Part shown: positions 1 to 64,000 of the stretch, in pieces
Numbering within the stretch: the stretch's first letter is position 1
Layout of the letters: each line of letters begins with the position of its first letter
Source of the DNA: Bacteroidaceae bacterium
Lineage (GTDB): Bacteria; Bacteroidota; Bacteroidia; Bacteroidales; Bacteroidaceae
Assembly (NCBI GenBank): GCA_045591315.1
Contig: JAZNSN010000026.1
Location: 48,170-112,169 of the forward strand
Direction: 5' to 3'
Length of the DNA: 64,000 nt
Notes under the pieces: model-generated
Told to the model about the DNA's origin: nothing
Database searches by the model: none
Seen by the model: the letters and a program-made list of their open reading frames with translations, nothing else
Position numbers and translations under genes: made by a program

Positions 1-1032
1 TGGGAGACAACTGCCCGTTTTAACGTCGGCTTTGATGCTACTCTGTTCGATAATCGCATTACTGTATCGTTTGACTGGTACAAGTCCAAGACAAGTGATC
101 TGCTTGTACAGAAGCGTCATAAGTTCATCACCGGTATGGACCGCTATTGGACAAACGGCGGTGAACTTGAGAATACCGGTTTTGAGGCTTCTATGAATAT
201 AAAGCTTATCGCAAAGAAGAACCTGCAGTGGGAACTCGGTGCATCTTTAGGCCATTACAAGAATAAGATAACCTCTCTTGACGAGAAGATAGATCCGACA
301 GCTGTATATGGCGGTGAAGTTGCAACAATGGAGGGTCATCCTGTAGGTGTGTTCTGGGGATATAAGACCGACGGTGTTATATCAAGCACTGAAGATGCCG
401 ATGCATATGACCTCTTCCAGCGTGACGCGACAGGCAAGAAGGTTCCGTTTAATGCCGGTGATGTCAAGTTTGTTGACGTGAACCCTGGAAAAGACCCTGG
501 CTGCATTGACGAGAACGACAAGACTGTCATAGGTGACCCGAATCCCGATTTCTACGGTAATGTATTTACACGTCTGTCGTACAAGAGAGTGCAGCTTGAT
601 GTGCTTTGCAACTATTCAGTAGGCAATGATGTATATAACTACTATCGCCAGCAGCTGGAGAGTGGCTCAAACTTCTTCAACCAGACTGTTGCTATGGCTA
701 ACCGTTGGACAATAGACGGCCAGAAGACTGACATGCCTGCTGTCGCTTTTGGAGACCCGATGGGCAATTCACGTTTCTCAGACCGTTGGATTGAGGACGG
801 CTCTTACTTCAGAATAAAGTCAATAAAGCTGTCTTATAATGTTCCTTTGAATTTCAGCTGGCTGCAGGGGCTTACTGTATGGTGTGCAGCTGAGAATGTA
901 TATACATTCACTAAGTACAAGGGAATGGACCCGGAATTCTCTGTAAGCAACAATGTTATGTATCAGGGTGTTGATGTAGGTCTGTTGCCTCAGTCACGCA
1001 GTTTCCATCTTGGTGTTAAGGTTAATCTCTAA
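1..1032 (+). CDS. SusC/RagA-type TonB-dependent outer-membrane receptor, C-terminal part (5' end outside the window)
   Basis: Frame 1 is open from base 1 (WETTARFNVGFDATLFDNRITVSFDWYKSK...). The sequence has beta-barrel character and ends ...SRSFHLGVKVNL. A SusD-like lipoprotein gene follows 58 nt downstream. Confidence 0.85.
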   Translation, partial: WETTARFNVGFDATLFDNRITVSFDWYKSKTSDLLVQKRHKFITGMDRYWTNGGELENTGFEASMNIKLIAKKNLQWELGASLGHYKNKITSLDEKIDPTAVYGGEVATMEGHPVGVFWGYKTDGVISSTEDADAYDLFQRDATGKKVPFNAGDVKFVDVNPGKDPGCIDENDKTVIGDPNPDFYGNVFTRLSYKRVQLDVLCNYSVGNDVYNYYRQQLESGSNFFNQTVAMANRWTIDGQKTDMPAVAFGDPMGNSRFSDRWIEDGSYFRIKSIKLSYNVPLNFSWLQGLTVWCAAENVYTFTKYKGMDPEFSVSNNVMYQGVDVGLLPQSRSFHLGVKVNL

Positions 1033-1090
1033 TGAACGAATGCTCTCCGGCGTCTCATGAGACGCCGGAGGGAACAAACAATATAAAAAC

Positions 1091-3190
1091 ATGAAAAAGA
1101 ATTTTATTTATACAATGGCATTCCTGCTTTGCGGTGTTCTTTCTTTCAGTTCATGTGAAGATATGCTGAATGTCGAGTCGGACCGCGTTGAATACGAGTT
1201 CGATGATTGGACCTTTAATGACTCGGTATATTCTGTTCTGGGTATCCTGAAGTCAGTCCAGAAGGTCGGAGACCGTCAGGTACTCCTGAATGAGCTCCGC
1301 GCCGATCTTGTTTCTCCAAATTACGAAAAGGCTGTTGTTGATATTCAGCAGTTGTGTGAACACATATATAAGCCGGAGACAAACAAGTATCTCGACGTAA
1401 AGGACTATTATGCTATAATCAACAACTGTAACATATATCTTGCACGTGTCGATACTGCTCTTGAGAAGAACAACATAAAGCTGATGATGAATGAGTATGT
1501 TGCTGTTAAGAGCATACGTGCGTGGACATATCTGCAGCTTGCGATAAATCATGGCAATGTTCCGTACTTTACAGAGCCTGTTCTTACCCATAGCGAGGCA
1601 GAGGAGGTGATGAGGAAGCCTGCGCTCAGTCGTGAGCAGCTGATGACTAAGCTCATCAATGATATAATGCCTTACGAAAACCCAGCAGCATTCCCAATGC
1701 CGAACTGGCATAAGGACGGTCCGAACGGCAAAGTAATCACTTTCGGATACAGTGAGAACGCAAATGAGATTGCCGTCCTTACAAGAAAACTGTTTGTTCC
1801 TATCCGTATGCTGCTCGGTGAACTGTATCTCTGGCGCGGTGCAGCCGGTGACTACAAGAAAGCTGCTGAATGTTTCTATAACCAGATTACCGGTGCCGGA
1901 ACAAATGAAACAGCTCCGAAGTATGCCGACCGTGCTTTCTATCTGGATTATGCTGTTAAGGGTGGCAAGATTATCTTTGATAACTACTCACAGCGCTTCT
2001 CATATCAAGATTTTGACAAATACAGCGACAATAGTGTTCTGACTCTTATACCTTATACATACAGCAACCTTAGGGGTGAGACATCCGGCCTTGCCGATAT
2101 ATTCTGCCATCCATCAGATATAGGTGCTGCACAGGTGACCGTTTCTCCTGCCATGCTTTCTTTGTCACGCCGTCAGGTTTTCCGTTATTACCAGGGTGCA
2201 GACCCGGAGAAGCCGGAGCTTGTTGAGTACAGTACCAACTATGAGTATCCGGGTGACCTGCGTATAAAGGCGACAAGCTTTTCACAGCAAGGCGGTAACG
2301 ATGATGGCGAGACAATGTACCCTAATATCATAGCCAAGTTCAATATGGAGCACCATGGCTGGGGGGCGATCAACTCCATACATAGAGGTGTTCCTAATGT
2401 CGTTACGGGCTGTATCACACTATTGCGTCCGGAGCATGCATACCTGCGTTTGGCTGAGGCTCTTGTAGGTATGGCACGCCAAGGTTACGATGGTGCTATG
2501 GAGCTTGCAATGGAAATTTTGAAGGTCGGTGTCAAGGATAACTATTCTGTTATCAAGAACCCGGTATTTGCAGAGCGTCACAAGATCAATGCCAAAGGTG
2601 ATACTATAAAGAAGTATGAAATAGATAAGGTAACCAAGGATACATTGGGCTTCACATATGTTATGGAAACATATCTCGCATCGTATGATGATTCTTTGGG
2701 CTATGATTTCACAGCCAAGGCATTCGAGAACAACAAGGGTATCCACTCCCGCGGTTCCGGTGACAGTGAGCGCAACATCTATTATGCTCTGAATGATACT
2801 TGTATTGCACGTTATATCGGCAAGCTGGAGAAACAGGGAGATATAGAGGTCCTTACCGGTACAATTACAAAGGAGGATTCACTCAATTATGTGGCCGATC
2901 TTGTCATAGACGAACTTGCTCTTGAGTTTTCATGGGAAGGTACACGATTCGGTGATCTTATGCGTTTCGCGAGAGCTATGGGCGACAATGAGGTAATAGC
3001 AAAGCGTATAGCAGGCCGTGACCATGTAAATGAGGTTTCATATCGTCATCCGGAGTATGCGATGGAGCCAGCTCTCTATAATAAGTTTATGGACGAGTCG
3101 AACTGGTATCTGCCGCTCCCTGATGATATTGTTGAACCGACAGATCCGGATAAGCTTCCTACAGAAGGACTGACATCTGAAAAGAAATGA
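1091..3190 (+). CDS. SusD/RagB-family nutrient-binding outer-membrane lipoprotein (699 aa)
   Basis: It has a lipobox signal peptide (MKKNFIYTMAFLLCGVLSFSSC) and lies immediately downstream of a SusC-type gene. Its composition is TPR-like and helical, and the motif WEGTRFGDLMRF is typical of SusD-like C-termini. Confidence 0.8.
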   Translation: MKKNFIYTMAFLLCGVLSFSSCEDMLNVESDRVEYEFDDWTFNDSVYSVLGILKSVQKVGDRQVLLNELRADLVSPNYEKAVVDIQQLCEHIYKPETNKYLDVKDYYAIINNCNIYLARVDTALEKNNIKLMMNEYVAVKSIRAWTYLQLAINHGNVPYFTEPVLTHSEAEEVMRKPALSREQLMTKLINDIMPYENPAAFPMPNWHKDGPNGKVITFGYSENANEIAVLTRKLFVPIRMLLGELYLWRGAAGDYKKAAECFYNQITGAGTNETAPKYADRAFYLDYAVKGGKIIFDNYSQRFSYQDFDKYSDNSVLTLIPYTYSNLRGETSGLADIFCHPSDIGAAQVTVSPAMLSLSRRQVFRYYQGADPEKPELVEYSTNYEYPGDLRIKATSFSQQGGNDDGETMYPNIIAKFNMEHHGWGAINSIHRGVPNVVTGCITLLRPEHAYLRLAEALVGMARQGYDGAMELAMEILKVGVKDNYSVIKNPVFAERHKINAKGDTIKKYEIDKVTKDTLGFTYVMETYLASYDDSLGYDFTAKAFENNKGIHSRGSGDSERNIYYALNDTCIARYIGKLEKQGDIEVLTGTITKEDSLNYVADLVIDELALEFSWEGTRFGDLMRFARAMGDNEVIAKRIAGRDHVNEVSYRHPEYAMEPALYNKFMDESNWYLPLPDDIVEPTDPDKLPTEGLTSEKK

Positions 3191-3200
3191 AATAATCCAT

Positions 3201-3232
3201 AAAAAAGATTGGGACTGCTCCCAATCTTTTTT
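3201..3232 (+). terminator. Intrinsic terminator after the SusD-like gene
   Basis: A 14-bp perfect stem (aaaaaagattggga / tcccaatctttttt) with loop ctgc is followed by a T-run. Confidence 0.75.
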
Positions 3233-3243
3233 ATTTTTACGGC

Positions 3244-3951
3244 ATGAAAAGAATTGTGGTTTTGACAGGCGCAGGAATGAGCGTCGAGAGTGGGTTAAGT
3301 ACCTTCAGAGGCGGTAACGGCCTATGGGATGAATATCCGGTAGAGGCAGTTGCGACTCCGGAGGGCTATAGGGCTAATCCGGCATTGGTACTTGAGTTCT
3401 ATAATAGAAGAAGGACTGAACTGTCCGGCATAGAACCTAATACAGGACATAAACTTGTAGCTGCCCTGGAGAGCAAGTATGACGTAACGGTTGTGACACA
3501 GAATGTCGATGACCTTCATGAGCGTGCCGGCTCGACAAAGGTCATTCATCTGCATGGTGAACTGATGAAGGCGTGCTCGTCGCGTGAACCTGATAATCCT
3601 GATTATGTAAGGCGTTTCTCTTCCCCTCTCGACGAGATAAGGATTGGCGACCTTGCTGCTGACGGTTCCCAGTTACGCCCCTTTATCGTGTGGTTCGGCG
3701 AAGCTGTTCCCCTTATGAGTGAGGCAATAGCCTCTTTGCGTGACGTAGATGCCTTTGTCATAATAGGAACCTCTTTGAATGTATATCCTGCTGCCGGATT
3801 GTTGAACTACGTACCATGTGGAGTGCCGGTATATCTCATAGACCCGAATGATGTCGCTGTCAATGGCGTACGGGATTTTGTCCACATACGTAAGGGTGCA
3901 TCAGAGGGCATGCGGTACCTTATAGACAACTATCTTAGTGCTGAAAAATAG
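3244..3951 (+). CDS. cobB: NAD-dependent protein deacylase, Sir2 family
   Basis: The motifs GAGMSVESGLSTFRG and QNVDDLHERAG are present, and the 235-aa size is typical. Confidence 0.85.
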   Translation: MKRIVVLTGAGMSVESGLSTFRGGNGLWDEYPVEAVATPEGYRANPALVLEFYNRRRTELSGIEPNTGHKLVAALESKYDVTVVTQNVDDLHERAGSTKVIHLHGELMKACSSREPDNPDYVRRFSSPLDEIRIGDLAADGSQLRPFIVWFGEAVPLMSEAIASLRDVDAFVIIGTSLNVYPAAGLLNYVPCGVPVYLIDPNDVAVNGVRDFVHIRKGASEGMRYLIDNYLSAEK

Positions 3952-4005
3952 AAACCGGTTTGTAAAAATTAACATATATATTTTTTCTGTAGGACTCAAT
4001 GTCGC

Positions 4006-4013
4006 TATATTTG
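4006..4013 (+). promoter_or_regulatory. Bacteroides-type -7 box (TATATTTG) upstream of rubredoxin
   Basis: This is an exact TAnnTTTG match in an AT-rich intergenic region, 89 nt before the ATG at 4102. Confidence 0.4.
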
Positions 4014-4101
4014 CTGTACAAGATACATAAAGGAGTGTTCGTCTAGGATTTTTTAGTGAACAACCTTTTGTCACAAGTGTTAACTATTAAAACGAGCAAT
4101 T

Positions 4102-4266
4102 ATGAAAAAGTATATTTGTACAGTATGTCAGTGGGTCTATGACCCGGAAATCGGTGATCCTGAGCAGGGTATTGAACCAGGGACTCCTTTTGAGTCGCTT
4201 CCCGAAGACTACGTTTGTCCTTTGTGCGGAGTTGGCAAGGATGAATTCGAGGAAGATAATGAATGA
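4102..4266 (+). CDS. Rubredoxin (54 aa)
   Basis: My own translation gives [54 protein letters not shown]. It contains two CxxC iron-binding knuckles (CTVC, CPLC) and the motif YVCPLCG. The gene is below the 60-aa cutoff of the supplied ORF track. Confidence 0.9.
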
Positions 4267-4281
4267 ACCGCTCATTAGTAT

Positions 4282-4314
4282 AAACCGAAGCCAGGCATTG
4301 CCTGGCTTCGGTTT
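4282..4314. terminator. Bidirectional terminator between rubredoxin (+) and ygiQ (-)
   Basis: A 15-bp perfect stem (aaaccgaagccaggc / gcctggcttcggttt) with loop att has A/T runs on both sides. Confidence 0.75.
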
Positions 4315-4337
4315 ATTAGTGTCTCAGTCTCTTGTCC

Positions 4338-6194
4338 TTATATGCCTAGTTTCCTTATAAGGTCCGTACGCTTCATCTGTCGCAGTTGTTGGACAATCTG
4401 TTTCCTTTCCTCAGGCTTGTACCAAAAGAAGAAACGGCGTTGTGCCTCTTTCTCCCTCATGCTCCGTGCTGCATATATCTCCTCTCCTGTTTCGGGATTT
4501 ATGCCTGTATAGTACATCTCTGTAGCCATTGTCATAGGGGTAGGGGTGAAATCCTGTACCTGTTCGAGGTGAAAGTTCAGCTGTTTGGTCTCTGCAGCCA
4601 GTTCTGCCATGTTTTCCAATGTACTGCCGGGGTGGCTGCTTATGAAGTATGGTATAATCTGCTGTTTCAATCCCTCCCTGCTGTTTATTCTGTCGAATAT
4701 GCGCTTGAAGTCGTGGAACTGCCTGAACGGGGGCTTGCGCATCAGCCTGAGCACATTGTCGCATGTGTGCTCTGGAGCAACTTTCAGGCGTCCGCTGACA
4801 TGTTTTGTTATTAGCTCCTCAATGTATCTGTCAGCAGCGTCATCGAGCCTCTTGTCACCGCTTCTATGCAGCAGCATGTCATAACGCACTCCGCTTCCTA
4901 TAAAACTCTTCTTTATGCATGGGAGTGAATCCACTTTTCTGTACAGCTCCAGCAACGGCGTGTGGTCGATGTTCATGTTGGGGCATATCTTAGGCTGTAT
5001 GCATGACGGGCGTGAACATTTCTCGCACAATTCACTCTTGCGGCCTTTCATCATATACATGTTTGCCGACGGGCCTCCCAGATCCGAAAGGTAGCCTTTG
5101 AAGTCGTCCATTCCGGCAATTTCCTTCACTTCACGGAGAATACTCTTCTCACTGCGGTTTACAATGAACTTGCCCTGGTGGGCCGATATTGTGCAGAATG
5201 CACAGCCTCCGAAGCATCCGCGGTGAATGTTGACAGAGTGCTTTATCATGTCGTATGCAGGAATGCGCTTGCCGTTGTACTTAGGGTGTGGCAGCCTGGT
5301 GTATGGCAGGTCAAAGCTGCGGTCAAGCTGTTCGGTGCTCATTGTAGGGAATGGCGGGTTGATGATGATATCGACATCTCCGTTTTCCTGTATCAGTCTT
5401 TTGGCATTTACCCTATTGGACTCTTTTTCTATGGCAAGGAAGTTCGCTGCTTGTTTCTTCTTGCTTTCAAGACATTCGGAGTGGCTGGCAAGAACCTTGT
5501 CTTTCTCCTCATCTATACTTGCTTCGTGCTTCGGTGCAATGTATCCGGTCTGTCTTGTCGTTTTGGCAATTTCCCTAGCCTCTTCTGCCGTTATGTACTT
5601 GTCGCTGTTGCCTTCAAGCATTTCAAGCATGGAGTGTGCCAGTGCAGTTATCGGCTGCTCGCCCATGCCATATACAAGCACATCGGCCTTGCTGTCAACA
5701 AGAATACTGTTCATCAGCTTGTCCTGCCAGTAGTCGTAGTGTGTGAAACGACGCATTGATGCTTCTATTCCTCCAATTACAATTGCGGAGTCCGGGTAAA
5801 GCTCGCGGAGTATCTTCGAATATACGACTGTCGCATATTCGGGTCTCATGCTGTGCTTGCCGTTAGGCGAATATGCGTCTTCGCTACGGAATCTCTTTGC
5901 GGCTGTGTATTTGTTGACCATAGAGTCCATGCAACCGGCTGATATGCCGAAGAAGAGCCTGGGACGTCCCATCTTCTTGAAGTCGCGCAAGTCGTCCTGC
6001 CAGTTAGGTTGCGGAACAATCGCAACACGCAAGCCCTCGGCCTCAAGCAGGCGCCCTATTACGGCAGCACCGAATGAGGGGTGGTCAACATAGGCATCAC
6101 CACTGAAAATGATGACGTCCATTTGCTCCCAGCCGCGCAGTTCCGCCTCCTTACGTGTTGTCGGGAGCCAATCGGTTACCTTTCTTTTATACAT
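4338..6194 (-). CDS. ygiQ: YgiQ-family radical SAM protein (UPF0313)
   Basis: It has the CxxxCxxC cluster motif RGCFGGCAFC and an N-terminus (LPTTRKEAELRGWEQMDVIIFSGDAYVDHPSFG) characteristic of YgiQ. Length is 618 aa. Confidence 0.85.
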   Translation of the reverse strand: MYKRKVTDWLPTTRKEAELRGWEQMDVIIFSGDAYVDHPSFGAAVIGRLLEAEGLRVAIVPQPNWQDDLRDFKKMGRPRLFFGISAGCMDSMVNKYTAAKRFRSEDAYSPNGKHSMRPEYATVVYSKILRELYPDSAIVIGGIEASMRRFTHYDYWQDKLMNSILVDSKADVLVYGMGEQPITALAHSMLEMLEGNSDKYITAEEAREIAKTTRQTGYIAPKHEASIDEEKDKVLASHSECLESKKKQAANFLAIEKESNRVNAKRLIQENGDVDIIINPPFPTMSTEQLDRSFDLPYTRLPHPKYNGKRIPAYDMIKHSVNIHRGCFGGCAFCTISAHQGKFIVNRSEKSILREVKEIAGMDDFKGYLSDLGGPSANMYMMKGRKSELCEKCSRPSCIQPKICPNMNIDHTPLLELYRKVDSLPCIKKSFIGSGVRYDMLLHRSGDKRLDDAADRYIEELITKHVSGRLKVAPEHTCDNVLRLMRKPPFRQFHDFKRIFDRINSREGLKQQIIPYFISSHPGSTLENMAELAAETKQLNFHLEQVQDFTPTPMTMATEMYYTGINPETGEEIYAARSMREKEAQRRFFFWYKPEERKQIVQQLRQMKRTDLIRKLGI

Positions 6195-6510
6195 TCTCCT
6201 TCTCTTCTGTTTCTGTCGTAGCCTGCTTTCTCAGCCATTCGGTGTAGAGCTGTACAAGATTGTTCAGCCCATGTGCCTTCATGTCCTCATGATAAAGTAC
6301 CAGACAAAGCTCAAGCAGATCTTTCGATGCCATTGTCTGCGTTGCTATCAATGAACGCACGGTAAGACGTAGCTTGTTCAGGGAGTCCTCGTCAATGATT
6401 CCCATGCTGTTGGCAATTCTGTCAAGAAGTGAATACTTCTTTATTATCTGCAGCTGTACCTCATTGACTTCTATTGTTCTTGTACCCGATGCGTTTGCTT
6501 TTATTTTCAT
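6187..6510 (-). CDS. Hypothetical helical protein (107 aa)
   Basis: This ORF is co-directional with tsaE and ygiQ, and its stop overlaps the ygiQ start by 8 nt. I recognise no motif in it. Confidence 0.5.
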   Translation of the reverse strand: MKIKANASGTRTIEVNEVQLQIIKKYSLLDRIANSMGIIDEDSLNKLRLTVRSLIATQTMASKDLLELCLVLYHEDMKAHGLNNLVQLYTEWLRKQATTETEEKENV

Positions 6511-6545
6511 ATCTATATTGCTTATATATTCCTGTTTGTGTTAAA

Positions 6546-6974
6546 TTACTCTTCTACAATCCTGATAGTGCGCGAGCTGTCTCCGTTCTCTTCTATATAT
6601 ACCTTGATGCAATCGTCCGGAAGAAGTTCCTCTATAAGTTCCGGCCACTCCATGAAGCAGATTGCATTGCTGTATATATACTCCTCATATCCCATGTTAT
6701 AGACCTCTGCAACTGATTTTATGCGGTAGAAGTCGAAATGGTATATCGTTCTTCTCTCCCTGTCCTCGTATTCGTTTACTATTGCAAATGTAGGGGAGTT
6801 TATGCAGTCCTCAACACCCAAGGCCTCGCATATGTGCCTGATGAACGTCGTCTTGCCGCTTCCCATCTTTCCATAGAAAGCAAAGAGATTCCCCGATTCA
6901 ATGAACCGGATAAACTCTTGTGCCGCTTTCGGGTATTCTTCTATTCCTCTTACGGTTATTGTATGCTCTTTCAT
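6546..6974 (-). CDS. tsaE: tRNA t6A37 biosynthesis ATPase TsaE
   Basis: It has the P-loop GKMGSGKTTF, a 142-aa size, and the SPTFAIVNEY motif typical of TsaE/YjeE. Confidence 0.85.
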   Translation of the reverse strand: MKEHTITVRGIEEYPKAAQEFIRFIESGNLFAFYGKMGSGKTTFIRHICEALGVEDCINSPTFAIVNEYEDRERRTIYHFDFYRIKSVAEVYNMGYEEYIYSNAICFMEWPELIEELLPDDCIKVYIEENGDSSRTIRIVEE

Positions 6975-7007
6975 CTCGTTTGTCCTGTGTTATGTCTATG
7001 GAGTATT

Positions 7008-8561
7008 CTAAATCTTCTTCTTTGGTCTTAGCTTGATGATAGGCACAAGCATCTCTTCCATTGATATGCCTCCATGCTGGAATGTATCCTTGTAGTACGA
7101 TACATAGTAGTTGTAATTGTTCGGGTAGGCAAAGAAGTTGTCTCCCGTTGCAAATATGTAACTGGTACTGATGTTCGGTGACGGCAAGAAAGCTTTTGCC
7201 GGTTCCTTGATTTCAAGAACATCCTTTCCGCTATAATTGAGTGCCTTGCCTAATTTGTAGCGAAGGTTTGTGTTGGTGTTCTTGTCACCGATTACTTTTG
7301 TCGGCGTATTTACCTGTATGCTGCCATGGTCGGTTGTTATGACTGTCGTATAATTGCTCTCGGACAAGTATTCAAAAAGTTTTTTTATTGCAGAGTGCCT
7401 TATCCACGACAATGTAATCGAACGGTATGCCGCCTCATTTGCTGCAAGTTCCCTTACCATCATCGATTCAGTGCGGGCGTGCGACAGCATGTCTATGAAG
7501 TTTATCACAAGTACATTTATATCGTTCTTTGCAAGGTTATTCATGGTGTCGATATATTTCTCGGCAGCTGTTGAGGTAAGCACCTTGCCATAAGAGAAAC
7601 TGTCCTTGCGACGGTATCGTGAAATCTGTGTCTCTATAAGAGCCTCTTCATTAAGATTCTTGCCCTCGTCTTCTTCCTCGTCAACCCACAGCTTTGGATA
7701 CATTTCCTTTATCTGTTTAGGCATAAGGCCCGAAAATATCGCATTGCGGGCATACTGGGTTGCAGTGGGAAGAATGCTGGTGTACATGTTCTCCTCTATT
7801 GAGAACTTATTCCCGATTTCATCGGCCAGGACACGCCACTGGTCGTAGCGGAAGTTGTCGATGATTATCAGGAATACCTTTTCTCCCTTGTCAACAAGAG
7901 GGAAAATGTGTTCGCGGAACAGGTCGTTGCTCATCACCGGACGCTTTTCACGTGGTGATGACATCCACTCCATGTAGTTCTTCTTCACGAACCTGCCGAA
8001 CATGTTGTTTGCTTCCTCTTTCTGCGACTTCAACATCTCATGCATCTGGGTGTCTGCACTTTCCAGCTGCAGCTCCCAATATACGATTTTTCTGTAAACC
8101 TCCTGCCATTCCTCAATGCTGCGTGCATCGTCTATCTGCATAGAGAGCTTTCCGAAATTCTGTTGGTATGCACTGTTTGCTTTCTCAGCAACAATCTCCT
8201 TGTGGTGTATGTTCTTCTTGAGCGTGAGGAGTATCTGGTTCGGGTTCACCGGCTTTATAAGGTAATCGGCAATCTTGGAACCGATGGCCTGTTCCATAAT
8301 ATCCTCCTCCTCACTCTTGGTAACCATTACAACCGGAGTGGAGGGCTGTATCTCCTTTATACCTGCAAGTGCTTCAAGTCCTGTAAGACCCGGCATATTC
8401 TCGTCAAGCAGTACAAGGTCGAAATGCTCCTTGCGGCATGCTTCTATAGCATCGTGCCCATTGGTCACTTTTGTGACTTCATATCCTTTATTCTGCAGAA
8501 ATATTATATGGGCATTGAGCAACTCAATCTCGTCATCGGCCCATAACAAACGGTATGCCAT
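7008..8561 (-). CDS. porX: PorX-type response regulator (CheY receiver + PglZ/alkaline-phosphatase-like domain)
   Basis: The receiver domain reads LLWADDEIELL...LVLLDENMPGLTGLE...KSEEEDIMEQAIGSKIADYLIKPVNPNQILL. The C-terminus carries PglZ motifs (IDNFRYDQW, TDHG). Length is 517 aa. Confidence 0.8.
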   Translation of the reverse strand: MAYRLLWADDEIELLNAHIIFLQNKGYEVTKVTNGHDAIEACRKEHFDLVLLDENMPGLTGLEALAGIKEIQPSTPVVMVTKSEEEDIMEQAIGSKIADYLIKPVNPNQILLTLKKNIHHKEIVAEKANSAYQQNFGKLSMQIDDARSIEEWQEVYRKIVYWELQLESADTQMHEMLKSQKEEANNMFGRFVKKNYMEWMSSPREKRPVMSNDLFREHIFPLVDKGEKVFLIIIDNFRYDQWRVLADEIGNKFSIEENMYTSILPTATQYARNAIFSGLMPKQIKEMYPKLWVDEEEDEGKNLNEEALIETQISRYRRKDSFSYGKVLTSTAAEKYIDTMNNLAKNDINVLVINFIDMLSHARTESMMVRELAANEAAYRSITLSWIRHSAIKKLFEYLSESNYTTVITTDHGSIQVNTPTKVIGDKNTNTNLRYKLGKALNYSGKDVLEIKEPAKAFLPSPNISTSYIFATGDNFFAYPNNYNYYVSYYKDTFQHGGISMEEMLVPIIKLRPKKKI

Positions 8562-8734
8562 ATATCAGAAGCTGTTTAAATTACTAAAATATTATCTTCT
8601 GGAAGCCGTATCTTTTGTTTCACCTTTTTATATTGTTTCTTCCTCTTTGGCGATTACATAGCCAGCTATGCGTCCTTAAAAGACAGAAATTCTATTCTGA
8701 TTATAAAAACGGTGATATAAATGTAAGCAGCTTC

Positions 8735-11608
8735 TTATTCAATGTAGTCTTTTTCTTCTTTATATTTTCTCTTCTCGTTCTCCTCTTCGTTCTCCTCTTC
8801 GTTATCACCGTAGTCCGGTTCGTCAAGCGTGTAGCCGTCAATCTCGACTTCCGGTATTGCCTGAAGATTCTCCTCGTAGAACTTCTGGTAGTCCTCGAAG
8901 GTGTAATACTGCAATAACAATTCAAGGTTCGATTTTGATATGATAAAGGAGTTTATTCCCTCCAATATTCTTGCGGTCTCCTTGCTTGCATAGAGCCTCT
9001 TCCTGTAGAGGAACACTTCATCGAAATTCAAGAATGTCTTTACTTCAAGCAATGTTATCTGTGCCAGTCTCTCGAACGACATCTCGAAACTGCGGACCAT
9101 GTAGCGTGAGAAGTTGTAACGTGCCATTTCGAACAGCAGGCGGTTTTCGTCGAGCGAGTCATTCGGGAATGCCAGAACAAAGTAGTAAGGTTCGTTGCGC
9201 TCTGCCTTAAATTCAGGGATGCTGTCTGCTCCTTCACGCATTGTCCCGTCTGCCTTGCGGCTCCAGATAGATGTTGATATGCCGCTCTGCAAGAGCCTTC
9301 CTTCCTTGAGTCCGGTCGTTATGTCTCCGGCAATCTTGCTTATGCTGTCGCTTGAGAACGCAGCGACAAGCTCTGCGAGTGCCGTCATGGCCTCTTCTCT
9401 CTTTCCGCTATACAGCTTTGCCATAGCATCGATGAACATAAATCGTGCCCTGTGATTCCCTTTCGGGTACTTCTTGCTTGCAATGCTATTCTCTGTCTCA
9501 ACATCGGCATACTCAAGATTGTTGTAGTGAGTGTATGCTTTTACATACATCGAGTCCTCGTTATGCTTGCGTACGGCCGCACTCTCGAAGAAGTCCGGGT
9601 CCTGTATTCTCTTTGTTATTGAACTGTCGGGATACTCTGCCATCAGAAGGGCTCTGTAATGGTCTGCCTTTTCCGGTTCGTCCCAGCGCGAACAAGCGAC
9701 AAAAAGCTGATAGTATGTTTCTGCCAGCCTTTCATACTCCTTGTATTCGTTTGCAAGGCGTTCAAGGTACGACAGTGTCAGTTTCTTGTCATTTACCTTG
9801 TCCTTGAAGCGTACTCCGGCTTCAAACAGGGCATTGCTCAGGGCCTTGTGGGCTGCATCTTTCTGCTCTTCTGTAACAGGAATCTGCTGTATGTAGTATT
9901 CACGTGTCGTCGGGTCTGTTGACAATGAATCATTTACGGCAGTGTCAATACTGTCGTCAAGGGGTATGCTGTCATTCATCAACGAGTCTGTCATCAACGA
10001 GTCGTTGGCGAGGCTGTCCTCCATTTCGATGCCATTATCCATAAGCGATGCAATCTCGTGGCTGAATCTCCAATAGTCCTTAAGCTCCCTGTTACCCCAT
10101 TTCTGCTTGAACATGCGTATTCCTTGTGATACTGTCTGAGGATTGTAGAAGTACCACTTTTGCCTGTCTTCGAAGTCCATCGGGGCCATTCCCGCCATGG
10201 TATTGGCATTGTCAAGTTCGTTGATGCTCTCCTGTCTGGCTTTCTTTTCCTCTTTCTTCCTGAGTTTCTCCTTGTGCTTTTCCTCCTCTATGAGCTTGTC
10301 TATGATAGGATATAGCTTGTCGGGGGGGAGGGTCGCCCAATATAGCAACTCGCTCTGTTTCTCTACTATGTCGGTGTATTGTACCAGCTCGCCCAGCACA
10401 TTGTTGCGGAATGTTATCTCTTCATAACCTGGGGTCTCCTCGTTAAGCAAGGGCAGTGCCTTGCTGTAGTTGTCGTATGACTTTGAGAATTTCTGCTGCT
10501 CCCAGTATATTTTTGCCAGCGAAAGGTGCAGCATACCGGTTCCGTAGCCGCCGGATGCCCCCTCGACTATTCCTGTTTCATAAGCCTTTACTGCTTCTGC
10601 TGTATCTTTCTGGCTCATGTGTATGTTGCCTATCGCATAATATACCTGTGACAAGTAATCCTTGTTCTTTGGCGACTTTGACATCCTTTTAAGCTTGCGC
10701 AGTATTGACTTGTGGTTCTCGTCCGTTGCAGTCTCGGTCTGTCTTATACGTGCATTGAACTCAAGCTCGTAGGGAGGACTTTTTGAGATAACTTTCCCAA
10801 AGCTCTTGTACGCGGCTTTCTTGTTGCCGCTCTTTGCATGCAATTGACCGATAAGGTAATGCTCCCTGGCTTTTTCAAGGCTGGAGATGTCCTTACGCTT
10901 CATGCCTTTTGAGATCTCTTCTACTGCTTCTTTGTATTTTTCCTGCTTAATCAGCAGGAATCCTTTCGCATGTGCATACTCTTCTTTAAGGGACGATGGT
11001 ATGGTGTCGCGCTGTATGCGCTGAAGAAGGTCCTCTGCTTCATATAGCCAGTCCATTTCTACATAACATTTGGCGAGCCCTATCCTTGCCATTGCGACAA
11101 GTTTCGGGTTTTCTTCATATAGCTTTGAGATGTATATATATGTACTGGCAGCTTCGGTGAATTCTCCTTTATGGAACTGTGAATTGGCCATCATGAACCA
11201 TGCGCGCCACAAGAACGGGTTGAACTCTTTCTTGGAGTAGAATCGTTTCTGTTTAGGCGTAAGTTTCTTTCCTACCGGACGCTTCGGTTTCCTCTTTATG
11301 GAGTGTGTCTTTATAGCCTTCTGCGATTTCTCTATTGCACGGTCGAATTCGCTTTTGCCGACACCTTGTGTCTCCTTGCTGCTTACAATTAGCAACGGAA
11401 GCTGTTCAAGGTAGTTGTCCTTGTGCGCATCCACTTGCGCGTTGATGCCCTTCTCGTATGCGACATTTCCATTGTAGAAAGTGTTGTAGCGTGCAAAAAA
11501 CGAGTGGTATGCGCGTGTCGTGGCGGTGTTCTTCTTTTTCTTTGACGAGCAGCCATGCAAGCATGATGCAAGTACGAACAGCGATATGTATATAATATAT
11601 CTTTTCAC
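8735..11608 (-). CDS. TPR-repeat lipoprotein, PorW/SprE-like (957 aa)
   Basis: It has a lipobox (LFVLASCLHGC). The N-terminal pattern RAYHSFFARYNTFYNGNVAYEKG resembles the SprE/PorW N-terminus as I remember it. The protein has long TPR-like helical repeats and an acidic tail (NEEENEEENE), and it is adjacent to porX. Confidence 0.5.
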   Translation of the reverse strand: MKRYIIYISLFVLASCLHGCSSKKKKNTATTRAYHSFFARYNTFYNGNVAYEKGINAQVDAHKDNYLEQLPLLIVSSKETQGVGKSEFDRAIEKSQKAIKTHSIKRKPKRPVGKKLTPKQKRFYSKKEFNPFLWRAWFMMANSQFHKGEFTEAASTYIYISKLYEENPKLVAMARIGLAKCYVEMDWLYEAEDLLQRIQRDTIPSSLKEEYAHAKGFLLIKQEKYKEAVEEISKGMKRKDISSLEKAREHYLIGQLHAKSGNKKAAYKSFGKVISKSPPYELEFNARIRQTETATDENHKSILRKLKRMSKSPKNKDYLSQVYYAIGNIHMSQKDTAEAVKAYETGIVEGASGGYGTGMLHLSLAKIYWEQQKFSKSYDNYSKALPLLNEETPGYEEITFRNNVLGELVQYTDIVEKQSELLYWATLPPDKLYPIIDKLIEEEKHKEKLRKKEEKKARQESINELDNANTMAGMAPMDFEDRQKWYFYNPQTVSQGIRMFKQKWGNRELKDYWRFSHEIASLMDNGIEMEDSLANDSLMTDSLMNDSIPLDDSIDTAVNDSLSTDPTTREYYIQQIPVTEEQKDAAHKALSNALFEAGVRFKDKVNDKKLTLSYLERLANEYKEYERLAETYYQLFVACSRWDEPEKADHYRALLMAEYPDSSITKRIQDPDFFESAAVRKHNEDSMYVKAYTHYNNLEYADVETENSIASKKYPKGNHRARFMFIDAMAKLYSGKREEAMTALAELVAAFSSDSISKIAGDITTGLKEGRLLQSGISTSIWSRKADGTMREGADSIPEFKAERNEPYYFVLAFPNDSLDENRLLFEMARYNFSRYMVRSFEMSFERLAQITLLEVKTFLNFDEVFLYRKRLYASKETARILEGINSFIISKSNLELLLQYYTFEDYQKFYEENLQAIPEVEIDGYTLDEPDYGDNEEENEEENEKRKYKEEKDYIE

Positions 11609-11638
11609 AATCTTATGTTATATGTCCGTTTATGCTGT

Positions 11639-12016
11639 TTATTGGAGCATGAGAAGTATCTCTTCCTTGACCTCCTTCGGAATCTCTATCCCTCTTGTCT
11701 GCAGACAGTGTACCCATGTGTCAATCTCTTCGGTTCTCATAGTGTAAAGAATGTTTCTGAATTCTTCGGCATCATCTTCGGAGTACTCTTCGGCCTTGAC
11801 ACCCTTGAACCGGTCCAGTTCCTCGTCGTCGAAGTAGAGATTGCTGTTATCATATCCTTTGGCACAGTTGGTGTGCTTGCCACAGCAAACTCCATCTTCC
11901 GTCCCGTGGTCGTGGTGGTCGTCAACGGCCGGCTTGTTGCGGTTGAATCTCTTAAGTATGAAAAAACCTGCAATTATAAGCAATAGAATGCTTCCCAATA
12001 TTATTGTATCTTTCAT
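11639..12016 (-). CDS. Small membrane-anchored His/Cys-rich protein (125 aa)
   Basis: One N-terminal TM helix (ILGSILLLIIAGFFIL) is followed by DDHHDHGTEDGVCCGKHTNC and then an acidic helical tail. Confidence 0.55.
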   Translation of the reverse strand: MKDTIILGSILLLIIAGFFILKRFNRNKPAVDDHHDHGTEDGVCCGKHTNCAKGYDNSNLYFDDEELDRFKGVKAEEYSEDDAEEFRNILYTMRTEEIDTWVHCLQTRGIEIPKEVKEEILLMLQ

Positions 12017-12339
12017 GTCTCTCTTCAGAAAGGTGTCCTATTTCTGCAAAGTTATGCATTTAAATTGAGCTTTTACTTTAATGAAACGATAAATTTATAA
12101 TTATATTATATATAGCACGGATGTTTGATCGCAGTCTGACAAAATGATATTCATTGCTTTTGTGTGCTTTTTACGATGTTGTTTGCTGTTTTTTGCTTTT
12201 CTGCTAAAAAAATGCCAATATTTTGCTTGTTGTAAATATAAAATTGTATCTTCGCCAGTCGATGTTTCGATTTTTTTGTCAACGGATGTGTTTGGCAAAA
12301 TGACAGTAAATTAAGTTAAACTATTAAAAATAAAGAGAA

Positions 12340-12924
12340 ATGGATAAATTCAGTTATGGTCTTGGCATGGGAATTGGCCAGAACTTGCTTTCTATGGGAG
12401 TAAAGAACATGAATGTGGAGGACTTTATCAAGGGTATCAACGATGTCCTGAAGGGCGAGAAACTTGAAATGACGCATGCCGAGGCACAGAAGGTTGTGAA
12501 TGAACACTTCAAGCAGTTGGCCGAAGAGGCATATGCACAGAATAAGGCAAGCGGTGAGGCTTTCCTTGCCGAAAACGCAAAGAAGGAGGGTGTGGTTACA
12601 TTGCCTAGCGGCCTGCAGTATGAGGTCATAACTGAAGGCTCCGGAAAGCAACCTTCTGCAACCGACCGTGTACAGTGTCACTACGAAGGAACGTTGATTG
12701 ACGGTACGGTGTTCGACAGTTCTATCAAGCGAGGCGAGCCTGCTGTGTTTGGCGTGAACCAGGTTATCCGAGGCTGGGTAGAGGCTCTTCAGCTCATGAA
12801 AGAGGGTGCTAAATGGCGTCTGTACATTCCTTACGATATGGCATACGGCGAGCACGGTGCCGGTGAGATGATACCGCCGTACAGCGCTCTTGTATTCGAG
12901 GTGGAACTTATAAAAGTACTCTGA
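12340..12924 (+). CDS. FKBP-type peptidyl-prolyl cis-trans isomerase
   Basis: The FKBP domain motifs VHYEGTLIDGTVFDSS...GVNQVIRGWVEAL...IPPYSALVFEVELI are present. Confidence 0.9.
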   Translation: MDKFSYGLGMGIGQNLLSMGVKNMNVEDFIKGINDVLKGEKLEMTHAEAQKVVNEHFKQLAEEAYAQNKASGEAFLAENAKKEGVVTLPSGLQYEVITEGSGKQPSATDRVQCHYEGTLIDGTVFDSSIKRGEPAVFGVNQVIRGWVEALQLMKEGAKWRLYIPYDMAYGEHGAGEMIPPYSALVFEVELIKVL

Positions 12925-12931
12925 TTCTCCG

Positions 12932-13777
12932 ATGAAAAGGGTAATTTGTGCGTTTCTTGCAGGTGCGGCGGCTGTTATTGCCGTGAACTTTTTCATGGGA
13001 GGCAAATCCGGCATATCGGACAATAAAGTGGAATTGAAAAGCATGGGCGATTCGCTCTCATTTGCTGTAAGCATGATGATCGGCGAGGATATTCCCCTTA
13101 AAATGCATGATGTGGGCATAGACTCCGCTAACATCGATGACTTTGTACGTGGCTTGTGCGATGCTTTTCCGGCAGATGATACTCCGGAATCGAGGGCTTA
13201 TGCCAACGGTGTGCTTGTCGCGTCATCGGCTATGGAGATGATGCAGCTTGCCGATAAAGCCATATATCCCGATGATACAATCAACAAAGTTGACCGCAAA
13301 CTTTTCCTTGAGGGGCTGAAAGCGGCAACGTACCGCAGCGGAAAGACAATGACTCTTGATGATGCGAAAGATTATTATAACCAGCATGTTTTCCGCGCCA
13401 AGAGCGAAGAGTTCATAAGGAAGAACATTGGGCGTCCTGGTGTGAATAGCCTTCCTTCTGGAGTGCAGTACAAGATTGAGGTCGCCGGAACAGGGGAGAC
13501 AGCTGGCTATAACGATGTGGTGAGATGTGTCTATAAGGGTACATATCCCAATGGTGCCGTATTCGATTCTTCACGGGGCTTTGCTGTGGAGAAACGTGTG
13601 AGCGAGATGGCTCCCGGCCTTGCAGAGGCTGTCATGTCATTGCCTTCCGGTACGAAATGCAAGGTGTATATTCCTTGGGAGCAGGGCTATGGCGCAGAAG
13701 GTACACGACATGTTGCTCCGTACAGTGCGTTGGTATATGATCTTGAGATTGTCGAGATTGTTCCAGGCAAGCAATGA
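12932..13777 (+). CDS. FKBP-type peptidyl-prolyl isomerase with N-terminal anchor/dimerisation region (FkpA-like)
   Basis: It has a hydrophobic N-terminus and a C-terminal FKBP domain (VYKGTYPNGAVFDSS...APYSALVYDLEIVEI). Confidence 0.85.
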   Translation: MKRVICAFLAGAAAVIAVNFFMGGKSGISDNKVELKSMGDSLSFAVSMMIGEDIPLKMHDVGIDSANIDDFVRGLCDAFPADDTPESRAYANGVLVASSAMEMMQLADKAIYPDDTINKVDRKLFLEGLKAATYRSGKTMTLDDAKDYYNQHVFRAKSEEFIRKNIGRPGVNSLPSGVQYKIEVAGTGETAGYNDVVRCVYKGTYPNGAVFDSSRGFAVEKRVSEMAPGLAEAVMSLPSGTKCKVYIPWEQGYGAEGTRHVAPYSALVYDLEIVEIVPGKQ

Positions 13778-13865
13778 GAGCGGCATAGACGCTGTTCAGG
13801 AGTTCTGACAGCTGTATGACTTTTCCAATTAATTCAAAAAACTGATTCTTATTAACTGACTGAAT

Positions 13866-14333
13866 ATGAAAAATACAGAATGCAAGGTTGATGCTCTAGA
13901 CCTTAAAATATTGAGTATCATTTCAAAGGATGCAAGAATTCCTTTCCGTAACGTGGCAGAACTATGTGGAGTTTCACGCGCGGCCATTCATCTGCGCGTA
14001 CAGCATCTTATCGATATGGGTATAATTTCGGGCTCATGCTATGAGATTGATGTACGCCGTCTTGGCTATAAGACCTGCACGTATATTGGCGTGCGTCTTG
14101 AGCGTGGTTCAATGTACAAGGAGGTTGTAGAGCGTCTGCGCGAGATACCCGAAGTTGTTGAGTGCTGCTACACAACAGGCCCTTATTCAATACTTGCAAA
14201 GATGTACTCCCATGACAATGAGCATCTTATGACTCTTCTGAACGGACGTGTCCAGGAGATACCGGGCATTGTCAGCACCGAGACAATGATAGTCCTTGAC
14301 CATAGTATAAAGCGAAATATGCCTATGGAGTAA
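13866..14333 (+). CDS. Lrp/AsnC-family transcriptional regulator
   Basis: An N-terminal HTH (LDLKILSIISKDARIPFRNVAELCGVSRAAIHLRV) is followed by an RAM-like C-terminal domain. Length is 155 aa. Confidence 0.85.
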   Translation: MKNTECKVDALDLKILSIISKDARIPFRNVAELCGVSRAAIHLRVQHLIDMGIISGSCYEIDVRRLGYKTCTYIGVRLERGSMYKEVVERLREIPEVVECCYTTGPYSILAKMYSHDNEHLMTLLNGRVQEIPGIVSTETMIVLDHSIKRNMPME

Positions 14334-14381
14334 CAGCCGGTGCCAGTCGTGGCGGCTTTACTGCATGGTGAAACATAACGT

Positions 14382-14419
14382 CCCGTACTGTGGTTCGGCA
14401 ATCACAGTACGGGGCTTTT
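14382..14419 (+). terminator. Intrinsic terminator after the AsnC-family gene
   Basis: An 11-bp stem (cccgtactgtg / cacagtacggg) with a 10-nt loop is followed by cttttat. It lies inside the 5' extension of ORF 14390. Confidence 0.6.
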
Positions 14420-14434
14420 ATAATCCAGAAACGC

Positions 14435-16201
14435 ATGAAAAAGGACAAGTTCAATTTTATGGCTGAACGTAAGGCGCTCCATTCAGCCTTCCCTTTGGCG
14501 GAGCCCCGCCCTGTAATAGGTATAACGGCAAATTTCCGTGACGGCAATGCTGCACTTGCCGAAGCGTATTACGCGTCGGTGCTAGAGGCTGGCGGTACTC
14601 CGTTCATAATCCCGCCTTATGCGAACCGCGAAGCATTGGTTGAGACGCTTAAGCATATCGACGCCCTGTTGCTTACAGGTGGTGCGGATATAGATCCCCG
14701 TTACATGGGCGAAGCTCCGGATTACGCTCTCTTGCATGCTATAAATCCGAAACGTGACGAACAGGAGATTCTTTTGACGTGTCTTGCCGATGACCGTTCG
14801 CTGCCGATACTTGGGATATGCCGTGGAGTACAGGTTCTTGCCGTGGCTTTTGGCGGAAAGGTGTATCAGGACCAAGGTGCCGGTATGGGCCGTGAGTTGC
14901 TTGTCCATGACCAGGAACCGGCAGAACGACATGTGGCGACTCACGATGTTTCATTTGTACATGACAGCATGCTTGCCCGTCTGTTCGGTTGCGAAAGTAT
15001 AGCTGTAAACAGTTTTCATCACCAGTCGGTGAGTGCTGTACCTTGTGGATTTGCCGTAACCGCCGTGTCGCCCGATGGGGTGATAGAGGCAATAGAGGCT
15101 GTTGACGGCCGTTCGATAATTGGAGTACAGTGGCATCCCGAATCCTTTGTCATGAACGACGATCGCTGTATGATGCCTATTTTCGAGTGGCTTGTAAGCG
15201 AAGCATCATTGTATCGTAGGGCAAAGGAAATTCATTCAAGGACAGTTACTCTCGATTCACATTGTGACACTCCGATGCTGTTTGAAAAAGGCTATAGGCT
15301 TGAGGAGAGAAGTGAAGTTGCGCTCGTCGATCTGCACAAGATGGACGAAGGCGGGCTTGATGCCGTGACTATGGTTGCTTATATACCTCAGGGCGCACGT
15401 GACGAAAATGCACTTGCAGAGGCAACACGATATGCCGACACTTTGTTGGGAGAGATTGCAGCCCAGGTGGAAAGGAACAGAGAAAATGTAGCTCTGTGTG
15501 ATTCTCCCGATGACGTAAATCTCTATAAACGAAGTGGCAAGAAAGTGGTAATGCGAGGTATAGAGAACGGTTATGCTATCGGAAAGGATATAGCCAATGT
15601 ACGCCGTTATAGGGATATGGGGGTTGTATATATGACCTTGTGCCACAATGGTGACAACGATATTTGTGACTCTGCGAGAGGTAATGGTGAGCATGGCGGC
15701 TTGAGCGTTTTCGGGCAGGAAGTCGTAAAGGAGATGAACCGCGTGGGTATGGTCATTGACTTGTCACATGCGGCAGAGAGCACTTTCTGGCAAGTGCTGG
15801 AACTTAGCTCGGCGCCTGTTGTCTGTTCTCACTCCTCTTGCAAGGCTTTGTGCAATCATCCGCGCAACCTTGCCGATGAGCAGATGGCAGCATTGGCATC
15901 TAAGGGTGGAGTGGTGCAGGTAACTATGTACGACGGCTTTTTGTGTGAGGACGGTGAGGCGACTATCGGTGACTTCATGATGCATCTTGAACATGCCATA
16001 TCTGTTGCTGGTATAGAGCATGTGGGTATCGGTACCGATTTTGACGGCGACGGTGCTGTAAAAGGCTGTTCGAGTGCATCTCAGCTACGTAACATAACCC
16101 GTGAACTGTTGCGAAGAGGGTATAGCGAAGAGGATATCAGGAAAATTTGGGGAGCCAACTGGTTGCGTGTGATTAGAACGGTTCAAACTGCCGCCGATTG
16201 A
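14435..16201 (+). CDS. Fusion protein: class-I glutamine amidotransferase / peptidase C26 (PuuD-like gamma-glutamyl hydrolase) + peptidase M19 membrane dipeptidase
   Basis: The N-terminal half has the nucleophile elbow LGICRGVQVL and the motif GVQWHPE. The C-terminal half has TLDSHCDTP, VIDLSHA and GIGTDFDG, which are typical of M19. I moved the start to the ATG at 14435 because the GTG at 14390 lies inside the upstream terminator. Confidence 0.75.
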   Translation: MKKDKFNFMAERKALHSAFPLAEPRPVIGITANFRDGNAALAEAYYASVLEAGGTPFIIPPYANREALVETLKHIDALLLTGGADIDPRYMGEAPDYALLHAINPKRDEQEILLTCLADDRSLPILGICRGVQVLAVAFGGKVYQDQGAGMGRELLVHDQEPAERHVATHDVSFVHDSMLARLFGCESIAVNSFHHQSVSAVPCGFAVTAVSPDGVIEAIEAVDGRSIIGVQWHPESFVMNDDRCMMPIFEWLVSEASLYRRAKEIHSRTVTLDSHCDTPMLFEKGYRLEERSEVALVDLHKMDEGGLDAVTMVAYIPQGARDENALAEATRYADTLLGEIAAQVERNRENVALCDSPDDVNLYKRSGKKVVMRGIENGYAIGKDIANVRRYRDMGVVYMTLCHNGDNDICDSARGNGEHGGLSVFGQEVVKEMNRVGMVIDLSHAAESTFWQVLELSSAPVVCSHSSCKALCNHPRNLADEQMAALASKGGVVQVTMYDGFLCEDGEATIGDFMMHLEHAISVAGIEHVGIGTDFDGDGAVKGCSSASQLRNITRELLRRGYSEEDIRKIWGANWLRVIRTVQTAAD

Positions 16202-16276
16202 CATTGGTGCAACTCAGCACCGCTTCTTGTGCGGTAGTTGCCCAAAAGGTGTTGAAAAAGGTGTTGAAGAAAAATA

Positions 16277-16310
16277 AAAATGGTTCTACAGATATTTGTA
16301 GAACCATTTT
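16277..16310. terminator. Bidirectional terminator (dipeptidase fusion gene / tRNA-Pro)
   Basis: A 13-bp perfect stem (aaaatggttctac / gtagaaccatttt) is flanked by A-runs and T-runs, and it sits 5 nt from the tRNA 3' end. Confidence 0.7.
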
Positions 16311-16314
16311 GTTG

Positions 16315-16389
16315 TCGGGATGACTGGATTCGAACCAGCGACCACACGCCCCCCAGACGCGTACTCTAACCGGGCTGAGCTACATCCCG
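16315..16389 (-). tRNA. tRNA-Pro (anticodon GGG), 75 nt, no encoded CCA
   Basis: The reverse complement reads CGGGATGTAGCTCAGCCCGGTTAGAGTACGCGTCTGGGGGGCGTGTGGTCGCTGGTTCGAATCCAGTCATCCCGA. The acceptor stem is CGGGATG/CATCCCG and the T-loop is TTCGAAT. The anticodon loop CTGGGGG has T33 and G37. Confidence 0.9.
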
Positions 16390-16404
16390 CTCTGTTTGCG
16401 TCTG

Positions 16405-16412
16405 CAAAGGTA
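16405..16412 (-). promoter_or_regulatory. -7 box (TACCTTTG on the minus strand) for tRNA-Pro
   Basis: This is an exact TAnnTTTG match, 16 nt upstream of the mature tRNA 5' end. Confidence 0.45.
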
Positions 16413-16697
16413 TGAATTTTTTTGTCAATAAACAACAAGGTTTGAAGAATTTATTTTTCTTGCAGCTGAGAATTCGTTGCAGATAATTGCCATAGGTCGA
16501 ATTCGTGTTCTGTTTTTGATGAAAGTTTTGCCGATGCGGAATCTTGTTTATGTGTAAGTATTCCGGCATTGGTTGACAGCGTGCAATAAAATAATGCTCT
16601 CGTATTGAGATTTTAAACTTTATTTTGTTTCTTTGCATAATGCAATTTTATCCTTTGGATAAAGATGCGATAATATAGATCTGAAAATTTTTGGATT

Positions 16698-19600
16698 ATG
16701 AAAAGATATCTTTATTCTTTACTGTTTGTGTTGTGTACAATTTCGGGTGTGAATGCTCAGAGTTGGAGCAAGGTCTTGTCGAATGTTGACGGGCTGCCCG
16801 GTGTTGCTGTTGGTGAAGTCTCTTACGATGGCTTTTATGAGTTCACTTCGGCTTTGATTGAACCGGATAAGGCTACCGACAAGGTACGTATTACCGTGCT
16901 GGAAACTCTCAATAATGAGGCTCCTAATGGGAATAACGTTATTTTCGCCCTCTCGGAACTCAAGGTGTACGACAAGAATGGAGATGCAGTATCATACACG
17001 GCATCCTCTAATGCCGACCACAATTCCATGTCGTATGTAGATGACGGTGACGGACTGCCGGCTCTGTCCGACAATGACTATAAATCCTATTTTCACTCTA
17101 TGTGGACAGGAAATGCTCCTGTTGCCGATTATCACTATGTGGAACTCGCATTGGAGAAGAGTTTGGATTCTTTCTCATTAGAATGGACTACACGCTATGG
17201 AGAACCAAAGAATGCTCCGACAAAAGTTGCTGTGACACTTGGTACTGATTACGTTCCGGTATCTGTCGGTGACGAGTTCGTGCTCGGTGCTGCAGTAACA
17301 ACAGAAGCGGAACTGGCCGCAGAAAACCAGCTCTTTGTATTGAAAGGCAATGCGGTGAAGTCCTTTACAGCATCCAATGGAACAACCTATACGGGCAGCG
17401 GTCCTCTGTATATGCGTTATGCCGAAGAGGGCGATATCGTAGCTTCTGCGGAGAATGTGATGCAACTGGTGCCTGTGGATGATGAGCATTATATAATCTA
17501 TTGGCCTGTGGCAGGAATGTATCTTGCCAATTCTGCCAGTGTCTATAATGGCTTGAACGGCTGGCAATACAGTACTACCTTTTTGAGTAAGGCTGCTTAT
17601 GTCAAGATTACAGCAAAGAATAACGGCAAGTTCGAACTTCAGTACGACGGCGTGAACTCTGCAGGTGCATTGTCATTGTATGTCGGTGCTGAGATGCGTG
17701 ACGGAGTAGATTCCAAGATGAAGACATTCGACCTTGAGCACAAGACTGCACTTGAAAACGGAGATTATACAAAAGGCTATTCATTGCCGATGGCATTTGA
17801 ATGGGATATATACAAGGCTGTGCTAGACGATGCTACTGTTGAATCATTGAAACTCTCATTGTCGTTGCAAGCGCAGGCGATATTGCAGCCGGTCATAGAT
17901 GAGGCAAATGCAAACTTGAGCGAGTATGGCAACTTTGACGGTGATTGTGCCGGGGAGAATACAGCTTTGCAGTCGGCCATATCGGATGCGACAAACATAA
18001 TCAGCACAGTAAAGAACTTTTCCGAGATAGAGGCTGCCCGTTCGGCACTAATGGTTGCAGTGTCGGAATATATGGCTGTCGGCTTGAAGAAGTATGAACG
18101 CCGTGTGGCGGAGTTGGAGTCAACAGCTACGTACAGCAGTTATCCGTATGTCGAAGGTACATATCCCGAAAGCTCAAGGTCGATACTTGAGGGAATAGCC
18201 TCTGCTATTGCAGCAGGAAAGACTTCTGCCGGCATATATACAGCGGAACAGTATGAAAATCTATTTGCACAGATAGAAAGCGATATTGCTCAGTTCGAAT
18301 CGACGAAAATTGTGAATTCCGGCGGTTCCGGCGGAGAGAGCGGGGGGGATAATGAGAGTACGGTTGAGGAAGAAACTGTGTACGTATATCTATCGAAAGG
18401 CGGTGTTGATGCATACGTCATTGCGTCGCTCGACGGCAATTACTATGAAGAGAACGGAAGCCTATGCTTCCCTATTAAGGACGGAGACACGGTACGCTAT
18501 ACCCAGTCGGAATATGACAGCTGTTCTACTATAAAACCGGAGCTTCCGTATATGACTTCATTCAAGTTCAACAACAAGTATAACCCGAACCTGAACGTCG
18601 ATGCCATTGCCGATACTGTAACAACGGATATATATATCAGCCTTAATGCAATAGGCAAATGGCTGACAGCAAGCTTCCAACTGAGCGATGACAAGGCTGT
18701 AGCGTTTGTCGATACAGTATTGCAGGAGAGCAAGGTTACACGCCAAAGCTTTGCCGATAAAGTGACCTACAGGGTAACATATCCCGGTTACAATATTGTT
18801 GAAAGGGTAAAGGTTCAGGACGAAATATGGACTACTCCTGTCGTTAACGGTGATACAGTGGAGGTTAGTCTTGCAGCAGCTATGCTCTCAACCAACAAAC
18901 CTTCGCAGATGTCTGATGAGTCGCTTGCCAATTTGCTTGACAGCAATCCGTCAACTATTTTCCATTCGACATGGGGCAGTGCAAACAATGCGACAATTAA
19001 TGTCAATACTCATATCGATATAGATTTGCCGGAGTCTTTGGAGAACATTCAGCTATACTACAAGTGCAGGCCGCAAAGGGGTTACAATCCTCTTGTCTGG
19101 GAAATATACGCAAGCAATGACGGCAGTATGTGGACGCTTGTGCGTACCCTAGACTACACCAAGGACAATATGCCTACAGGCGGTGCCGGTCAGGAATATA
19201 CCTCGCCGACAATATCTCTTGGAGACAGCTATTCGAAACTCAGGATATTGCAGACAAGCGGTGAATATTCAAAGAATCATCTAGTGCTCTCGGAGTTGCG
19301 TGTTTACAAGGTCCTTGAAGGTCCTAGCGAGGAACCTGTCAAGATTCAGGATGCAATATACGAGAATCGTCACAAGCCTTTCGGCCGTGAGTATAATGTG
19401 ACGGTAGAGTGGCTTACTGAGAATGCCGTGTCTGTGCCGCGTATCGATATTGACATTGACGGCGGCCAGTCGGTTACAAGCAAGGATTATTACTTGAATG
19501 CAAATTTCCGTATAACAGGTTATGGCGTATATGAGAATTTTGTGGACTCTGTGCAGATAAAGGGACGCGGTAACTCGTCGTGGAGTTATTCAAAGAAACC

Positions 19601-21401
19601 ATATCGTCTGAAGTTTGCCGAAAAAGTGAAGCCTTTCGGCCTAACTAAGGGCAAGAGCTGGGTTTTGCTTGCAAATGCCCAGAGAGGGTCGCTTATGGCT
19701 AATGCAATATCAATGAAGATAGGTCAGATGGCCGGAGCGCATTATACAAACCATATAATACCTGTAGATCTTTATATCAACGGCCAATACATGGGCAACT
19801 ATATGTTTACCGAAAAGATAGGACTGGCGAACAATAGCGTGGATATAGACGAAGATTTGGGCTATCTGCTGGAATTGGATACATACGGCAGCACCGATGA
19901 GCCGATACAAAGGACCGGAGTATATAATCTTCCGGTCAAGATAAATGAACCCGACTTGAGTGATTATGCGGCTGATGTCGCGGCAGCGCGCCGTACGGCA
20001 ATGATCAATGATGTTAAGGAGATGTCGAATGCGATTTTCTATGACGGGGATATTGAGAGTGTATTGGATGTAGATGCTCTTGCACGCTTCTATCTTGCCA
20101 ACGACCTCTCTTTGAATCAGGAGATAAATCACCCGAAGAGCACGTTCCTGTACAAGAACGAAAGTGACTCGGAAGGCAAGCTTACATTTGGTCCGATATG
20201 GGATTTCGATTGGGGCTACGGATACGAGACAAGCAGTTCCTACTGTTACTCCAATGCAACATCAAGCAATATTAACTTCAATATGCAAGCTAGCGGTTTC
20301 TGGGAGGATGTGACAAATAACGATACCTTCAGGAAACATTACTATAGAGTGTGGAAAGAGTTCCTTGACAATAACAGTATAAAGGAACTGGAGGATTATA
20401 TCGACAGCTATTACAATTTTGCCAAGAACTCGTTCGGCAGCAATGCTGTCATCTGGGGCAGCTCTTGCGGTTTCAGCGAAAGTGACAGGGATCGTGCAAA
20501 GCAGTGGCTCAATGACAGAAAGGATTATATCTTCAGCAATCTGTCTGAGCAAGATATTGATGACCTGATATATTCTATGGCAGGTGATGTTGACTGCAAC
20601 AATGTCTTGACGGTACATGATGTTGCTCTGATAACAGCATATCTGAATGGTGTCACTGTAGATTCGTTCCATGAGGGAAAGGCTGATGTTGACGAGAATG
20701 GCAAGATTGAGGCTGATGATGTGGCCGGTACAGCCGAGTGTGTTCTTTTCGGTGATGTTCCGTCATCAATGTACTGGTACAACACTCCGTTGGCAGAAGG
20801 AGCGTTGTCTGCAAACGATATTGAACTTGAAGTAGGTGCAGAGCAGGCTGTTGAACTGCTTGTGTCGAGCAATGCAAGCGAGAGCTATACTGCATTGCAG
20901 TTCGATATAAACCTTCCCGATGGGCTGGAAGTATATGATGTCGTTGCAGGAAACAGCCTTGAATCGTCTCAGGCTGTCTTTACTCAGAAGGATATGAATA
21001 ACTATAGGGTTGTTGTCTATTCCGACAGCAATTCGCAGTTTGAGCCCGGTGACAATGTCGCTGTAAACCTGACATTGCTGGCTTCTGATGTAATAGAAGA
21101 GTCTGCACGCAAACTCTTATTGAGCAATATATATGTTGTTGACGGAAACAATGAGGAACTCCGTATGGCAGAAACTTCTTTGGCCTTTACTCATGCAACA
21201 TCTGTATGCGATGGCTTTGAGGCATATTCTGTCAAAGGCGGTTCATGCATAACAGTGACTGTACTGAATGATACTGATGTTACGGTATATGGCATAGACG
21301 GCCGTATGGTGCGCAAGCTCACTGTTAAGGAAGGTACGACATGTATCAATGTGCCTGAAGGTATGTATATTGTAAATGGCAAGAAGGTGCTTGTCAGGTA
21401 G
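16698..21401 (+). CDS. Giant secreted multidomain protein: discoidin (F5/8 type C)-like modules, CotH kinase-like domain, dockerin repeats, cohesin-like module, T9SS C-terminal sorting domain (1567 aa)
   Basis: The signal peptide ends ...ISGVNAQ. Discoidin-like motifs are present (ALSELKVYD, LLDSNPSTIFHSTWG...LSELRVYKV). The CotH motifs are IKGRGNSSWSYSKKPYRLKF, KSWVLLANAQ, LYINGQYMGNYMFTEKI and GPIWDFDWGYG. The dockerin loops are GDVDCNNVLTVHDVALITAYLNG and ADVDENGKIEADDV. The C-terminal tail ...VTVYGIDGRMVRKLTVKEGTTCINVPEGMYIVNGKKVLVR is a type-A T9SS CTD. Confidence 0.8.
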   Translation: MKRYLYSLLFVLCTISGVNAQSWSKVLSNVDGLPGVAVGEVSYDGFYEFTSALIEPDKATDKVRITVLETLNNEAPNGNNVIFALSELKVYDKNGDAVSYTASSNADHNSMSYVDDGDGLPALSDNDYKSYFHSMWTGNAPVADYHYVELALEKSLDSFSLEWTTRYGEPKNAPTKVAVTLGTDYVPVSVGDEFVLGAAVTTEAELAAENQLFVLKGNAVKSFTASNGTTYTGSGPLYMRYAEEGDIVASAENVMQLVPVDDEHYIIYWPVAGMYLANSASVYNGLNGWQYSTTFLSKAAYVKITAKNNGKFELQYDGVNSAGALSLYVGAEMRDGVDSKMKTFDLEHKTALENGDYTKGYSLPMAFEWDIYKAVLDDATVESLKLSLSLQAQAILQPVIDEANANLSEYGNFDGDCAGENTALQSAISDATNIISTVKNFSEIEAARSALMVAVSEYMAVGLKKYERRVAELESTATYSSYPYVEGTYPESSRSILEGIASAIAAGKTSAGIYTAEQYENLFAQIESDIAQFESTKIVNSGGSGGESGGDNESTVEEETVYVYLSKGGVDAYVIASLDGNYYEENGSLCFPIKDGDTVRYTQSEYDSCSTIKPELPYMTSFKFNNKYNPNLNVDAIADTVTTDIYISLNAIGKWLTASFQLSDDKAVAFVDTVLQESKVTRQSFADKVTYRVTYPGYNIVERVKVQDEIWTTPVVNGDTVEVSLAAAMLSTNKPSQMSDESLANLLDSNPSTIFHSTWGSANNATINVNTHIDIDLPESLENIQLYYKCRPQRGYNPLVWEIYASNDGSMWTLVRTLDYTKDNMPTGGAGQEYTSPTISLGDSYSKLRILQTSGEYSKNHLVLSELRVYKVLEGPSEEPVKIQDAIYENRHKPFGREYNVTVEWLTENAVSVPRIDIDIDGGQSVTSKDYYLNANFRITGYGVYENFVDSVQIKGRGNSSWSYSKKPYRLKFAEKVKPFGLTKGKSWVLLANAQRGSLMANAISMKIGQMAGAHYTNHIIPVDLYINGQYMGNYMFTEKIGLANNSVDIDEDLGYLLELDTYGSTDEPIQRTGVYNLPVKINEPDLSDYAADVAAARRTAMINDVKEMSNAIFYDGDIESVLDVDALARFYLANDLSLNQEINHPKSTFLYKNESDSEGKLTFGPIWDFDWGYGYETSSSYCYSNATSSNINFNMQASGFWEDVTNNDTFRKHYYRVWKEFLDNNSIKELEDYIDSYYNFAKNSFGSNAVIWGSSCGFSESDRDRAKQWLNDRKDYIFSNLSEQDIDDLIYSMAGDVDCNNVLTVHDVALITAYLNGVTVDSFHEGKADVDENGKIEADDVAGTAECVLFGDVPSSMYWYNTPLAEGALSANDIELEVGAEQAVELLVSSNASESYTALQFDINLPDGLEVYDVVAGNSLESSQAVFTQKDMNNYRVVVYSDSNSQFEPGDNVAVNLTLLASDVIEESARKLLLSNIYVVDGNNEELRMAETSLAFTHATSVCDGFEAYSVKGGSCITVTVLNDTDVTVYGIDGRMVRKLTVKEGTTCINVPEGMYIVNGKKVLVR

Positions 21402-21451
21402 AAGGCAATTTTCCGGTTCAAGAACTGGAGCAACAATTTCCCTGAAGCAAT

Positions 21452-21493
21452 AAAACAGCAAGTGAGGCAAGATTTTGCCTCACTTGCTGTTTT
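21452..21493. terminator. Bidirectional terminator between convergent genes
   Basis: A 19-bp perfect stem (aaaacagcaagtgaggcaa / ttgcctcacttgctgtttt) has the loop gatt. Confidence 0.8.
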
Positions 21494-21557
21494 ATCTCAT
21501 TCGCATACCGGGCGTACTACGCGGCCCTGATACCGATAAGAGCCTCCATCGCCCACG

Positions 21558-21815
21558 CTATAAGAGTTGCTCTATTGCAGTGTTCTCACCTTTTTCGAAT
21601 CTGAAATCTTTTACGTCGGAACGTAGCAGTTCTATTGTTGCTGTTGATGATATTACCTTGAAGTTCTCGCCGGCAAATGTTATTTCGGGGTTCTCCGGCA
21701 AAGGAAACGTTGCGGAACTGCCGTCGTTCAAGTAAACTACAAGGTTGTTTTGTGCCATGGCATAGGGGCTTAGCAGCATAAGCAATAAAAAAATTGTGAG
21801 TCTGATTTTTCTCAT
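21558..21815 (-). CDS. Small secreted hypothetical protein (85 aa)
   Basis: It has a clear signal peptide (MRKIRLTIFLLLMLLSPYAMAQ) and its own -7 box 44 nt upstream. I recognise no motif. Confidence 0.55.
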   Translation of the reverse strand: MRKIRLTIFLLLMLLSPYAMAQNNLVVYLNDGSSATFPLPENPEITFAGENFKVISSTATIELLRSDVKDFRFEKGENTAIEQLL

Positions 21816-21858
21816 AGGCTTTTAGTGGATTTTATAGGATAATAATTCTAAAATGTGT

Positions 21859-21866
21859 ACAAATTT
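21859..21866 (-). promoter_or_regulatory. -7 box (TAAATTTG on the minus strand) for the 85-aa gene
   Basis: This is an exact TAnnTTTG match in an AT-rich spacer. Confidence 0.4.
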
Positions 21867-21911
21867 ATATAATTATCCATAATTACCCCCCCAATTGTTA
21901 AATAATATTAA

Positions 21912-21944
21912 AAGCAGGCTAAGGAATTATTTCCCCGCCTGCTT
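21912..21944 (-). terminator. Terminator after the S46 peptidase gene
   Basis: The stem aagcaggc / gcctgctt has an inner ggaa/ttcc extension and is followed on the minus strand by a U-rich tract. Confidence 0.55.
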
Positions 21945-21965
21945 AATTAAATCCTAGTATGTATC

Positions 21966-24107
21966 TTACTTCACGATATTCATCTCATCGATAAGACGTT
22001 TGCAGCCTCCTAACTTGTCAATTACGAAGAGGACATAACGGATATCGACATTGATGCAACGCTGCAGGTTGTCGTCGAAGTTGATGTCACCGCTGAGCGA
22101 TTCCCAGTTGCCGTCAAATGCAAGTCCTATAAGTTCTCCGCGTGAGTTCAGCACACCGCTTCCGCTGTTGCCGCCTGTGATGTCGTTAGTAGTAAGGAAT
22201 GCTACAGGCATCTCTCCATTGGGGAGCGCATACTGGCCATAGTCCTTGGTCTCGTAAAGCTCCTTAAGACGTGCCGGCACGATAAACTCGCTGTTGTCAG
22301 GGTCTTCCTTCTCCATTACGCCCTTGAGAGTAGTGTAGTGGTTGAATGTAACGCCGTCCTTGGGCTGGTAAGACTTCACGTTGCCGTATGTGAGTCGCAT
22401 TGTGAAGTTGGCATCGGGATATACGGGTGCACCATTTGCCATCTCCATGATACCTCTTATATATGTCTTGTGCAGCGGGTTCATCACCTTTGCGAACTCC
22501 TGGGTTTTTGTAGCCAGTTCAAGGTATGAAGAGTATATCGCAAAGCGTAGCTTATATGCCGGATCATTCTCGAAAGCCTTGAGTGTAGGCTTCTTCATGA
22601 ACTTGTCGAAGTTGCTCTTGTTGGCAAGGATTGATTTGCTATATACCATGTCGAGATACTTGTCTGTATCTCCCTTGTACTTTGCATATACTTCGTTGAG
22701 GTAAGCGTTACGTTCTTCTGGCTTTGTAAGCTCAAAGTAGAGAGGAAGTACCTGTTTGGCGATGCGGAGGTCAATCTCATGTATATAGTCGCGGTTGTGA
22801 AGCCAGTTGTAGATATTCTCCATGGTGCCGGCAATGGCATCGGGGCTGTCGAATACCTTCCTGTTGCCCTCAGTGAGGTTGCGTGAGAAGAATTCCACAT
22901 TGCTTATAAGTTCAGTGGTAAGTGTCATGAGGTAAACAGTGCGGTTCATCTCTGCAACGCATGCATTTATCTTCTCGACTACAGCCGCATACTCGCTCTT
23001 GCCGTTCTGTTCTGCCCATAGCTTGAATGAAGCCTCCTCGGCAAGCTTGGTCTCAACCACCTTGTTATCTACAATGGCTTTGTTCATTCCTATGGAGTTC
23101 TTCCAATAGTTGCTTATGCGTGCGAGCTTATTGGCATATTTGATGGCGATATCCTCGCTTTTCTCCATCTCTTCGCGGATAATCTTAAGGGTTACGTCGC
23201 GCATTGCTATGCGTGGCTCATTGCCCTGATACATTCTCTGCTTTACCTCATCGCCGGTAAGGTAGCGTGAGGTGCTTCCGGGGAATCCCATAATCATGGC
23301 AAAGTCGCCATACTCAAAGCCTGCAAGAGAAATGCTCAGGTGCTTCGGAGTGCTCAATGGCACGTTCTCCTTGCTATAGGCAGCCGGGTTACCGTTCTTG
23401 TCGGCATAGATGCGGAATACAGAGAAGTCGCCAGTGTGGCGTGGCCACATCCAGTTGTCGGTCTCGCCGCCGAACTTTCCGATTGAGTTGGGGGGTGTGG
23501 CTACAAGGCGCACATCGGTATATTTCTTGTAATATACAAGATAGAACCTGTTGCCTTCGAAGTATGGCAACAACTGCGGGTACATGTGTTCTTTGCCTTC
23601 GATGTTGTCTGCCTTGAACAACTCCATGCCAATCTTGGCAAGTTCCTGACGGTTGAAAGACTGCTCTTCGGTAATCTTGCCCTCTCTTATACGGCTGTTT
23701 ATCTCGTCTGTCACATCCTTTATCTTTACAACGAAGGTGAATGCGATATTCTCGCACGGGAGCTCCTCTTCATAGCTCTGGCTCCAGAAACCGTTGTGCA
23801 GGTAGTTGTGCTCGACAGTACTCAGTTGCTGTATGAAACTGAAACCGCAGTGGTGGTTTGTGATTACAAGGCCGTTAGGCGATATTACTTCACCGGTACA
23901 TCCTCCGCCAAAAATGCCTATGGCATCCTTGATTGAAGGAGCGTCGGGTGAGTATATGTCATCTACCGAAATGTTGAGTCCCTGCTTGCGCATCTGGTCC
24001 TCAAGGTTCTGCTGACGCATCAGCTGTAGAAGCCACATTCCCTCGTCAGCCATGAGCTGCGGGGTGGCGAGTACTGCAATGAGCAGTGTTGCAAATAGTT
24101 TTCTCAT
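21966..24107 (-). CDS. S46-family dipeptidyl-peptidase (DPP7/DPP11 type)
   Basis: The N-terminus after the signal peptide reads ADEGMWLL, the catalytic-His region reads VITNHHCG, and the Ser region reads TGGNSGSGVLN. Length is 713 aa. Confidence 0.85.
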   Translation of the reverse strand: MRKLFATLLIAVLATPQLMADEGMWLLQLMRQQNLEDQMRKQGLNISVDDIYSPDAPSIKDAIGIFGGGCTGEVISPNGLVITNHHCGFSFIQQLSTVEHNYLHNGFWSQSYEEELPCENIAFTFVVKIKDVTDEINSRIREGKITEEQSFNRQELAKIGMELFKADNIEGKEHMYPQLLPYFEGNRFYLVYYKKYTDVRLVATPPNSIGKFGGETDNWMWPRHTGDFSVFRIYADKNGNPAAYSKENVPLSTPKHLSISLAGFEYGDFAMIMGFPGSTSRYLTGDEVKQRMYQGNEPRIAMRDVTLKIIREEMEKSEDIAIKYANKLARISNYWKNSIGMNKAIVDNKVVETKLAEEASFKLWAEQNGKSEYAAVVEKINACVAEMNRTVYLMTLTTELISNVEFFSRNLTEGNRKVFDSPDAIAGTMENIYNWLHNRDYIHEIDLRIAKQVLPLYFELTKPEERNAYLNEVYAKYKGDTDKYLDMVYSKSILANKSNFDKFMKKPTLKAFENDPAYKLRFAIYSSYLELATKTQEFAKVMNPLHKTYIRGIMEMANGAPVYPDANFTMRLTYGNVKSYQPKDGVTFNHYTTLKGVMEKEDPDNSEFIVPARLKELYETKDYGQYALPNGEMPVAFLTTNDITGGNSGSGVLNSRGELIGLAFDGNWESLSGDINFDDNLQRCINVDIRYVLFVIDKLGGCKRLIDEMNIVK

Positions 24108-24146
24108 AATGATATTTTGTTTTTTTTTGAAAAATGTTCCAATATG

Positions 24147-24154
24147 CGAAGATA
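24147..24154 (-). promoter_or_regulatory. -7 box (TATCTTCG on the minus strand) for the S46 peptidase gene
   Basis: This variant of TAnnTTTG recurs in this window. It lies 40 nt upstream of the ATG. Confidence 0.4.
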
Positions 24155-24293
24155 CGCCAAAAAATGCTCTTATTTGTCTGTTTGTAAATGTTTTTTAATC
24201 ATTGGAGGCTTTTTGTTAAAAGGAACGCATCTCTGTTTTCCTTTTTTAATATTTAATAAGAATATACCCTTTCCGTGGTATAAGTTTCTGTAC

Positions 24294-24301
24294 TATATTT
24301 G
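24294..24301 (+). promoter_or_regulatory. -7 box (TATATTTG)
   Basis: This is an exact TAnnTTTG match, 41 nt upstream of the ATG at 24342. Confidence 0.45.
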
Positions 24302-24341
24302 CTTCATGCTCAACAACAGCTATGCTATAAAACGAATTGCT

Positions 24342-25028
24342 ATGTTCAGGTTTCTTGTACTCTCTTTCTCTGTTCTCTTTTTGCTGCTGAACTCCTCATG
24401 CGGCAGGAATGGATATACGCTTAACGGCAGTGTGGCGCATAGCTTCTTCAATGGCGATTCTGTCTATGCGGTTTCTTTGTCATCCGACAGCTTTGCCGTT
24501 GTTTCCAAAGGAGTTATAGAAGGAGGTACGTTCTTTTTGTCCGGCAATACTGATTCTATAATAATTGCATCGTTGTATATATCACAAAGACTGATTGTTC
24601 CTTTTGTGACAGAGGCAGGAGATATTATTGTTTCTATAGGTGAAGATGGGGCTAGGGTCAAGGGCACGCCTCTTAACGATGCTTTGGGGAACTATCTGGC
24701 TGTCAAGGACAGTTTCGACATGCTCATGACTGATATATTGCGCAACGAGGCCCGTCTGCTCATGGAGGGTGTTCCTGCAAATGAAGCACGTAAACTTGTT
24801 GAGCAGGATTTTGTTCTCGCGTTAGATGATGTCGAGACGTATATCGACAGTTTGGTACGTGCACATTATAATGATGCCGTAGGGCCATTTGTTTTGGGCC
24901 TGTACTGTAATGGCATGAACTATGGAATGCTGCGTCCTAAGATACAGACCCTTATAAATGACGCACCTAAGAGCTTCCGTAACAGCCGTTTTACGGAATC
25001 TCTCAGGATGCTTAAGAATGACAGGTAA
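24342..25028 (+). CDS. Lipoprotein with a DUF4369-like N-terminal domain and no thioredoxin domain
   Basis: The lipobox is MFRFLVLSFSVLFLLLNSSC. The segment YTLNGSV...GTFFLSGNTDS resembles the N-terminal module of Bacteroidales TlpA-like proteins. I moved the start from 24117 because the promoter box lies inside that extension. Confidence 0.6.
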   Translation: MFRFLVLSFSVLFLLLNSSCGRNGYTLNGSVAHSFFNGDSVYAVSLSSDSFAVVSKGVIEGGTFFLSGNTDSIIIASLYISQRLIVPFVTEAGDIIVSIGEDGARVKGTPLNDALGNYLAVKDSFDMLMTDILRNEARLLMEGVPANEARKLVEQDFVLALDDVETYIDSLVRAHYNDAVGPFVLGLYCNGMNYGMLRPKIQTLINDAPKSFRNSRFTESLRMLKNDR

Positions 25029-25030
25029 TC

Positions 25031-25771
25031 TTACTTCTCTTCCAGTGCGCTTGCTATAGCTGCACGTGTCTCCTGCATCATTCGTTCCACATTCTCGCTG
25101 TCACGTCCTTTGCACTCTACAGGAGCGTGGAATGTGAGCGTTATCGGTGACCAGTGCAAGCACTTGCATCCTTTTGGAAGAATGTCGTACGAACCTTGTA
25201 TTGTAACAGGTATAATCGGTTTCTGTGCCATGTTCGCAATGACGAATGCTCCCTTCTTGAACGGGCCCAGCTTGCCGTCGGCGCAACGTGTTCCTTCGGC
25301 AAAAATTGTCATTGACTTGCCGCCTTTCAGAATGTTCAAAGCCTTTCTCAGGAGGTCCTTCTGCGGAGTGGTGCGGTTTACGAATATATGGTCGGTCTCG
25401 GCGCATGCCTTGCCAAGCAAAGGCACTTTGCGCAGAGATTCCTTCATAATCCATTTGAAGTTCTTGGTTGCATAGCCATACATTACAAGAACATCGAACA
25501 TGCCCTGGTGGTTTGCAACAAAAATGTAGTTCTTCTCCTTGCTTCTGTCAACATATTTGTCCCGGTCAACTATCCTTACAGGGATAAAGAACAGCCAACA
25601 GGTCAGCTTGCACCATATAATGGCCGGGTAATAGTCGCCGTTCTTTACTTTCAGATACTTGCCGAACACTAGAATTGCAATAGATGTCAGGCCTGTAAGC
25701 AGAATCGCTGCCCACCATGCAAAAACAACCTGATAGAGCACGTAGAATGGGTGTAGAATCTTCTTCAGCAT
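25031..25771 (-). CDS. plsC: 1-acyl-sn-glycerol-3-phosphate acyltransferase
   Basis: It has the HX4D motif NHQGMFD, the motif FAEGTR, and an N-terminal TM segment. Confidence 0.85.
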   Translation of the reverse strand: MLKKILHPFYVLYQVVFAWWAAILLTGLTSIAILVFGKYLKVKNGDYYPAIIWCKLTCWLFFIPVRIVDRDKYVDRSKEKNYIFVANHQGMFDVLVMYGYATKNFKWIMKESLRKVPLLGKACAETDHIFVNRTTPQKDLLRKALNILKGGKSMTIFAEGTRCADGKLGPFKKGAFVIANMAQKPIIPVTIQGSYDILPKGCKCLHWSPITLTFHAPVECKGRDSENVERMMQETRAAIASALEEK

Positions 25772-25843
25772 ATTGGTCTGTCGTTTTTTTGTTCGTTAAT
25801 GTTGTAAATATAGTGCTTTTTGGGATAAAACCCAACTTTTGAC

Positions 25844-26659
25844 TCAAATCCCTATGTTCTTGGCAAGAAATTTTCTCAGTTCTTCTTCCGGAATGCCACG
25901 TCTTGATGCATAGTCGTGAAGCTGTTCATTGCCTATGGCTCCCACAGCGAAGTAGCGTGCCAGAGGGTGTTGCAGCATCATTCCGCATACCGATGAGTGG
26001 GGGCTCATGGCTCCATTAGATGTGAACTTGATACCTATATCTGAAAGTTGCAGCAGCTTGTCGATAATGAATATGATGCTCTGGTCGGGAAGCGACGGGT
26101 AGCCTATTGCAGGGCGGATTCCTTGATATTCTTCTCTGTTGAGCTCCTCGACAGAGAGTTTCTCTCCCAGGGCATAGCCCCATAGTTCTTTTGAGCTCCT
26201 TACATCGCGGTGCATAAGGGTGGCTGTCGCTTCGGCAAGCCTGTCGGCAAGGGCCGATGAGAGAATTCTCATGTAGTCGTCGTTGATGTACTCCTGTCCG
26301 AAAGCGCTGTCAACCGTTGTGGCGAACAAGCCTATCTTGTCTCCGTATGGAGATACGTAGTCGCTAAGGCAAAGGTTGGGCTTGCCGGCTATGGCATGTT
26401 GTTGTCTCAACAACGGCAACAAAGTCTCCTCGATAATTATATTGTCACCGTCGCCTCTGGCATCGCATAACGCGAATATTGCATGCGTGGAGTATCTCTC
26501 TTGCATCTCATTCAGCATCTCATTCGCGTCACGAACAACTTCATCGGCAGTGCTGCATCCTTTTGTGTTGGGGCTAAGCCCCCATGCATGAAGGAAATAG
26601 CTCCAGTCGATATATGGAACAAGTTCTGCAATGCTATAGTGGAAAATATGCTTTTTCAT
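25844..26659 (-). CDS. Stand-alone vitamin-B12-dependent methionine synthase activation (AdoMet-binding) domain protein
   Basis: The segment LVPYIDWSYFLHAWGL...DANEMLNEM aligns by eye to the start of the E. coli MetH C-terminal activation domain (IDWTPFF..W.L). Length is 271 aa. Confidence 0.7.
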   Translation of the reverse strand: MKKHIFHYSIAELVPYIDWSYFLHAWGLSPNTKGCSTADEVVRDANEMLNEMQERYSTHAIFALCDARGDGDNIIIEETLLPLLRQQHAIAGKPNLCLSDYVSPYGDKIGLFATTVDSAFGQEYINDDYMRILSSALADRLAEATATLMHRDVRSSKELWGYALGEKLSVEELNREEYQGIRPAIGYPSLPDQSIIFIIDKLLQLSDIGIKFTSNGAMSPHSSVCGMMLQHPLARYFAVGAIGNEQLHDYASRRGIPEEELRKFLAKNIGI

Positions 26660-27999
26660 CGGTTGAAACGAAGTGCCTTACCATGTACTTCCTCATTGAT
26701 TACGCCGTTGCTGTATGCGCACTCTCCATTTACCCATGTCTGTTCGATGTTCCAGTTGAAAGTGTCGCCTTCAAACGGGCTCCAGCCGCATTTGCTTATA
26801 ACATCCTCCTTTTCTACAGTGTGTGGCTTGCCCGGTGCTAATAGTACAAAGTCGGCATAGTAGCCTTTCTCGATGTAGCCGCGTCTGTCAATGTCGAATA
26901 TCCTTGCCGGAGCATGGCACATTCTTTCGACAAGGGTCTCGATAGTGAATACTCCTTTGTCAACAAGTTCAAGCATTGCAAGCAATGAGAACTGTATGCT
27001 CGGCATGCCCGATGCGGCCTTGAGTGCGCCCCCGATTTTGTCGTCGGGGTGATGCGGGGCGTGGTCGGTTCCAATGAGGTCTATTCTGCCGTCGGCCACA
27101 GCAGTGCGCAGAGCATTGCGGTCATCTGCACTCTTTATGGCAGGGTTGCACTTGATTTTAGTGCCCAAGCGTGCATAGTCCTCATCGCAGAATGTGAGAT
27201 GAGCCGGAGTCGCTTCTGCTGTTATATTCCTATCTTCCTTGCCGAACAGTTCAAGCTCCCTTGCCGTGCTTATGTGCATTATGTGCAGCCTGGTGCCGAA
27301 GCGTCTTGCAAGTTCAACTGCACTTTCTGTGCTTCTGTAACATGCCTCTGCACTGCGTATCAGAGGGTGATACTTGACATCCGGGTCCTCTCCGGCCTCC
27401 TCCTTTATGCGTCTTGTGTTCTCCGAAATTACAGAACCGTCTTCGCAGTGCACTGCTACGGGGAATCCCAAAGCTGCAGCCTTGCTGAAAATCCTTTCAA
27501 GTTCATTCTTCCTGTCAACAAGCATGTTCCCGGTACTTGAACCCATAAAGAGCTTTATTCCGCATGTCTTCTGCAGGTCTAGTTTCTCGAATTCATCTGC
27601 ATTGCTGTTTGTCGCACCAAAGTAGAACGAGTAGTTGATGAGGCTCTCCTTTGCGGCTATGGTGTACTTCTCCTTCAAGGCTTCTATAGTGGTGGTCTGC
27701 GGAACTGTGTTCGGCATCTCCATGAATGATGTGACTCCACCGGCTGCAGCCGCACGGCTCTCTGTCGCTATCGTAGCCTTTTTTGTCAACCCCGGTTCGC
27801 GAAAGTGTACATGGTCGTCTATTACACCCGGTATAAGATAGAGCCCTGTAGCCTCTATTATCCTGTCGCATGGCAAGCGGGGCAGTTCGTCTTCTCTTAG
27901 AATCTCCACTATCTTGCCGTTGTTCACTACTATCGAGCCACGGAACTGCTCGCCTCTGTTCACTATTGTCGGATTGCTTATAAGTGTACGCATAATCAA
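26656..27999 (-). CDS. pyrC: Dihydroorotase-type cyclic amidohydrolase
   Basis: It has the metal-binding motif VIDDHVHFREPG and a later GTDHAPH motif. Length is 447 aa. Confidence 0.8.
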   Translation of the reverse strand: MIMRTLISNPTIVNRGEQFRGSIVVNNGKIVEILREDELPRLPCDRIIEATGLYLIPGVIDDHVHFREPGLTKKATIATESRAAAAGGVTSFMEMPNTVPQTTTIEALKEKYTIAAKESLINYSFYFGATNSNADEFEKLDLQKTCGIKLFMGSSTGNMLVDRKNELERIFSKAAALGFPVAVHCEDGSVISENTRRIKEEAGEDPDVKYHPLIRSAEACYRSTESAVELARRFGTRLHIMHISTARELELFGKEDRNITAEATPAHLTFCDEDYARLGTKIKCNPAIKSADDRNALRTAVADGRIDLIGTDHAPHHPDDKIGGALKAASGMPSIQFSLLAMLELVDKGVFTIETLVERMCHAPARIFDIDRRGYIEKGYYADFVLLAPGKPHTVEKEDVISKCGWSPFEGDTFNWNIEQTWVNGECAYSNGVINEEVHGKALRFNR

Positions 28000-28019
28000 G
28001 GAAAGTGATTGTCTATTTG

Positions 28020-28027
28020 CGAAGATA
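28020..28027 (-). promoter_or_regulatory. -7 box (TATCTTCG on the minus strand) for pyrC
   Basis: It lies 21 nt upstream of the ATG at 27999. Confidence 0.4.
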
Positions 28028-28100
28028 TAAAAAAAAGAGATATCAGTTTCGGGGAAACAAATATTTTGTCGGCCGGGTTGCAGGATTTGGTTTGAATAAT

Positions 28101-28108
28101 TATATTTG
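28101..28108 (+). promoter_or_regulatory. Orphan -7 box (TATATTTG) with upstream TTTG elements
   Basis: This is an exact TAnnTTTG match, with ggatttggtttg about 15-20 nt upstream. No ORF follows within 360 nt. Confidence 0.4.
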
Positions 28109-28113
28109 CACCA

Positions 28114-28165
28114 ACCTCAGCAGAGCCTGTGCAAACGGGTGAGTGGAGGGTGTTTGTTTTTTTTT
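28114..28165 (+). ncRNA. Candidate very short transcript or attenuator ending in a 9-T run
   Basis: A GC-rich imperfect hairpin (caccaacctca ... tgagtggagggtg) is followed by tgtttg and T9 at 28157-28165. Confidence 0.2.
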
Positions 28166-28327
28166 GAAAGCGTTTATTGGCGCTTTGTTCTTGACGTTTC
28201 GAAATCTGGTAAATTTCAATTACAGTCAAAGACAAGGCAACGATAGATGTCTATGGTGTGTATTTATACACTTGGTGATAATTAGGGTTTTCCCAACATT
28301 ATTGCCTGTTGTGTGTTATGCATAACG

Positions 28328-28427
28328 GCGTAGGCTCTGCGTTGCTCGTTCCGACTGTAATGGGCATACCAGAGCCTCGAAGCGTGGAACGGGTAACAGT
28401 ACAGTTCCTACGCTTTTCTTTTTATTT
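28328..28427 (+). promoter_or_regulatory. Structured leader ending in an intrinsic terminator, upstream of a lipoprotein gene
   Basis: There is a helix aggctctg/cagagcct (28332-39 / 28370-77). The terminator stem aagcgtggaac / gttcctacgctt (28380-90 / 28404-15) has one bulge and is followed by tttcttttta ttt. The upstream gcgtagg (28328-34) is complementary to the 3' arm of the terminator. Confidence 0.35.
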
Positions 28428-28470
28428 AAATGCCGGTTATGGGGCTGCCGGTAAAAAATACTATGCGTTT

Positions 28471-28851
28471 ATGAAAACACTTAGATTTTTGCAGTTTATG
28501 TTAATGTCGGTTCTTCTTTTCGGTTTTGTAGCCTGTGGCGGAGATGATGACGATGAGGCTTCGTCATCATCTTCTTCACCACTGGTCGGCCGTTGGAAGT
28601 ATCGTAATGTGACCCTTGTAATTGAGTCGGACAATACCGGTTACCGAAAGTGGGAGTTTGATGAGGAGCCCGCTGATTACGACTGTTTTGCATGGAAATG
28701 TACCGATACTCAACTGTTTTTGTCATATGATGGCAAGGGTGATATAGAAGAGTACGAGAGAACATACATGTATTATTATACTATTGTTGATGATATTCTC
28801 TCCTTGCATTACGACGATGGGGAGTATATGGGTGCATACAAGAGACAATGA
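28471..28851 (+). CDS. Small lipoprotein, lipocalin-like (126 aa)
   Basis: It has a lipobox (LLFGFVAC), a Ser-rich linker, and an LVGRWKY motif typical of lipocalin-like domains. The ORF-track start at 28309 is a TTG with no signal peptide. Confidence 0.65.
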   Translation: MKTLRFLQFMLMSVLLFGFVACGGDDDDEASSSSSSPLVGRWKYRNVTLVIESDNTGYRKWEFDEEPADYDCFAWKCTDTQLFLSYDGKGDIEEYERTYMYYYTIVDDILSLHYDDGEYMGAYKRQ

Positions 28852-28872
28852 GGGTTGTTTCGGCTTTATTGT

Positions 28873-28909
28873 AAAAAGCGAGATTGCCTATCGGGCAATC
28901 TCGCTTTTT
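28873..28909. terminator. Bidirectional terminator overlapping the 3' end of the HIT gene
   Basis: A 16-bp perfect stem (aaaaagcgagattgcc / ggcaatctcgcttttt) has the loop tatcg. Confidence 0.7.
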
Positions 28910-29286
28910 ATCTTATCGGCAATCTCCTTGAACTCTTCAGGGGTAAGCTTCAGCTTAGGGTTCGTGAAGAGCATGTCTCTCTCGCTTTGCATCGGTACAA
29001 GGTGTATGTGTGCGTGCGGAACCTCAAGCCCCAACACGGCCTGCCCAACTTTGATGCATGGGAAAGCACGCTTGATGCCCTCTGCAACCTTCTTGGCAAA
29101 TACCTGCATTGCTCCAATCTCCTCGTCTGTGAGGTCGAAGAAGTAGTCAACCTCTCGTTTGGGAATTACAAGGGTGTGTCCCTTTGCAAGCGGATTGATA
29201 TCAAGGAATGCATAGAACTGCTCATTCTCAGCCACCTTGTAGCTGGGAATCTCTCCTGCAACTATCATGCTGAATATTGTTGCCAT
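28888..29286 (-). CDS. HIT-family (histidine triad) protein
   Basis: The triad HAHIHLVP is present. Length is 132 aa. Confidence 0.9.
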   Translation of the reverse strand: MATIFSMIVAGEIPSYKVAENEQFYAFLDINPLAKGHTLVIPKREVDYFFDLTDEEIGAMQVFAKKVAEGIKRAFPCIKVGQAVLGLEVPHAHIHLVPMQSERDMLFTNPKLKLTPEEFKEIADKIKSEIAR

Positions 29287-29297
29287 AGCTCCTTGCT

Positions 29298-29759
29298 TTA
29301 GAATGTGATGCTTGTAATCTCAAGGTAGAGCTTGCCTTGCGGAACGGTAATCTCTGCAACATCGCCAATCTTCTTGCCGAGGAGTCCCTTGGCAATAGGG
29401 GTGTTGATTGAAATCTTTGCCTCGCGAAGGTTTGCCTCGCTCTCTGGAACGATTGTATATTGCATTGCAGCACCGGTCTTTGTGTTCTTCAAGCCAACCT
29501 TGGTGAGAACCTGTACAGTGTCGGTGTTGAGCTTTGAGGTATCGATGATTTTTGCATCGGCAATAACCATCTTGAGTTCGTTGATTCTCATCTCCAACAA
29601 ACCCTGTGCCTCCTTTGCAGCATCGTATTCCGCGTTCTCCGACAAGTCTCCCTTGTCGCGTGCTTCTGCTATCTGGCGCACAACTTCCGGACGTTTTGCT
29701 TCCAGCTCCTTTAAATCGGCCAACAATTTCTTGTAGCCTTCTTCTGACATATAGCTCAT
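29298..29759 (-). CDS. greA: Transcription elongation factor GreA
   Basis: It has an N-terminal coiled coil (ARDKGDLSENAEYDAAKEAQ) and a C-terminal FKBP-like domain. Length is 153 aa. Confidence 0.95.
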   Translation of the reverse strand: MSYMSEEGYKKLLADLKELEAKRPEVVRQIAEARDKGDLSENAEYDAAKEAQGLLEMRINELKMVIADAKIIDTSKLNTDTVQVLTKVGLKNTKTGAAMQYTIVPESEANLREAKISINTPIAKGLLGKKIGDVAEITVPQGKLYLEITSITF

Positions 29760-29840
29760 GTTTAATTAGTTTTATTTTATTGAATATTATCCTATAACAA
29801 TTGTCCGGGAAAATGTTTCAAGATGCTTCGTCTCTTTTTG

Positions 29841-29883
29841 AAAAACACTAAAACAAAGGATTCCAACACTAGTGCTGGAACCC
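29841..29883 (-). terminator. Terminator-like hairpin + U-tract inside the greA 5' leader
   Basis: The minus-strand RNA GGGUUCCAGCAC-UA-GUGUUGGAAUCC forms 12 bp including 2 G-U pairs, which would be C-A mismatches on the plus strand. It is followed by UUUGUUUUAGUGUUUUU. Confidence 0.45.
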
Positions 29884-29904
29884 ATTTCCCTTACTTTACT
29901 TTTG

Positions 29905-29912
29905 CAAAGGTA
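29905..29912 (-). promoter_or_regulatory. -7 box (TACCTTTG on the minus strand) for greA
   Basis: This is an exact TAnnTTTG match, 146 nt upstream of the greA ATG. Confidence 0.45.
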
Positions 29913-29994
29913 GCTTCTTTTGGCAAAAAACCAAAATTTATGCGTTGAATTTTTATCTATTATCCTTTTATAACTCTTTTTGTGATATGCGCCG

Positions 29995-31176
29995 TCATTG
30001 GGCAATAAGAGCCTTTATTTCTTTCTCCAGATCGCTTATCTGGTTGTCGCGCAGTACAATCTCGTTCTTCTTGTTTATAAGATAGAATGTCGGCAGTGTA
30101 TGCACGTTGTAGAGCAGGGCGTTGGGCGATGCGGCTCCCTGTCCGTCACGTACACAAATCCAGGGAAGGTTGCTTGCCGACTGCTGCCAGAAGTGCTCTC
30201 TGTTGTCGAATGATATCTGGTATATCTCCAGTCCGCTGTTCCTGTATTTGTTGTAGAGATCGCGCAGCATGAGATTGCGGCTGCTTATGCGCGCATCTTC
30301 ATAAATGGTGAAGTCGAGCAGCACAACCTTGCCGCTGAGTGATGAAAGCTTGATGCTGTCACCCTTTGCATTCGGAAGACTTATATCAAAGAGTCCGGTT
30401 GTCTTTATTTCGCTTTCGCTTGCTTCTATTGTTCTCTGTTTTGCCGGCTGGGTCGCTTTCATTCCTCTTTCGGCAATATCATACAGATGGTGTGTGCGCT
30501 TTGCATGCGGGAATCTGTTCTGCAGGTTTGTGGCTACAGCTGCATAGCACTTGCTGTCGTTCCTGTTTGACATGGGGTTGAAAAGAGGCTCGCCGTTCAG
30601 TGTAAGTGAGAGTGCGTAATATGCGCTTGCTCCTCCGGGGTTGCTGGCAATATACTGCTTTGTAATGTTTCTTTTGAATTCAGCAATCAACTCATATATT
30701 TCATCTCTGGTCTTGAAAATTGCCGGTGATTTGCTGTTTATCATGTGGCTGACCTGCTTCTCTAGGGCAAGCTGCAGCTCTCCAAGTTCTTTTATGCGTG
30801 TGCTTTCCTCGCTGCCTTTTACAGTGTATGATCTCGTAAAACTCTCCGCATTACATTCAAGTGTCAGGCATTCTGTCGAGTCAATGGCTACGGTTATAGG
30901 CCGTTTCCCCTTTAGTGTTACAAAATAGAATTCGTAGCTTTCGGGCTGTGGCTGCTCGAAACTGAACTCTCCTTCTGCATCCAGTTTTATAGAGTCGATT
31001 GTAGTTATGCCTTCGATTCCGATATTGGACAAGTAGAGCATCTTGCCGTCGGCATTCTCTACTTTGCCGTTTATAGTGAATGTGGGGCCGTCATAGCTGC
31101 TGTTGCATGAGAATATGAAGAGTGATGCTGCTGCAAGCAACAGCGTAAAGATGTGTTTTGACTTTAAGATATCCAT
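29995..31176 (-). CDS. TlpA/AhpC-like thioredoxin-fold lipoprotein (DUF4369-like N-domain) lacking the CXXC active site
   Basis: It has a lipobox (LFIFSC). The thioredoxin-fold segment GKVVLLDFTIYEDARISSRN occupies the position where the family normally has LLDFWASWCGPCR. I moved the start to the ATG at 31176 because a -7 box at 31198-31205 lies inside the longer ORF. Confidence 0.65.
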   Translation of the reverse strand: MDILKSKHIFTLLLAAASLFIFSCNSSYDGPTFTINGKVENADGKMLYLSNIGIEGITTIDSIKLDAEGEFSFEQPQPESYEFYFVTLKGKRPITVAIDSTECLTLECNAESFTRSYTVKGSEESTRIKELGELQLALEKQVSHMINSKSPAIFKTRDEIYELIAEFKRNITKQYIASNPGGASAYYALSLTLNGEPLFNPMSNRNDSKCYAAVATNLQNRFPHAKRTHHLYDIAERGMKATQPAKQRTIEASESEIKTTGLFDISLPNAKGDSIKLSSLSGKVVLLDFTIYEDARISSRNLMLRDLYNKYRNSGLEIYQISFDNREHFWQQSASNLPWICVRDGQGAASPNALLYNVHTLPTFYLINKKNEIVLRDNQISDLEKEIKALIAQ

Positions 31177-31197
31177 AATGTTATGTTTTTTTCGGCA

Positions 31198-31205
31198 CAA
31201 AGATA
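31198..31205 (-). promoter_or_regulatory. -7 box (TATCTTTG on the minus strand) for the TlpA-like gene
   Basis: This is an exact TAnnTTTG match, 22 nt upstream of the ATG at 31176. Confidence 0.45.
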
Positions 31206-31226
31206 GTTAAAATGTGGAAAATTGTA

Positions 31227-31234
31227 TATCTTTG
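31227..31234 (+). promoter_or_regulatory. -7 box (TATCTTTG) for pnp
   Basis: This is an exact TAnnTTTG match, 39 nt upstream of the ATG. Confidence 0.45.
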
Positions 31235-31272
31235 CAAGAATTAGAAATAAAAAACTTATTTAAAAAGATAGA

Positions 31273-33453
31273 ATGATGAATGTTGTTACGAAAAATGTGG
31301 CCTTGCCCGATGGTCGTGTGATTACCATTGAGACAGGTAAGCTTGCAAAGCAAGCCGACGGCGCAGTTATGCTGCGTTTGGGCAATACGATGCTTTTGGC
31401 CACAGTCTGCGCAGCTAAGGACGCTGTTCCAGGCACCGATTTTATGCCTCTTCAGGTAGAGTACAAAGAGAAATATGCGGCTTTCGGCCGTTTCCCCGGT
31501 GGCTTCACAAGACGTGAAGGCAAGGCTTCGGATTATGAGATTCTTACATGCCGTCTTGTTGACCGTGCTCTTCGTCCTCTCTTCCCCGATAACTACCATG
31601 CCGAGGTTTATGTCAATATAGTACTCTTCTCGGCCGATGGCGTTGACATGCCGGATGCTCTTGCAGGTCTTGCAGCTTCTGCAGCCCTGGCAGTATCCGA
31701 TATTCCTTTCGGCGGTCCTATATCAGAGGTTCGTGTGGCGCGCATTGGCGGCGAATTCGTTGTTAATCCTACATTCGCACAGCTCGAAGAGGCTGACATG
31801 GATATCATGGTTGCTGCAACATACGACAACATCATGATGGTTGAGGGTGAAATGAAAGAGGTTTCTGAAAACGATCTTCTCGAAGCGATGAAGGTGGCTC
31901 ATGAGGCTATCAAGGTTCATTGCAAGGCTCAGATGGAGCTTATGGAAGAGGTCGGCTCAACCGTAAAGCGTGAATATTGCCATGAGGTGAACGACGAAGA
32001 GCTCCGCGCTCAGGTTCACGAGGCTTGCTATGCAAAGGCATACGCAGTTGCGGCAAGCGGCAATAACGACAAGCATGGCCGTGGCGAGGCATTCGAGGCT
32101 ATCAAGGAGGAGTTCAAGGCTCAGTTCACTGAGGAGGAGCTCGAAGAGAAGGGTGCTCTCATCGACCGCTACTACCACGATGTGGAGAAAGAGGCTATGC
32201 GCCGCTGCATTCTCGACGAGGGCAAGCGTCTCGACGGCCGTAAGACAACAGAGATACGTCCTATCTGGTGTGAGGCTGGCTATCTGCCCGGCCCTCACGG
32301 TTCTGCAGTGTTTACACGCGGTGAAACTCAGTCTTTGACAACCGTTACACTTGGTACAAAACGTGATGAGAAGATTATCGACGATGTTATGAACCAGGGT
32401 ACAGAGCGTTTCCTGCTTCACTATAACTTCCCGCCGTTCTCTACAGGCGAGGCACGTCCTCAGCGTGGCGTAGGCCGTCGTGAGATAGGTCACGGTAACC
32501 TTGCTTGCCGTGCGTTGAAGAATATGATTCCTGCCGATTATCCGTATTGCGTGCGTGTAGTATCCGATATTCTCGAATCAAACGGTTCTTCCTCAATGGC
32601 TACGGTATGTGCAGGAACTCTCGCGCTTATGGATGCCGGTGTGAAGATAAAGAAGCCTGTTTCGGGTATCGCAATGGGTCTTATCAAGAATGCAGGTGAA
32701 GAGAAGTATGCTGTATTGAGCGATATTCTCGGTGATGAGGACCACTTGGGCGATATGGACTTCAAGGTGACCGGTACAGTTGACGGTATTACTGCAACAC
32801 AGATGGATATCAAGGTCGATGGCCTCTCATACGAAATCCTTGAGAAGGCATTAAACCAGGCACGTGACGGCCGTATGCACATCCTCGGCAAGATAACCGA
32901 GTGCATTGCTGAGCCACGTGCAGAACTCAAGCCGCACGCTCCACGCATCGAGACAATGCGTATTCCTAAGGAGTTCATCGGTGCTGTAATAGGCCCCGGC
33001 GGAAAGATTATCCAGGGTATGCAGGAAGAGACTGGTGCTACAATCTCTATCGAGGAGGTTGAAGGCGAGGGTATAATCGAAATAGCTGCTAACAACGGCA
33101 AGGCTATCAACGATGCCATTGCCAAGATTAAGGCTATTGTGGCAATACCTGAGGCTGGTGAGGTTTATGAGGGTACCGTACGCAGTGTAATGCCATACGG
33201 TGCATTCGTTGAGTTCATGCCTGGAAAGGATGGCCTGCTCCACATCTCAGAAATTGACTGGAAGCGTTTCGAGACAATGGAGGAGACCGGTATAAACGAG
33301 GGTGACAAGCTGCAGGTAAAGCTTGTTGAAATTGACCCGAAGACCGGCAAGTTCAAGCTTTCGCGCAAGGCTCTCCTGGAGAAGCCCGAAGGCTATGAGG
33401 AGCGTGAGCGTCGTCCACGTCGCGAGCGTCGTCCACATGGCGATAAGGAATAA
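31273..33453 (+). CDS. pnp: Polyribonucleotide nucleotidyltransferase (PNPase)
   Basis: It has two RNase PH domains plus KH and S1 domains ([20 protein letters not shown]), and a basic tail. Length is 726 aa. Confidence 0.95.
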
Positions 33454-33458
33454 TTTAC

Positions 33459-33482
33459 TGCAGCGGGCAATTGCCCGCTGCA
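33459..33482 (+). terminator. Terminator after pnp
   Basis: The sequence tgcagcgggcaa/ttgcccgctgca is a perfect 24-nt palindrome followed by an A/T-rich sequence. Confidence 0.6.
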
Positions 33483-33556
33483 ATTTATTTATATAAGGTA
33501 TAGTTTAAATAAATTTAAAAATATCTCCTCGCATTAGCGGAATATGATATTTTATA

Positions 33557-33564
33557 TATCTTCG
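33557..33564 (+). promoter_or_regulatory. -7 box (TATCTTCG) for ddh
   Basis: It lies 23 nt upstream of the ATG at 33587. Confidence 0.4.
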
Positions 33565-33586
33565 CATATACAAAAAACATATAGTC

Positions 33587-34486
33587 ATGAAAAAGATTAG
33601 AGCAGCCATCGTTGGTTATGGCAATATTGGAAAATATACACTTCAGGCTCTGCTTGCTGCGCCTGACTTTGAAGTTGCCGGTGTTGTGCGTCGTTCAGGT
33701 GCAGAGAATCTTCCCGCAGAACTTGAGGGCTATAATGTAGTGAAGGATATACGTGAACTGGGCGATGTAGATGTTGCAATCCTGTCAACTCCTACACGTA
33801 GCGTGGAAAAGTATGCCAAGGATATTCTTGCACTAGGAATAAATACCGTTGACAGCTTTGACATACATTCCAAGATTCTTGAGTTGCGCAGTTCTCTGAG
33901 CGAAAGTGCCGAGGCCGGAAATGCCGTATCTATCATATCGGCAGGCTGGGACCCTGGAAGCGACTCGGTCATCCGTACCTTGCTTGAAGCGATAGCTCCT
34001 AAGGGCATTACATATACAAACTTCGGTCCGGGAATGAGTATGGGTCATACTGTAGCTGTCAAGGCTATCGAGGGCGTGAAAGCAGCCCTTTCTATGACAA
34101 TACCTGTAGGAACAGGAATACATCGCCGTATGGTATATATCGAGCTTGAAGAGGGCTACGATTTCAATCAGGTATCAGCAGCCATAAAGGCCGACCCGTA
34201 CTTCGTGAATGACGAAACGCATGTGATGAATGTTCCTTCCGTGGATGCTCTTCTTGACATGGGACACGGAGTGAACCTTACACGCAAGGGCGTTTCGGGT
34301 ACAACCCAAAACCAGCTCTTCGAGTTCAATATGAGAATCAACAATCCTGCGCTTACAGCCCAGGTGCTTGTATGTTGTGCCAGAGCAACAATGCGTCAGG
34401 CTCCAGGTTGCTATACAATGATAGAGATTCCGCTTATCGACTTGCTATACGGCGACCGTGAGCAGCATATAGCTCATCTGGTATAA
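33587..34486 (+). CDS. ddh: meso-diaminopimelate D-dehydrogenase
   Basis: The N-terminus [17 protein letters not shown]...[12 protein letters not shown] matches the family. The 299-aa size is typical of Bacteroidales Ddh. Confidence 0.8.
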
Positions 34487-34589
34487 TGGCATAAGTGACA
34501 AATTATAGTTAAAAGCGCAATGGTTAGCTTGAATATAGCTCTCTGTTGCGTTTTTTTTACTATTTTCGCAACTCAATTCCATTACTGTT

Positions 34590-35900
34590 ATGAGTGAAAA
34601 CAAGAGAGCCTCGTTCGGGGGCAAATTGAGTGTGATACTTGTTTCGGCCGGCAGTGCTATCGGCCTTGGTGCAATATGGCGTTTCCCTTATATAGCCGGC
34701 AAGCACGGAGGGGCGGCATTCCTTGTGGTTTTCCTGTTGAGCGTGCTTGCTGTGGGCATCCCTGCCATGCTCGCCGAATTTGCTGTGGGGCGTAAGACAA
34801 GAAAGAATGCAGTAGGTGCCTTCCGCTCTCTCTCCAAATATTGGAGCTGGCTCGGTTACAGCGGTGTGATATGTGCCATGCTCATATCGGGCTATTACTA
34901 TATCATTGCCGGTTGGTCGCTTGAGTACCTTGTCAACTCGGCCGATGGCTCGATGTTCGCTTCTTCTCTCACATTCAAGGAACAGTTCGAGGCCTTCCAG
35001 GGTTCATACCGTCCGCTGTTCTATTGTATAGCATTTATTCTGTTGACCCACTTCATTGTGTCGAGGGGTGTGGAGAAAGGTATCGAAAAGGCTTCCAGGA
35101 TAATGATGCCGGCACTGTTTGTGATACTTGTACTCATGGCTGTGCGAGTGGCATTCATGCCTAATGCAGTGGAGGGTTACCGCTTCTTTCTCTCATGTGA
35201 CTTTGCCGAGGCATTCAAGCCCGAAACTATAATGATGGCTATGGGGCAGGCTTTCTTCTCGTTGTCTGTAGGCATGGGATGCATGGTTACCTATGCTTCA
35301 TATTTCAAGAACAACAACAATCTTTTCTCAACATCTTTCAATGTATCGATATTGACAATACTTGTATCGGTTCTGGCTGGTCTGGTCATTTTTCCGGCTG
35401 TGTTCAGCGCCGGGCTGCAGCCTACAGAGGGTCCTGCGATTGTGTTCGTGACACTGCCTGAAATATTCAGCGGCATGCCGTTGGCAGCAGTGTGGTCGGC
35501 AATATTCTTCGTGCTTGTAGTTCTTGCCTCGCTTACATCTACAATCTCTTTCCATGAGGTTATTACAGCATATCTCAGCGAAGAGTTCAAGCTCAGCCGC
35601 AAGGTATCTGCCGCAATTACTTCTGCATTGTCTATACTCCTATGTACAATGACATTCTTTTCGCTCTTCGGAGTGGATTTCTTTACGCTGTTCGATTATC
35701 TGTCGGCCAATATCATAATGCCGTTAGGCGCACTACTTACCTGTATTCTTGTAATATGGTTCATGAAGAAGAATTTCATGAAAGAGCAGCTTACCAATAA
35801 CGGCAGTGTGAACAAGTATATAGCACCGGTGGTCGTGTTCATGCTCAAGTATGTCACCCCGTTGCTGATATTCTATATATTCATCAAGAATTTCATCTGA
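34590..35900 (+). CDS. Sodium-dependent transporter, NSS/SNF family
   Basis: It has the motif GSAIGLGAIWRFPY and about 11-12 TM segments. Length is 436 aa. Confidence 0.85.
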   Translation: MSENKRASFGGKLSVILVSAGSAIGLGAIWRFPYIAGKHGGAAFLVVFLLSVLAVGIPAMLAEFAVGRKTRKNAVGAFRSLSKYWSWLGYSGVICAMLISGYYYIIAGWSLEYLVNSADGSMFASSLTFKEQFEAFQGSYRPLFYCIAFILLTHFIVSRGVEKGIEKASRIMMPALFVILVLMAVRVAFMPNAVEGYRFFLSCDFAEAFKPETIMMAMGQAFFSLSVGMGCMVTYASYFKNNNNLFSTSFNVSILTILVSVLAGLVIFPAVFSAGLQPTEGPAIVFVTLPEIFSGMPLAAVWSAIFFVLVVLASLTSTISFHEVITAYLSEEFKLSRKVSAAITSALSILLCTMTFFSLFGVDFFTLFDYLSANIIMPLGALLTCILVIWFMKKNFMKEQLTNNGSVNKYIAPVVVFMLKYVTPLLIFYIFIKNFI

Positions 35901-35910
35901 TAGATTATAT

Positions 35911-35950
35911 AACCATTAGGAGCAACGGATTTCCGTTGCTCCTAATGGTT
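35911..35950. terminator. Bidirectional terminator (NSS transporter / murF-alr)
   Basis: A 19-bp perfect stem (aaccattaggagcaacgga / tccgttgctcctaatggtt) has the loop tt. Confidence 0.75.
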
Positions 35951-35959
35951 ATAATAGCC

Positions 35960-38440
35960 TTAATCGCTGTAATAGACTCTCTTGATTCTTGTTGAGACAG
36001 ATGTGAGCACTTCGTACGGTATTGTCTCCAGCCATTCGGCAAGCTGTGCCACAGGGAGCGTGGGACCGAATATCTCAACAGTGTCGCCTTCCTTGCACTC
36101 GATATCCGATACGTCTATCATACACACATCCATGCAGATATTTCCTATATAAGGTGCTTTCTTGCCGTTCACTATGCAGTATCCTTTCCTGTTGCCGAGT
36201 TTGCGGTTAAGTCCGTCGGCATATCCTATGGGCAGTGCCGCTATGCGGGAGTCGCGTTCAAGGCTGCCTTTTCTGCTATAGCCTACGGTCTCCTCTGCAG
36301 GAACGTCATGTATCTGCAGAATAATAGTCTTGAGTGTTGATATCGGGCGCAGTCTTGCATCCTCTCCTATCGGCGATATACCGTATAACCCTATTCCAAG
36401 ACGAACCATATCGAGTTGCGATTCAAGGAACCGTTCAGCTCCTGCACTGTTGCATATATGGCGAAGAATCTTGTCAGGGAAGGCTTGCTGCAATGCTTTG
36501 GATGCCTGCTCGAAACGTTCTCTCTGTATCTGGCTGAATGCATCGAAGATAGGGCTGTCGCTGCCGACAAAATGTGAGAATACCGAGCGCGGAATAAGTA
36601 TGTTCTGACGTTTCAGTTCCTCAATAAGTGCCGGAATCTCTTCGGGCAGGAACCCCAGACGGTGCATGCCTGTATCTATCTTTATGTGTATCGGGTAATC
36701 GGTTATGCCTTCATGGTTTGCTGCCTGTATGAGCGACCTCAGCATGCCGAAGCTATATACTTCCGGCTCCAGTTTGTTGTCGAAGAGAGTGCGGAACGAA
36801 CTTGGTTCCGGGTTCATCACAATTATGCCGGTTGTTATTCCCTCCCTTCGTAGCTCTGCACCTTCATCGGCAACAGCTACCGCAAGGTAATCGACATTGC
36901 ACTCCTGCAATGTGCGTCCGACTTCCAGTGCTCCTGCGCCATAGGCCGAAGCCTTGACCATGCAAACGCACTTCGTGTTGGGGTTGAGTCTGTTGCGGTA
37001 CAGGTTGAGGTTGTCGCGGAGGGCACTCAAGTTAACTTCGAGTATTGTCTGGTGAACTTTCTTTTCAAGCACTTCCGATACATCTTCGAAATGGAACGAA
37101 CGCGAGCCTTTTATCAATACGCACTCACTCTTTATATCCTCCAGTATACCCGATGCAAGCAACTTTTCTGTGCTCTTGAAGAAGTGGCATACGATGTTGC
37201 TGCTTCTGAATATTTCAGCCTGTGACAGTATCTCCTTTCCTACACCTATGAACTTCTCTATATTTCTTTTTTCCATGAGTTGCAGAATTGTTCTGTACAA
37301 CTCTTGTGTGCTCTCGCCGCTCTGTTTTATGTCGGCCATGATAAGAGTGCGCTTCAAGCTGGGTGCAGTGCTGTTCCTACGCTCCATAAAGTCGAGAGCA
37401 ATATCCAATGATGCTGTATCGGAGTTATAGCTGTCGTTTATTACGATACATCCGCGCTTGCCTTCCTTTACTTCGAGACGCATGGCTACCGGTTCGAGGG
37501 ATTCCATTCGTTCTGCAATCGTTTCCTGCGGAACATTGAGATAGAGGGATACGGCAAGGCATGAAATTGAGTCTTCAATGGATGCTTCGTCAAGGAAAGG
37601 AATACGATAGCTGTTCTCAACAGAATGATATCTGTATGTTATAGTTGTTCCGCACTTCTCCTTTTCGACCGACTTTATATATAATGGCCTGCTTGGGTCT
37701 TTGCGCGACCATGCTATCTCTTGTGACGGAAGCATTGCGTGGGTGACGCAATCGGAAATAACCGGGTCATCGGCATTGTATATTATGATCTCGCAATTCT
37801 TGAAGAGAGATAGTTTCTCCCTGCATTTCTCCTGCAGGCTTCCGAAGTTCTCCTGATGGGCGCCGCTTATATTTGTCATGATGCCGATAGCCGGCCTTAT
37901 AATCTCTTGTAGGCTGTCCATCTCCTGAGGCTTTGAGATACCGGCTTCGAATATGCCTAATGTGCATTCTTTGCCGATTCTCCATACCGACAGAGGAACG
38001 CCTATCTGCGAATTGTAGCTGCGTGGGGAACGTATCACATTGTATGTTCCGGAGGTGAGCTGATATAGCCACTCCTTTACTATTGTCTTGCCGTCACTGC
38101 CGGTTATGCCTACTACCGGAATGCTGAAACGGGAACGGTGATGTGCCGCAAGTTGCTGCAATGCCTTTGTGCTGTCGTTGCACTCCAATATATTGGCATC
38201 GGCAAGGTTCTGGAATCTTTCGGCATCGTTTACAATAAAGTTCCTGACCCCTCTGCCGTAAAGTGTCTCCACGTAGTCGTGCCCGTCGCCGTGTCTTGTC
38301 TTTATGGCGAAGAACAGAGTCTCCTCCGGGAAACTGAGTGAACGGCTGTCTGTCAGCAAACGGGTTACACGGTTGCCAGGAGCCGGCAGGTTTCCTTTGG
38401 CTCTCAGTATCTCCTTTATCTTTTCAATAGTGTATTGCAT
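35960..38440 (-). CDS. Bifunctional UDP-MurNAc-tripeptide--D-Ala-D-Ala ligase (MurF) / alanine racemase (Alr)
   Basis: The N-terminal half has the Mur ligase P-loop GITGSDGKT. The C-terminal half has the PLP-lysine motif VKASAYGAG and an Alr C-terminal barrel. Length is 826 aa. Confidence 0.85.
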   Translation of the reverse strand: MQYTIEKIKEILRAKGNLPAPGNRVTRLLTDSRSLSFPEETLFFAIKTRHGDGHDYVETLYGRGVRNFIVNDAERFQNLADANILECNDSTKALQQLAAHHRSRFSIPVVGITGSDGKTIVKEWLYQLTSGTYNVIRSPRSYNSQIGVPLSVWRIGKECTLGIFEAGISKPQEMDSLQEIIRPAIGIMTNISGAHQENFGSLQEKCREKLSLFKNCEIIIYNADDPVISDCVTHAMLPSQEIAWSRKDPSRPLYIKSVEKEKCGTTITYRYHSVENSYRIPFLDEASIEDSISCLAVSLYLNVPQETIAERMESLEPVAMRLEVKEGKRGCIVINDSYNSDTASLDIALDFMERRNSTAPSLKRTLIMADIKQSGESTQELYRTILQLMEKRNIEKFIGVGKEILSQAEIFRSSNIVCHFFKSTEKLLASGILEDIKSECVLIKGSRSFHFEDVSEVLEKKVHQTILEVNLSALRDNLNLYRNRLNPNTKCVCMVKASAYGAGALEVGRTLQECNVDYLAVAVADEGAELRREGITTGIIVMNPEPSSFRTLFDNKLEPEVYSFGMLRSLIQAANHEGITDYPIHIKIDTGMHRLGFLPEEIPALIEELKRQNILIPRSVFSHFVGSDSPIFDAFSQIQRERFEQASKALQQAFPDKILRHICNSAGAERFLESQLDMVRLGIGLYGISPIGEDARLRPISTLKTIILQIHDVPAEETVGYSRKGSLERDSRIAALPIGYADGLNRKLGNRKGYCIVNGKKAPYIGNICMDVCMIDVSDIECKEGDTVEIFGPTLPVAQLAEWLETIPYEVLTSVSTRIKRVYYSD

Positions 38441-39411
38441 TGTTCTTTCTCTTTTTCAAAATCAAGATACGGCATTTTTTCTTCTAGTGCAGCAATCTTT
38501 CTTAGCGTGCCGGCAATGAATTCCTTGTACGAATCTGATGATGCATTGAAGGGCCTATGTCCCAGTGCACGCGCAATCTCTTCAATTTTCTTGTTCGTAT
38601 CTTCTGTGCAACTCTCGAAATAGCATTTGCCGAAACACTCCCATATATATTCTATCGCAGTGGCCGACGGGTGTACCATATCCTCGGCATAGAAACGGTA
38701 GTCGCGCAGCTCGTCGAGAACAATTTCGTATGCAGGGAAATAGAATGTATCGTCCGGATAGAGCTGCATGATGCGCTCTATGGCAAGTATAAGGGTTGCC
38801 TTGCTCTTCTGGTTGTCGTGTGCACCGTCGCGCAGGTGGCGTATGGGGCTTACTGTAAAAAGAAACTTGGTTCCGGCATTGCGTCTCTTGTAAAGCTCTA
38901 TTATGCGTGAGAATGTTTCTGCTATGGTGTCAATGTCAAGCAACTTGCGTGTGAACATGTTGCCAGGAAGCTTGTGACAGTTGCCGACAACAGTGTTGTC
39001 GATGTTGCGGTAATATGCGTATGCGGTGCCGAAGGTTACAATTACGGTGTTGCATTCCGATGATGCGTCATGTGCAGTTGAGAGACGGCTGTTTATACAG
39101 TCGAGAAGTTCCTCCTTGCTCCCTCGTGAGAAGTCGCTGTGGTGCATGAAGCTGTGCCACATGCCGTTGTGGAAAAACAGTTCCGGCGAAGATTCATTGA
39201 AAGGCTCTCCCGTAGCAACTCTTTTGAGGATTTCTGCAATTGATATCGGATTGTACTGAACACCGAACGGATTTAGGTGCAAACGGAATTTCCTTTCTTT
39301 CAGCTTGTTGCCGATGTTGGACGCAAAACAAGAACCCACAAGCATAATCTGTTCCCTGTGGCCAATGGCAAACTCGTTTGTAGGCAAACCTGCCGGTGTA
39401 GTGAATTGCAT
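38416..39411 (-). CDS. GSCFA-domain protein
   Basis: It carries the eponymous motif LVGSCFASNIG. Its stop overlaps the murF-alr start by 25 nt. I moved the start to the ATG at 39411 because a TATATTTG box at 39434-39441 (minus strand) lies inside the longer ORF. Confidence 0.75.
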   Translation of the reverse strand: MQFTTPAGLPTNEFAIGHREQIMLVGSCFASNIGNKLKERKFRLHLNPFGVQYNPISIAEILKRVATGEPFNESSPELFFHNGMWHSFMHHSDFSRGSKEELLDCINSRLSTAHDASSECNTVIVTFGTAYAYYRNIDNTVVGNCHKLPGNMFTRKLLDIDTIAETFSRIIELYKRRNAGTKFLFTVSPIRHLRDGAHDNQKSKATLILAIERIMQLYPDDTFYFPAYEIVLDELRDYRFYAEDMVHPSATAIEYIWECFGKCYFESCTEDTNKKIEEIARALGHRPFNASSDSYKEFIAGTLRKIAALEEKMPYLDFEKEKEQCNTLLKR

Positions 39412-39433
39412 CTTCTCTATTTTTATTGCTTGG

Positions 39434-39441
39434 CAAATATA
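39434..39441 (-). promoter_or_regulatory. -7 box (TATATTTG on the minus strand) for the GSCFA/murF-alr operon
   Basis: This is an exact TAnnTTTG match, 22 nt upstream of the ATG at 39411. Confidence 0.45.
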
Positions 39442-39492
39442 GTCACATTGCATTTATAATGCAAAAATAATCGACATCATTGGAATTTGTGC

Positions 39493-39500
39493 TATCTTCG
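39493..39500 (+). promoter_or_regulatory. -7 box (TATCTTCG), 195 nt upstream of dxs
   Basis: This is the same box variant seen upstream of ddh, pyrC and the kinase gene. Confidence 0.35.
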
Positions 39501-39506
39501 CGGCAA

Positions 39507-39625
39507 ATTGCGAAAGGGTAATAATGGCCTGCCAGGTGTGCAGCCGCGTGATGCAAGAGGTGCTTTCGGGGGCTGCAGCGCAATGACTGCGCATAGCCGC
39601 CTTCCTGTAAATGGCATTTTTTCAC
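39507..39625 (+). ncRNA. Candidate small RNA or leader (GC-rich island ending in a T6 run)
   Basis: A stretch of about 120 nt is markedly more GC-rich than its AT-rich surroundings. It contains the helices tgcagcc/ggctgca and gcgca/tgcgc and ends ...atggcatttttt. A second -7 box at 39657-39664 lies between it and dxs. Confidence 0.25.
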
Positions 39626-39656
39626 ATTTTTCTTTCCTTTATTGGGGAAAAAGGCC

Positions 39657-39664
39657 TATTTTCG
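39657..39664 (+). promoter_or_regulatory. -7 box (TATTTTCG) proximal to dxs
   Basis: It lies 31 nt upstream of the ATG at 39695. Confidence 0.35.
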
Positions 39665-39694
39665 CATTATCGGTAAAAGACTGTTTTGTTTGAA

Positions 39695-41590
39695 ATGGAT
39701 AATAAAGAGAAATATCCTCTGCTTGCATCGATAGATTCTCCAAAGGATTTGAGAGCGTTGCCCGAAAAGCAATTGCCTCAATTGTGCAAGGAACTCAGAG
39801 GTTTTATCATAGACTCATTGGCCAATAATCCCGGCCATTTCGCATCGAGCCTCGGCTCGGTAGAGCTTACGGTAGCTCTTCACTATGTATTTTCCACTCC
39901 CGACGACAAGCTTGTGTGGGATGTGGGGCATCAGGCATACGGCCACAAGATACTTACAGGCCGTCGCGACCGTTTCCATACAAACCGCAAGTTCGGCGGC
40001 TTGAAGCCTTTTCCTTCTCCCGATGAGAGCGAGTATGACTCCTTTGTTGCCGGTCATGCATCAAATTCGATATCTGCAGCATTGGGCCTGTCGGTGGCGG
40101 CAAAGCTTGAAGGACGTAATGAACATGTTGTTGCAATAATAGGCGACGGTTCTATGAGCGGCGGTCTTGCATATGAGGGCCTGAACAACCTTTCTAGTAC
40201 ATCCAACAACCTTCTTGTGATACTCAACGACAATAACATGTCAATAGACAAGAGTGTAGGCGGCATGAGCCAGCTCCTCATATCAATGCACTCGTCAAAG
40301 TTCTACAACAAGGTACGTTATGCCATAGCGAAAGGGCTTAGGAAAATAGGTCTTCTAAACGAAAGGCGTGCGAATGCTGTTATACGCTTCAATAATGGAC
40401 TCAAGGCTATGCTGTTCCGCAAGAACAACTTCTTTGAAGGCATGAATACCCGTTATTTCGGTCCTATAAACGGGCATGATGTTCATGAACTTGTACGCAT
40501 GCTCAAGAGCATAAAGGATATGACCGGGCCACGTATGCTGCATATCCATACAACTAAGGGAAAAGGGTGGAAACCGGCCGAAGAGAATGCTACCGAGTGG
40601 CATCAGCCCGGTATCTTTGATGTCGAGACAGGAGAGAGAATCGTTGTAAACGGAGGTTCTCCTCGTTTTCAGGATGTGTTCGGCGAAACGCTTGTCGAGC
40701 TTGCCAAAGCCAATGAGAAGATTGTCGGCATAACTCCTGCAATGCCTACCGGATGCTCTATGAATAAGCTTATGGAGGCTTTCTCCGAAAGATTCTTCGA
40801 TGTAGGCATTGCTGAGGGGCATGCAGTGACATTCTCTGCAGGTTTGGCAAAGGGTGGTGCTATGCCGTTCTGCAATATATATTCGTCGTTCATGCAGCGT
40901 GCATACGACAACTTCATACACGATGCTGCTTTGCAGCGTCTTGATATGGTACTATGTCTCGACAGAGCCGGCCTTGTAGGCGAGGACGGTCCTACGCATC
41001 ATGGAGCCTACGATATGGCCTTCCTGCGTCCGATACCGAATATCACAATATCTTCTCCTTATGATGAATGCGAGTTGCGCCGTCTGATGTACACGGCTTC
41101 TCTGCCTGGTAAAGGCACTTTTGTAATCCGCTACCCACGCGGCAAGGGTTCCCTTGTCGATTGGCGGTGTGAACTCGAAGAGGTTAAGGTTGGTACAGGA
41201 AGAGTGATTGCTGAGGGAACAGATGTGGCATTCCTTACAATAGGTCCTATTGGCAAGGTCATGGAGGATATTGTTGCCGATGCTGCATCAAACGGAGTAA
41301 GCGTAGCACATTATGATATGCGTTTCCTGAAACCTCTTGATGAGGCTATCATGCATGAGGTCGGAAAGAAGTTCAGATATGTGGTGACTCTTGAGGATGG
41401 CTCTGTAAAGGGTGGTCTGGGAAGTGCCGTGCTTGAATTCCTGGCCGCTAACGGCTACTCGCCAAAGGTTGAGATAATGGGGCTTCCCGATATGTTTGTA
41501 GAGCATGGTACGCCTGCTGAGCTATACCGTGCGTGCGGTATCGACAGGGAAAGCGTATTGCGTACAATATTAAAATTCAAGGAGCTATGA
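39695..41590 (+). CDS. dxs: 1-deoxy-D-xylulose-5-phosphate synthase
   Basis: The N-terminus reads [16 protein letters not shown], followed by [20 protein letters not shown], the TPP motif [16 protein letters not shown], and a transketolase C-domain. I prefer the first ATG at 39695 over the TTG at 39686. Confidence 0.95.
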
Positions 41591-42924
41591 GAATCGTCAT
41601 CGCTGGTGCAGGAGCTGTAGGAACGCACCTTGCAAAGATGCTTTCCGAGGAGAGTGAGAATGTTGTTCTGCTCGATGAAAGCGAGGAAAAACTCGCAAAG
41701 ATGGAGGCTCTTCTTGATTTGCAGGCTATTGTAGGAGATCCGACGAAGATATCGGCACTAGAGAATGCCGGTGTTGATGATGCCGACCTGTTTGTCGCTG
41801 TAACACCCGATGAGAGCAGGAATATTACAGCCTGTATTCTGGCGCATTATCTCGGTGCAAAGAAGACAATAGCCCGAATAGACAACTACGAATATCTGAA
41901 GCCGAAGAACAAGGCTCACTTCCAATCCTTGGGAGTCGATACCTTGATTTATCCAGAACAGCTTGCAGCAGAGGAGATTGCAACAAGCCTAAAATATAGC
42001 TGGATGCGCCAGATGCTTGAGTTCGGTGACGGTGCTCTGGTTATGCTGGGTATAAAGATCAGGAGCAATGCCACAATACTGAATATTCCTTTCAAGGAAC
42101 TCTCACGCGATATCCCTTACCACATAGTTGCAATACAGCGAGGTGACGAGACAATCATACCGCGAGGAAACGATGTCATACAGGTAGATGACCTTGTATG
42201 TTTCATGACAACTCACGACCAGATTCCGTATATCCGTAGTATTACGGGTAAGGAGGATTTTACCGAAATCCGCAGTATTATAATAATGGGAGGAAGCCGA
42301 ATCGCGGTACGTACGACATGGCTTATTCCCGATAACATAAGCGTAAAGATAATAGAAAGCGATATTGCACGTTGCCATAAATTATTGGAGCTTGTCGATG
42401 ACAGAGTAATGATTATCAATGGTGATGCGCGCGACCCGGAACTTTTGCACAGTGAAGGTATCGACAATACCGATGCTTTCATCTCTCTCAGCGATAACTC
42501 CGAGTCGAATATACTAGCCTGTCTTGCTGCTAAGCGCGCCGGTGTCTATCGTACCGTTTCGGAGGTAGAGAATATCGACTACATATCAATGGCCGAGAGT
42601 ATGGATATAGGTTCCGTTATAAACAAGAAGAAACTTGCTGCCAGTACAATCTTCCAGATGATGCTCAAGACCGATGTGCTCAGCGTGAAGTGCCTTACAT
42701 TCATCAAGGCTGTAGTGGCCGAGTTCCCTGTAAACGAGGGCACATACATAACAAAGAGACCTGTAAAGGATTTGGGCCTGCCCAATGGCGCGAATATCGG
42801 AGGTCTTATAAGGAACGGAGAAGGTCTGCATGTTTCCGGCAATACGATGATACAGCCCGGTGACCATGTAGTAATCTTCTGCCGTGAGCATATCCTCAAG
42901 AAACTGGAAAAATTCTTTAAGTGA
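41587..42924 (+). CDS. trkA: Trk potassium uptake system NAD-binding subunit TrkA
   Basis: It begins [16 protein letters not shown] (Rossmann fold) and has two RCK modules. The ATGA overlap joins it to the dxs stop. Length is 446 aa. Confidence 0.9.
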
Positions 42925-44375
42925 TGTTCCATCCCAAAATAGTATTCCGGATCATTGGCTTGCTGCTTTTCATAGAGGCTCTGTTTCTTCTTGGCAGCGT
43001 AGCGGTATCATTGTACTACAATGAGGATACGGTGCGTCCTCTTATGCTGTCTGTTGGGGCTATGGTCGGTGCCGGAACACTCCTCACATATATCTGTTAC
43101 GGCACAGAGCGTAACATATCCCGCAAGGACGGCTATATTGTTGTTACTCTCTGTTGGGTAATATTTTCGCTTTTCGGTACGCTGCCGTACATGCTCACTG
43201 GTTATATCCCCGATTTTACCGATGCATTCTTTGAGACGATGTCGGGCTTCTCCACAACCGGTGCCACGATACTTCAGGATATCGAGGCTCTGCCTAAGTC
43301 TTTGCTCTTCTGGCGAATGATGACCCACTGGGTCGGCGGATTGGGTATCGTTTTCTTTACCGTGGCTGTTTTCCCGATATTCGGTCTTAGCGATATCAAT
43401 CTTTTTGCAGCGGAGTCGGGGCCTATGCGTGCTAAACTTCATCCGAGAATATCGGTCACTGCACGTTGGATTCTTACAATATATGTGGGGCTTACGGTGA
43501 TTGCTGCCGTGGCAATGTCCTTTGCCGGAATGGGCTGGTTCGATGCTGTCTGCCACTCCATGTCAACCATTGCGACAGGCGGTTTCTCGACCAGGCAGGA
43601 CAGTATTGCAGCATTCAATTCACCTGCCATTGAATATGTAACTGCTCTGTTCATGTTCCTTGGCGGAACAAACCTCTCATTGCTCTATCTCTTCCTGTTC
43701 AAGGCGCGTCCGCGCGAGCTCATGAAGGATGTGGAATTCCGTACGTATGCTGCGATTATCATCATCTTCTCGACAATGATAGCAGTGGGGCTCTATAGTA
43801 CAACGCCTATGAATCTGGAGGATTCTGTGCGTACTTCTGTTTTCCAGGTAATCTCGTTGCAGACAACTACCGGCTTTGCATCTGTTGACTACACCCTGTG
43901 GGTTCCGTTGCTGTGGCTTATGCTGTGTGCCCTGATGTTCTTCGGAGCGTGCTCCGGTTCAACATCCGGAGCGATGAAGTGCTTGCGAATATCAATCCTT
44001 TTCAGGGTGATGATAAATGAGTTCAAGAGAATTGTGCATCCGAATGCCGTGATTCCTGTGCGCATGGGCAGGAAGATTGTTCCCTCATCCGTGCAGTCGG
44101 CAATATTGGCATACACTGTGATATACATCTTCATACTTATTGTGGGGCTTTTCGTGAATATGGGTTTCGGCCTTGATTTTCTCGACGGATTCAGCCTGTC
44201 GGTATCTTCTGTAGGAAACGTGGGTCCTGCATTGGGCCATTACGGCCCAATGGATTCCCTGGCTATGCTGCCCGATGTGCTTAAGTGGTTCAGTGCCTTC
44301 CAGATGCTTGTAGGCCGTCTTGAATTCTTTGCGGTGCTGCTGCTCTTTACCCCGATATTCTGGAAGAGAAGATAA
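42924..44375 (+). CDS. trkH: Trk potassium transporter membrane subunit TrkH
   Basis: It is a polytopic membrane protein with the GFSTTGAT and TTTGFAS selectivity-filter-like motifs. A TGATG overlap joins it to trkA. Confidence 0.9.
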   Translation: MFHPKIVFRIIGLLLFIEALFLLGSVAVSLYYNEDTVRPLMLSVGAMVGAGTLLTYICYGTERNISRKDGYIVVTLCWVIFSLFGTLPYMLTGYIPDFTDAFFETMSGFSTTGATILQDIEALPKSLLFWRMMTHWVGGLGIVFFTVAVFPIFGLSDINLFAAESGPMRAKLHPRISVTARWILTIYVGLTVIAAVAMSFAGMGWFDAVCHSMSTIATGGFSTRQDSIAAFNSPAIEYVTALFMFLGGTNLSLLYLFLFKARPRELMKDVEFRTYAAIIIIFSTMIAVGLYSTTPMNLEDSVRTSVFQVISLQTTTGFASVDYTLWVPLLWLMLCALMFFGACSGSTSGAMKCLRISILFRVMINEFKRIVHPNAVIPVRMGRKIVPSSVQSAILAYTVIYIFILIVGLFVNMGFGLDFLDGFSLSVSSVGNVGPALGHYGPMDSLAMLPDVLKWFSAFQMLVGRLEFFAVLLLFTPIFWKRR

Positions 44376-44380
44376 TTCTG

Positions 44381-45385
44381 TTACAGCTTGCCTCCTATTG
44401 AAAGAAGCAACTCCTCAATGTCTTTTCTTATGCGCTTGTAAGGCGCAGACTCCTTGTAATTGGTGTTCTTGGTGAGCATCAATGCAACATCGCACTGTCC
44501 GTGCCGGTACGATGCAAGTTCGTTGTTGTACTGCTGACGGTGGTATGCAAGGCGTTTGATTTCCTCCTCGCGTTTGTTGCGAAGGTGACGGCATACGGGA
44601 ACAAGAATGCGTAGCACTACACTGTTCATGATATGGTGCCCCTGTATATATAAATATGTCTCTTCCGGTTTCACGCCCAATGCAACAAGCTCTTGTTCTA
44701 TTCTTTTCTGCTCCTCGATAAAGTTAGGGAATCTCTTCTCAAGTAGTGCGATGTTATGCTCTACACGTCGGCTCAGCTGCTGCAAAGAGTAAGCCGGGTT
44801 GCCTATGCTGAATGAACTTAGCCTGACAATTTCGCAGAACTTCAGCATACTCATGCTTCGTGTGTCCTGTTTGCGGTATAGCAGGATGTTCCATGCAAAT
44901 AGCGGATAGCATATCTGTGAATAGAGTTTCATGAAGCTGTTGAAATCCATAACTTCCTTGTCGTTTAGGGTACTCAATACACAAATCTGCTTGAGGCTGT
45001 CGGAGTAGCATCTGAAGTTGTCAATAGCGTATGCGTATGTATGCAGTATATATCTGTTGTTTATTATCTTCTGTGATGTGCTTGTCGCCCCTTGCAGAAG
45101 GTAGTCGTAGTCGCTGTCAACACATGCAATCATATTCTTTCCGTATGCGTTGCCCAGCATGTTCATCATGGCCTGCTTCTTACCTTTTGTAAGGTTCGTA
45201 CGTGCGGGGAGCATCACTTCGAAATGGTATTTGTCGCTTTCGAACTCATCGAATACAGAACGCCAGAACGAGATGTCATCATAGCTCTCGACGTATGCAA
45301 TGATGCGATGTCTTGCCTTCTTCGGCCGCAATGAGTTCGCAGCCTCTATGAATGCGGAATTGAGGTATTCGGTCAGCTTCTTCAT
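44381..45385 (-). CDS. DUF4435/Toprim-like protein (AriB-like candidate effector), 334 aa
   Basis: It has an N-terminal RIIAYVESYDDISFW segment (a VEGxDD-type acidic motif) and an ACVDSDYDYL segment (DxD), in the order expected for DUF4435/Toprim. It lies 15 nt downstream of the ABC-type ATPase gene. Confidence 0.55.
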   Translation of the reverse strand: MKKLTEYLNSAFIEAANSLRPKKARHRIIAYVESYDDISFWRSVFDEFESDKYHFEVMLPARTNLTKGKKQAMMNMLGNAYGKNMIACVDSDYDYLLQGATSTSQKIINNRYILHTYAYAIDNFRCYSDSLKQICVLSTLNDKEVMDFNSFMKLYSQICYPLFAWNILLYRKQDTRSMSMLKFCEIVRLSSFSIGNPAYSLQQLSRRVEHNIALLEKRFPNFIEEQKRIEQELVALGVKPEETYLYIQGHHIMNSVVLRILVPVCRHLRNKREEEIKRLAYHRQQYNNELASYRHGQCDVALMLTKNTNYKESAPYKRIRKDIEELLLSIGGKL

Positions 45386-45400
45386 GCCGTGCCTCCTGCT

Positions 45401-46240
45401 TTACTTTATGATATCGCCTATCTCAGTGACAGCATCCATCCAGCCGTCCATGACAATGGCTGGAGAGTGGGTGCATAGTATAATCTGTGTGTTGGGGTTG
45501 AGGGTTCGCACCAGAGTTATGAGTTTCTGCTGCCACTCTATGTGCAGCGAAATCTCCGGTTCGTCCATAAGCATTACCCCCGGCCGGTTCTCCTGCACAA
45601 GTGCTGTCAGAAGTATCACAAGTATCTGCTTCTCGCCCGATGACAGCATGTAGGGCTGTATGGTTTCCCCGTACTGGTTGAAAAGAATCTCGTTGCTCTC
45701 GCGTGCAATGCTCTTTGCGGTAGGTGCGAACAATTCGTCTATTAGGTCCTGGAACTGTTTCTTTGGTTTGCTCAGTTCTGTTGCAAGCCGTTGGTCATCG
45801 GGGCTGTTCGATGTCAGCAGCTTTATTATGCGGTTGCCGATGTTTACCTGGTAGTTCAGGTAGCGGCGCTGCAGGTTGTAGAGCTGCCAGTCGAGTTCGG
45901 TGCGTATGTCGGCTCCCGAAACCTTTTCGAGCATCTCGCTGCTCATTATCGGGCGGTCGATGCTGCTTATCACGTCGAAGCAGATGCTTGTTGCATCCTC
46001 CGGATAGAAGCTTATGTGTACACCGTCCTGCGGGTTGCTTGTAAGGCGTCCCTCCTTCATCACTTTAAGGTGACTTGCCGAACGGTTTATGATGGTGCTC
46101 TTGCCTACACCGTTGCTTCCGCTTAGAATATTTACATCGGGACGCAGTTCCCAATAGACGTGTCTCCTGTTGCTCCAAAGCGAGTCAATCTCAATGCTTC
46201 TGATGTATTGCGCCATCTTTTCCATATCCGTATAGTCCAA
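45401..46240 (-). CDS. Small ABC/SMC-type ATPase (AAA_21/AAA_15-like; AriA/OLD-class), 279 aa
   Basis: It has Walker A GSNGVGKST, signature LSSGEKQ, Walker B VMLMDEPE, D-loop SLH and H-loop CTHSP. Confidence 0.7.
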   Translation of the reverse strand: MDYTDMEKMAQYIRSIEIDSLWSNRRHVYWELRPDVNILSGSNGVGKSTIINRSASHLKVMKEGRLTSNPQDGVHISFYPEDATSICFDVISSIDRPIMSSEMLEKVSGADIRTELDWQLYNLQRRYLNYQVNIGNRIIKLLTSNSPDDQRLATELSKPKKQFQDLIDELFAPTAKSIARESNEILFNQYGETIQPYMLSSGEKQILVILLTALVQENRPGVMLMDEPEISLHIEWQQKLITLVRTLNPNTQIILCTHSPAIVMDGWMDAVTEIGDIIK

Positions 46241-46308
46241 TAGTTAAACCGTCTGATGCAAGGAGTCTCCCGGCATAATGAACCGGCTTTTGCAAGTGCC
46301 GGCCTACG

Positions 46309-46316
46309 CAAATATA
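46309..46316 (-). promoter_or_regulatory. -7 box (TATATTTG on the minus strand) for the ATPase/DUF4435 pair
   Basis: This is an exact TAnnTTTG match, 69 nt upstream of the ATG at 46240. Confidence 0.4.
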
Positions 46317-46449
46317 TGATAAAGTTTTATAAAAAGGAAACAGAGCACCGTTTTTGGTATAAATGATACCGTAAATGTCCATATTCAGGCTTTATGTTTA
46401 AAATAAGTGAAATTTGTCATTATTCCCTTTGTGTGATGCAAAATGTTCT

Positions 46450-46457
46450 TATCTTCG
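46450..46457 (+). promoter_or_regulatory. -7 box (TATCTTCG)
   Basis: It lies 23 nt upstream of the ATG at 46480 and inside the ORF-track extension that starts at 46414. Confidence 0.4.
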
Positions 46458-46479
46458 CAATGGTAACCGCGTGTCGGTC

Positions 46480-48144
46480 ATGCGGTATAAAGATAATATC
46501 ATGCTACGTATCTATTGCAGAAATAATGGAGAAACAAAGGAGTTCCCCAAAGGGGTGACTCTAAGGGAGATTTATGACGGTTTTGCACTGGAGATGCCTT
46601 ATGGCGTGCTGGCTGCAAGAGTGAACAATGTAACAGAAGGACTTGCCTTGCGCATCTACAGGCATAAGGATGTCGAGTTCATCGACATTACCTCGAATGA
46701 CGGAATGCGCATGTATGTGCGTTCTCTCACGTTCATATTCATGAAGGCCATGAACGAGATGTTCCCCGGCGAGACGGTACGTTTCGAGAATGCGATATCA
46801 AAAGGCTATTACTGCAGGATGAACCGTCCGGTTACAGAAGAGCAGGTCGATGCCGTGCGTAGCCGTATGAAGGAGATTATAGCGGGTGACATTCCCTTCA
46901 AGCGTGTGGAGTGCCATACTCAGGATGCGATAGATATTTTCGCAAGCATGGGGCGTGTTGACAAGGTACGTCTGCTTGAGACCTACGGCCGTCTATACAC
47001 TAGCTACTATGAACTTGACGGCTATGTCGATAGCTACTATAACGGCCTTGTCCCAAGTACAGGGTATATAGGACTTTTCGATATCGAAAAATTCGCTGAT
47101 GGTGTTCTGTTGCGAGTTCCGAATAAGGAACGTCCTACGGAACTTGAGGACAAGATTCCGCAAGAGAAGCTTCAGGAACTGTTTGAAGAGCGTCTGCAAT
47201 GGCATCAGAAGATGGGCGTCGAGACAATTGGCGATTTCAACAAGGGGGTTCATGCCGGGTATGGCGTTGACCTGGTAAATGTTTCCGAAGCATTGCAGGA
47301 ACGCCGTTTGTCGCAGATAGCCGATATGGTACATGAACGGGGTGCGCGTGTGGTGCTTATAGCTGGTCCTTCGTCATCGGGGAAGACAACGTTCAGCAAA
47401 CGTTTGAGCGTACAGCTTCTTGCATGCGGTCTAAAGCCTTATGCCATTTCGCTTGACGACTACTTCGTGAACCGGACAGAGACTCCGCGAAAACCCGACG
47501 GCGACTACGATTTCGAGTCCATACACTCGATAGATCTTCCCTATTTCAACGATTCCCTGACAAGGATTCTTGCAGGCGAAGAAGTCGAACTGCCATACTA
47601 TAACTTTGTCAAGGGCGAACGGGAATACAAGGGCAATACTCTGAAGCTTACGCCTCAGATGGTGCTTGTCATCGAAGGAACGCATGCCCTTAATCCGATG
47701 TTGACAGCGCAGGTCGATGACAAGGAGAAGTTTCGCATATATGTTTCGGCACTTACATCTATAAAGCTCGATTACCACAACTATATTTCGACATCGGACA
47801 GCCGGTTGCTGCGCCGTATGCTGCGCGATTCCAAGTACCGCGGTTATTCGGCTGTAGAGACAATAAGCCGTTGGCCCGATGTCCGAAAGGGAGAGGAGGA
47901 GTGGATTTTCCCGTATCAGGAGAACGCCGATGTCATGTTCAACTCATCGCTGTTCTATGAACTTGCAGTCTTCAAGTCACAGGCCGAACAGCTGTTGCGC
48001 ACGGTGCCGGAGAATATAAAGGAGTATTCCGAGGCACAGAGGCTTTTGCGCTTCCTCGATTATATTGTACCTTTGCAGGACGATGAGCTGCCTCCTACTT
48101 CGGTTGTGCGTGAATTCCTCGGTGGAAGCAGTTTTAAATATTGA
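46480..48144 (+). CDS. Uridine/nucleoside kinase-family P-loop protein with an N-terminal TGS/ThrRS-like domain
   Basis: It has the P-loop GPSSSGKTTFSKRL in the C-terminal half and a beta-grasp-like N-terminus (MLRIYCRNNGETKEFPKGVTLREI). The ATG at 46501 is an alternative start. Confidence 0.65.
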   Translation: MRYKDNIMLRIYCRNNGETKEFPKGVTLREIYDGFALEMPYGVLAARVNNVTEGLALRIYRHKDVEFIDITSNDGMRMYVRSLTFIFMKAMNEMFPGETVRFENAISKGYYCRMNRPVTEEQVDAVRSRMKEIIAGDIPFKRVECHTQDAIDIFASMGRVDKVRLLETYGRLYTSYYELDGYVDSYYNGLVPSTGYIGLFDIEKFADGVLLRVPNKERPTELEDKIPQEKLQELFEERLQWHQKMGVETIGDFNKGVHAGYGVDLVNVSEALQERRLSQIADMVHERGARVVLIAGPSSSGKTTFSKRLSVQLLACGLKPYAISLDDYFVNRTETPRKPDGDYDFESIHSIDLPYFNDSLTRILAGEEVELPYYNFVKGEREYKGNTLKLTPQMVLVIEGTHALNPMLTAQVDDKEKFRIYVSALTSIKLDYHNYISTSDSRLLRRMLRDSKYRGYSAVETISRWPDVRKGEEEWIFPYQENADVMFNSSLFYELAVFKSQAEQLLRTVPENIKEYSEAQRLLRFLDYIVPLQDDELPPTSVVREFLGGSSFKY

Positions 48145-48153
48145 TTGGCTTTA

Positions 48154-49581
48154 ATGGGAAAGCATACTACATATACACAGACACAGGAACAGACACTTGC
48201 GCAGACTCTCTCGCCTCAACAGCTGCTTGCAGTGCAGCTTCTGGAGCTTACGACGGTTGAGATAGAGGATCGTGTGCGAAGCGAGATTATGGATAATCCC
48301 GCTCTGGAGCCCGTGGAGCATGACGAAGAAGGCGATGTCGGAAAAAGCAGTGAAGAACTGTTAGAGGCTCTCTCTATGGACTGCGATGACGATTACAGCG
48401 GCAATGAGGATATTCAACCAGTTTCGGGAGGTGGCTATTGGAATGATATTCCTATAGGTGATACCCTCTCGTTTGGAGATACTCTGATGGAACAGTTGGG
48501 CGAGTGTTCTCTTACGCCGGTCGAAAGAGCTGTCGGGGAGTATATAATAGGCTCGCTTGACGAGGACGGTCTTCTTCGCAAGTCCTTGCAGGAGATAGAG
48601 GATGAACTTCTTGTATATAATGGAGTAGATGCCAATGAAGATATAATTATTTCTGTTCTATCAAAGATACAATCCTTTGAACCGGCTGGCATTGCCGCCC
48701 GTGATCTGCAGGAGTGCCTTCTTTTGCAGTTGGCACGTATGGATTCGGGCAAGGATGTCGCGCTTAGCAAGGAGATTGTTTCCAATCATTACGACGATTT
48801 TGCAGGAAAGCGTTGGGATCAGATAGCCGACAAGATAGGCATAGGCAAGGAAGAGTGCCGTGATGCGATAGCCGATATCATACGCCTTAACCCGCGTCCA
48901 GGCGCTTCGCTTTCCGAAAATGTTGGCTTCAGCCGCCAGCAGATAGTGCCCGACTTTCTGCTCGATGTGAGTGATGATATGGTGTCCGTTGCTTTGAACA
49001 ATGCCCATGTTCCATCGTTGAAGGTCAGTGACAGCTATATGCAGATGCTTGAAGAACATGTATCCGGCAACAGTGGCGAGCAGAAGGACGCTGCGCTTTT
49101 CCTTAAGCAAAAGATAGACTTGGCAAGAGGCTTTATAACAGCTGTGCAGCAACGTGAGCAGACGATGCTCTCTACGATGCGTGCCATAGCGTCGAAGCAG
49201 AAGGAGTTCTTCCTCAGTGGAGGCGATGAAGCCTTTCTTAAGCCGATGATACTTGAAGACATTGCAAAAATGACAGGCTACGACATATCAACTATATCAC
49301 GCGTAGGCAACAGCAAATATGTCCAGGTCCCTTGGGGCATTTATCAGCTTAAGTATTTTTTCAGTGACGGTGTAGTGAAGGATGACGGCTCGAAACAGTC
49401 GGTGTATGAGCTTTTCCGTATCCTGCGCGAACTTGTCGATAACGAGGACAAGGCTTCACCTTTGACCGACCTGTCATTGCAGGAAGAACTTGCGTCTATG
49501 GGGTACAGCATAGCACGGCGTACAGTTGCCAAATACCGTGAACAGCTTGGCATTCCTGTCGCAAGGTTGCGTAAGGAGTAA
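48154..49581 (+). CDS. rpoN: RNA polymerase sigma-54 factor
   Basis: It has an N-terminal Gln/Leu-rich region (QTLSPQQLLAVQLLEL), an acidic region II, and the C-terminal RpoN box IARRTVAKYRE. I prefer the ATG at 48154 over the TTG at 48145. Confidence 0.9.
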   Translation: MGKHTTYTQTQEQTLAQTLSPQQLLAVQLLELTTVEIEDRVRSEIMDNPALEPVEHDEEGDVGKSSEELLEALSMDCDDDYSGNEDIQPVSGGGYWNDIPIGDTLSFGDTLMEQLGECSLTPVERAVGEYIIGSLDEDGLLRKSLQEIEDELLVYNGVDANEDIIISVLSKIQSFEPAGIAARDLQECLLLQLARMDSGKDVALSKEIVSNHYDDFAGKRWDQIADKIGIGKEECRDAIADIIRLNPRPGASLSENVGFSRQQIVPDFLLDVSDDMVSVALNNAHVPSLKVSDSYMQMLEEHVSGNSGEQKDAALFLKQKIDLARGFITAVQQREQTMLSTMRAIASKQKEFFLSGGDEAFLKPMILEDIAKMTGYDISTISRVGNSKYVQVPWGIYQLKYFFSDGVVKDDGSKQSVYELFRILRELVDNEDKASPLTDLSLQEELASMGYSIARRTVAKYREQLGIPVARLRKE

Positions 49582-49598
49582 TTGAAATATAAAAAAAG

Positions 49599-50456
49599 AT
49601 GAAACGTTGTTTTACAATGATTCTATTTCTGGCTGCAGCTATGATGCGTCTGGCGGCTCAGGAAACATATCCTGCTCTTCTTGAATATGAGATGCAGAGC
49701 AAGGTGTTGGGGTGTGCAAAGAAGTACTGCATATACCTTCCGGCAGGTTATGGAGAGAAGGAAAAAGAGTTTCCGGTGCTGTATCTTCTGCATGGACTTA
49801 CCGACACTCACACTGCATGGCGCGACAAGGGAAATGTGGCAAATATTGCGACAGAGATATTTGCAGCAGGCAAGGCTGTTGAGATGGTTATTGTAATGCC
49901 CGATGCCGGAACTTCGTTTGACGGCTATTTCAATGCGTCCGGCTGGCAATATGAGGACTTTTTCTTTCAGGAATTCGTTCCGCATGTCGAAGAAAAGTAC
50001 CGTATAATAGGCGACAGACAGCACCGTGCCATTGCCGGTCTCTCTATGGGTGGAGGCGGCACAACCGGCTATGCCTTGCGTCATAGCGGCATGTTTTCCA
50101 GTGCGTATGCCATGAGTGCCCTTATGGGAATGGTTGAAAACAGCTGGATTAGCCATGACCCGAATAGCCGCAGAGTGGCATTCATGCGCAGTGTCATAGA
50201 CAATAACAATATAGAATTCGTGAAGAGTGCTACGGAGCAGCAGTGCAGGGATATTGCAACTGTGCGTTGGTTCATTGATGTCGGTGATGACGATTTTCTT
50301 TTCGACAACAATATGGATTTTATAAAGGAGATGCGCAAGAAACGTATTCCTTACCAGTTGCGTGTACGTGACGGCGGACATACATGGCAATATTGGCAGG
50401 AGGCTTTGAGAATGGCACTTCCGTTCGTTTCCGAGGGTTTCGGAACAACGCAGTGA
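49599..50456 (+). CDS. Secreted esterase-family alpha/beta hydrolase (putative esterase / CE1-like)
   Basis: It has a signal peptide, the motif PVLYLLHG, and the nucleophile elbow GLSMGG. Confidence 0.75.
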   Translation: MKRCFTMILFLAAAMMRLAAQETYPALLEYEMQSKVLGCAKKYCIYLPAGYGEKEKEFPVLYLLHGLTDTHTAWRDKGNVANIATEIFAAGKAVEMVIVMPDAGTSFDGYFNASGWQYEDFFFQEFVPHVEEKYRIIGDRQHRAIAGLSMGGGGTTGYALRHSGMFSSAYAMSALMGMVENSWISHDPNSRRVAFMRSVIDNNNIEFVKSATEQQCRDIATVRWFIDVGDDDFLFDNNMDFIKEMRKKRIPYQLRVRDGGHTWQYWQEALRMALPFVSEGFGTTQ

Positions 50457-50507
50457 ACTGCTCTTCTTAAAAATTATATATTCTTTGCCTTTTTGCAAAA
50501 ATAACAG

Positions 50508-50515
50508 TAAATTTG
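50508..50515 (+). promoter_or_regulatory. -7 box (TAAATTTG) with TTTG about 20 nt upstream, for fbp
   Basis: This is an exact TAnnTTTG match, and the ctttg at 50483-50487 has appropriate spacing. Confidence 0.45.
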
Positions 50516-50579
50516 CGGTAATAGGTCAAATTAGGGGTAGTGTGCCGTCATACGGTGTCTGCCTGTAAAGAATAGATAT

Positions 50580-52571
50580 ATGTCAAAACCGCAAGTAACA
50601 CTCGAAGAGGTTAAGGAAGATATTCGCTATCTTCGTCTGCTGGCACGTGATTTTCCTACAGTGCCGAGCGTGACAACCGAGATTATAAATCTTGAGGCGA
50701 TATTGCATTTGCCCAAGCCTACAGAGCACTTCCTGGCCGATCTTCATGGCGAGCATGAGGCGTTCCAGCATATTCTGCGTAACGCATCGGGCAACATCAA
50801 ACGAAAAGTAAACGAGCTTTTCGGGAATACGATAACGGAAGAGGAGAAGAAGGACCTCTGTACTCTTATCTACTATCCCGAAGAGAAACTCAAACTGGTA
50901 CGTCAGTCGCAGCAGAATCTCGAAGAGTACTATGTAAGTTCGCTGAACCGTCTTATAGTCGTATGCCGCAATGTGTCATCGAAATATACACGTTCCAAAG
51001 TGCGCAAGAGCCTTCCTGAGGAGTATGCCTATATCATCGAGGAACTTATGCACGAAGCCAATGATTTCCAGAACAAGCAGGCATACTTCAGCGTAATTAT
51101 ACAGACAATCATCGGGACAGGACGTGCTGGCCATTTCATAACAGCATTGTGCTATCTCATCCAGCGTCTGGTTATCGACCGTCTGCATATTCTGGGCGAC
51201 ATATTCGATCGTGGACCCGGTGCACATCATATAATGGATGCACTCTGCGAGTACCATCATCTTGATATAACATGGGGAAACCATGATGTGCTATGGATGG
51301 GTGCGGCAGCAGGCTGCCGCTGCTGTATCGCAAGCGTGCTGCGTCTCTCGCTCCGCGATGCCAATATGACAACCTTAGAAGACGGCTATGCAATAAATAT
51401 GGTTCCTCTTGCAACATTTGCCATGGAGCAGTATGCCGATGACCCATGCGAGATTTACCAGCCTCGCGTCGATGAGGAACGCACGAATTTCAACGAGAAA
51501 GATGTGCGCCTGATAGCACAGATGCACAAGGCAATATCCGTCATCGAGTTCAAATTGTCGGGACAGATAGCAATGGATCATCCCGAATGGGGAATGAAGG
51601 ACCGTTGTCTCATGGAGTTCATAGACAAGAAGCGTGGCATTATAACCATAGAGGGCAAGGAGTATGAGATGAAGGACAAGCTATGGCCTACGCTCGACCC
51701 GAACAACCCTTATGCCCTTACTCCTGAAGAACAGGATGTCATAGACCGTCTGCGTCACTCATTCATGCGCAGCGAGCGTTTGCAGAATCATGTCAACTGC
51801 TTGCTTATGCGTGGCGGAATGTATGTCATATACAACTCGAACCTGATGTTCCACGCCGCAGTACCCATTAACGAAGACGGCTCAATGCGCGAGGTCGTGT
51901 TCGACGGTGTGCCGGTTAAAGGAAAGGAATTGCTCAAGAAGGTTGAGCGCATGGCACGTACTGCATTCGACAATGATGTCGCTCCGGAGGTGCGCAACAG
52001 ATATGCCGATTTCTTCTGGTACCTGTGGTGCGGTCCGGAATCACCCCTTTTCGGAAAGGCGAGAATGGCCACGTTCGAGCGTTACCTTCTCGATGACAAG
52101 GAGGTACAGAAGGAGCCAAAGGGGTGGTACTATATCCTGCGCGACAATCCCGACGTGTGCGACCGCATACTCGATGAGTTCGGTGTCAAGGGCAATCACC
52201 GCCATATAATCAACGGGCACGTTCCCGTGCGTGTGTTCAAGGGAGAGACCCCGATAAAGGCCGGTGGCCGTCTTATGGTAATCGACGGAGGTTTCTCCAA
52301 GATATACCATAACAGGACCGGTATAGCCGGATACACACTTGTATATCATAGCCGAGGTTTTGAACTCGTGCAGCTTACACCGTTTACCTCAACCGAGGAG
52401 GCGGTCCTGAACGGTACGGACATTCACGGTACTATAAATATCGTCGAAATGGTAGGGGAGCGTGAGAAGGTACGTGATACCGATATAGGCCGTGGCATAA
52501 TGGTCAAGATTGCCGACCTTGAACGTCTTCTTTATGCCTACCGCAAAGGCGTGATAAAGGAGAGACCTTGA
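50580..52571 (+). CDS. fbp: Fructose-1,6-bisphosphatase class 3
   Basis: The N-terminus reads RYLRLLARDFPT....TEIINLEAILHLPKPTEHFLADLHGEHE, and the metallophosphoesterase motifs GDIFDRGP and GNHD are present. Length is 663 aa. Confidence 0.9.
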   Translation: MSKPQVTLEEVKEDIRYLRLLARDFPTVPSVTTEIINLEAILHLPKPTEHFLADLHGEHEAFQHILRNASGNIKRKVNELFGNTITEEEKKDLCTLIYYPEEKLKLVRQSQQNLEEYYVSSLNRLIVVCRNVSSKYTRSKVRKSLPEEYAYIIEELMHEANDFQNKQAYFSVIIQTIIGTGRAGHFITALCYLIQRLVIDRLHILGDIFDRGPGAHHIMDALCEYHHLDITWGNHDVLWMGAAAGCRCCIASVLRLSLRDANMTTLEDGYAINMVPLATFAMEQYADDPCEIYQPRVDEERTNFNEKDVRLIAQMHKAISVIEFKLSGQIAMDHPEWGMKDRCLMEFIDKKRGIITIEGKEYEMKDKLWPTLDPNNPYALTPEEQDVIDRLRHSFMRSERLQNHVNCLLMRGGMYVIYNSNLMFHAAVPINEDGSMREVVFDGVPVKGKELLKKVERMARTAFDNDVAPEVRNRYADFFWYLWCGPESPLFGKARMATFERYLLDDKEVQKEPKGWYYILRDNPDVCDRILDEFGVKGNHRHIINGHVPVRVFKGETPIKAGGRLMVIDGGFSKIYHNRTGIAGYTLVYHSRGFELVQLTPFTSTEEAVLNGTDIHGTINIVEMVGEREKVRDTDIGRGIMVKIADLERLLYAYRKGVIKERP

Positions 52572-52607
52572 TATTCCCGAATATTAACATCTTAGAAAAT
52601 CAGAACA

Positions 52608-53114
52608 ATGAAAGCAATAGTAAGCGTTATAATGGGAAGCACATCCGACCTTCCCGTGATGAAGAAAGCAACGGATTTCCTTAACGAGATGAAGGTGCCG
52701 TTCGAGGTAAATGCTCTGTCGGCTCATCGTACTCCGGAGGCGGTAGAAGCCTTTTCAAAGGGAGCAAAGGAACGGGGCGTAAAAATCATTATAGCAGCAG
52801 CCGGCATGGCGGCTCATCTTCCGGGCGTAATTGCTGCAAGCACCACGTTGCCGGTAATAGGTGTACCTATCAACAGCACCCTTGACGGTATGGATGCTCT
52901 ATTGGCGATTGTACAGATGCCTCCGGGCATTCCGGTTGCTACAGTGGGTGTGAACGCATCGCTCAATGCGGCAATACTTGCTGTGGAGATGCTTTCGCTC
53001 GCCGATGCAGAGCTGGCAGAGCGTTTGGCCGCATACAAGGAGAATCTCAAGAAGAAGATAGAGAAGGCCAACGAGGACCTTAAAGAACTGCAGTATGAGT
53101 ACAAGACAAACTGA
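52608..53114 (+). CDS. purE: 5-(carboxyamino)imidazole ribonucleotide mutase
   Basis: The motifs [21 protein letters not shown] and [10 protein letters not shown] are present. Length is 168 aa. Confidence 0.95.
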
Positions 53115-54834
53115 AATAAATCTCTTCAACTACTCCCGACGCAAGAGTGTCGAGGTTAAGGTTGGCGGTGTAGCAATAGGTTATGGCAATCCGGTGCGGG
53201 TTCAGTCCATGACGAATACCAGCACTATGGATACCGACGGCAGTGTGGAGCAGGTGTTGCGCATTGTCGGGAAAGGCGGAGAACTTGTGCGCCTTACTAC
53301 TCAGGGTAACCGCGAAGCGGTGAACATGGGCAGCATAAAGGAGCAGCTCAAGGCTCGTGGCTGCAATGTCCCTCTTGTTGCCGATGTGCACTTCAATGCA
53401 TCTGTTGCCGACACGGCAGCGAGGTATGCCGATAAAGTGCGCGTCAATCCGGGCAACTATGTCGATGCTGCGCGTACATTCAAGCAGATAGACTATACCG
53501 ATGCTGAGTATGCCGACGAACTGAAACGTCTCCGTGAGCGTTTTGTCGCTTTCCTCGATATATGCAAGGCCGAGGGAAAGGCTGTGCGTGTAGGTGTGAA
53601 CCACGGCTCTCTCAGCGACCGTATAATGAGCCGTTACGGTGATACACCGTCGGGTGTTGTCGAGTCATGTATGGAGTTCCTGCGTATATGCCGTGATGAG
53701 CAGTTCAACGATGTTGTTGTATCAATAAAGACCAGCAACACCTCAATGATGGTGACGACGGTGCGCCGTCTTGTGCGTGTAATGGCCGAGGAGGGGATAT
53801 CCTATCCGTTGCATCTTGGCGTAACCGAAGCCGGCGATGCCGAGGACGGCCGTATAAAGAGTGCTGTCGGTATCGGTGCATTGCTTGCCGACGGTATTGG
53901 TGATACGCTCCGCGTGTCACTTGCCGAGGCTCCCGAAAACGAGATACCGGTAGCAAAAGAACTGGCCGGCTATGTTACATTGCGTGAGGGGCAACCATTG
54001 ATAGATGCTGCCGTTGCTCCATGTTTCGATTATGAGGAACCTCAGCGCAGAGCAACTTTAGCGGTGGGTATTGTCGGTGGCAAGAATCTCCCTGTTGTTG
54101 TCGGCGGTGCTGTAACTGATGCCGATATTGCACCTGATTTCATCGCAGGTGAACTGGAGATGCTTTCATTGGATAGTGCTTCCGACGGTGCTTTTGTAGC
54201 TGTTGCATACAGTGACCTCACTCCCGATAATATTGCCAGGATAAAATCGCTCAAGAATATTGTACTGGTAGCATCATCCCGGCATGTCAATGCCGTTGGC
54301 GAGTTGCGCGCAGTTGTGCATAGGCTTATGATTGAGGATATCCAGGCTCCTGTAATCGTGCGCCGGGCATATAACGAGGAGAGCATAGAAACTCTTCGCA
54401 TAAAGGCTGCTGCCGATTTGGGAGTATTGCTCATTGACGGTCTTGTTGACGGTCTGTGGATTGAGAATCCTTCGGGCACGGCTGCCGAACTGAACTCAAT
54501 AATGTTCGGTATTCTTCAGGCGACACGTGCCCGCATAAGCAAGACAGAATATATCGCATGTCCGGGATGCGGCCGTACCATGTACGACCTTCAGGGTACA
54601 TTGGCGCGCATCAAGGCTGCTACAGCTCATCTCAAGGGGCTCAAGATTGGTGTCATGGGATGCATCGTGAACGGTCCGGGTGAAATGGCCGATGCCGATT
54701 ACGGCTACGTCGGTGCTGCCAGAGGCAAGGTTTCGCTTTATCGCAAGAAAGAGTGCGTAGAGAAGAATATCCCGGAAGATGAGGCTATCAAGCGTCTTCT
54801 GGAACTGATAGAGAACGACAAGAGAAGTAAGTGA
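53095..54834 (+). CDS. ispG: 4-hydroxy-3-methylbut-2-enyl diphosphate synthase (long form with insert domain)
   Basis: The motifs VQSMTNT, VRVNPGN, and CPGCGRT...GCIVNGPGE are present. The gene overlaps purE by 20 nt. Confidence 0.9.
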
Positions 54835-54857
54835 AACCTTTGACCGGGTTTACATCT

Positions 54858-54883
54858 AACAGGCTGACCTAGGTCAGCCTGTT
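54858..54883. terminator. Bidirectional terminator (ispG / ECF sigma)
   Basis: The sequence aacaggctgacct/aggtcagcctgtt is a perfect 26-nt palindrome followed by ttttattt. Confidence 0.7.
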
Positions 54884-54884
54884 T

Positions 54885-55388
54885 TTATTTATAGTCCTTC
54901 AGCAGTCTCTGCAACTGTTGTCTGGTGAAGAATATCCTGCTTTTTACAGTGCCTAGCGGCAACCCTAGCTTCTCGGCTATCTCCCGATACTTGAATCCCG
55001 AAATGTGCATCAAGAACGGAATGCGGTATTCACGTGGCAGGCTATGTACGACACGGTATATCTCCTTGCTGTCGTAGTTGTTCTCTGTGGTGTAGTTCTC
55101 CAGCTCGTGCGGCTGGTTTATGTGGAATAGGTTGTCTGTATGGTCAACAAAGGTCTGGTCACGTATCTCCTTCCTGTAGTTGTTGATGAAGATGTTGCGC
55201 ATTATGGTATATACCCATCCTTTGAAGTTCGTGTCGGGTGTATATTTGTCCATGTTGGCAAGTGCCTTCAATGACGTCTCCTGCAACAAATCATTCGCTT
55301 CTTCCTTGTCTGCCGTCAGCTTGTAGGCGAAGCGTTGCAGCTCCGACTGTACTTCAAGCAGGTCTCTCCTAAACTTTGCAGTATCCAC
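54885..55388 (-). CDS. ECF-type RNA polymerase sigma-70 family factor
   Basis: Region 2 reads FAYKLTADKEEANDLLQETSLKAL...GWVYTIMRNIFIN. The region 4 HTH reads YREIAEKLGLPLGTVKSRIFFTRQQL. The start is GTG. Length is 167 aa. Confidence 0.85.
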   Translation of the reverse strand: MDTAKFRRDLLEVQSELQRFAYKLTADKEEANDLLQETSLKALANMDKYTPDTNFKGWVYTIMRNIFINNYRKEIRDQTFVDHTDNLFHINQPHELENYTTENNYDSKEIYRVVHSLPREYRIPFLMHISGFKYREIAEKLGLPLGTVKSRIFFTRQQLQRLLKDYK

Positions 55389-55483
55389 TTTGTTGTCTTT
55401 TTGTAGTTCCGGCCCATTGCTTCAGGGCATGAATATATAACAATAATGGATGCTGTTTTGTTCTTTTTTATTGCAAATATCTG

Positions 55484-57922
55484 TCAGATATTTGCAATGC
55501 GCATGATGTCGGCAAATACACCTGCTGCCGTTACACCTGCACCTGCACCGTATCCCTGTATCAGCATAGGATACTCCTTGTATCTCTCGGTTGTGAGGAG
55601 TATGATATTATTGCTGCCTTCGAGGTGGTAGAACGGGTGACGTTCGTTTACCTTGCATAGCGAAACGCTTCCCTTACCGTTCTCGTACTTGGCAATGAAG
55701 CGCCAATGTTTCTTTTCTGCAACAAGTTCTCTGCGCTCCTTCTCGAACAGTTCGTCAAGTTGTGGAAGCTCTGCCCAGAAGTTCTCAAGCGTTCCTTCGA
55801 AGAGTTCCTGCGGAATGAACAGATTGGCCTCGACGTCGCTCTGCTCAATGGCATGTCCAGCCTCTCGTGCAAGGATTACAAGCTTTCTTATGACATCCTT
55901 GCCGCAGAGATCTATGCGCGGGTCGGGCTCGCTGTAGCCCTTCTCTTGTGCAAGACGTACTGCCTCGCTCAAAGGTATGTCGCTGCTCAGTACATTGAAT
56001 ATGAAGTTCAGTGTACCGCTCAACACAGCCTCAATCTTCAGAATCTTGTCGCCGCTGTTGATGAGGTCGTTTATTGTGTTGATGATAGGAAGTCCTGCTC
56101 CTACATTTGTCTCAAACAGATATTTTATATTGCGCTGGCGCGCAATCTGCTTAAGGTTGCAGTATGTGGCGTAGTCTCCCGATGCCGCTATCTTGTTGGC
56201 AGCGACAACACTTACGTTGCGTGAGAGCAGGTCGCCGTATATCGATGCCACCTCGCCGTTGGCAGTACAATCTACGAACACCGAATTGAAGATGTTCATG
56301 CTTATTATCTCGTCGCGCAGGTTCATGATGTTGCTCTCCTTGCTCTCCATAAGGACTGCACGGTAGTTGTTGAGATCGAGTCCCTCGCGGTCGAATATTG
56401 CATGGCGGCTGTTGGCTATGCCCACAATGTTCAGCTTCAGTGAGTGCTCTTTCTTCAGCTTCTCCTGTTGGGATGCTATCTGCTCGATGAGGCTGCTGCC
56501 TACAGTTCCTATACCGCAGATGAAGAGGTTCAGAACCTTGTATTCCGAAAGGAAGAACGAGTCGTGGATTACATTAAGTGTTTTGCGCAGCAATCCCGAT
56601 TCAATCACGAACGATATGTTTGTCTCCTGGCCGCCCTGAGCGCATGCAATGACGTTTATTCCGTTGCGTCCGAGTGTCTGGAACAGCTTGCCGATGATGC
56701 CGGCATTGTGACGCATGTTCTCTCCCACAATGGCAACGGTAGAGAGGTCGCCGGTAGCTCTCACATTCTCCATGAGGCCCATTGAAATCTCCTTCTCGAA
56801 CTCCTTGTTCAGGACCTCGCATGCTTTTGCCGAGTCGGCATGACGCAATCCGAGCGATGTGCTGTTCTCTGACGAAGCCTGGGCGACGAGGAACACGCTT
56901 ATGTCGGCATTTGCAAGAGCGCGGAATATGCGGTGATTCACACCTACCACACCCACCATGCCAAGTCCCTGCACGGTAAGAAGGTCTGTATCATTGATGC
57001 TTGAGATTCCCTTGATCAAGCGTCCTTCGTCTTCGCTCTGCGCATCAATTACGGTGCCTTCACCTTCGGGGTTGAAAGTGTTCTTTATCTTTATAGGTAT
57101 ATTCGCTTTGAATACAGGGTAGATAGTAGGGGGATATACGACCTTTGCACCAAAGTTGCATAACTCTGTAGCCTCTACATAACTCAGATGTCTTATCGTA
57201 TATGCATTGTTTATTACACGCGGGTCAGCTGTCATGAAGCCGTCAACATCGGTCCATATCTCCAGGCATCCAGCATTGAGCGTTGCTGCCAGTATGGCAG
57301 CTGTATAGTCGCTTCCTCCACGTCCCAGGTTTGTTATCTCTTCGCTCTCCTTGTCCTGGGCAATGAAACCTGGTACTACAATTATCCTTTCCTTGCTGCC
57401 GTCGAAGAAGTTGTGTATCAGCCTGTCTGTCTCTTCGCTTGCAAGGATATGCTTGCTGTGCTTTACCTCAGTCTTTATGAACTGGCGTGAGTTGTAGCGT
57501 ACGGCACCGTCGATGAGCGCGGTAACGATGCGGCTAGATATTCTCTCGCCATAGCTTACTATGGTAGCTTCGCTTTTCGGGGTTATGTTGTTGATGAGGG
57601 CAAGACCCTGATAGATGTTGTCCAGCTCATTGAGCAACTTGTCAACATCCTGCAGCAATGCAATGCGTTTCCCATCATCGGGGATAATGCCTTCTATCAG
57701 TTCATGGTGGCGTGCAACTATCTGCCTGAACTCTTCGTTGAAGGCCGGGTCGCCGTTTACGGCCAGCTGCGAGGTTTTTATGAGCTTGTCGGTTATGCCG
57801 CCAAGTGCCGATACTACGACAATCACGTTTTCCTTGTCTGCCGCAGTCTCAACAATGCTCTTGAGATTTAATATGCTATTGACGGAACCAACAGATGTAC
57901 CGCCGAATTTCATCACTTTCAT
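55484..57922 (-). CDS. thrA: Bifunctional aspartokinase / homoserine dehydrogenase
   Basis: It begins MKVMKFGGTSVGS (aspartokinase), has ACT domains, and has a C-terminal homoserine dehydrogenase domain (GIGTVGSSLIEQI). Length is 812 aa. Confidence 0.9.
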   Translation of the reverse strand: MKVMKFGGTSVGSVNSILNLKSIVETAADKENVIVVVSALGGITDKLIKTSQLAVNGDPAFNEEFRQIVARHHELIEGIIPDDGKRIALLQDVDKLLNELDNIYQGLALINNITPKSEATIVSYGERISSRIVTALIDGAVRYNSRQFIKTEVKHSKHILASEETDRLIHNFFDGSKERIIVVPGFIAQDKESEEITNLGRGGSDYTAAILAATLNAGCLEIWTDVDGFMTADPRVINNAYTIRHLSYVEATELCNFGAKVVYPPTIYPVFKANIPIKIKNTFNPEGEGTVIDAQSEDEGRLIKGISSINDTDLLTVQGLGMVGVVGVNHRIFRALANADISVFLVAQASSENSTSLGLRHADSAKACEVLNKEFEKEISMGLMENVRATGDLSTVAIVGENMRHNAGIIGKLFQTLGRNGINVIACAQGGQETNISFVIESGLLRKTLNVIHDSFFLSEYKVLNLFICGIGTVGSSLIEQIASQQEKLKKEHSLKLNIVGIANSRHAIFDREGLDLNNYRAVLMESKESNIMNLRDEIISMNIFNSVFVDCTANGEVASIYGDLLSRNVSVVAANKIAASGDYATYCNLKQIARQRNIKYLFETNVGAGLPIINTINDLINSGDKILKIEAVLSGTLNFIFNVLSSDIPLSEAVRLAQEKGYSEPDPRIDLCGKDVIRKLVILAREAGHAIEQSDVEANLFIPQELFEGTLENFWAELPQLDELFEKERRELVAEKKHWRFIAKYENGKGSVSLCKVNERHPFYHLEGSNNIILLTTERYKEYPMLIQGYGAGAGVTAAGVFADIMRIANI

Positions 57923-57960
57923 CAGTTCTTGCTTGAATTGTTTATTCGGTTAGAATCTGC

Positions 57961-57968
57961 AAATTTAT
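57961..57968 (-). promoter_or_regulatory. -7 box (TAAATTTG on the minus strand) for thrA
   Basis: This is an exact TAnnTTTG match, 39 nt upstream of the ATG at 57922. Confidence 0.45.
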
Positions 57969-58057
57969 CAAAATAACGTTAATCAGCAATGGACTTTGCG
58001 TATTTTGGGAAACTGTTTTAGAATTATTTAGAGATTGCTTGAGGTATATCTGTCGGG

Positions 58058-59065
58058 TCAGATAATTTCCGGGAACTCTATTAGGCTTGTTTCAATAGGA
58101 ATAATATGGGCTTTTGCACGGTTATGCCCCGGTATGTAGTTCTTGGCAAGCTCGTAGTTGAGTTTGCTCATAAAACTTTTTCTTATTAAGGAGAGGTTCC
58201 GATGCAACTGATTTTCCATCGGGTTTGTGACACCTTTGAATACCCTTTCTATTACACTAGGGTTCTTCCGTCCCGAAATTGTGCGGTATATATCCTTCAG
58301 TTCTGTTTCATAATTCTGTATATCCTTCAAGACTATCCCTTCTGGGTGGCTTAGGAAAAGTATGTACAGAGCCTTTGGCAACGGTTCCAACTTTATTGTT
58401 ATCTGTGGGTATAAAGGTAATGATATGTTGAAGTTGTTGTCGAAACGTATAGGGCTGATGGTTGTGCATCGTTCGTTGCATATGCTTTTTGCAAGCAGAT
58501 CATTGCCAAGAAATTCTCCGTCACTCCAATCTCTGTTGTACGGGTCGGACTCTTCTGTTTCGGGCAACTTGTATCGTAATCCGCTTAAGGAGAAATTGCT
58601 TTCAAAGCACTCTTTCTTTATTACGGAGCATACAGCCTCGTCAAGAAAACGGAACAGCAACTCCTTGTAGTCGCATTTCTCCCCGTCGAATCCATCTTCG
58701 CACAGAATATCGGCAATGCAATTCCCGTCTTTGTCAATGCTTGTGCCAATAATGAAATAGAGCTTGCTGCATAGGTTCTTCCTACTGCTCTTTCTGAACT
58801 CCGCAGTACGTGCATCCAACTCCTCTTTTGTCAGCGTGGGGTATTGGCGTAACAGGAGGTTCTTTATCGAACGTCTTCCGAACAGGGCTGTAGAGGTTGT
58901 CTCAAAGGCATTAAGGCGTACCCCGCGCTGTGACATGTAGGATTTGATGTATCCCATGTGACCATGTATGTAGCGGTTTATGTTCCTGCTCCTTTTGCCT
59001 TCGACAAAGTAGAGGGAGACGGCAGTGCCTTTGTAGGCATTCGATGTTTCGCTGTATCTTCTCAT
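58058..59065 (-). CDS. Hypothetical protein with an HTH-like C-terminal region (335 aa)
   Basis: This is a long ORF between the thrA and menA promoters with no signal peptide. The C-terminal segment LPKALYILFLSHPEGIVLKDIQNYETELKDIY resembles a LuxR/sigma-region-4-type HTH. I recognise no catalytic motif. Confidence 0.6.
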   Translation of the reverse strand: MRRYSETSNAYKGTAVSLYFVEGKRSRNINRYIHGHMGYIKSYMSQRGVRLNAFETTSTALFGRRSIKNLLLRQYPTLTKEELDARTAEFRKSSRKNLCSKLYFIIGTSIDKDGNCIADILCEDGFDGEKCDYKELLFRFLDEAVCSVIKKECFESNFSLSGLRYKLPETEESDPYNRDWSDGEFLGNDLLAKSICNERCTTISPIRFDNNFNISLPLYPQITIKLEPLPKALYILFLSHPEGIVLKDIQNYETELKDIYRTISGRKNPSVIERVFKGVTNPMENQLHRNLSLIRKSFMSKLNYELAKNYIPGHNRAKAHIIPIETSLIEFPEII

Positions 59066-59118
59066 AAATCAAAAGCGAAAATATGAAAATATGTTGGAAT
59101 ATAAAAGCGGAGATTGCT

Positions 59119-59126
59119 TATCTTTG
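59119..59126 (+). promoter_or_regulatory. -7 box (TATCTTTG) for menA
   Basis: This is an exact TAnnTTTG match, 27 nt upstream of the ATG at 59153. Confidence 0.45.
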
Positions 59127-59152
59127 CCATATATTAGAGCTATACCTATCTT

Positions 59153-60049
59153 ATGGAAAGAAAAAGACATACATTCAAGGAATGGTTCCTTGCAACCCGT
59201 CCTTGGTCATTTCCGGCATCCTCAATGCCTGTTGCCGTTACATTGGCATTCCTGTACTGGAGAGGTTTTGAGGTCAATTGGCCGGTCGGCCTATGGACAC
59301 TTTTGAGCGTAATTCTCTTCCATGCTGCAGGAAACACCTGGAGCGACTATTCCGATTTCAAGCGGGGTGTTGACCGTGAAGATACCATAGGCGGAATGTC
59401 AATCACTAGCGGTGAATTTCTCCCCAGTGAAATAAAGTGCCTTTCGCTTCTGCTGCTTGCGGTCGCTGCAGTGTCGGGCTTGTCGCTTATGCTGGCTACT
59501 GGCTTGCCGACCCTTTATCTTGGATTGGCCGGTATAGCTCTGACAATGATGTATCCGTTCTTCAAGTATCATGCAATGGGTGATATTGACATATTCCTTA
59601 CATACTCTCTGTTGCCGGTTTTGGGCACATCCTATGTCGCGACAGGAGCATTTGTCATGGATGTGCTTTGGCTTGTCCTGCCTATAGGCCTTATAACTGT
59701 GGGCATACTTCATATAAACAACACCCGCGACATCGAGCATGACAAGCGTGCCGGAATACATACCTTTGCGATGCTCGCCGGCAAGCGTGCATCGGCGTTT
59801 ATATACTGCATGGAAGTGACAGTACCTTTCGTATGGGTGGCAATCTGTATAATATACAATTCCATGCCGTTGTGGTCGCTGATTGTCCTCTTGGCATTGA
59901 AACCTGCCATAGACAACTCGCGCAAGGCACTCCTGTTCCCAAAAGAGGGCATGCAGGCTGTCGTAGGAGTTGACGAGGCTACCGCCAAACTGCAGCTGAT
60001 GTTCAGTCTTTTGCTTGTAGTATCATTCTTTATAGCATCTTTGGTATGA
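59153..60049 (+). CDS. menA: UbiA-family prenyltransferase, 1,4-dihydroxy-2-naphthoate polyprenyltransferase-like
   Basis: The N-terminus reads WFLATRPWSFPASSMPV, and the Asp-rich motifs NTWSDYSDFKRGVD and NNTRDIEHD are present. It has about 8-9 TM segments. Confidence 0.7.
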   Translation: MERKRHTFKEWFLATRPWSFPASSMPVAVTLAFLYWRGFEVNWPVGLWTLLSVILFHAAGNTWSDYSDFKRGVDREDTIGGMSITSGEFLPSEIKCLSLLLLAVAAVSGLSLMLATGLPTLYLGLAGIALTMMYPFFKYHAMGDIDIFLTYSLLPVLGTSYVATGAFVMDVLWLVLPIGLITVGILHINNTRDIEHDKRAGIHTFAMLAGKRASAFIYCMEVTVPFVWVAICIIYNSMPLWSLIVLLALKPAIDNSRKALLFPKEGMQAVVGVDEATAKLQLMFSLLLVVSFFIASLV

Positions 60050-60663
60050 GGAAGGTTCTGTTGACAATAGCGGTTGCAGCAATTCTTTGGGCTGTAATGT
60101 TTACTCCCTGGACTGCACCGCATGTGAATTTCTGGTGGGCGATGACTGCTTCGGCATGTGTGCTTTCGCTCATGGCAACCCATTTTGCTCCGGGCTGGTG
60201 GAGGAGTGTCAAGATAACGCCTCGCGAGGTCGTTCTCGGAGTCGCTATTGCTGCAGCATTGTGGGGAGTCTTCTGGGTAGGTGACAAGCTTTCGCAGCTG
60301 ATGTTTGACTTTGCACGTCCGCAGGTCGATACTATATACGGAATGAAAGAGGGTGAATCGCCCTGGCTGCTCACGGCATTAATGCTTTTCCTTATAGGCC
60401 CGGCCGAGGAAATCTATTGGCGAGGATATGTGCAGAAGAGCCTTTCGGCAAGGTGGAATCCGAATATAGGCTTTGCAGTCACTACGCTTATATATGCTCT
60501 GGTGCATGCAAGTTCGTTCAATTTCATGCTTGTCATGGCTGCTCTTGTGGCAGGCTTGGTATGGGGTTTGCTCTACCGTTTCTTCCCTGAGCATTTTGCA
60601 GCGATAATAATATCGCATGCAGTATGGGATGTGGCAGTTTTTATCTGGTTCCCGATAATGTAA
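60046..60663 (+). CDS. CPBP-family intramembrane glutamic endopeptidase (CAAX protease/Abi)
   Basis: It has the motif GPAEEIYWRGY (EExxxR) and later FxxxH/HAxW motifs (YALVHA, SHAVWD). It overlaps menA by 4 nt. Confidence 0.8.
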   Translation: MRKVLLTIAVAAILWAVMFTPWTAPHVNFWWAMTASACVLSLMATHFAPGWWRSVKITPREVVLGVAIAAALWGVFWVGDKLSQLMFDFARPQVDTIYGMKEGESPWLLTALMLFLIGPAEEIYWRGYVQKSLSARWNPNIGFAVTTLIYALVHASSFNFMLVMAALVAGLVWGLLYRFFPEHFAAIIISHAVWDVAVFIWFPIM

Positions 60664-60719
60664 GAGGCCAAATGCCTGTTTACAGAAAATAACAAACAAA
60701 AAGATATTTATTTGGATAT

Positions 60720-62087
60720 ATGGCAAAGGATAAGACAATCTTCTTGTGCAACGAATGCGGTTATGAGTCGCCTAAATGGGCAGGCAAGTGCCCGTCGTGC
60801 GGTGCATGGAACAGCTTTGTAGAAAAGGTTGTACGCAATACTCCTGCTTCACGTACCGCATCTGCAGGCGGCAATGCCTTGCAGTCGCAACCGGTGCTTA
60901 TCGATGATGTCGCAGCTGATGCGCTTCCTCGTATAGACATGGGTGACGGTGAACTGAACCGTGTGCTTGGCGGAGGACTTGTGCCAGGTTCGCTTGTGCT
61001 GTTGGGTGGTGAACCCGGAATAGGCAAATCGACACTTGTACTGCAGACGATACTCGGACTGCCGGCGCGTAAGGTGCTTTATGTGTCGGGCGAGGAGAGT
61101 GTGCAGCAGATAAAGCTTCGTGCCGACAGAATACCTCACAAGGCCGGGAACTGCCATATAGTGTGCGAAACTTCGCTCGAAACGGTCTTTACTCATATAA
61201 AGAACATATCGCCTGAACTTCTTGTGATAGACTCGATACAGACAATGTGCAGCGAGGCGGTCGATTCTTCCCCCGGCAGCATGTCGCAGGTGCGCGAGTG
61301 CACTGCCATGCTGCTGAAGTTTGCCAAGGAGAACAATGTGCCGGTGATTCTCATCGGGCATATAACAAAAGACGGAGCAATAGCCGGCCCAAAGATTCTT
61401 GAGCATATTGTCGATGTCGTAATACAGTTCGAGGGTGACCAGCACTATCTCTACCGCGTGTTGCGTTCTATAAAAAACCGTTTCGGAAGTACAGCCGAAC
61501 TGGGTATATACGAAATGCGGCGTGAGGGGCTGCGTCAGGTTACAAACCCGTCGGAACTTTTGCTGAGCGACCGCCACAAAGGAATGAGCGGTGTTGCCAT
61601 AGCTTCTGCAATAGAGGGTGTGAGCCCCTTCCTTATTGAGGCTCAGGCACTGGTCAGCAGTGCGGCATACGGCACTCCACAGCGTTCGGCAACAGGCTTT
61701 GACATACGTCGAATGAACATGCTTCTCGCAGTTCTTGAGAAACGTGTCGGCTTCAAGCTCGCACAGAAGGACGTATATCTCAACATTGCAGGAGGCTTGC
61801 GTGTGAATGATCCGGCAATAGATCTTTCGGTTATAAGTGCAATTCTTTCGAGCAATATGGACGTGGAGATTGAGCCTACAATATGCATGTCGGGTGAAGT
61901 AGGCCTTTCGGGCGAGATACGTCCCGTCAACCGCATTGAGCAGCGTATAGCCGAAGCTGCAAAACTCGGCTTCAAGCAGATAATAGTTCCTAAGAGCAAT
62001 ATAAAACGTCTCGATACCTCCCGCTTCGGGATTGAGGTATTGCCGGTGAATAAGGTGGAAGAGGCGTTCCGCTTAATATTCGGATAA
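60720..62087 (+). CDS. radA: DNA repair protein RadA/Sms
   Basis: It has a zinc finger (CNECGYESPKWAGKCPSCGAWNS), Walker A GEPGIGKST, the KNRFG motif, and a Lon-like C-domain. Confidence 0.95.
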   Translation: MAKDKTIFLCNECGYESPKWAGKCPSCGAWNSFVEKVVRNTPASRTASAGGNALQSQPVLIDDVAADALPRIDMGDGELNRVLGGGLVPGSLVLLGGEPGIGKSTLVLQTILGLPARKVLYVSGEESVQQIKLRADRIPHKAGNCHIVCETSLETVFTHIKNISPELLVIDSIQTMCSEAVDSSPGSMSQVRECTAMLLKFAKENNVPVILIGHITKDGAIAGPKILEHIVDVVIQFEGDQHYLYRVLRSIKNRFGSTAELGIYEMRREGLRQVTNPSELLLSDRHKGMSGVAIASAIEGVSPFLIEAQALVSSAAYGTPQRSATGFDIRRMNMLLAVLEKRVGFKLAQKDVYLNIAGGLRVNDPAIDLSVISAILSSNMDVEIEPTICMSGEVGLSGEIRPVNRIEQRIAEAAKLGFKQIIVPKSNIKRLDTSRFGIEVLPVNKVEEAFRLIFG

Positions 62088-62088
62088 G

Positions 62089-63687
62089 ATGATACATGAA
62101 TTTCAGATAAGAGTGCAGCCGCACGAGGTTGCCAACGAGCAATCGCTTATGCGTTACATTGCGCATGAAAAGGGTATGGATGTGCGCACGATAAGTGCAG
62201 TGCGTGTATTGCGCCGCAGCATCGATGCACGTCAGCGTGTCATATACATAAATCTTTCAGTGCGTGTCTTTGTCAATGAGATTCCATCGGAGGAAGAATA
62301 TGTCAGCCGCAATTACGGGAATGTCGAAGGCAAGCCGGCTGTGGTTGTTGTAGGCGCAGGTCCTGCCGGGCTTTTTGCAGCCTTGAAGCTTATAGAGAAC
62401 GGCTTGCGCCCCATTGTCGTGGAGCGAGGGCGTGATGTGCGCACCCGCAAGGTTGACCTGGCATCCATTGCACGTACACACAAGGTGAATCCCGAATCGA
62501 ACTACTGTTTCGGTGAGGGTGGGGCAGGTGCATACTCCGACGGCAAGCTATATACCCGAAGCAAGAAACGCGGCAGCATCGAGGGTGTCCTAAATGTCTT
62601 CTGCCAGCATGGTGCAAGCCCTACGATACTGGCCGATGCGCATCCACATATAGGAACAGACAAGCTCCCTCGTGTCATTGAGAATATCCGCAACAGGATA
62701 ATAGAGTGTGGCGGAGAGGTCCGTTTCGAGACACGTATGGAAGAACTGCTTGTGAGGAACGGACGCATAGAGGGAGTTCGCACCGACAAAGGCGAAATTC
62801 TCGCCCCTGCCGTTATTCTCGCTACAGGACATTCGGCAAAGGATGTTTATCGTTGGCTGCATAGCCACGATATTGCCATTGAAGCAAAAGGTTTCGCGGT
62901 GGGAGTGCGTCTTGAACACCCGTCTGAACTTATAGACTGTATTCAGTACCATTCTCCCAAGGGCCGTGGCAAATATCTGCCTGCAGCGGAATACAGCTTC
63001 ACGACTCAGGTCGATGGCAGGGGGGTATATAGCTTCTGCATGTGTCCCGGCGGTGTTGTCATTCCGTCGGCCTCATCATCGAAGGAACTTCTTGTAAACG
63101 GCATGTCTCCTTCGCACAGAGGCGGTGCATGGAGCAATTCGGGAATGGTAGTTCAGGTGAATCCCGAAGATGTGCTTTTGCCCGACATGCAAATCGACTG
63201 CGAGGATATTGAGGCTGTTTCTCCCGGTTCTCCGTTGCGTGTAATGAATTTTCAGGAGCGTCTCGAACGCCTTTGCTGGGTAATGGGCAACCATAGGCAG
63301 ACAGCACCTGCGCAGCGCATGACCGACTTTGTGCGTGGCAAGCTGAGCTACGACCTTCCGCGCAGTTCCTATGCTCCGGGGCTCATCTCGTCTCCGCTTC
63401 ACTTCTGGCTACCCAAGTTCGTTTCGAACCGTCTTAAGCAGGGCTTTGAACATTTCGGGCGCACTTCACGCGGTTTTCTTACAAGCGAGGCCACGATGAT
63501 AGGCGTAGAGACACGCACCTCTTCACCGGTACGTATATTACGCGACAATGAAACCCTGCAGCATGTAGGGATAGAGGGACTCTTCCCCTGCGGCGAGGGT
63601 GCCGGATATGCCGGCGGTATCGTGTCGGCAGCTGTCGATGGCGAGCGTTGTGCCCAGTCGGCATGCGACTATATCAACCGTTGCTGA
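62089..63687 (+). CDS. NAD(P)/FAD-dependent oxidoreductase (COG2509-type uncharacterised FAD protein)
   Basis: It has the dinucleotide-binding motif VVVGAGPAGLFAALKL, the motif GEGGAGAYSDGKL, and a C-terminal GEGAGYAGGI. Length is 532 aa. Confidence 0.75.
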   Translation: MIHEFQIRVQPHEVANEQSLMRYIAHEKGMDVRTISAVRVLRRSIDARQRVIYINLSVRVFVNEIPSEEEYVSRNYGNVEGKPAVVVVGAGPAGLFAALKLIENGLRPIVVERGRDVRTRKVDLASIARTHKVNPESNYCFGEGGAGAYSDGKLYTRSKKRGSIEGVLNVFCQHGASPTILADAHPHIGTDKLPRVIENIRNRIIECGGEVRFETRMEELLVRNGRIEGVRTDKGEILAPAVILATGHSAKDVYRWLHSHDIAIEAKGFAVGVRLEHPSELIDCIQYHSPKGRGKYLPAAEYSFTTQVDGRGVYSFCMCPGGVVIPSASSSKELLVNGMSPSHRGGAWSNSGMVVQVNPEDVLLPDMQIDCEDIEAVSPGSPLRVMNFQERLERLCWVMGNHRQTAPAQRMTDFVRGKLSYDLPRSSYAPGLISSPLHFWLPKFVSNRLKQGFEHFGRTSRGFLTSEATMIGVETRTSSPVRILRDNETLQHVGIEGLFPCGEGAGYAGGIVSAAVDGERCAQSACDYINRC

Positions 63688-63701
63688 GACAATACAGATG
63701 C

Positions 63702-63746
63702 ATAAGAATAGCAGAGAGTGCACCGTGCACTCTCTGCTATTCTTAT
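63702..63746. terminator. Bidirectional terminator between convergent genes
   Basis: The near-perfect long inverted repeat ataagaatagcagagagtgcac / gtgcactctctgctattcttat is present. Confidence 0.75.
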
Positions 63747-63757
63747 GGTATGCCGGA

Positions 63758-64000
63758 TTATTCCAATATCCAGCTGCTCAGTATCTCCATTTCACACTCC
63801 GGAACAATTTCCAATCCGGTTTCAGTTGCCGGGACCAGGATGCTTTCGCCTTGTCGTATGGCAACACTGTTCCCGTCGCTTCCGGTAACGGTTCCGTAGC
63901 CCTTGGTGCATATAAGAATCACGAATGAGTCGAGCTCTGCAAGCTCCATTCCGTATGGTTTTGTAAGCTTCAGGAGCGATGTCGTGAAGTATCGGCACGA
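63758..64000 (-). CDS. manA: Class I mannose-6-phosphate isomerase, C-terminal part (5' end outside the window)
   Basis: The frame stays open to the window edge (...SCRYFTTSLLKLTKPYGMELAELDSFVILICTKGYGTV...). This cupin C-terminal pattern is typical of type I PMI. Confidence 0.6.
   Translation of the reverse strand, partial: SCRYFTTSLLKLTKPYGMELAELDSFVILICTKGYGTVTGSDGNSVAIRQGESILVPATETGLEIVPECEMEILSSWILE

Follow-up and report, generated by a model that had tools for sequence, protein, structure and literature searches.

The two genes located between trkH and a kinase gene in the window, i.e. the whole stretch of 64,000 nucleotides analysed here, probably form a short-type operon of the PARIS family, which is fixed and vertically inherited and in which an ATPase gates a Toprim-type nuclease. 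We assign this reading a probability of about 55%. It is based on the family assignment of both proteins, on their conserved motifs and on the distribution of the pair, all of which also bear on the alternatives discussed below.

Organisation of the operon

Both open reading frames lie where the first-pass annotation had placed them, co-oriented on the minus strand and opposite to the strand of the trkH and kinase neighbours. The AriB counterpart, a gene encoding a DUF4435 protein of the Toprim type, occupies 44381-45385 (minus strand, 334 amino acids, ATG start, stop codon at 44381-44383). It is preceded by the gene of a short AriA-type ABC ATPase with a stop codon at 45401-45403. The reading frame as listed (45401-46240, minus strand) begins with a TTG at 46240 and gives the 279 amino acids reported previously. 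Since most homologs comprise 274 amino acids and the match to the PADLOC model begins at residue 10, translation most likely begins at the ATG at 46225, so that the gene would span 45401-46225 (minus strand) and encode 274 amino acids. The spacer at the operon junction (45386-45400, minus strand) comprises 15 nt, and 5 nt separate the DUF4435 stop from the stop of the convergent trkH, a member of a trkA-trkH operon; both distances had been given correctly. In distant relatives of the pair the ATPase and DUF4435 genes abut or overlap.

A sequence matching the Bacteroidetes-type -7 promoter box (TAnnTTTG), TATATTTG, is present as claimed at 46309-46316 of the minus strand, 91 nt (from its first base) or 84 nt (from its last base) in front of the ATPase ATG. 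Within the window this motif occurs at chance frequency (38 observed versus 36.9 expected). What makes it meaningful is not its frequency but the fact that each of the related loci examined has such a box in front of the ATPase gene, and the operon is predicted to have its own conserved promoter of this type. The box lies 25 to 128 nt upstream of the ATPase start across these loci, i.e. the length of the 5' leader (46226-46308, minus strand) is not conserved among species. The leader contains a GC-rich inverted repeat (GGCCGGC...GCCGG) without a match in Rfam. An Rfam scan of the pair and its surroundings detected no RNA element, and scans for sigma-70 promoters and intrinsic terminators gave nothing above chance.

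The locus is flanked by housekeeping genes only. With 0.45-0.52 the GC content of the pair is similar to that of the flanks and shows no anomaly. No mobility genes were seen in the syntenic neighbourhood, and neither an integrase nor repeats nor a tRNA was found near the pair, in agreement with the first-pass annotation, in which no integrase or flanking repeats had been visible. The sole tRNA of the window lies at position 16314. In six species there are extra genes on the trkH side, which by motif inspection (not by HMM) encode secreted lipoprotein-like proteins and a Ser/Thr-kinase fusion. The trkH-side junction was considered as a defence hotspot, which was rejected as these genes have no evident defence function.

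Family assignment and conserved motifs

Judged from sequence, the pair is a PARIS-family module of an ATPase and a DUF4435 protein, with a motif set far beyond chance. The ATPase matches the Pfam families AAA_21 (2.3e-17, 64.5 bits) and AAA_15 (2.5e-17, 64.0 bits) and the PADLOC AriA model PDLC04164 (2.9e-55, 186 bits, positions 3-251 of 253). Its partner matches the Pfam family DUF4435 (E=3.3e-47, 161.7 bits, residues 27-269 on model positions 2-234 of 238) and the PADLOC AriB models PDLC02983 (1.1e-54) and PDLC04165 (3.1e-37 over 8-274 of 289). The published PARIS detection rule (Rousset 2022/DefenseFinder) combines AAA_15 with at least 32 bits or AAA_21 with at least 27 bits and an adjacent DUF4435 (PF14491) with at least 27 bits, and the pair lies above these values in both parts. 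The Pfam and PADLOC matches and the detection rule confirm the PARIS/OLD-class module of an ABC ATPase and a DUF4435/Toprim protein that had been proposed. Neither protein scored above any family cut-off in NCBIfam. Among solved structures, the ATPase is most closely related to E. coli AriA (8ux9_B, E 3.5e-16, 62.7 bits, compared to at most 40.6 bits for PtuA). Assignment to Septu was rejected, as the partner is a DUF4435 and not an HNH protein and PtuA models gave at most 84 bits in PADLOC and 55 bits in NCBIfam, where the cut-off is 500 bits. An ABC transporter subunit was rejected as well: ABC_tran reached only 28 bits, no transporter family of NCBIfam came near its cut-off, the adjacent gene encodes the DUF4435 protein, and trkH is convergent and part of the trkA-trkH operon.

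PDLC04164 and PDLC04165 represent the short subclass in PADLOC; both are matched over about their full length and are also the best models for the plasmid, provirus and Bacteroides copies. The short ATPase thus belongs to a broad class already catalogued by PADLOC. The first-pass description as a "minimal, uncharacterised clade" holds for experiments, as we found no experimental study, phenotype, complex structure or RNA target in the literature for any short-type pair, but not for databases, since the clade is already modelled in PADLOC-DB v2. The only experimentally tested PARIS systems that we found in the literature are a "distant homolog" from O42 and the system of E. coli B185. A short pair like that of strain 55989 was detected in 20 E. 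coli genomes, and strain 042 is not one of them.

All six motifs quoted in the first-pass annotation for the two proteins were found and their coordinates mapped on the minus strand. In the ATPase, the Walker A motif or P-loop GSNGVGKST (46094-46120, residues 36-44) contains the invariant residues G36, G39, G41, K42 and T44, and the ABC signature LSSGEKQ (45626-45646, residues 194-200) the invariant L194, S195, G197, E198 and K199. The Walker A lysine and the serine of the signature are 153 amino acids apart, instead of the "about 120" noted before. The Walker B motif VMLMDEPE (45554-45577, residues 217-224), with D221 and E222 invariant in the family, is followed by SLHIEWQ (residues 226-232). 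In the alignment to 8ux9_B the whole stretch (45530-45577) is almost identical to that of E. coli AriA, DEPEISLHIDWQ, with DEPEISLHI(E/D)WQ as the common motif. In the H-loop CTHSP (45461-45475, residues 251-255) T252, H253 and P255 are invariant. The catalytic motif set is complete, and the ATPase is predicted to be competent.

Variation in the ATPase is concentrated in residues 51-80 (45986-46075, minus strand), which show the highest entropy within the clade (0.58-1.04 per 10-residue block compared to a mean of 0.30). At this position family members of 310-350 amino acids carry an insert of 50-60 amino acids, and we consider the segment a candidate for a specificity or sensing surface. Residues 110-169 (45719-45898, minus strand) hardly vary within the clade (entropy 0.00-0.33) and form a two-helix hairpin in the AF2 model (helices 110-138 and 142-169). 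According to the model, this hairpin is the sole remnant of the coiled-coil/insertion region of E. coli AriA. The ATPase model has a pLDDT of 78.7, and the fold search with it ranked PtuA and AriA highest (E about 1e-9).

The catalytic acidic residues of AriB are E26, D30, D88, E90 and E122 (PMC10802264, PMC11464382). In the DUF4435 protein (minus strand) the predicted catalytic Glu33 and Asp37, within YVESYDD (45275-45295), correspond to E26 and D30, the metal-binding DxD motif in CVDSDYD (D90 and D92, 45104-45124) to D88/E90, and D122 in YAIDNF (45014-45031) to E122. Across 14 diverse DUF4435 partners there is no variation at E33, D37, D90 or D92; position 122, Asp here and Glu in most relatives, is a nearly invariant column in two alignments. 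The pattern E33/D37/D90/D92/(E/D)122 matches the five residues of AriB, beyond E33 and D37 by order and spacing, and the YVESYDD segment was the only one that hhalign aligned to a classical AriB (VEGRDD). A basic patch, KGKK (residues 67-70, 45176-45187), with the invariant K69, lies at the start of helix 69-79. It may correspond to K60/K64 of E. coli AriB, as inferred only from the equal distance to the catalytic Glu; K60 and K64 hold the tRNA anticodon loop (PMC12409363).

The AF2 model of the DUF4435 protein (pLDDT 80.5) shows a beta-alpha-beta domain at the N-terminus and a helical one at the C-terminus, the Toprim half reaching a pLDDT of only 50-77. A Foldseek search with this model against PDB and BFVD gave no significant match. 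AriB was not found in PDB by a phmmer sequence search or a 14-sequence profile of this protein, nor with the short-type DUF4435 partner from Klebsiella, and hhalign to a classical AriB gave a probability of 0.8%. RNase M5 was matched neither by sequence nor by fold in the PDB searches, and tblastn against 50,697 phage records gave no match. The link between the nuclease and AriB rests on the match of both to the same range of the DUF4435-derived PADLOC HMM PDLC02983, with 184 bits for the protein described here and 39 bits for a classical AriB. In terms of such similarity the short-class nuclease appears to be the true core of DUF4435 and the studied AriB a distant outlier. A "PARIS" call made automatically, in Bacteroidales or in other groups, may therefore not imply the published mechanism or target.

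Conservation at the trkH/kinase junction

The pair was found at the same trkH/kinase junction in 40 of 40 species-level Bacteroidaceae genomes, the sample comprising those with a close ortholog of the kinase. All 45 ATPase copies and all 43 nuclease copies have intact open reading frames. The ATPase has a median amino-acid identity of 87.6%, the nuclease one of 77.0% and the four neighbours 69-83%; the corresponding dN values are 0.078, 0.157 and 0.116-0.241. The ATPase gene evolves more slowly than trkA, trkH, the kinase gene and rpoN and has the lowest rate of the locus. For the nuclease, dN/dS is about 0.09 with dS being saturated (1.5-2.1). Distances of the pair co-vary with those of its neighbours (Mantel r=0.79, a value as high occurring in 0 of 2000 permutations). 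The pair is fixed, vertically inherited and under purifying selection of housekeeping strength across this uncultured clade of herbivore-gut Bacteroidaceae, and it is not a recent insertion at the junction.

For an anti-phage system it is unusual to be strictly conserved and to show the lowest rate of its locus. A cellular role would account for this equally well, which speaks against the reading that we prefer.

A serious rival, even if we regard it as rather unlikely, is that the pair was domesticated from PARIS/OLD stock for ATP-regulated processing or quality control of tRNA or rRNA, or as a stress-induced brake on translation, and does not serve phage defence. Intact copies at one syntenic site in all species sampled, the slow ATPase, the co-variation with housekeeping genes and housekeeping surroundings whose occasional inserts have no evident defence function by motif inspection are all in line with it. 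The same applies to the Bacteroides ortholog, a MULTISPECIES RefSeq protein present on at least 1000 contigs: the divergence of the pair from it (57% identity for the ATPase, 50% for the nuclease) is similar to that of the kinase (58%). Furthermore, the closest structural relative of AriB and its active site is the housekeeping RNase M5 (PMC10802264, PMC12409363). The locus, however, differs between genera, as the orthologs of Bacteroides and Phocaeicola occupy another chromosomal site, in Bacteroides a DMT/MscS junction. One Rikenella genome has kept the ATPase alone, without the nuclease, and the literature searched documents no housekeeping role for any DUF4435 protein.

Occurrence of the short module elsewhere

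A cellular role is also opposed by the short module being typical selfish or defence cargo in other genomes. It is the main cargo of plasmids of only 4-5 kb, where it lies beside replication and mobilisation genes, and it occurs on provirus contigs and beside a restriction-modification pair. Plasmids with the module include Klebsiella pK708696-4, Enterobacter pE-CRECL423 and one from Psychrobacter. In E. coli 55989 / O104:H4 a short pair is located at the edge of a satellite-like element, and 20 of 5426 E. coli genomes (0.4%) have such a pair. Copies with 50-55% identity that are filed under "plasmids" in Bacteroides finegoldii and Phocaeicola massiliensis were withdrawn as evidence of mobility. 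These records ("plasmid 41" and "plasmid 93", from one study) are probably chromosomal contigs, since they are non-mobilizable and have neighbours of chromosomal type.

Small plasmids with hardly any other cargo are a typical setting of addiction modules, and the Psychrobacter copy adjoins parA/parG. Since E. coli AriB is toxic with AriA as its antitoxin and chaperone (PMC10802264), the ATPase might be kept just because its loss frees a toxic nuclease, without any benefit to the host. We consider such a toxin-antitoxin-like module improbable. It leaves the toxin gene itself unprotected, so that at dS values of 1.5-2.1 dead nucleases or double deletions would be expected, whereas the nuclease is intact in 43 of 43 copies, has a dN/dS of about 0.09 and retains invariant catalytic residues. 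In E. coli B185, moreover, loss of either PARIS gene is not toxic (Rousset et al.).

According to the first-pass annotation, the pair is a defence islet that had been inserted next to trkH and the kinase gene; it suggested checking related genomes for variable presence and named strict conservation at the locus as refuting this view, and strict conservation is what we observed. In spite of the opposite strand, the own promoter, the very tight trkH junction and the mobility of the family in other phyla, a recently acquired, variably present islet is highly improbable, as the junction is occupied in 40 of 40 related species, the pair shares its phylogeny, its GC content and purifying selection with the neighbours and no mobility genes, integrase, repeats or tRNA are nearby. 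In more distant relatives trkH and the kinase gene are not adjacent at all, and for this reason there is no empty site to show.

Proposed mechanism and meaning

If the pair is an ATPase-gated nuclease of the short PARIS type, as we prefer, an ATP-bound head-to-head dimer of the ATPase would, by homology, keep the Toprim nuclease inactive above the nucleotide-binding interface. A signal changing the ATPase cycle would release the nuclease, which might then dimerise and cleave tRNA or other structured RNA, and the resulting stop of translation would lead to abortive infection or growth arrest. As the helical bundle that forms the hexamer and binds Ocr in E. coli is missing, the ATPase is probably a simple dimer, and its trigger-sensing surface must differ. 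Candidates for this surface are the variable segment 51-80 and the invariant two-helix hairpin. The E. coli mechanism, as far as the sequences indicate, cannot simply be copied to the pair described here.

What is currently understood of PARIS derives from a single system of E. coli, whose hexameric AriA uses a helical bundle to sense phage proteins, and a large class, catalogued but unstudied, manages without this bundle. As a more speculative and doubtful extension, the Bacteroidaceae pair, and not the E. coli system after which PARIS was named, might be the canonical DUF4435 system to which the Pfam model fits best, vertically inherited and of housekeeping grade since before the split of Bacteroides, Phocaeicola and this clade, with a sensor-less minimal ATPase dimer gating a Toprim RNase on an internal cue such as translation or nucleic-acid stress and not on a phage protein. 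It would then be a domesticated system of RNA processing or translation control, or a "guard"-type immune sensor of a conserved host process. Abortive-infection systems do not usually behave like core genes, as the module does in at least one lineage of gut Bacteroidaceae. If it serves defence, it would be a minimal model of an ABC ATPase gating a Toprim toxin and a candidate for a constitutive barrier to gut phages; if not, it would illustrate the recruitment of a defence-type module into host RNA metabolism.

Comparison with known systems

PARIS of E. coli B185 (AriA 464 and AriB 316 amino acids; PDB 8UX9, 8V45-8V49) resembles the pair in having an AAA_15/21 ATPase gene adjacent to and followed by a Toprim gene of the DUF4435 class, in the alignment of the ATPase head and in the five-residue acidic Toprim pattern. 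Of AriA, however, only residues 6-46 and 365-436 align, leaving an unaligned middle of 318 amino acids in AriA and 143 in the short ATPase. As had been noticed, the latter is shorter; it lacks about 175 amino acids of the solved E. coli protein (IS1/IS2, the four-helix coiled-coil bundle), the two-helix hairpin being left. The middle region of E. coli AriA contains the hexamerisation surface F230/F234/F238/Y304 and the trigger loops 113-124 and 161-174 and binds Ocr. AriB is not directly alignable to the DUF4435 protein. Docking in E. coli involves salt bridges of AriA D401/E404 with AriB R28/R31 (PMC11464382); here D401 corresponds to the acidic, conserved E230, E404 to Q233 and R28/R31 to Tyr35/Ile38. 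Furthermore, the E. coli system is mobile cargo of a P4 satellite, whereas the pair is fixed and syntenic across its whole clade.

Closest in design is the short-type class of PADLOC with the plasmid and 55989 copies, which combines an ATPase of 274-340 amino acids with a DUF4435 protein of about 330 amino acids and has the same invariant motifs. The mobile copies are 20-45% identical, usually carry the insert of 50-60 amino acids after the P-loop helix and are patchily distributed, while the copy in the window is the shortest form and core to its own clade. PtuA of Septu and retrons (PDB 8EE4, 9N6C, 9KJX and others) belongs to the same AAA_15/21 superfamily and is among the top fold matches (E about 3e-9), but it has 390-550 amino acids with long helical inserts and its partner is the HNH nuclease PtuB instead of a DUF4435 protein.

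The OLD family, in which PARIS is classed as class 4 (PMC11464382), shares the logic of an ABC ATPase combined with a Toprim domain, as seen in P2 Old (class 1) and Gabija GajA (class 2). Toprims of the AriB type lack the Lys required for DNA cleavage by OLD proteins and resemble RNase M5 (Deep et al.). In Old and GajA both domains are part of one polypeptide, and GajA acts with the helicase GajB, whereas the pair consists of two proteins without a helicase. RNase M5 is a housekeeping Toprim RNase that matures 5S rRNA in Firmicutes. It is a two-metal enzyme and a monomer without an ATPase partner, unlike the pair, with which it has in common that it is encoded by a conserved chromosomal gene.

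Organisation of the two-gene operon

The two genes are encoded on the minus strand in the same orientation, with the ATPase ORF at 45401..46240 (279 aa counted from a TTG codon) and the DUF4435 gene at 44381..45385 (334 aa, ATG start). A spacer of 15 nt separates them, and the stop codon of the DUF4435 gene lies 5 nt from that of the convergent trkH gene. Both ORFs, these two distances and all motifs quoted in the first-pass annotation are present, and each motif was mapped to coordinates. The proposed length of 279 aa for the ATPase corresponds to an existing ORF, but the start is most likely the ATG at 46225, because nearly all homologs comprise 274 aa and the best HMM match begins at residue 10. 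The spacing between Walker A and signature motif, previously estimated at about 120 aa, was measured as 153 residues from lysine to serine.

The box TATATTTG (46309-46316, minus strand, TAnnTTTG type) upstream of the ATPase had been noted as the pair's own box and is confirmed. The motif alone occurs in the window at chance level (38 vs. 36.9 expected); the box carries weight because it is conserved, all related loci having a TAnnTTTG sequence before the ATPase gene at a distance of 25-128 nt from its start. The ATPase and DUF4435 genes form an operon with a conserved promoter, and the GC content of the pair (0.45-0.52) is the same as that of its flanks. The 5' leader (46226-46308, minus strand) contains a GC-rich inverted repeat, GGCCGGCACTTGCAAAAGCCGG...GCCGGG, present here and in the closest relative. 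Most other species lack the repeat and have a spacing of only about 33 nt between promoter box and start codon.

Assignment to the PARIS family

The ATPase matched the Pfam families AAA_21 (2.3e-17) and AAA_15 (2.5e-17), and its partner matched DUF4435 (3.3e-47) over nearly the whole model. The pair thereby scores above the thresholds of a published PARIS rule, which asks for 32 bits to AAA_15 or 27 bits to AAA_21 and an adjacent DUF4435 protein with 27 bits (PMC9122126). The PADLOC AriA model PDLC04164 aligned to the ATPase end to end (positions 3-251 of 253, 2.9e-55), PtuA models reached less than half the AriA score, and the partner was recognised by the AriB models PDLC02983 (1.1e-54) and PDLC04165 (3.1e-37). 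No NCBIfam family scored above its cut-off for either protein. The closest solved structure by sequence is E. coli AriA (8ux9_B, 3.5e-16) with PtuA behind, and the segment DEPEISLHI(E/D)WQ is almost identical in the two AriA-type proteins. An AlphaFold2 model of the ATPase (pLDDT 78.7, pTM 0.80) gave PtuA and AriA chains as best fold matches (E ~1e-9, TM 0.45-0.56). The earlier assignment to a PARIS/OLD-class ATPase with a DUF4435 partner is thus borne out by Pfam, PADLOC and the published rule, and automated tools would call the locus PARIS.

An exhaustive HMMER search of 1.84 billion cluster representatives yielded 293 ATPase clusters at E<=1e-30, most of them 270-350 aa long, and all ABC motifs are invariant across this family. 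The short form is therefore a real and broad class and no truncation artefact. Longer members carry an insert of 50-60 aa directly after the P-loop helix. Short-type pairs from Bacteroides, a provirus contig and plasmids of Klebsiella and Psychrobacter were tested, and all of them had PDLC04164 (253 positions) and its companion AriB model as top matches. The catalogue thus already includes this class. In the literature we found no experimental or structural study of the short class, assays having been confined to the E. coli B185 system and to a 'distant homolog' of strain O42, which may be of the long or the short type. Of the proposal of a short, uncharacterised ATPase clade, the short form and the lack of experimental work stand, but PADLOC already models it. 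We regard the locus as a short PARIS variant, already catalogued and mechanistically unstudied. A PARIS system has also been reported by DefenseFinder for B. fragilis NCTC 9343 (PMC13139388), which may or may not be orthologous to the window pair.

Two relatives from the search differ in architecture. In P0242 (476 aa), a Toprim N-terminus resembling topoisomerases precedes the C-terminal two-thirds of a short AriA (67% identical); the gene is a fusion or results from a chimeric call. P0389 (465 aa) is a short AriA with a helical C-terminal extension of about 180 aa.

Conservation at the trkH/kinase junction

We compared 46 loci from species-representative genomes, anchored on the neighbouring kinase. 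In 40 loci, all from uncultured Bacteroidaceae MAGs and mostly from ruminant or other herbivore hindgut, the kinase is 81-97% identical. The ATPase occupies the same position in all 40, and the nuclease comes next on each contig that extends far enough. Six distant loci (kinase <=73% identical; Bacteroides, Phocaeicola, Lentimicrobiaceae) have neither the pair nor the adjacency to trkH. The ORFs were intact in 45/45 copies of the ATPase and 43/43 of the nuclease. In a set of 37 genomes, the ATPase has a median amino acid identity of 87.6% and the nuclease one of 77.0%, compared to 82.9% for TrkA, 82.8% for the kinase, 75.6% for TrkH and 69.1% for RpoN. The corresponding dN values are 0.078 and 0.157 (neighbours 0.116-0.241); dN/dS of the pair, about 0.05-0.09, is only approximate because dS is saturated at 1.5-2.1. 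In pairwise distance the pair covaries with the adjacent genes (Mantel r=0.79, reached in 0/2000 permutations), the mutual correlations of the housekeeping genes being 0.81-0.90. The syntenic surroundings are likewise housekeeping in nature (ispG, purE, FBPase, rpoN, kinase, pair, trkH, trkA, dxs).

The pair is fixed, syntenic and slow-evolving in one whole lineage of the Bacteroidaceae and is not an islet. The first-pass annotation had described an inserted, variably present islet and had named strict conservation at the locus as the finding that would speak against it; with the same junction occupied in 40/40 close relatives and co-phylogeny with the neighbours, that description is refuted.

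In six related species the DUF4435 gene and trkH are set apart by an additional 0.3-1.8 kb (e.g. L001 9953-11403, L014 6962-7843, L031 6847-7542 and L046 6265-7944). Judged by eye, this DNA encodes secreted lipoprotein-like proteins with the common motif DLGLPSGLKWA...YYAWGE and, in one species, a 559-aa fusion of a Ser/Thr-kinase with a sulfatase-modifying-factor-like domain. By the same inspection the inserts do not look like defence genes. The mechanically called ORF of the neighbouring kinase (46414-48144, plus strand) begins at a TTG far upstream of the conserved start, homologs being called with 547 aa. In two related MAGs (L019, L026) the kinase match contains an in-frame stop, possibly a pseudogene or an assembly error.

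Relatives outside the clade

B. finegoldii and P. massiliensis encode orthologs beside a DMT transporter gene, with identities to the window pair of 57% (ATPase) and 50% (nuclease). The kinase has diverged to the same extent (58%), which fits a pair inherited vertically since ancient times that has changed its locus. In Bacteroides the ATPase corresponds to a MULTISPECIES RefSeq protein found on at least 1000 contigs, and the 90% cluster of the nuclease includes members from B. thetaiotaomicron, B. finegoldii and B. zhangwenhongii. The two source records (NZ_OY725943.1, B. finegoldii 'plasmid 41', and OY726067.1, P. massiliensis 'plasmid: 93') are listed in PLSDB and typed as non-mobilizable. 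They carry chromosomal-type genes (alpha-2-macroglobulin, meaB, DMT transporter, MscS channel, TonB receptor) and look like mislabelled chromosomal contigs.

The short module has the look of ordinary selfish or defence cargo in other phyla. A 4.4-kb ColE1-type Klebsiella plasmid and a 5.2-kb mobilizable Enterobacter plasmid carry little else beside replication and mobilisation genes, and on a Psychrobacter plasmid the module adjoins parA/parG. It also occurs on provirus-type contigs and, elsewhere, next to genes for a HindVP restriction enzyme and a methylase. E. coli 55989 (NC_011748.1 309357-311313; 9013-10969 of the extracted locus), as well as the O104:H4 outbreak lineage, encodes a short ATPase of 327 aa with a DUF4435 protein of 326 aa. 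The pair lies at one end of an integrated, satellite-like element with Icd-like, DUF927, PerC and ProQ/FinO genes; its neighbours there are the pao operon and a truncated LysR gene. Among 5426 complete E. coli genomes, only 20 have it.

On uncultured Rikenella contigs (L131 8001-8855; also L132 and L133), a short AriA-type ATPase of 284 aa is encoded without a neighbouring DUF4435 gene. Upstream are about 1.4 kb of GC-rich DNA without a convincing ORF, and downstream a macB-type permease gene follows in the opposite orientation. The ATPase could be an orphan, or its partner could be located elsewhere.

Relation of the nuclease to classical AriB

Sequence search, a 14-sequence profile search and Foldseek gave no link between the window DUF4435 protein and solved AriB. 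For a direct test we used a classical long-type pair from Pseudoalteromonas (AriA 460 aa, AriB 6e-70 to 8ux9_A). Aligned by hhalign with the DUF4435 family, this AriB reached a probability of 0.8%, and the aligned segment covered only the catalytic VE..DD motif. The PADLOC model PDLC02983 gave 39 bits for the Pseudoalteromonas AriB, 184 for the window protein and 235 for the Bacteroides ortholog. Homology of the window nuclease and classical AriB, though remote, is supported, since the same HMM matched both over the same range. With Pfam DUF4435 scores of 162 bits (window protein) and 171 bits (Bacteroides ortholog), the window nuclease appears to represent the archetype or core of DUF4435, and the studied AriB an outlier.

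The Pseudoalteromonas protein (L141 3797-4729, pTHAF3_a) has no Pfam DUF4435 match at E<=0.01, yet bears the RefSeq name 'DUF4435 domain-containing'. Detection of PARIS by Pfam thresholds may miss classical systems and favour the Bacteroides-like class, because even this close AriB relative fails the current model.

Proposed mechanism and alternatives

Both proteins possess complete catalytic motif sets under strong constraint. In the most likely reading of the short PARIS variant, an ATP-engaged ATPase dimer would sequester the Toprim nuclease until a cue perturbing the ATPase cycle frees it. The freed nuclease would then dimerise and cleave tRNA or another structured RNA, leading to translation arrest. 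The RNA target known from E. coli cannot be transferred to the window nuclease because the two nucleases are so remote.

Alternatively the pair might have been domesticated for a cellular role, as an ATP-gated RNA processing system or translation brake. This would account equally well for its core-gene behaviour, and the nearest structural relative of AriB is the housekeeping RNase M5 (PMC10802264, PMC12409363); we nevertheless consider it the rather less probable reading. A pure addiction module is unlikely: it would give the toxin gene no reason to survive such divergence, and every nuclease copy is intact and under constraint. Recent insertion as an islet is contradicted by the synteny data.

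Comparison with E. coli PARIS

Across 14 diverse DUF4435 partners, four acidic positions of the nuclease (E33, D37, D90, D92) never vary and a fifth, E/D122, hardly does; the pattern mirrors E26/D30/D88/E90/E122 of E. coli AriB. A conserved KGKK patch has the spacing from the catalytic Glu of the tRNA-holding K60/K64 of AriB and, by this spacing, may be its counterpart. The N-terminus of the nuclease model alternates between strand and helix as expected of Toprim (moderate confidence).

Of the 464 residues of E. coli AriA, only 6-46 and 365-436 align to the window ATPase, and the unaligned middle comprises 143 residues here compared to 318 in E. coli. The model of the window ATPase consists of the ABC head and one two-helix hairpin (residues 110-138 and 142-169). 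The hairpin is almost invariant within the Bacteroidaceae clade; variation is concentrated at residues 51-80, also the insertion hot spot of the family, and this segment is therefore the best candidate for a specificity surface. The region missing here is, in E. coli AriA, a four-helix coiled-coil bundle, which provides the hexamer with its second dimer interface (F230, F234, F238, Y304) and holds the two positively charged loops (113-124 and 161-174) with a reported part in Ocr binding; AriB docks at the head-head interface near D401/E404 (PMC11464382, PMC10802264). The segment to which AriB docks in E. coli is kept in the window ATPase, with E230 as the counterpart of D401, and the head including this segment is AriA-like. 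The module merits follow-up as an ATPase without the sensor bundle, paired with a putative DUF4435 archetype far from the studied AriB and fixed with housekeeping-like evolution in a whole Bacteroidaceae lineage. Compared to E. coli AriA, the window ATPase thus retains the segment to which the nuclease docks in E. coli and lacks the part responsible there for hexamerisation and trigger binding.
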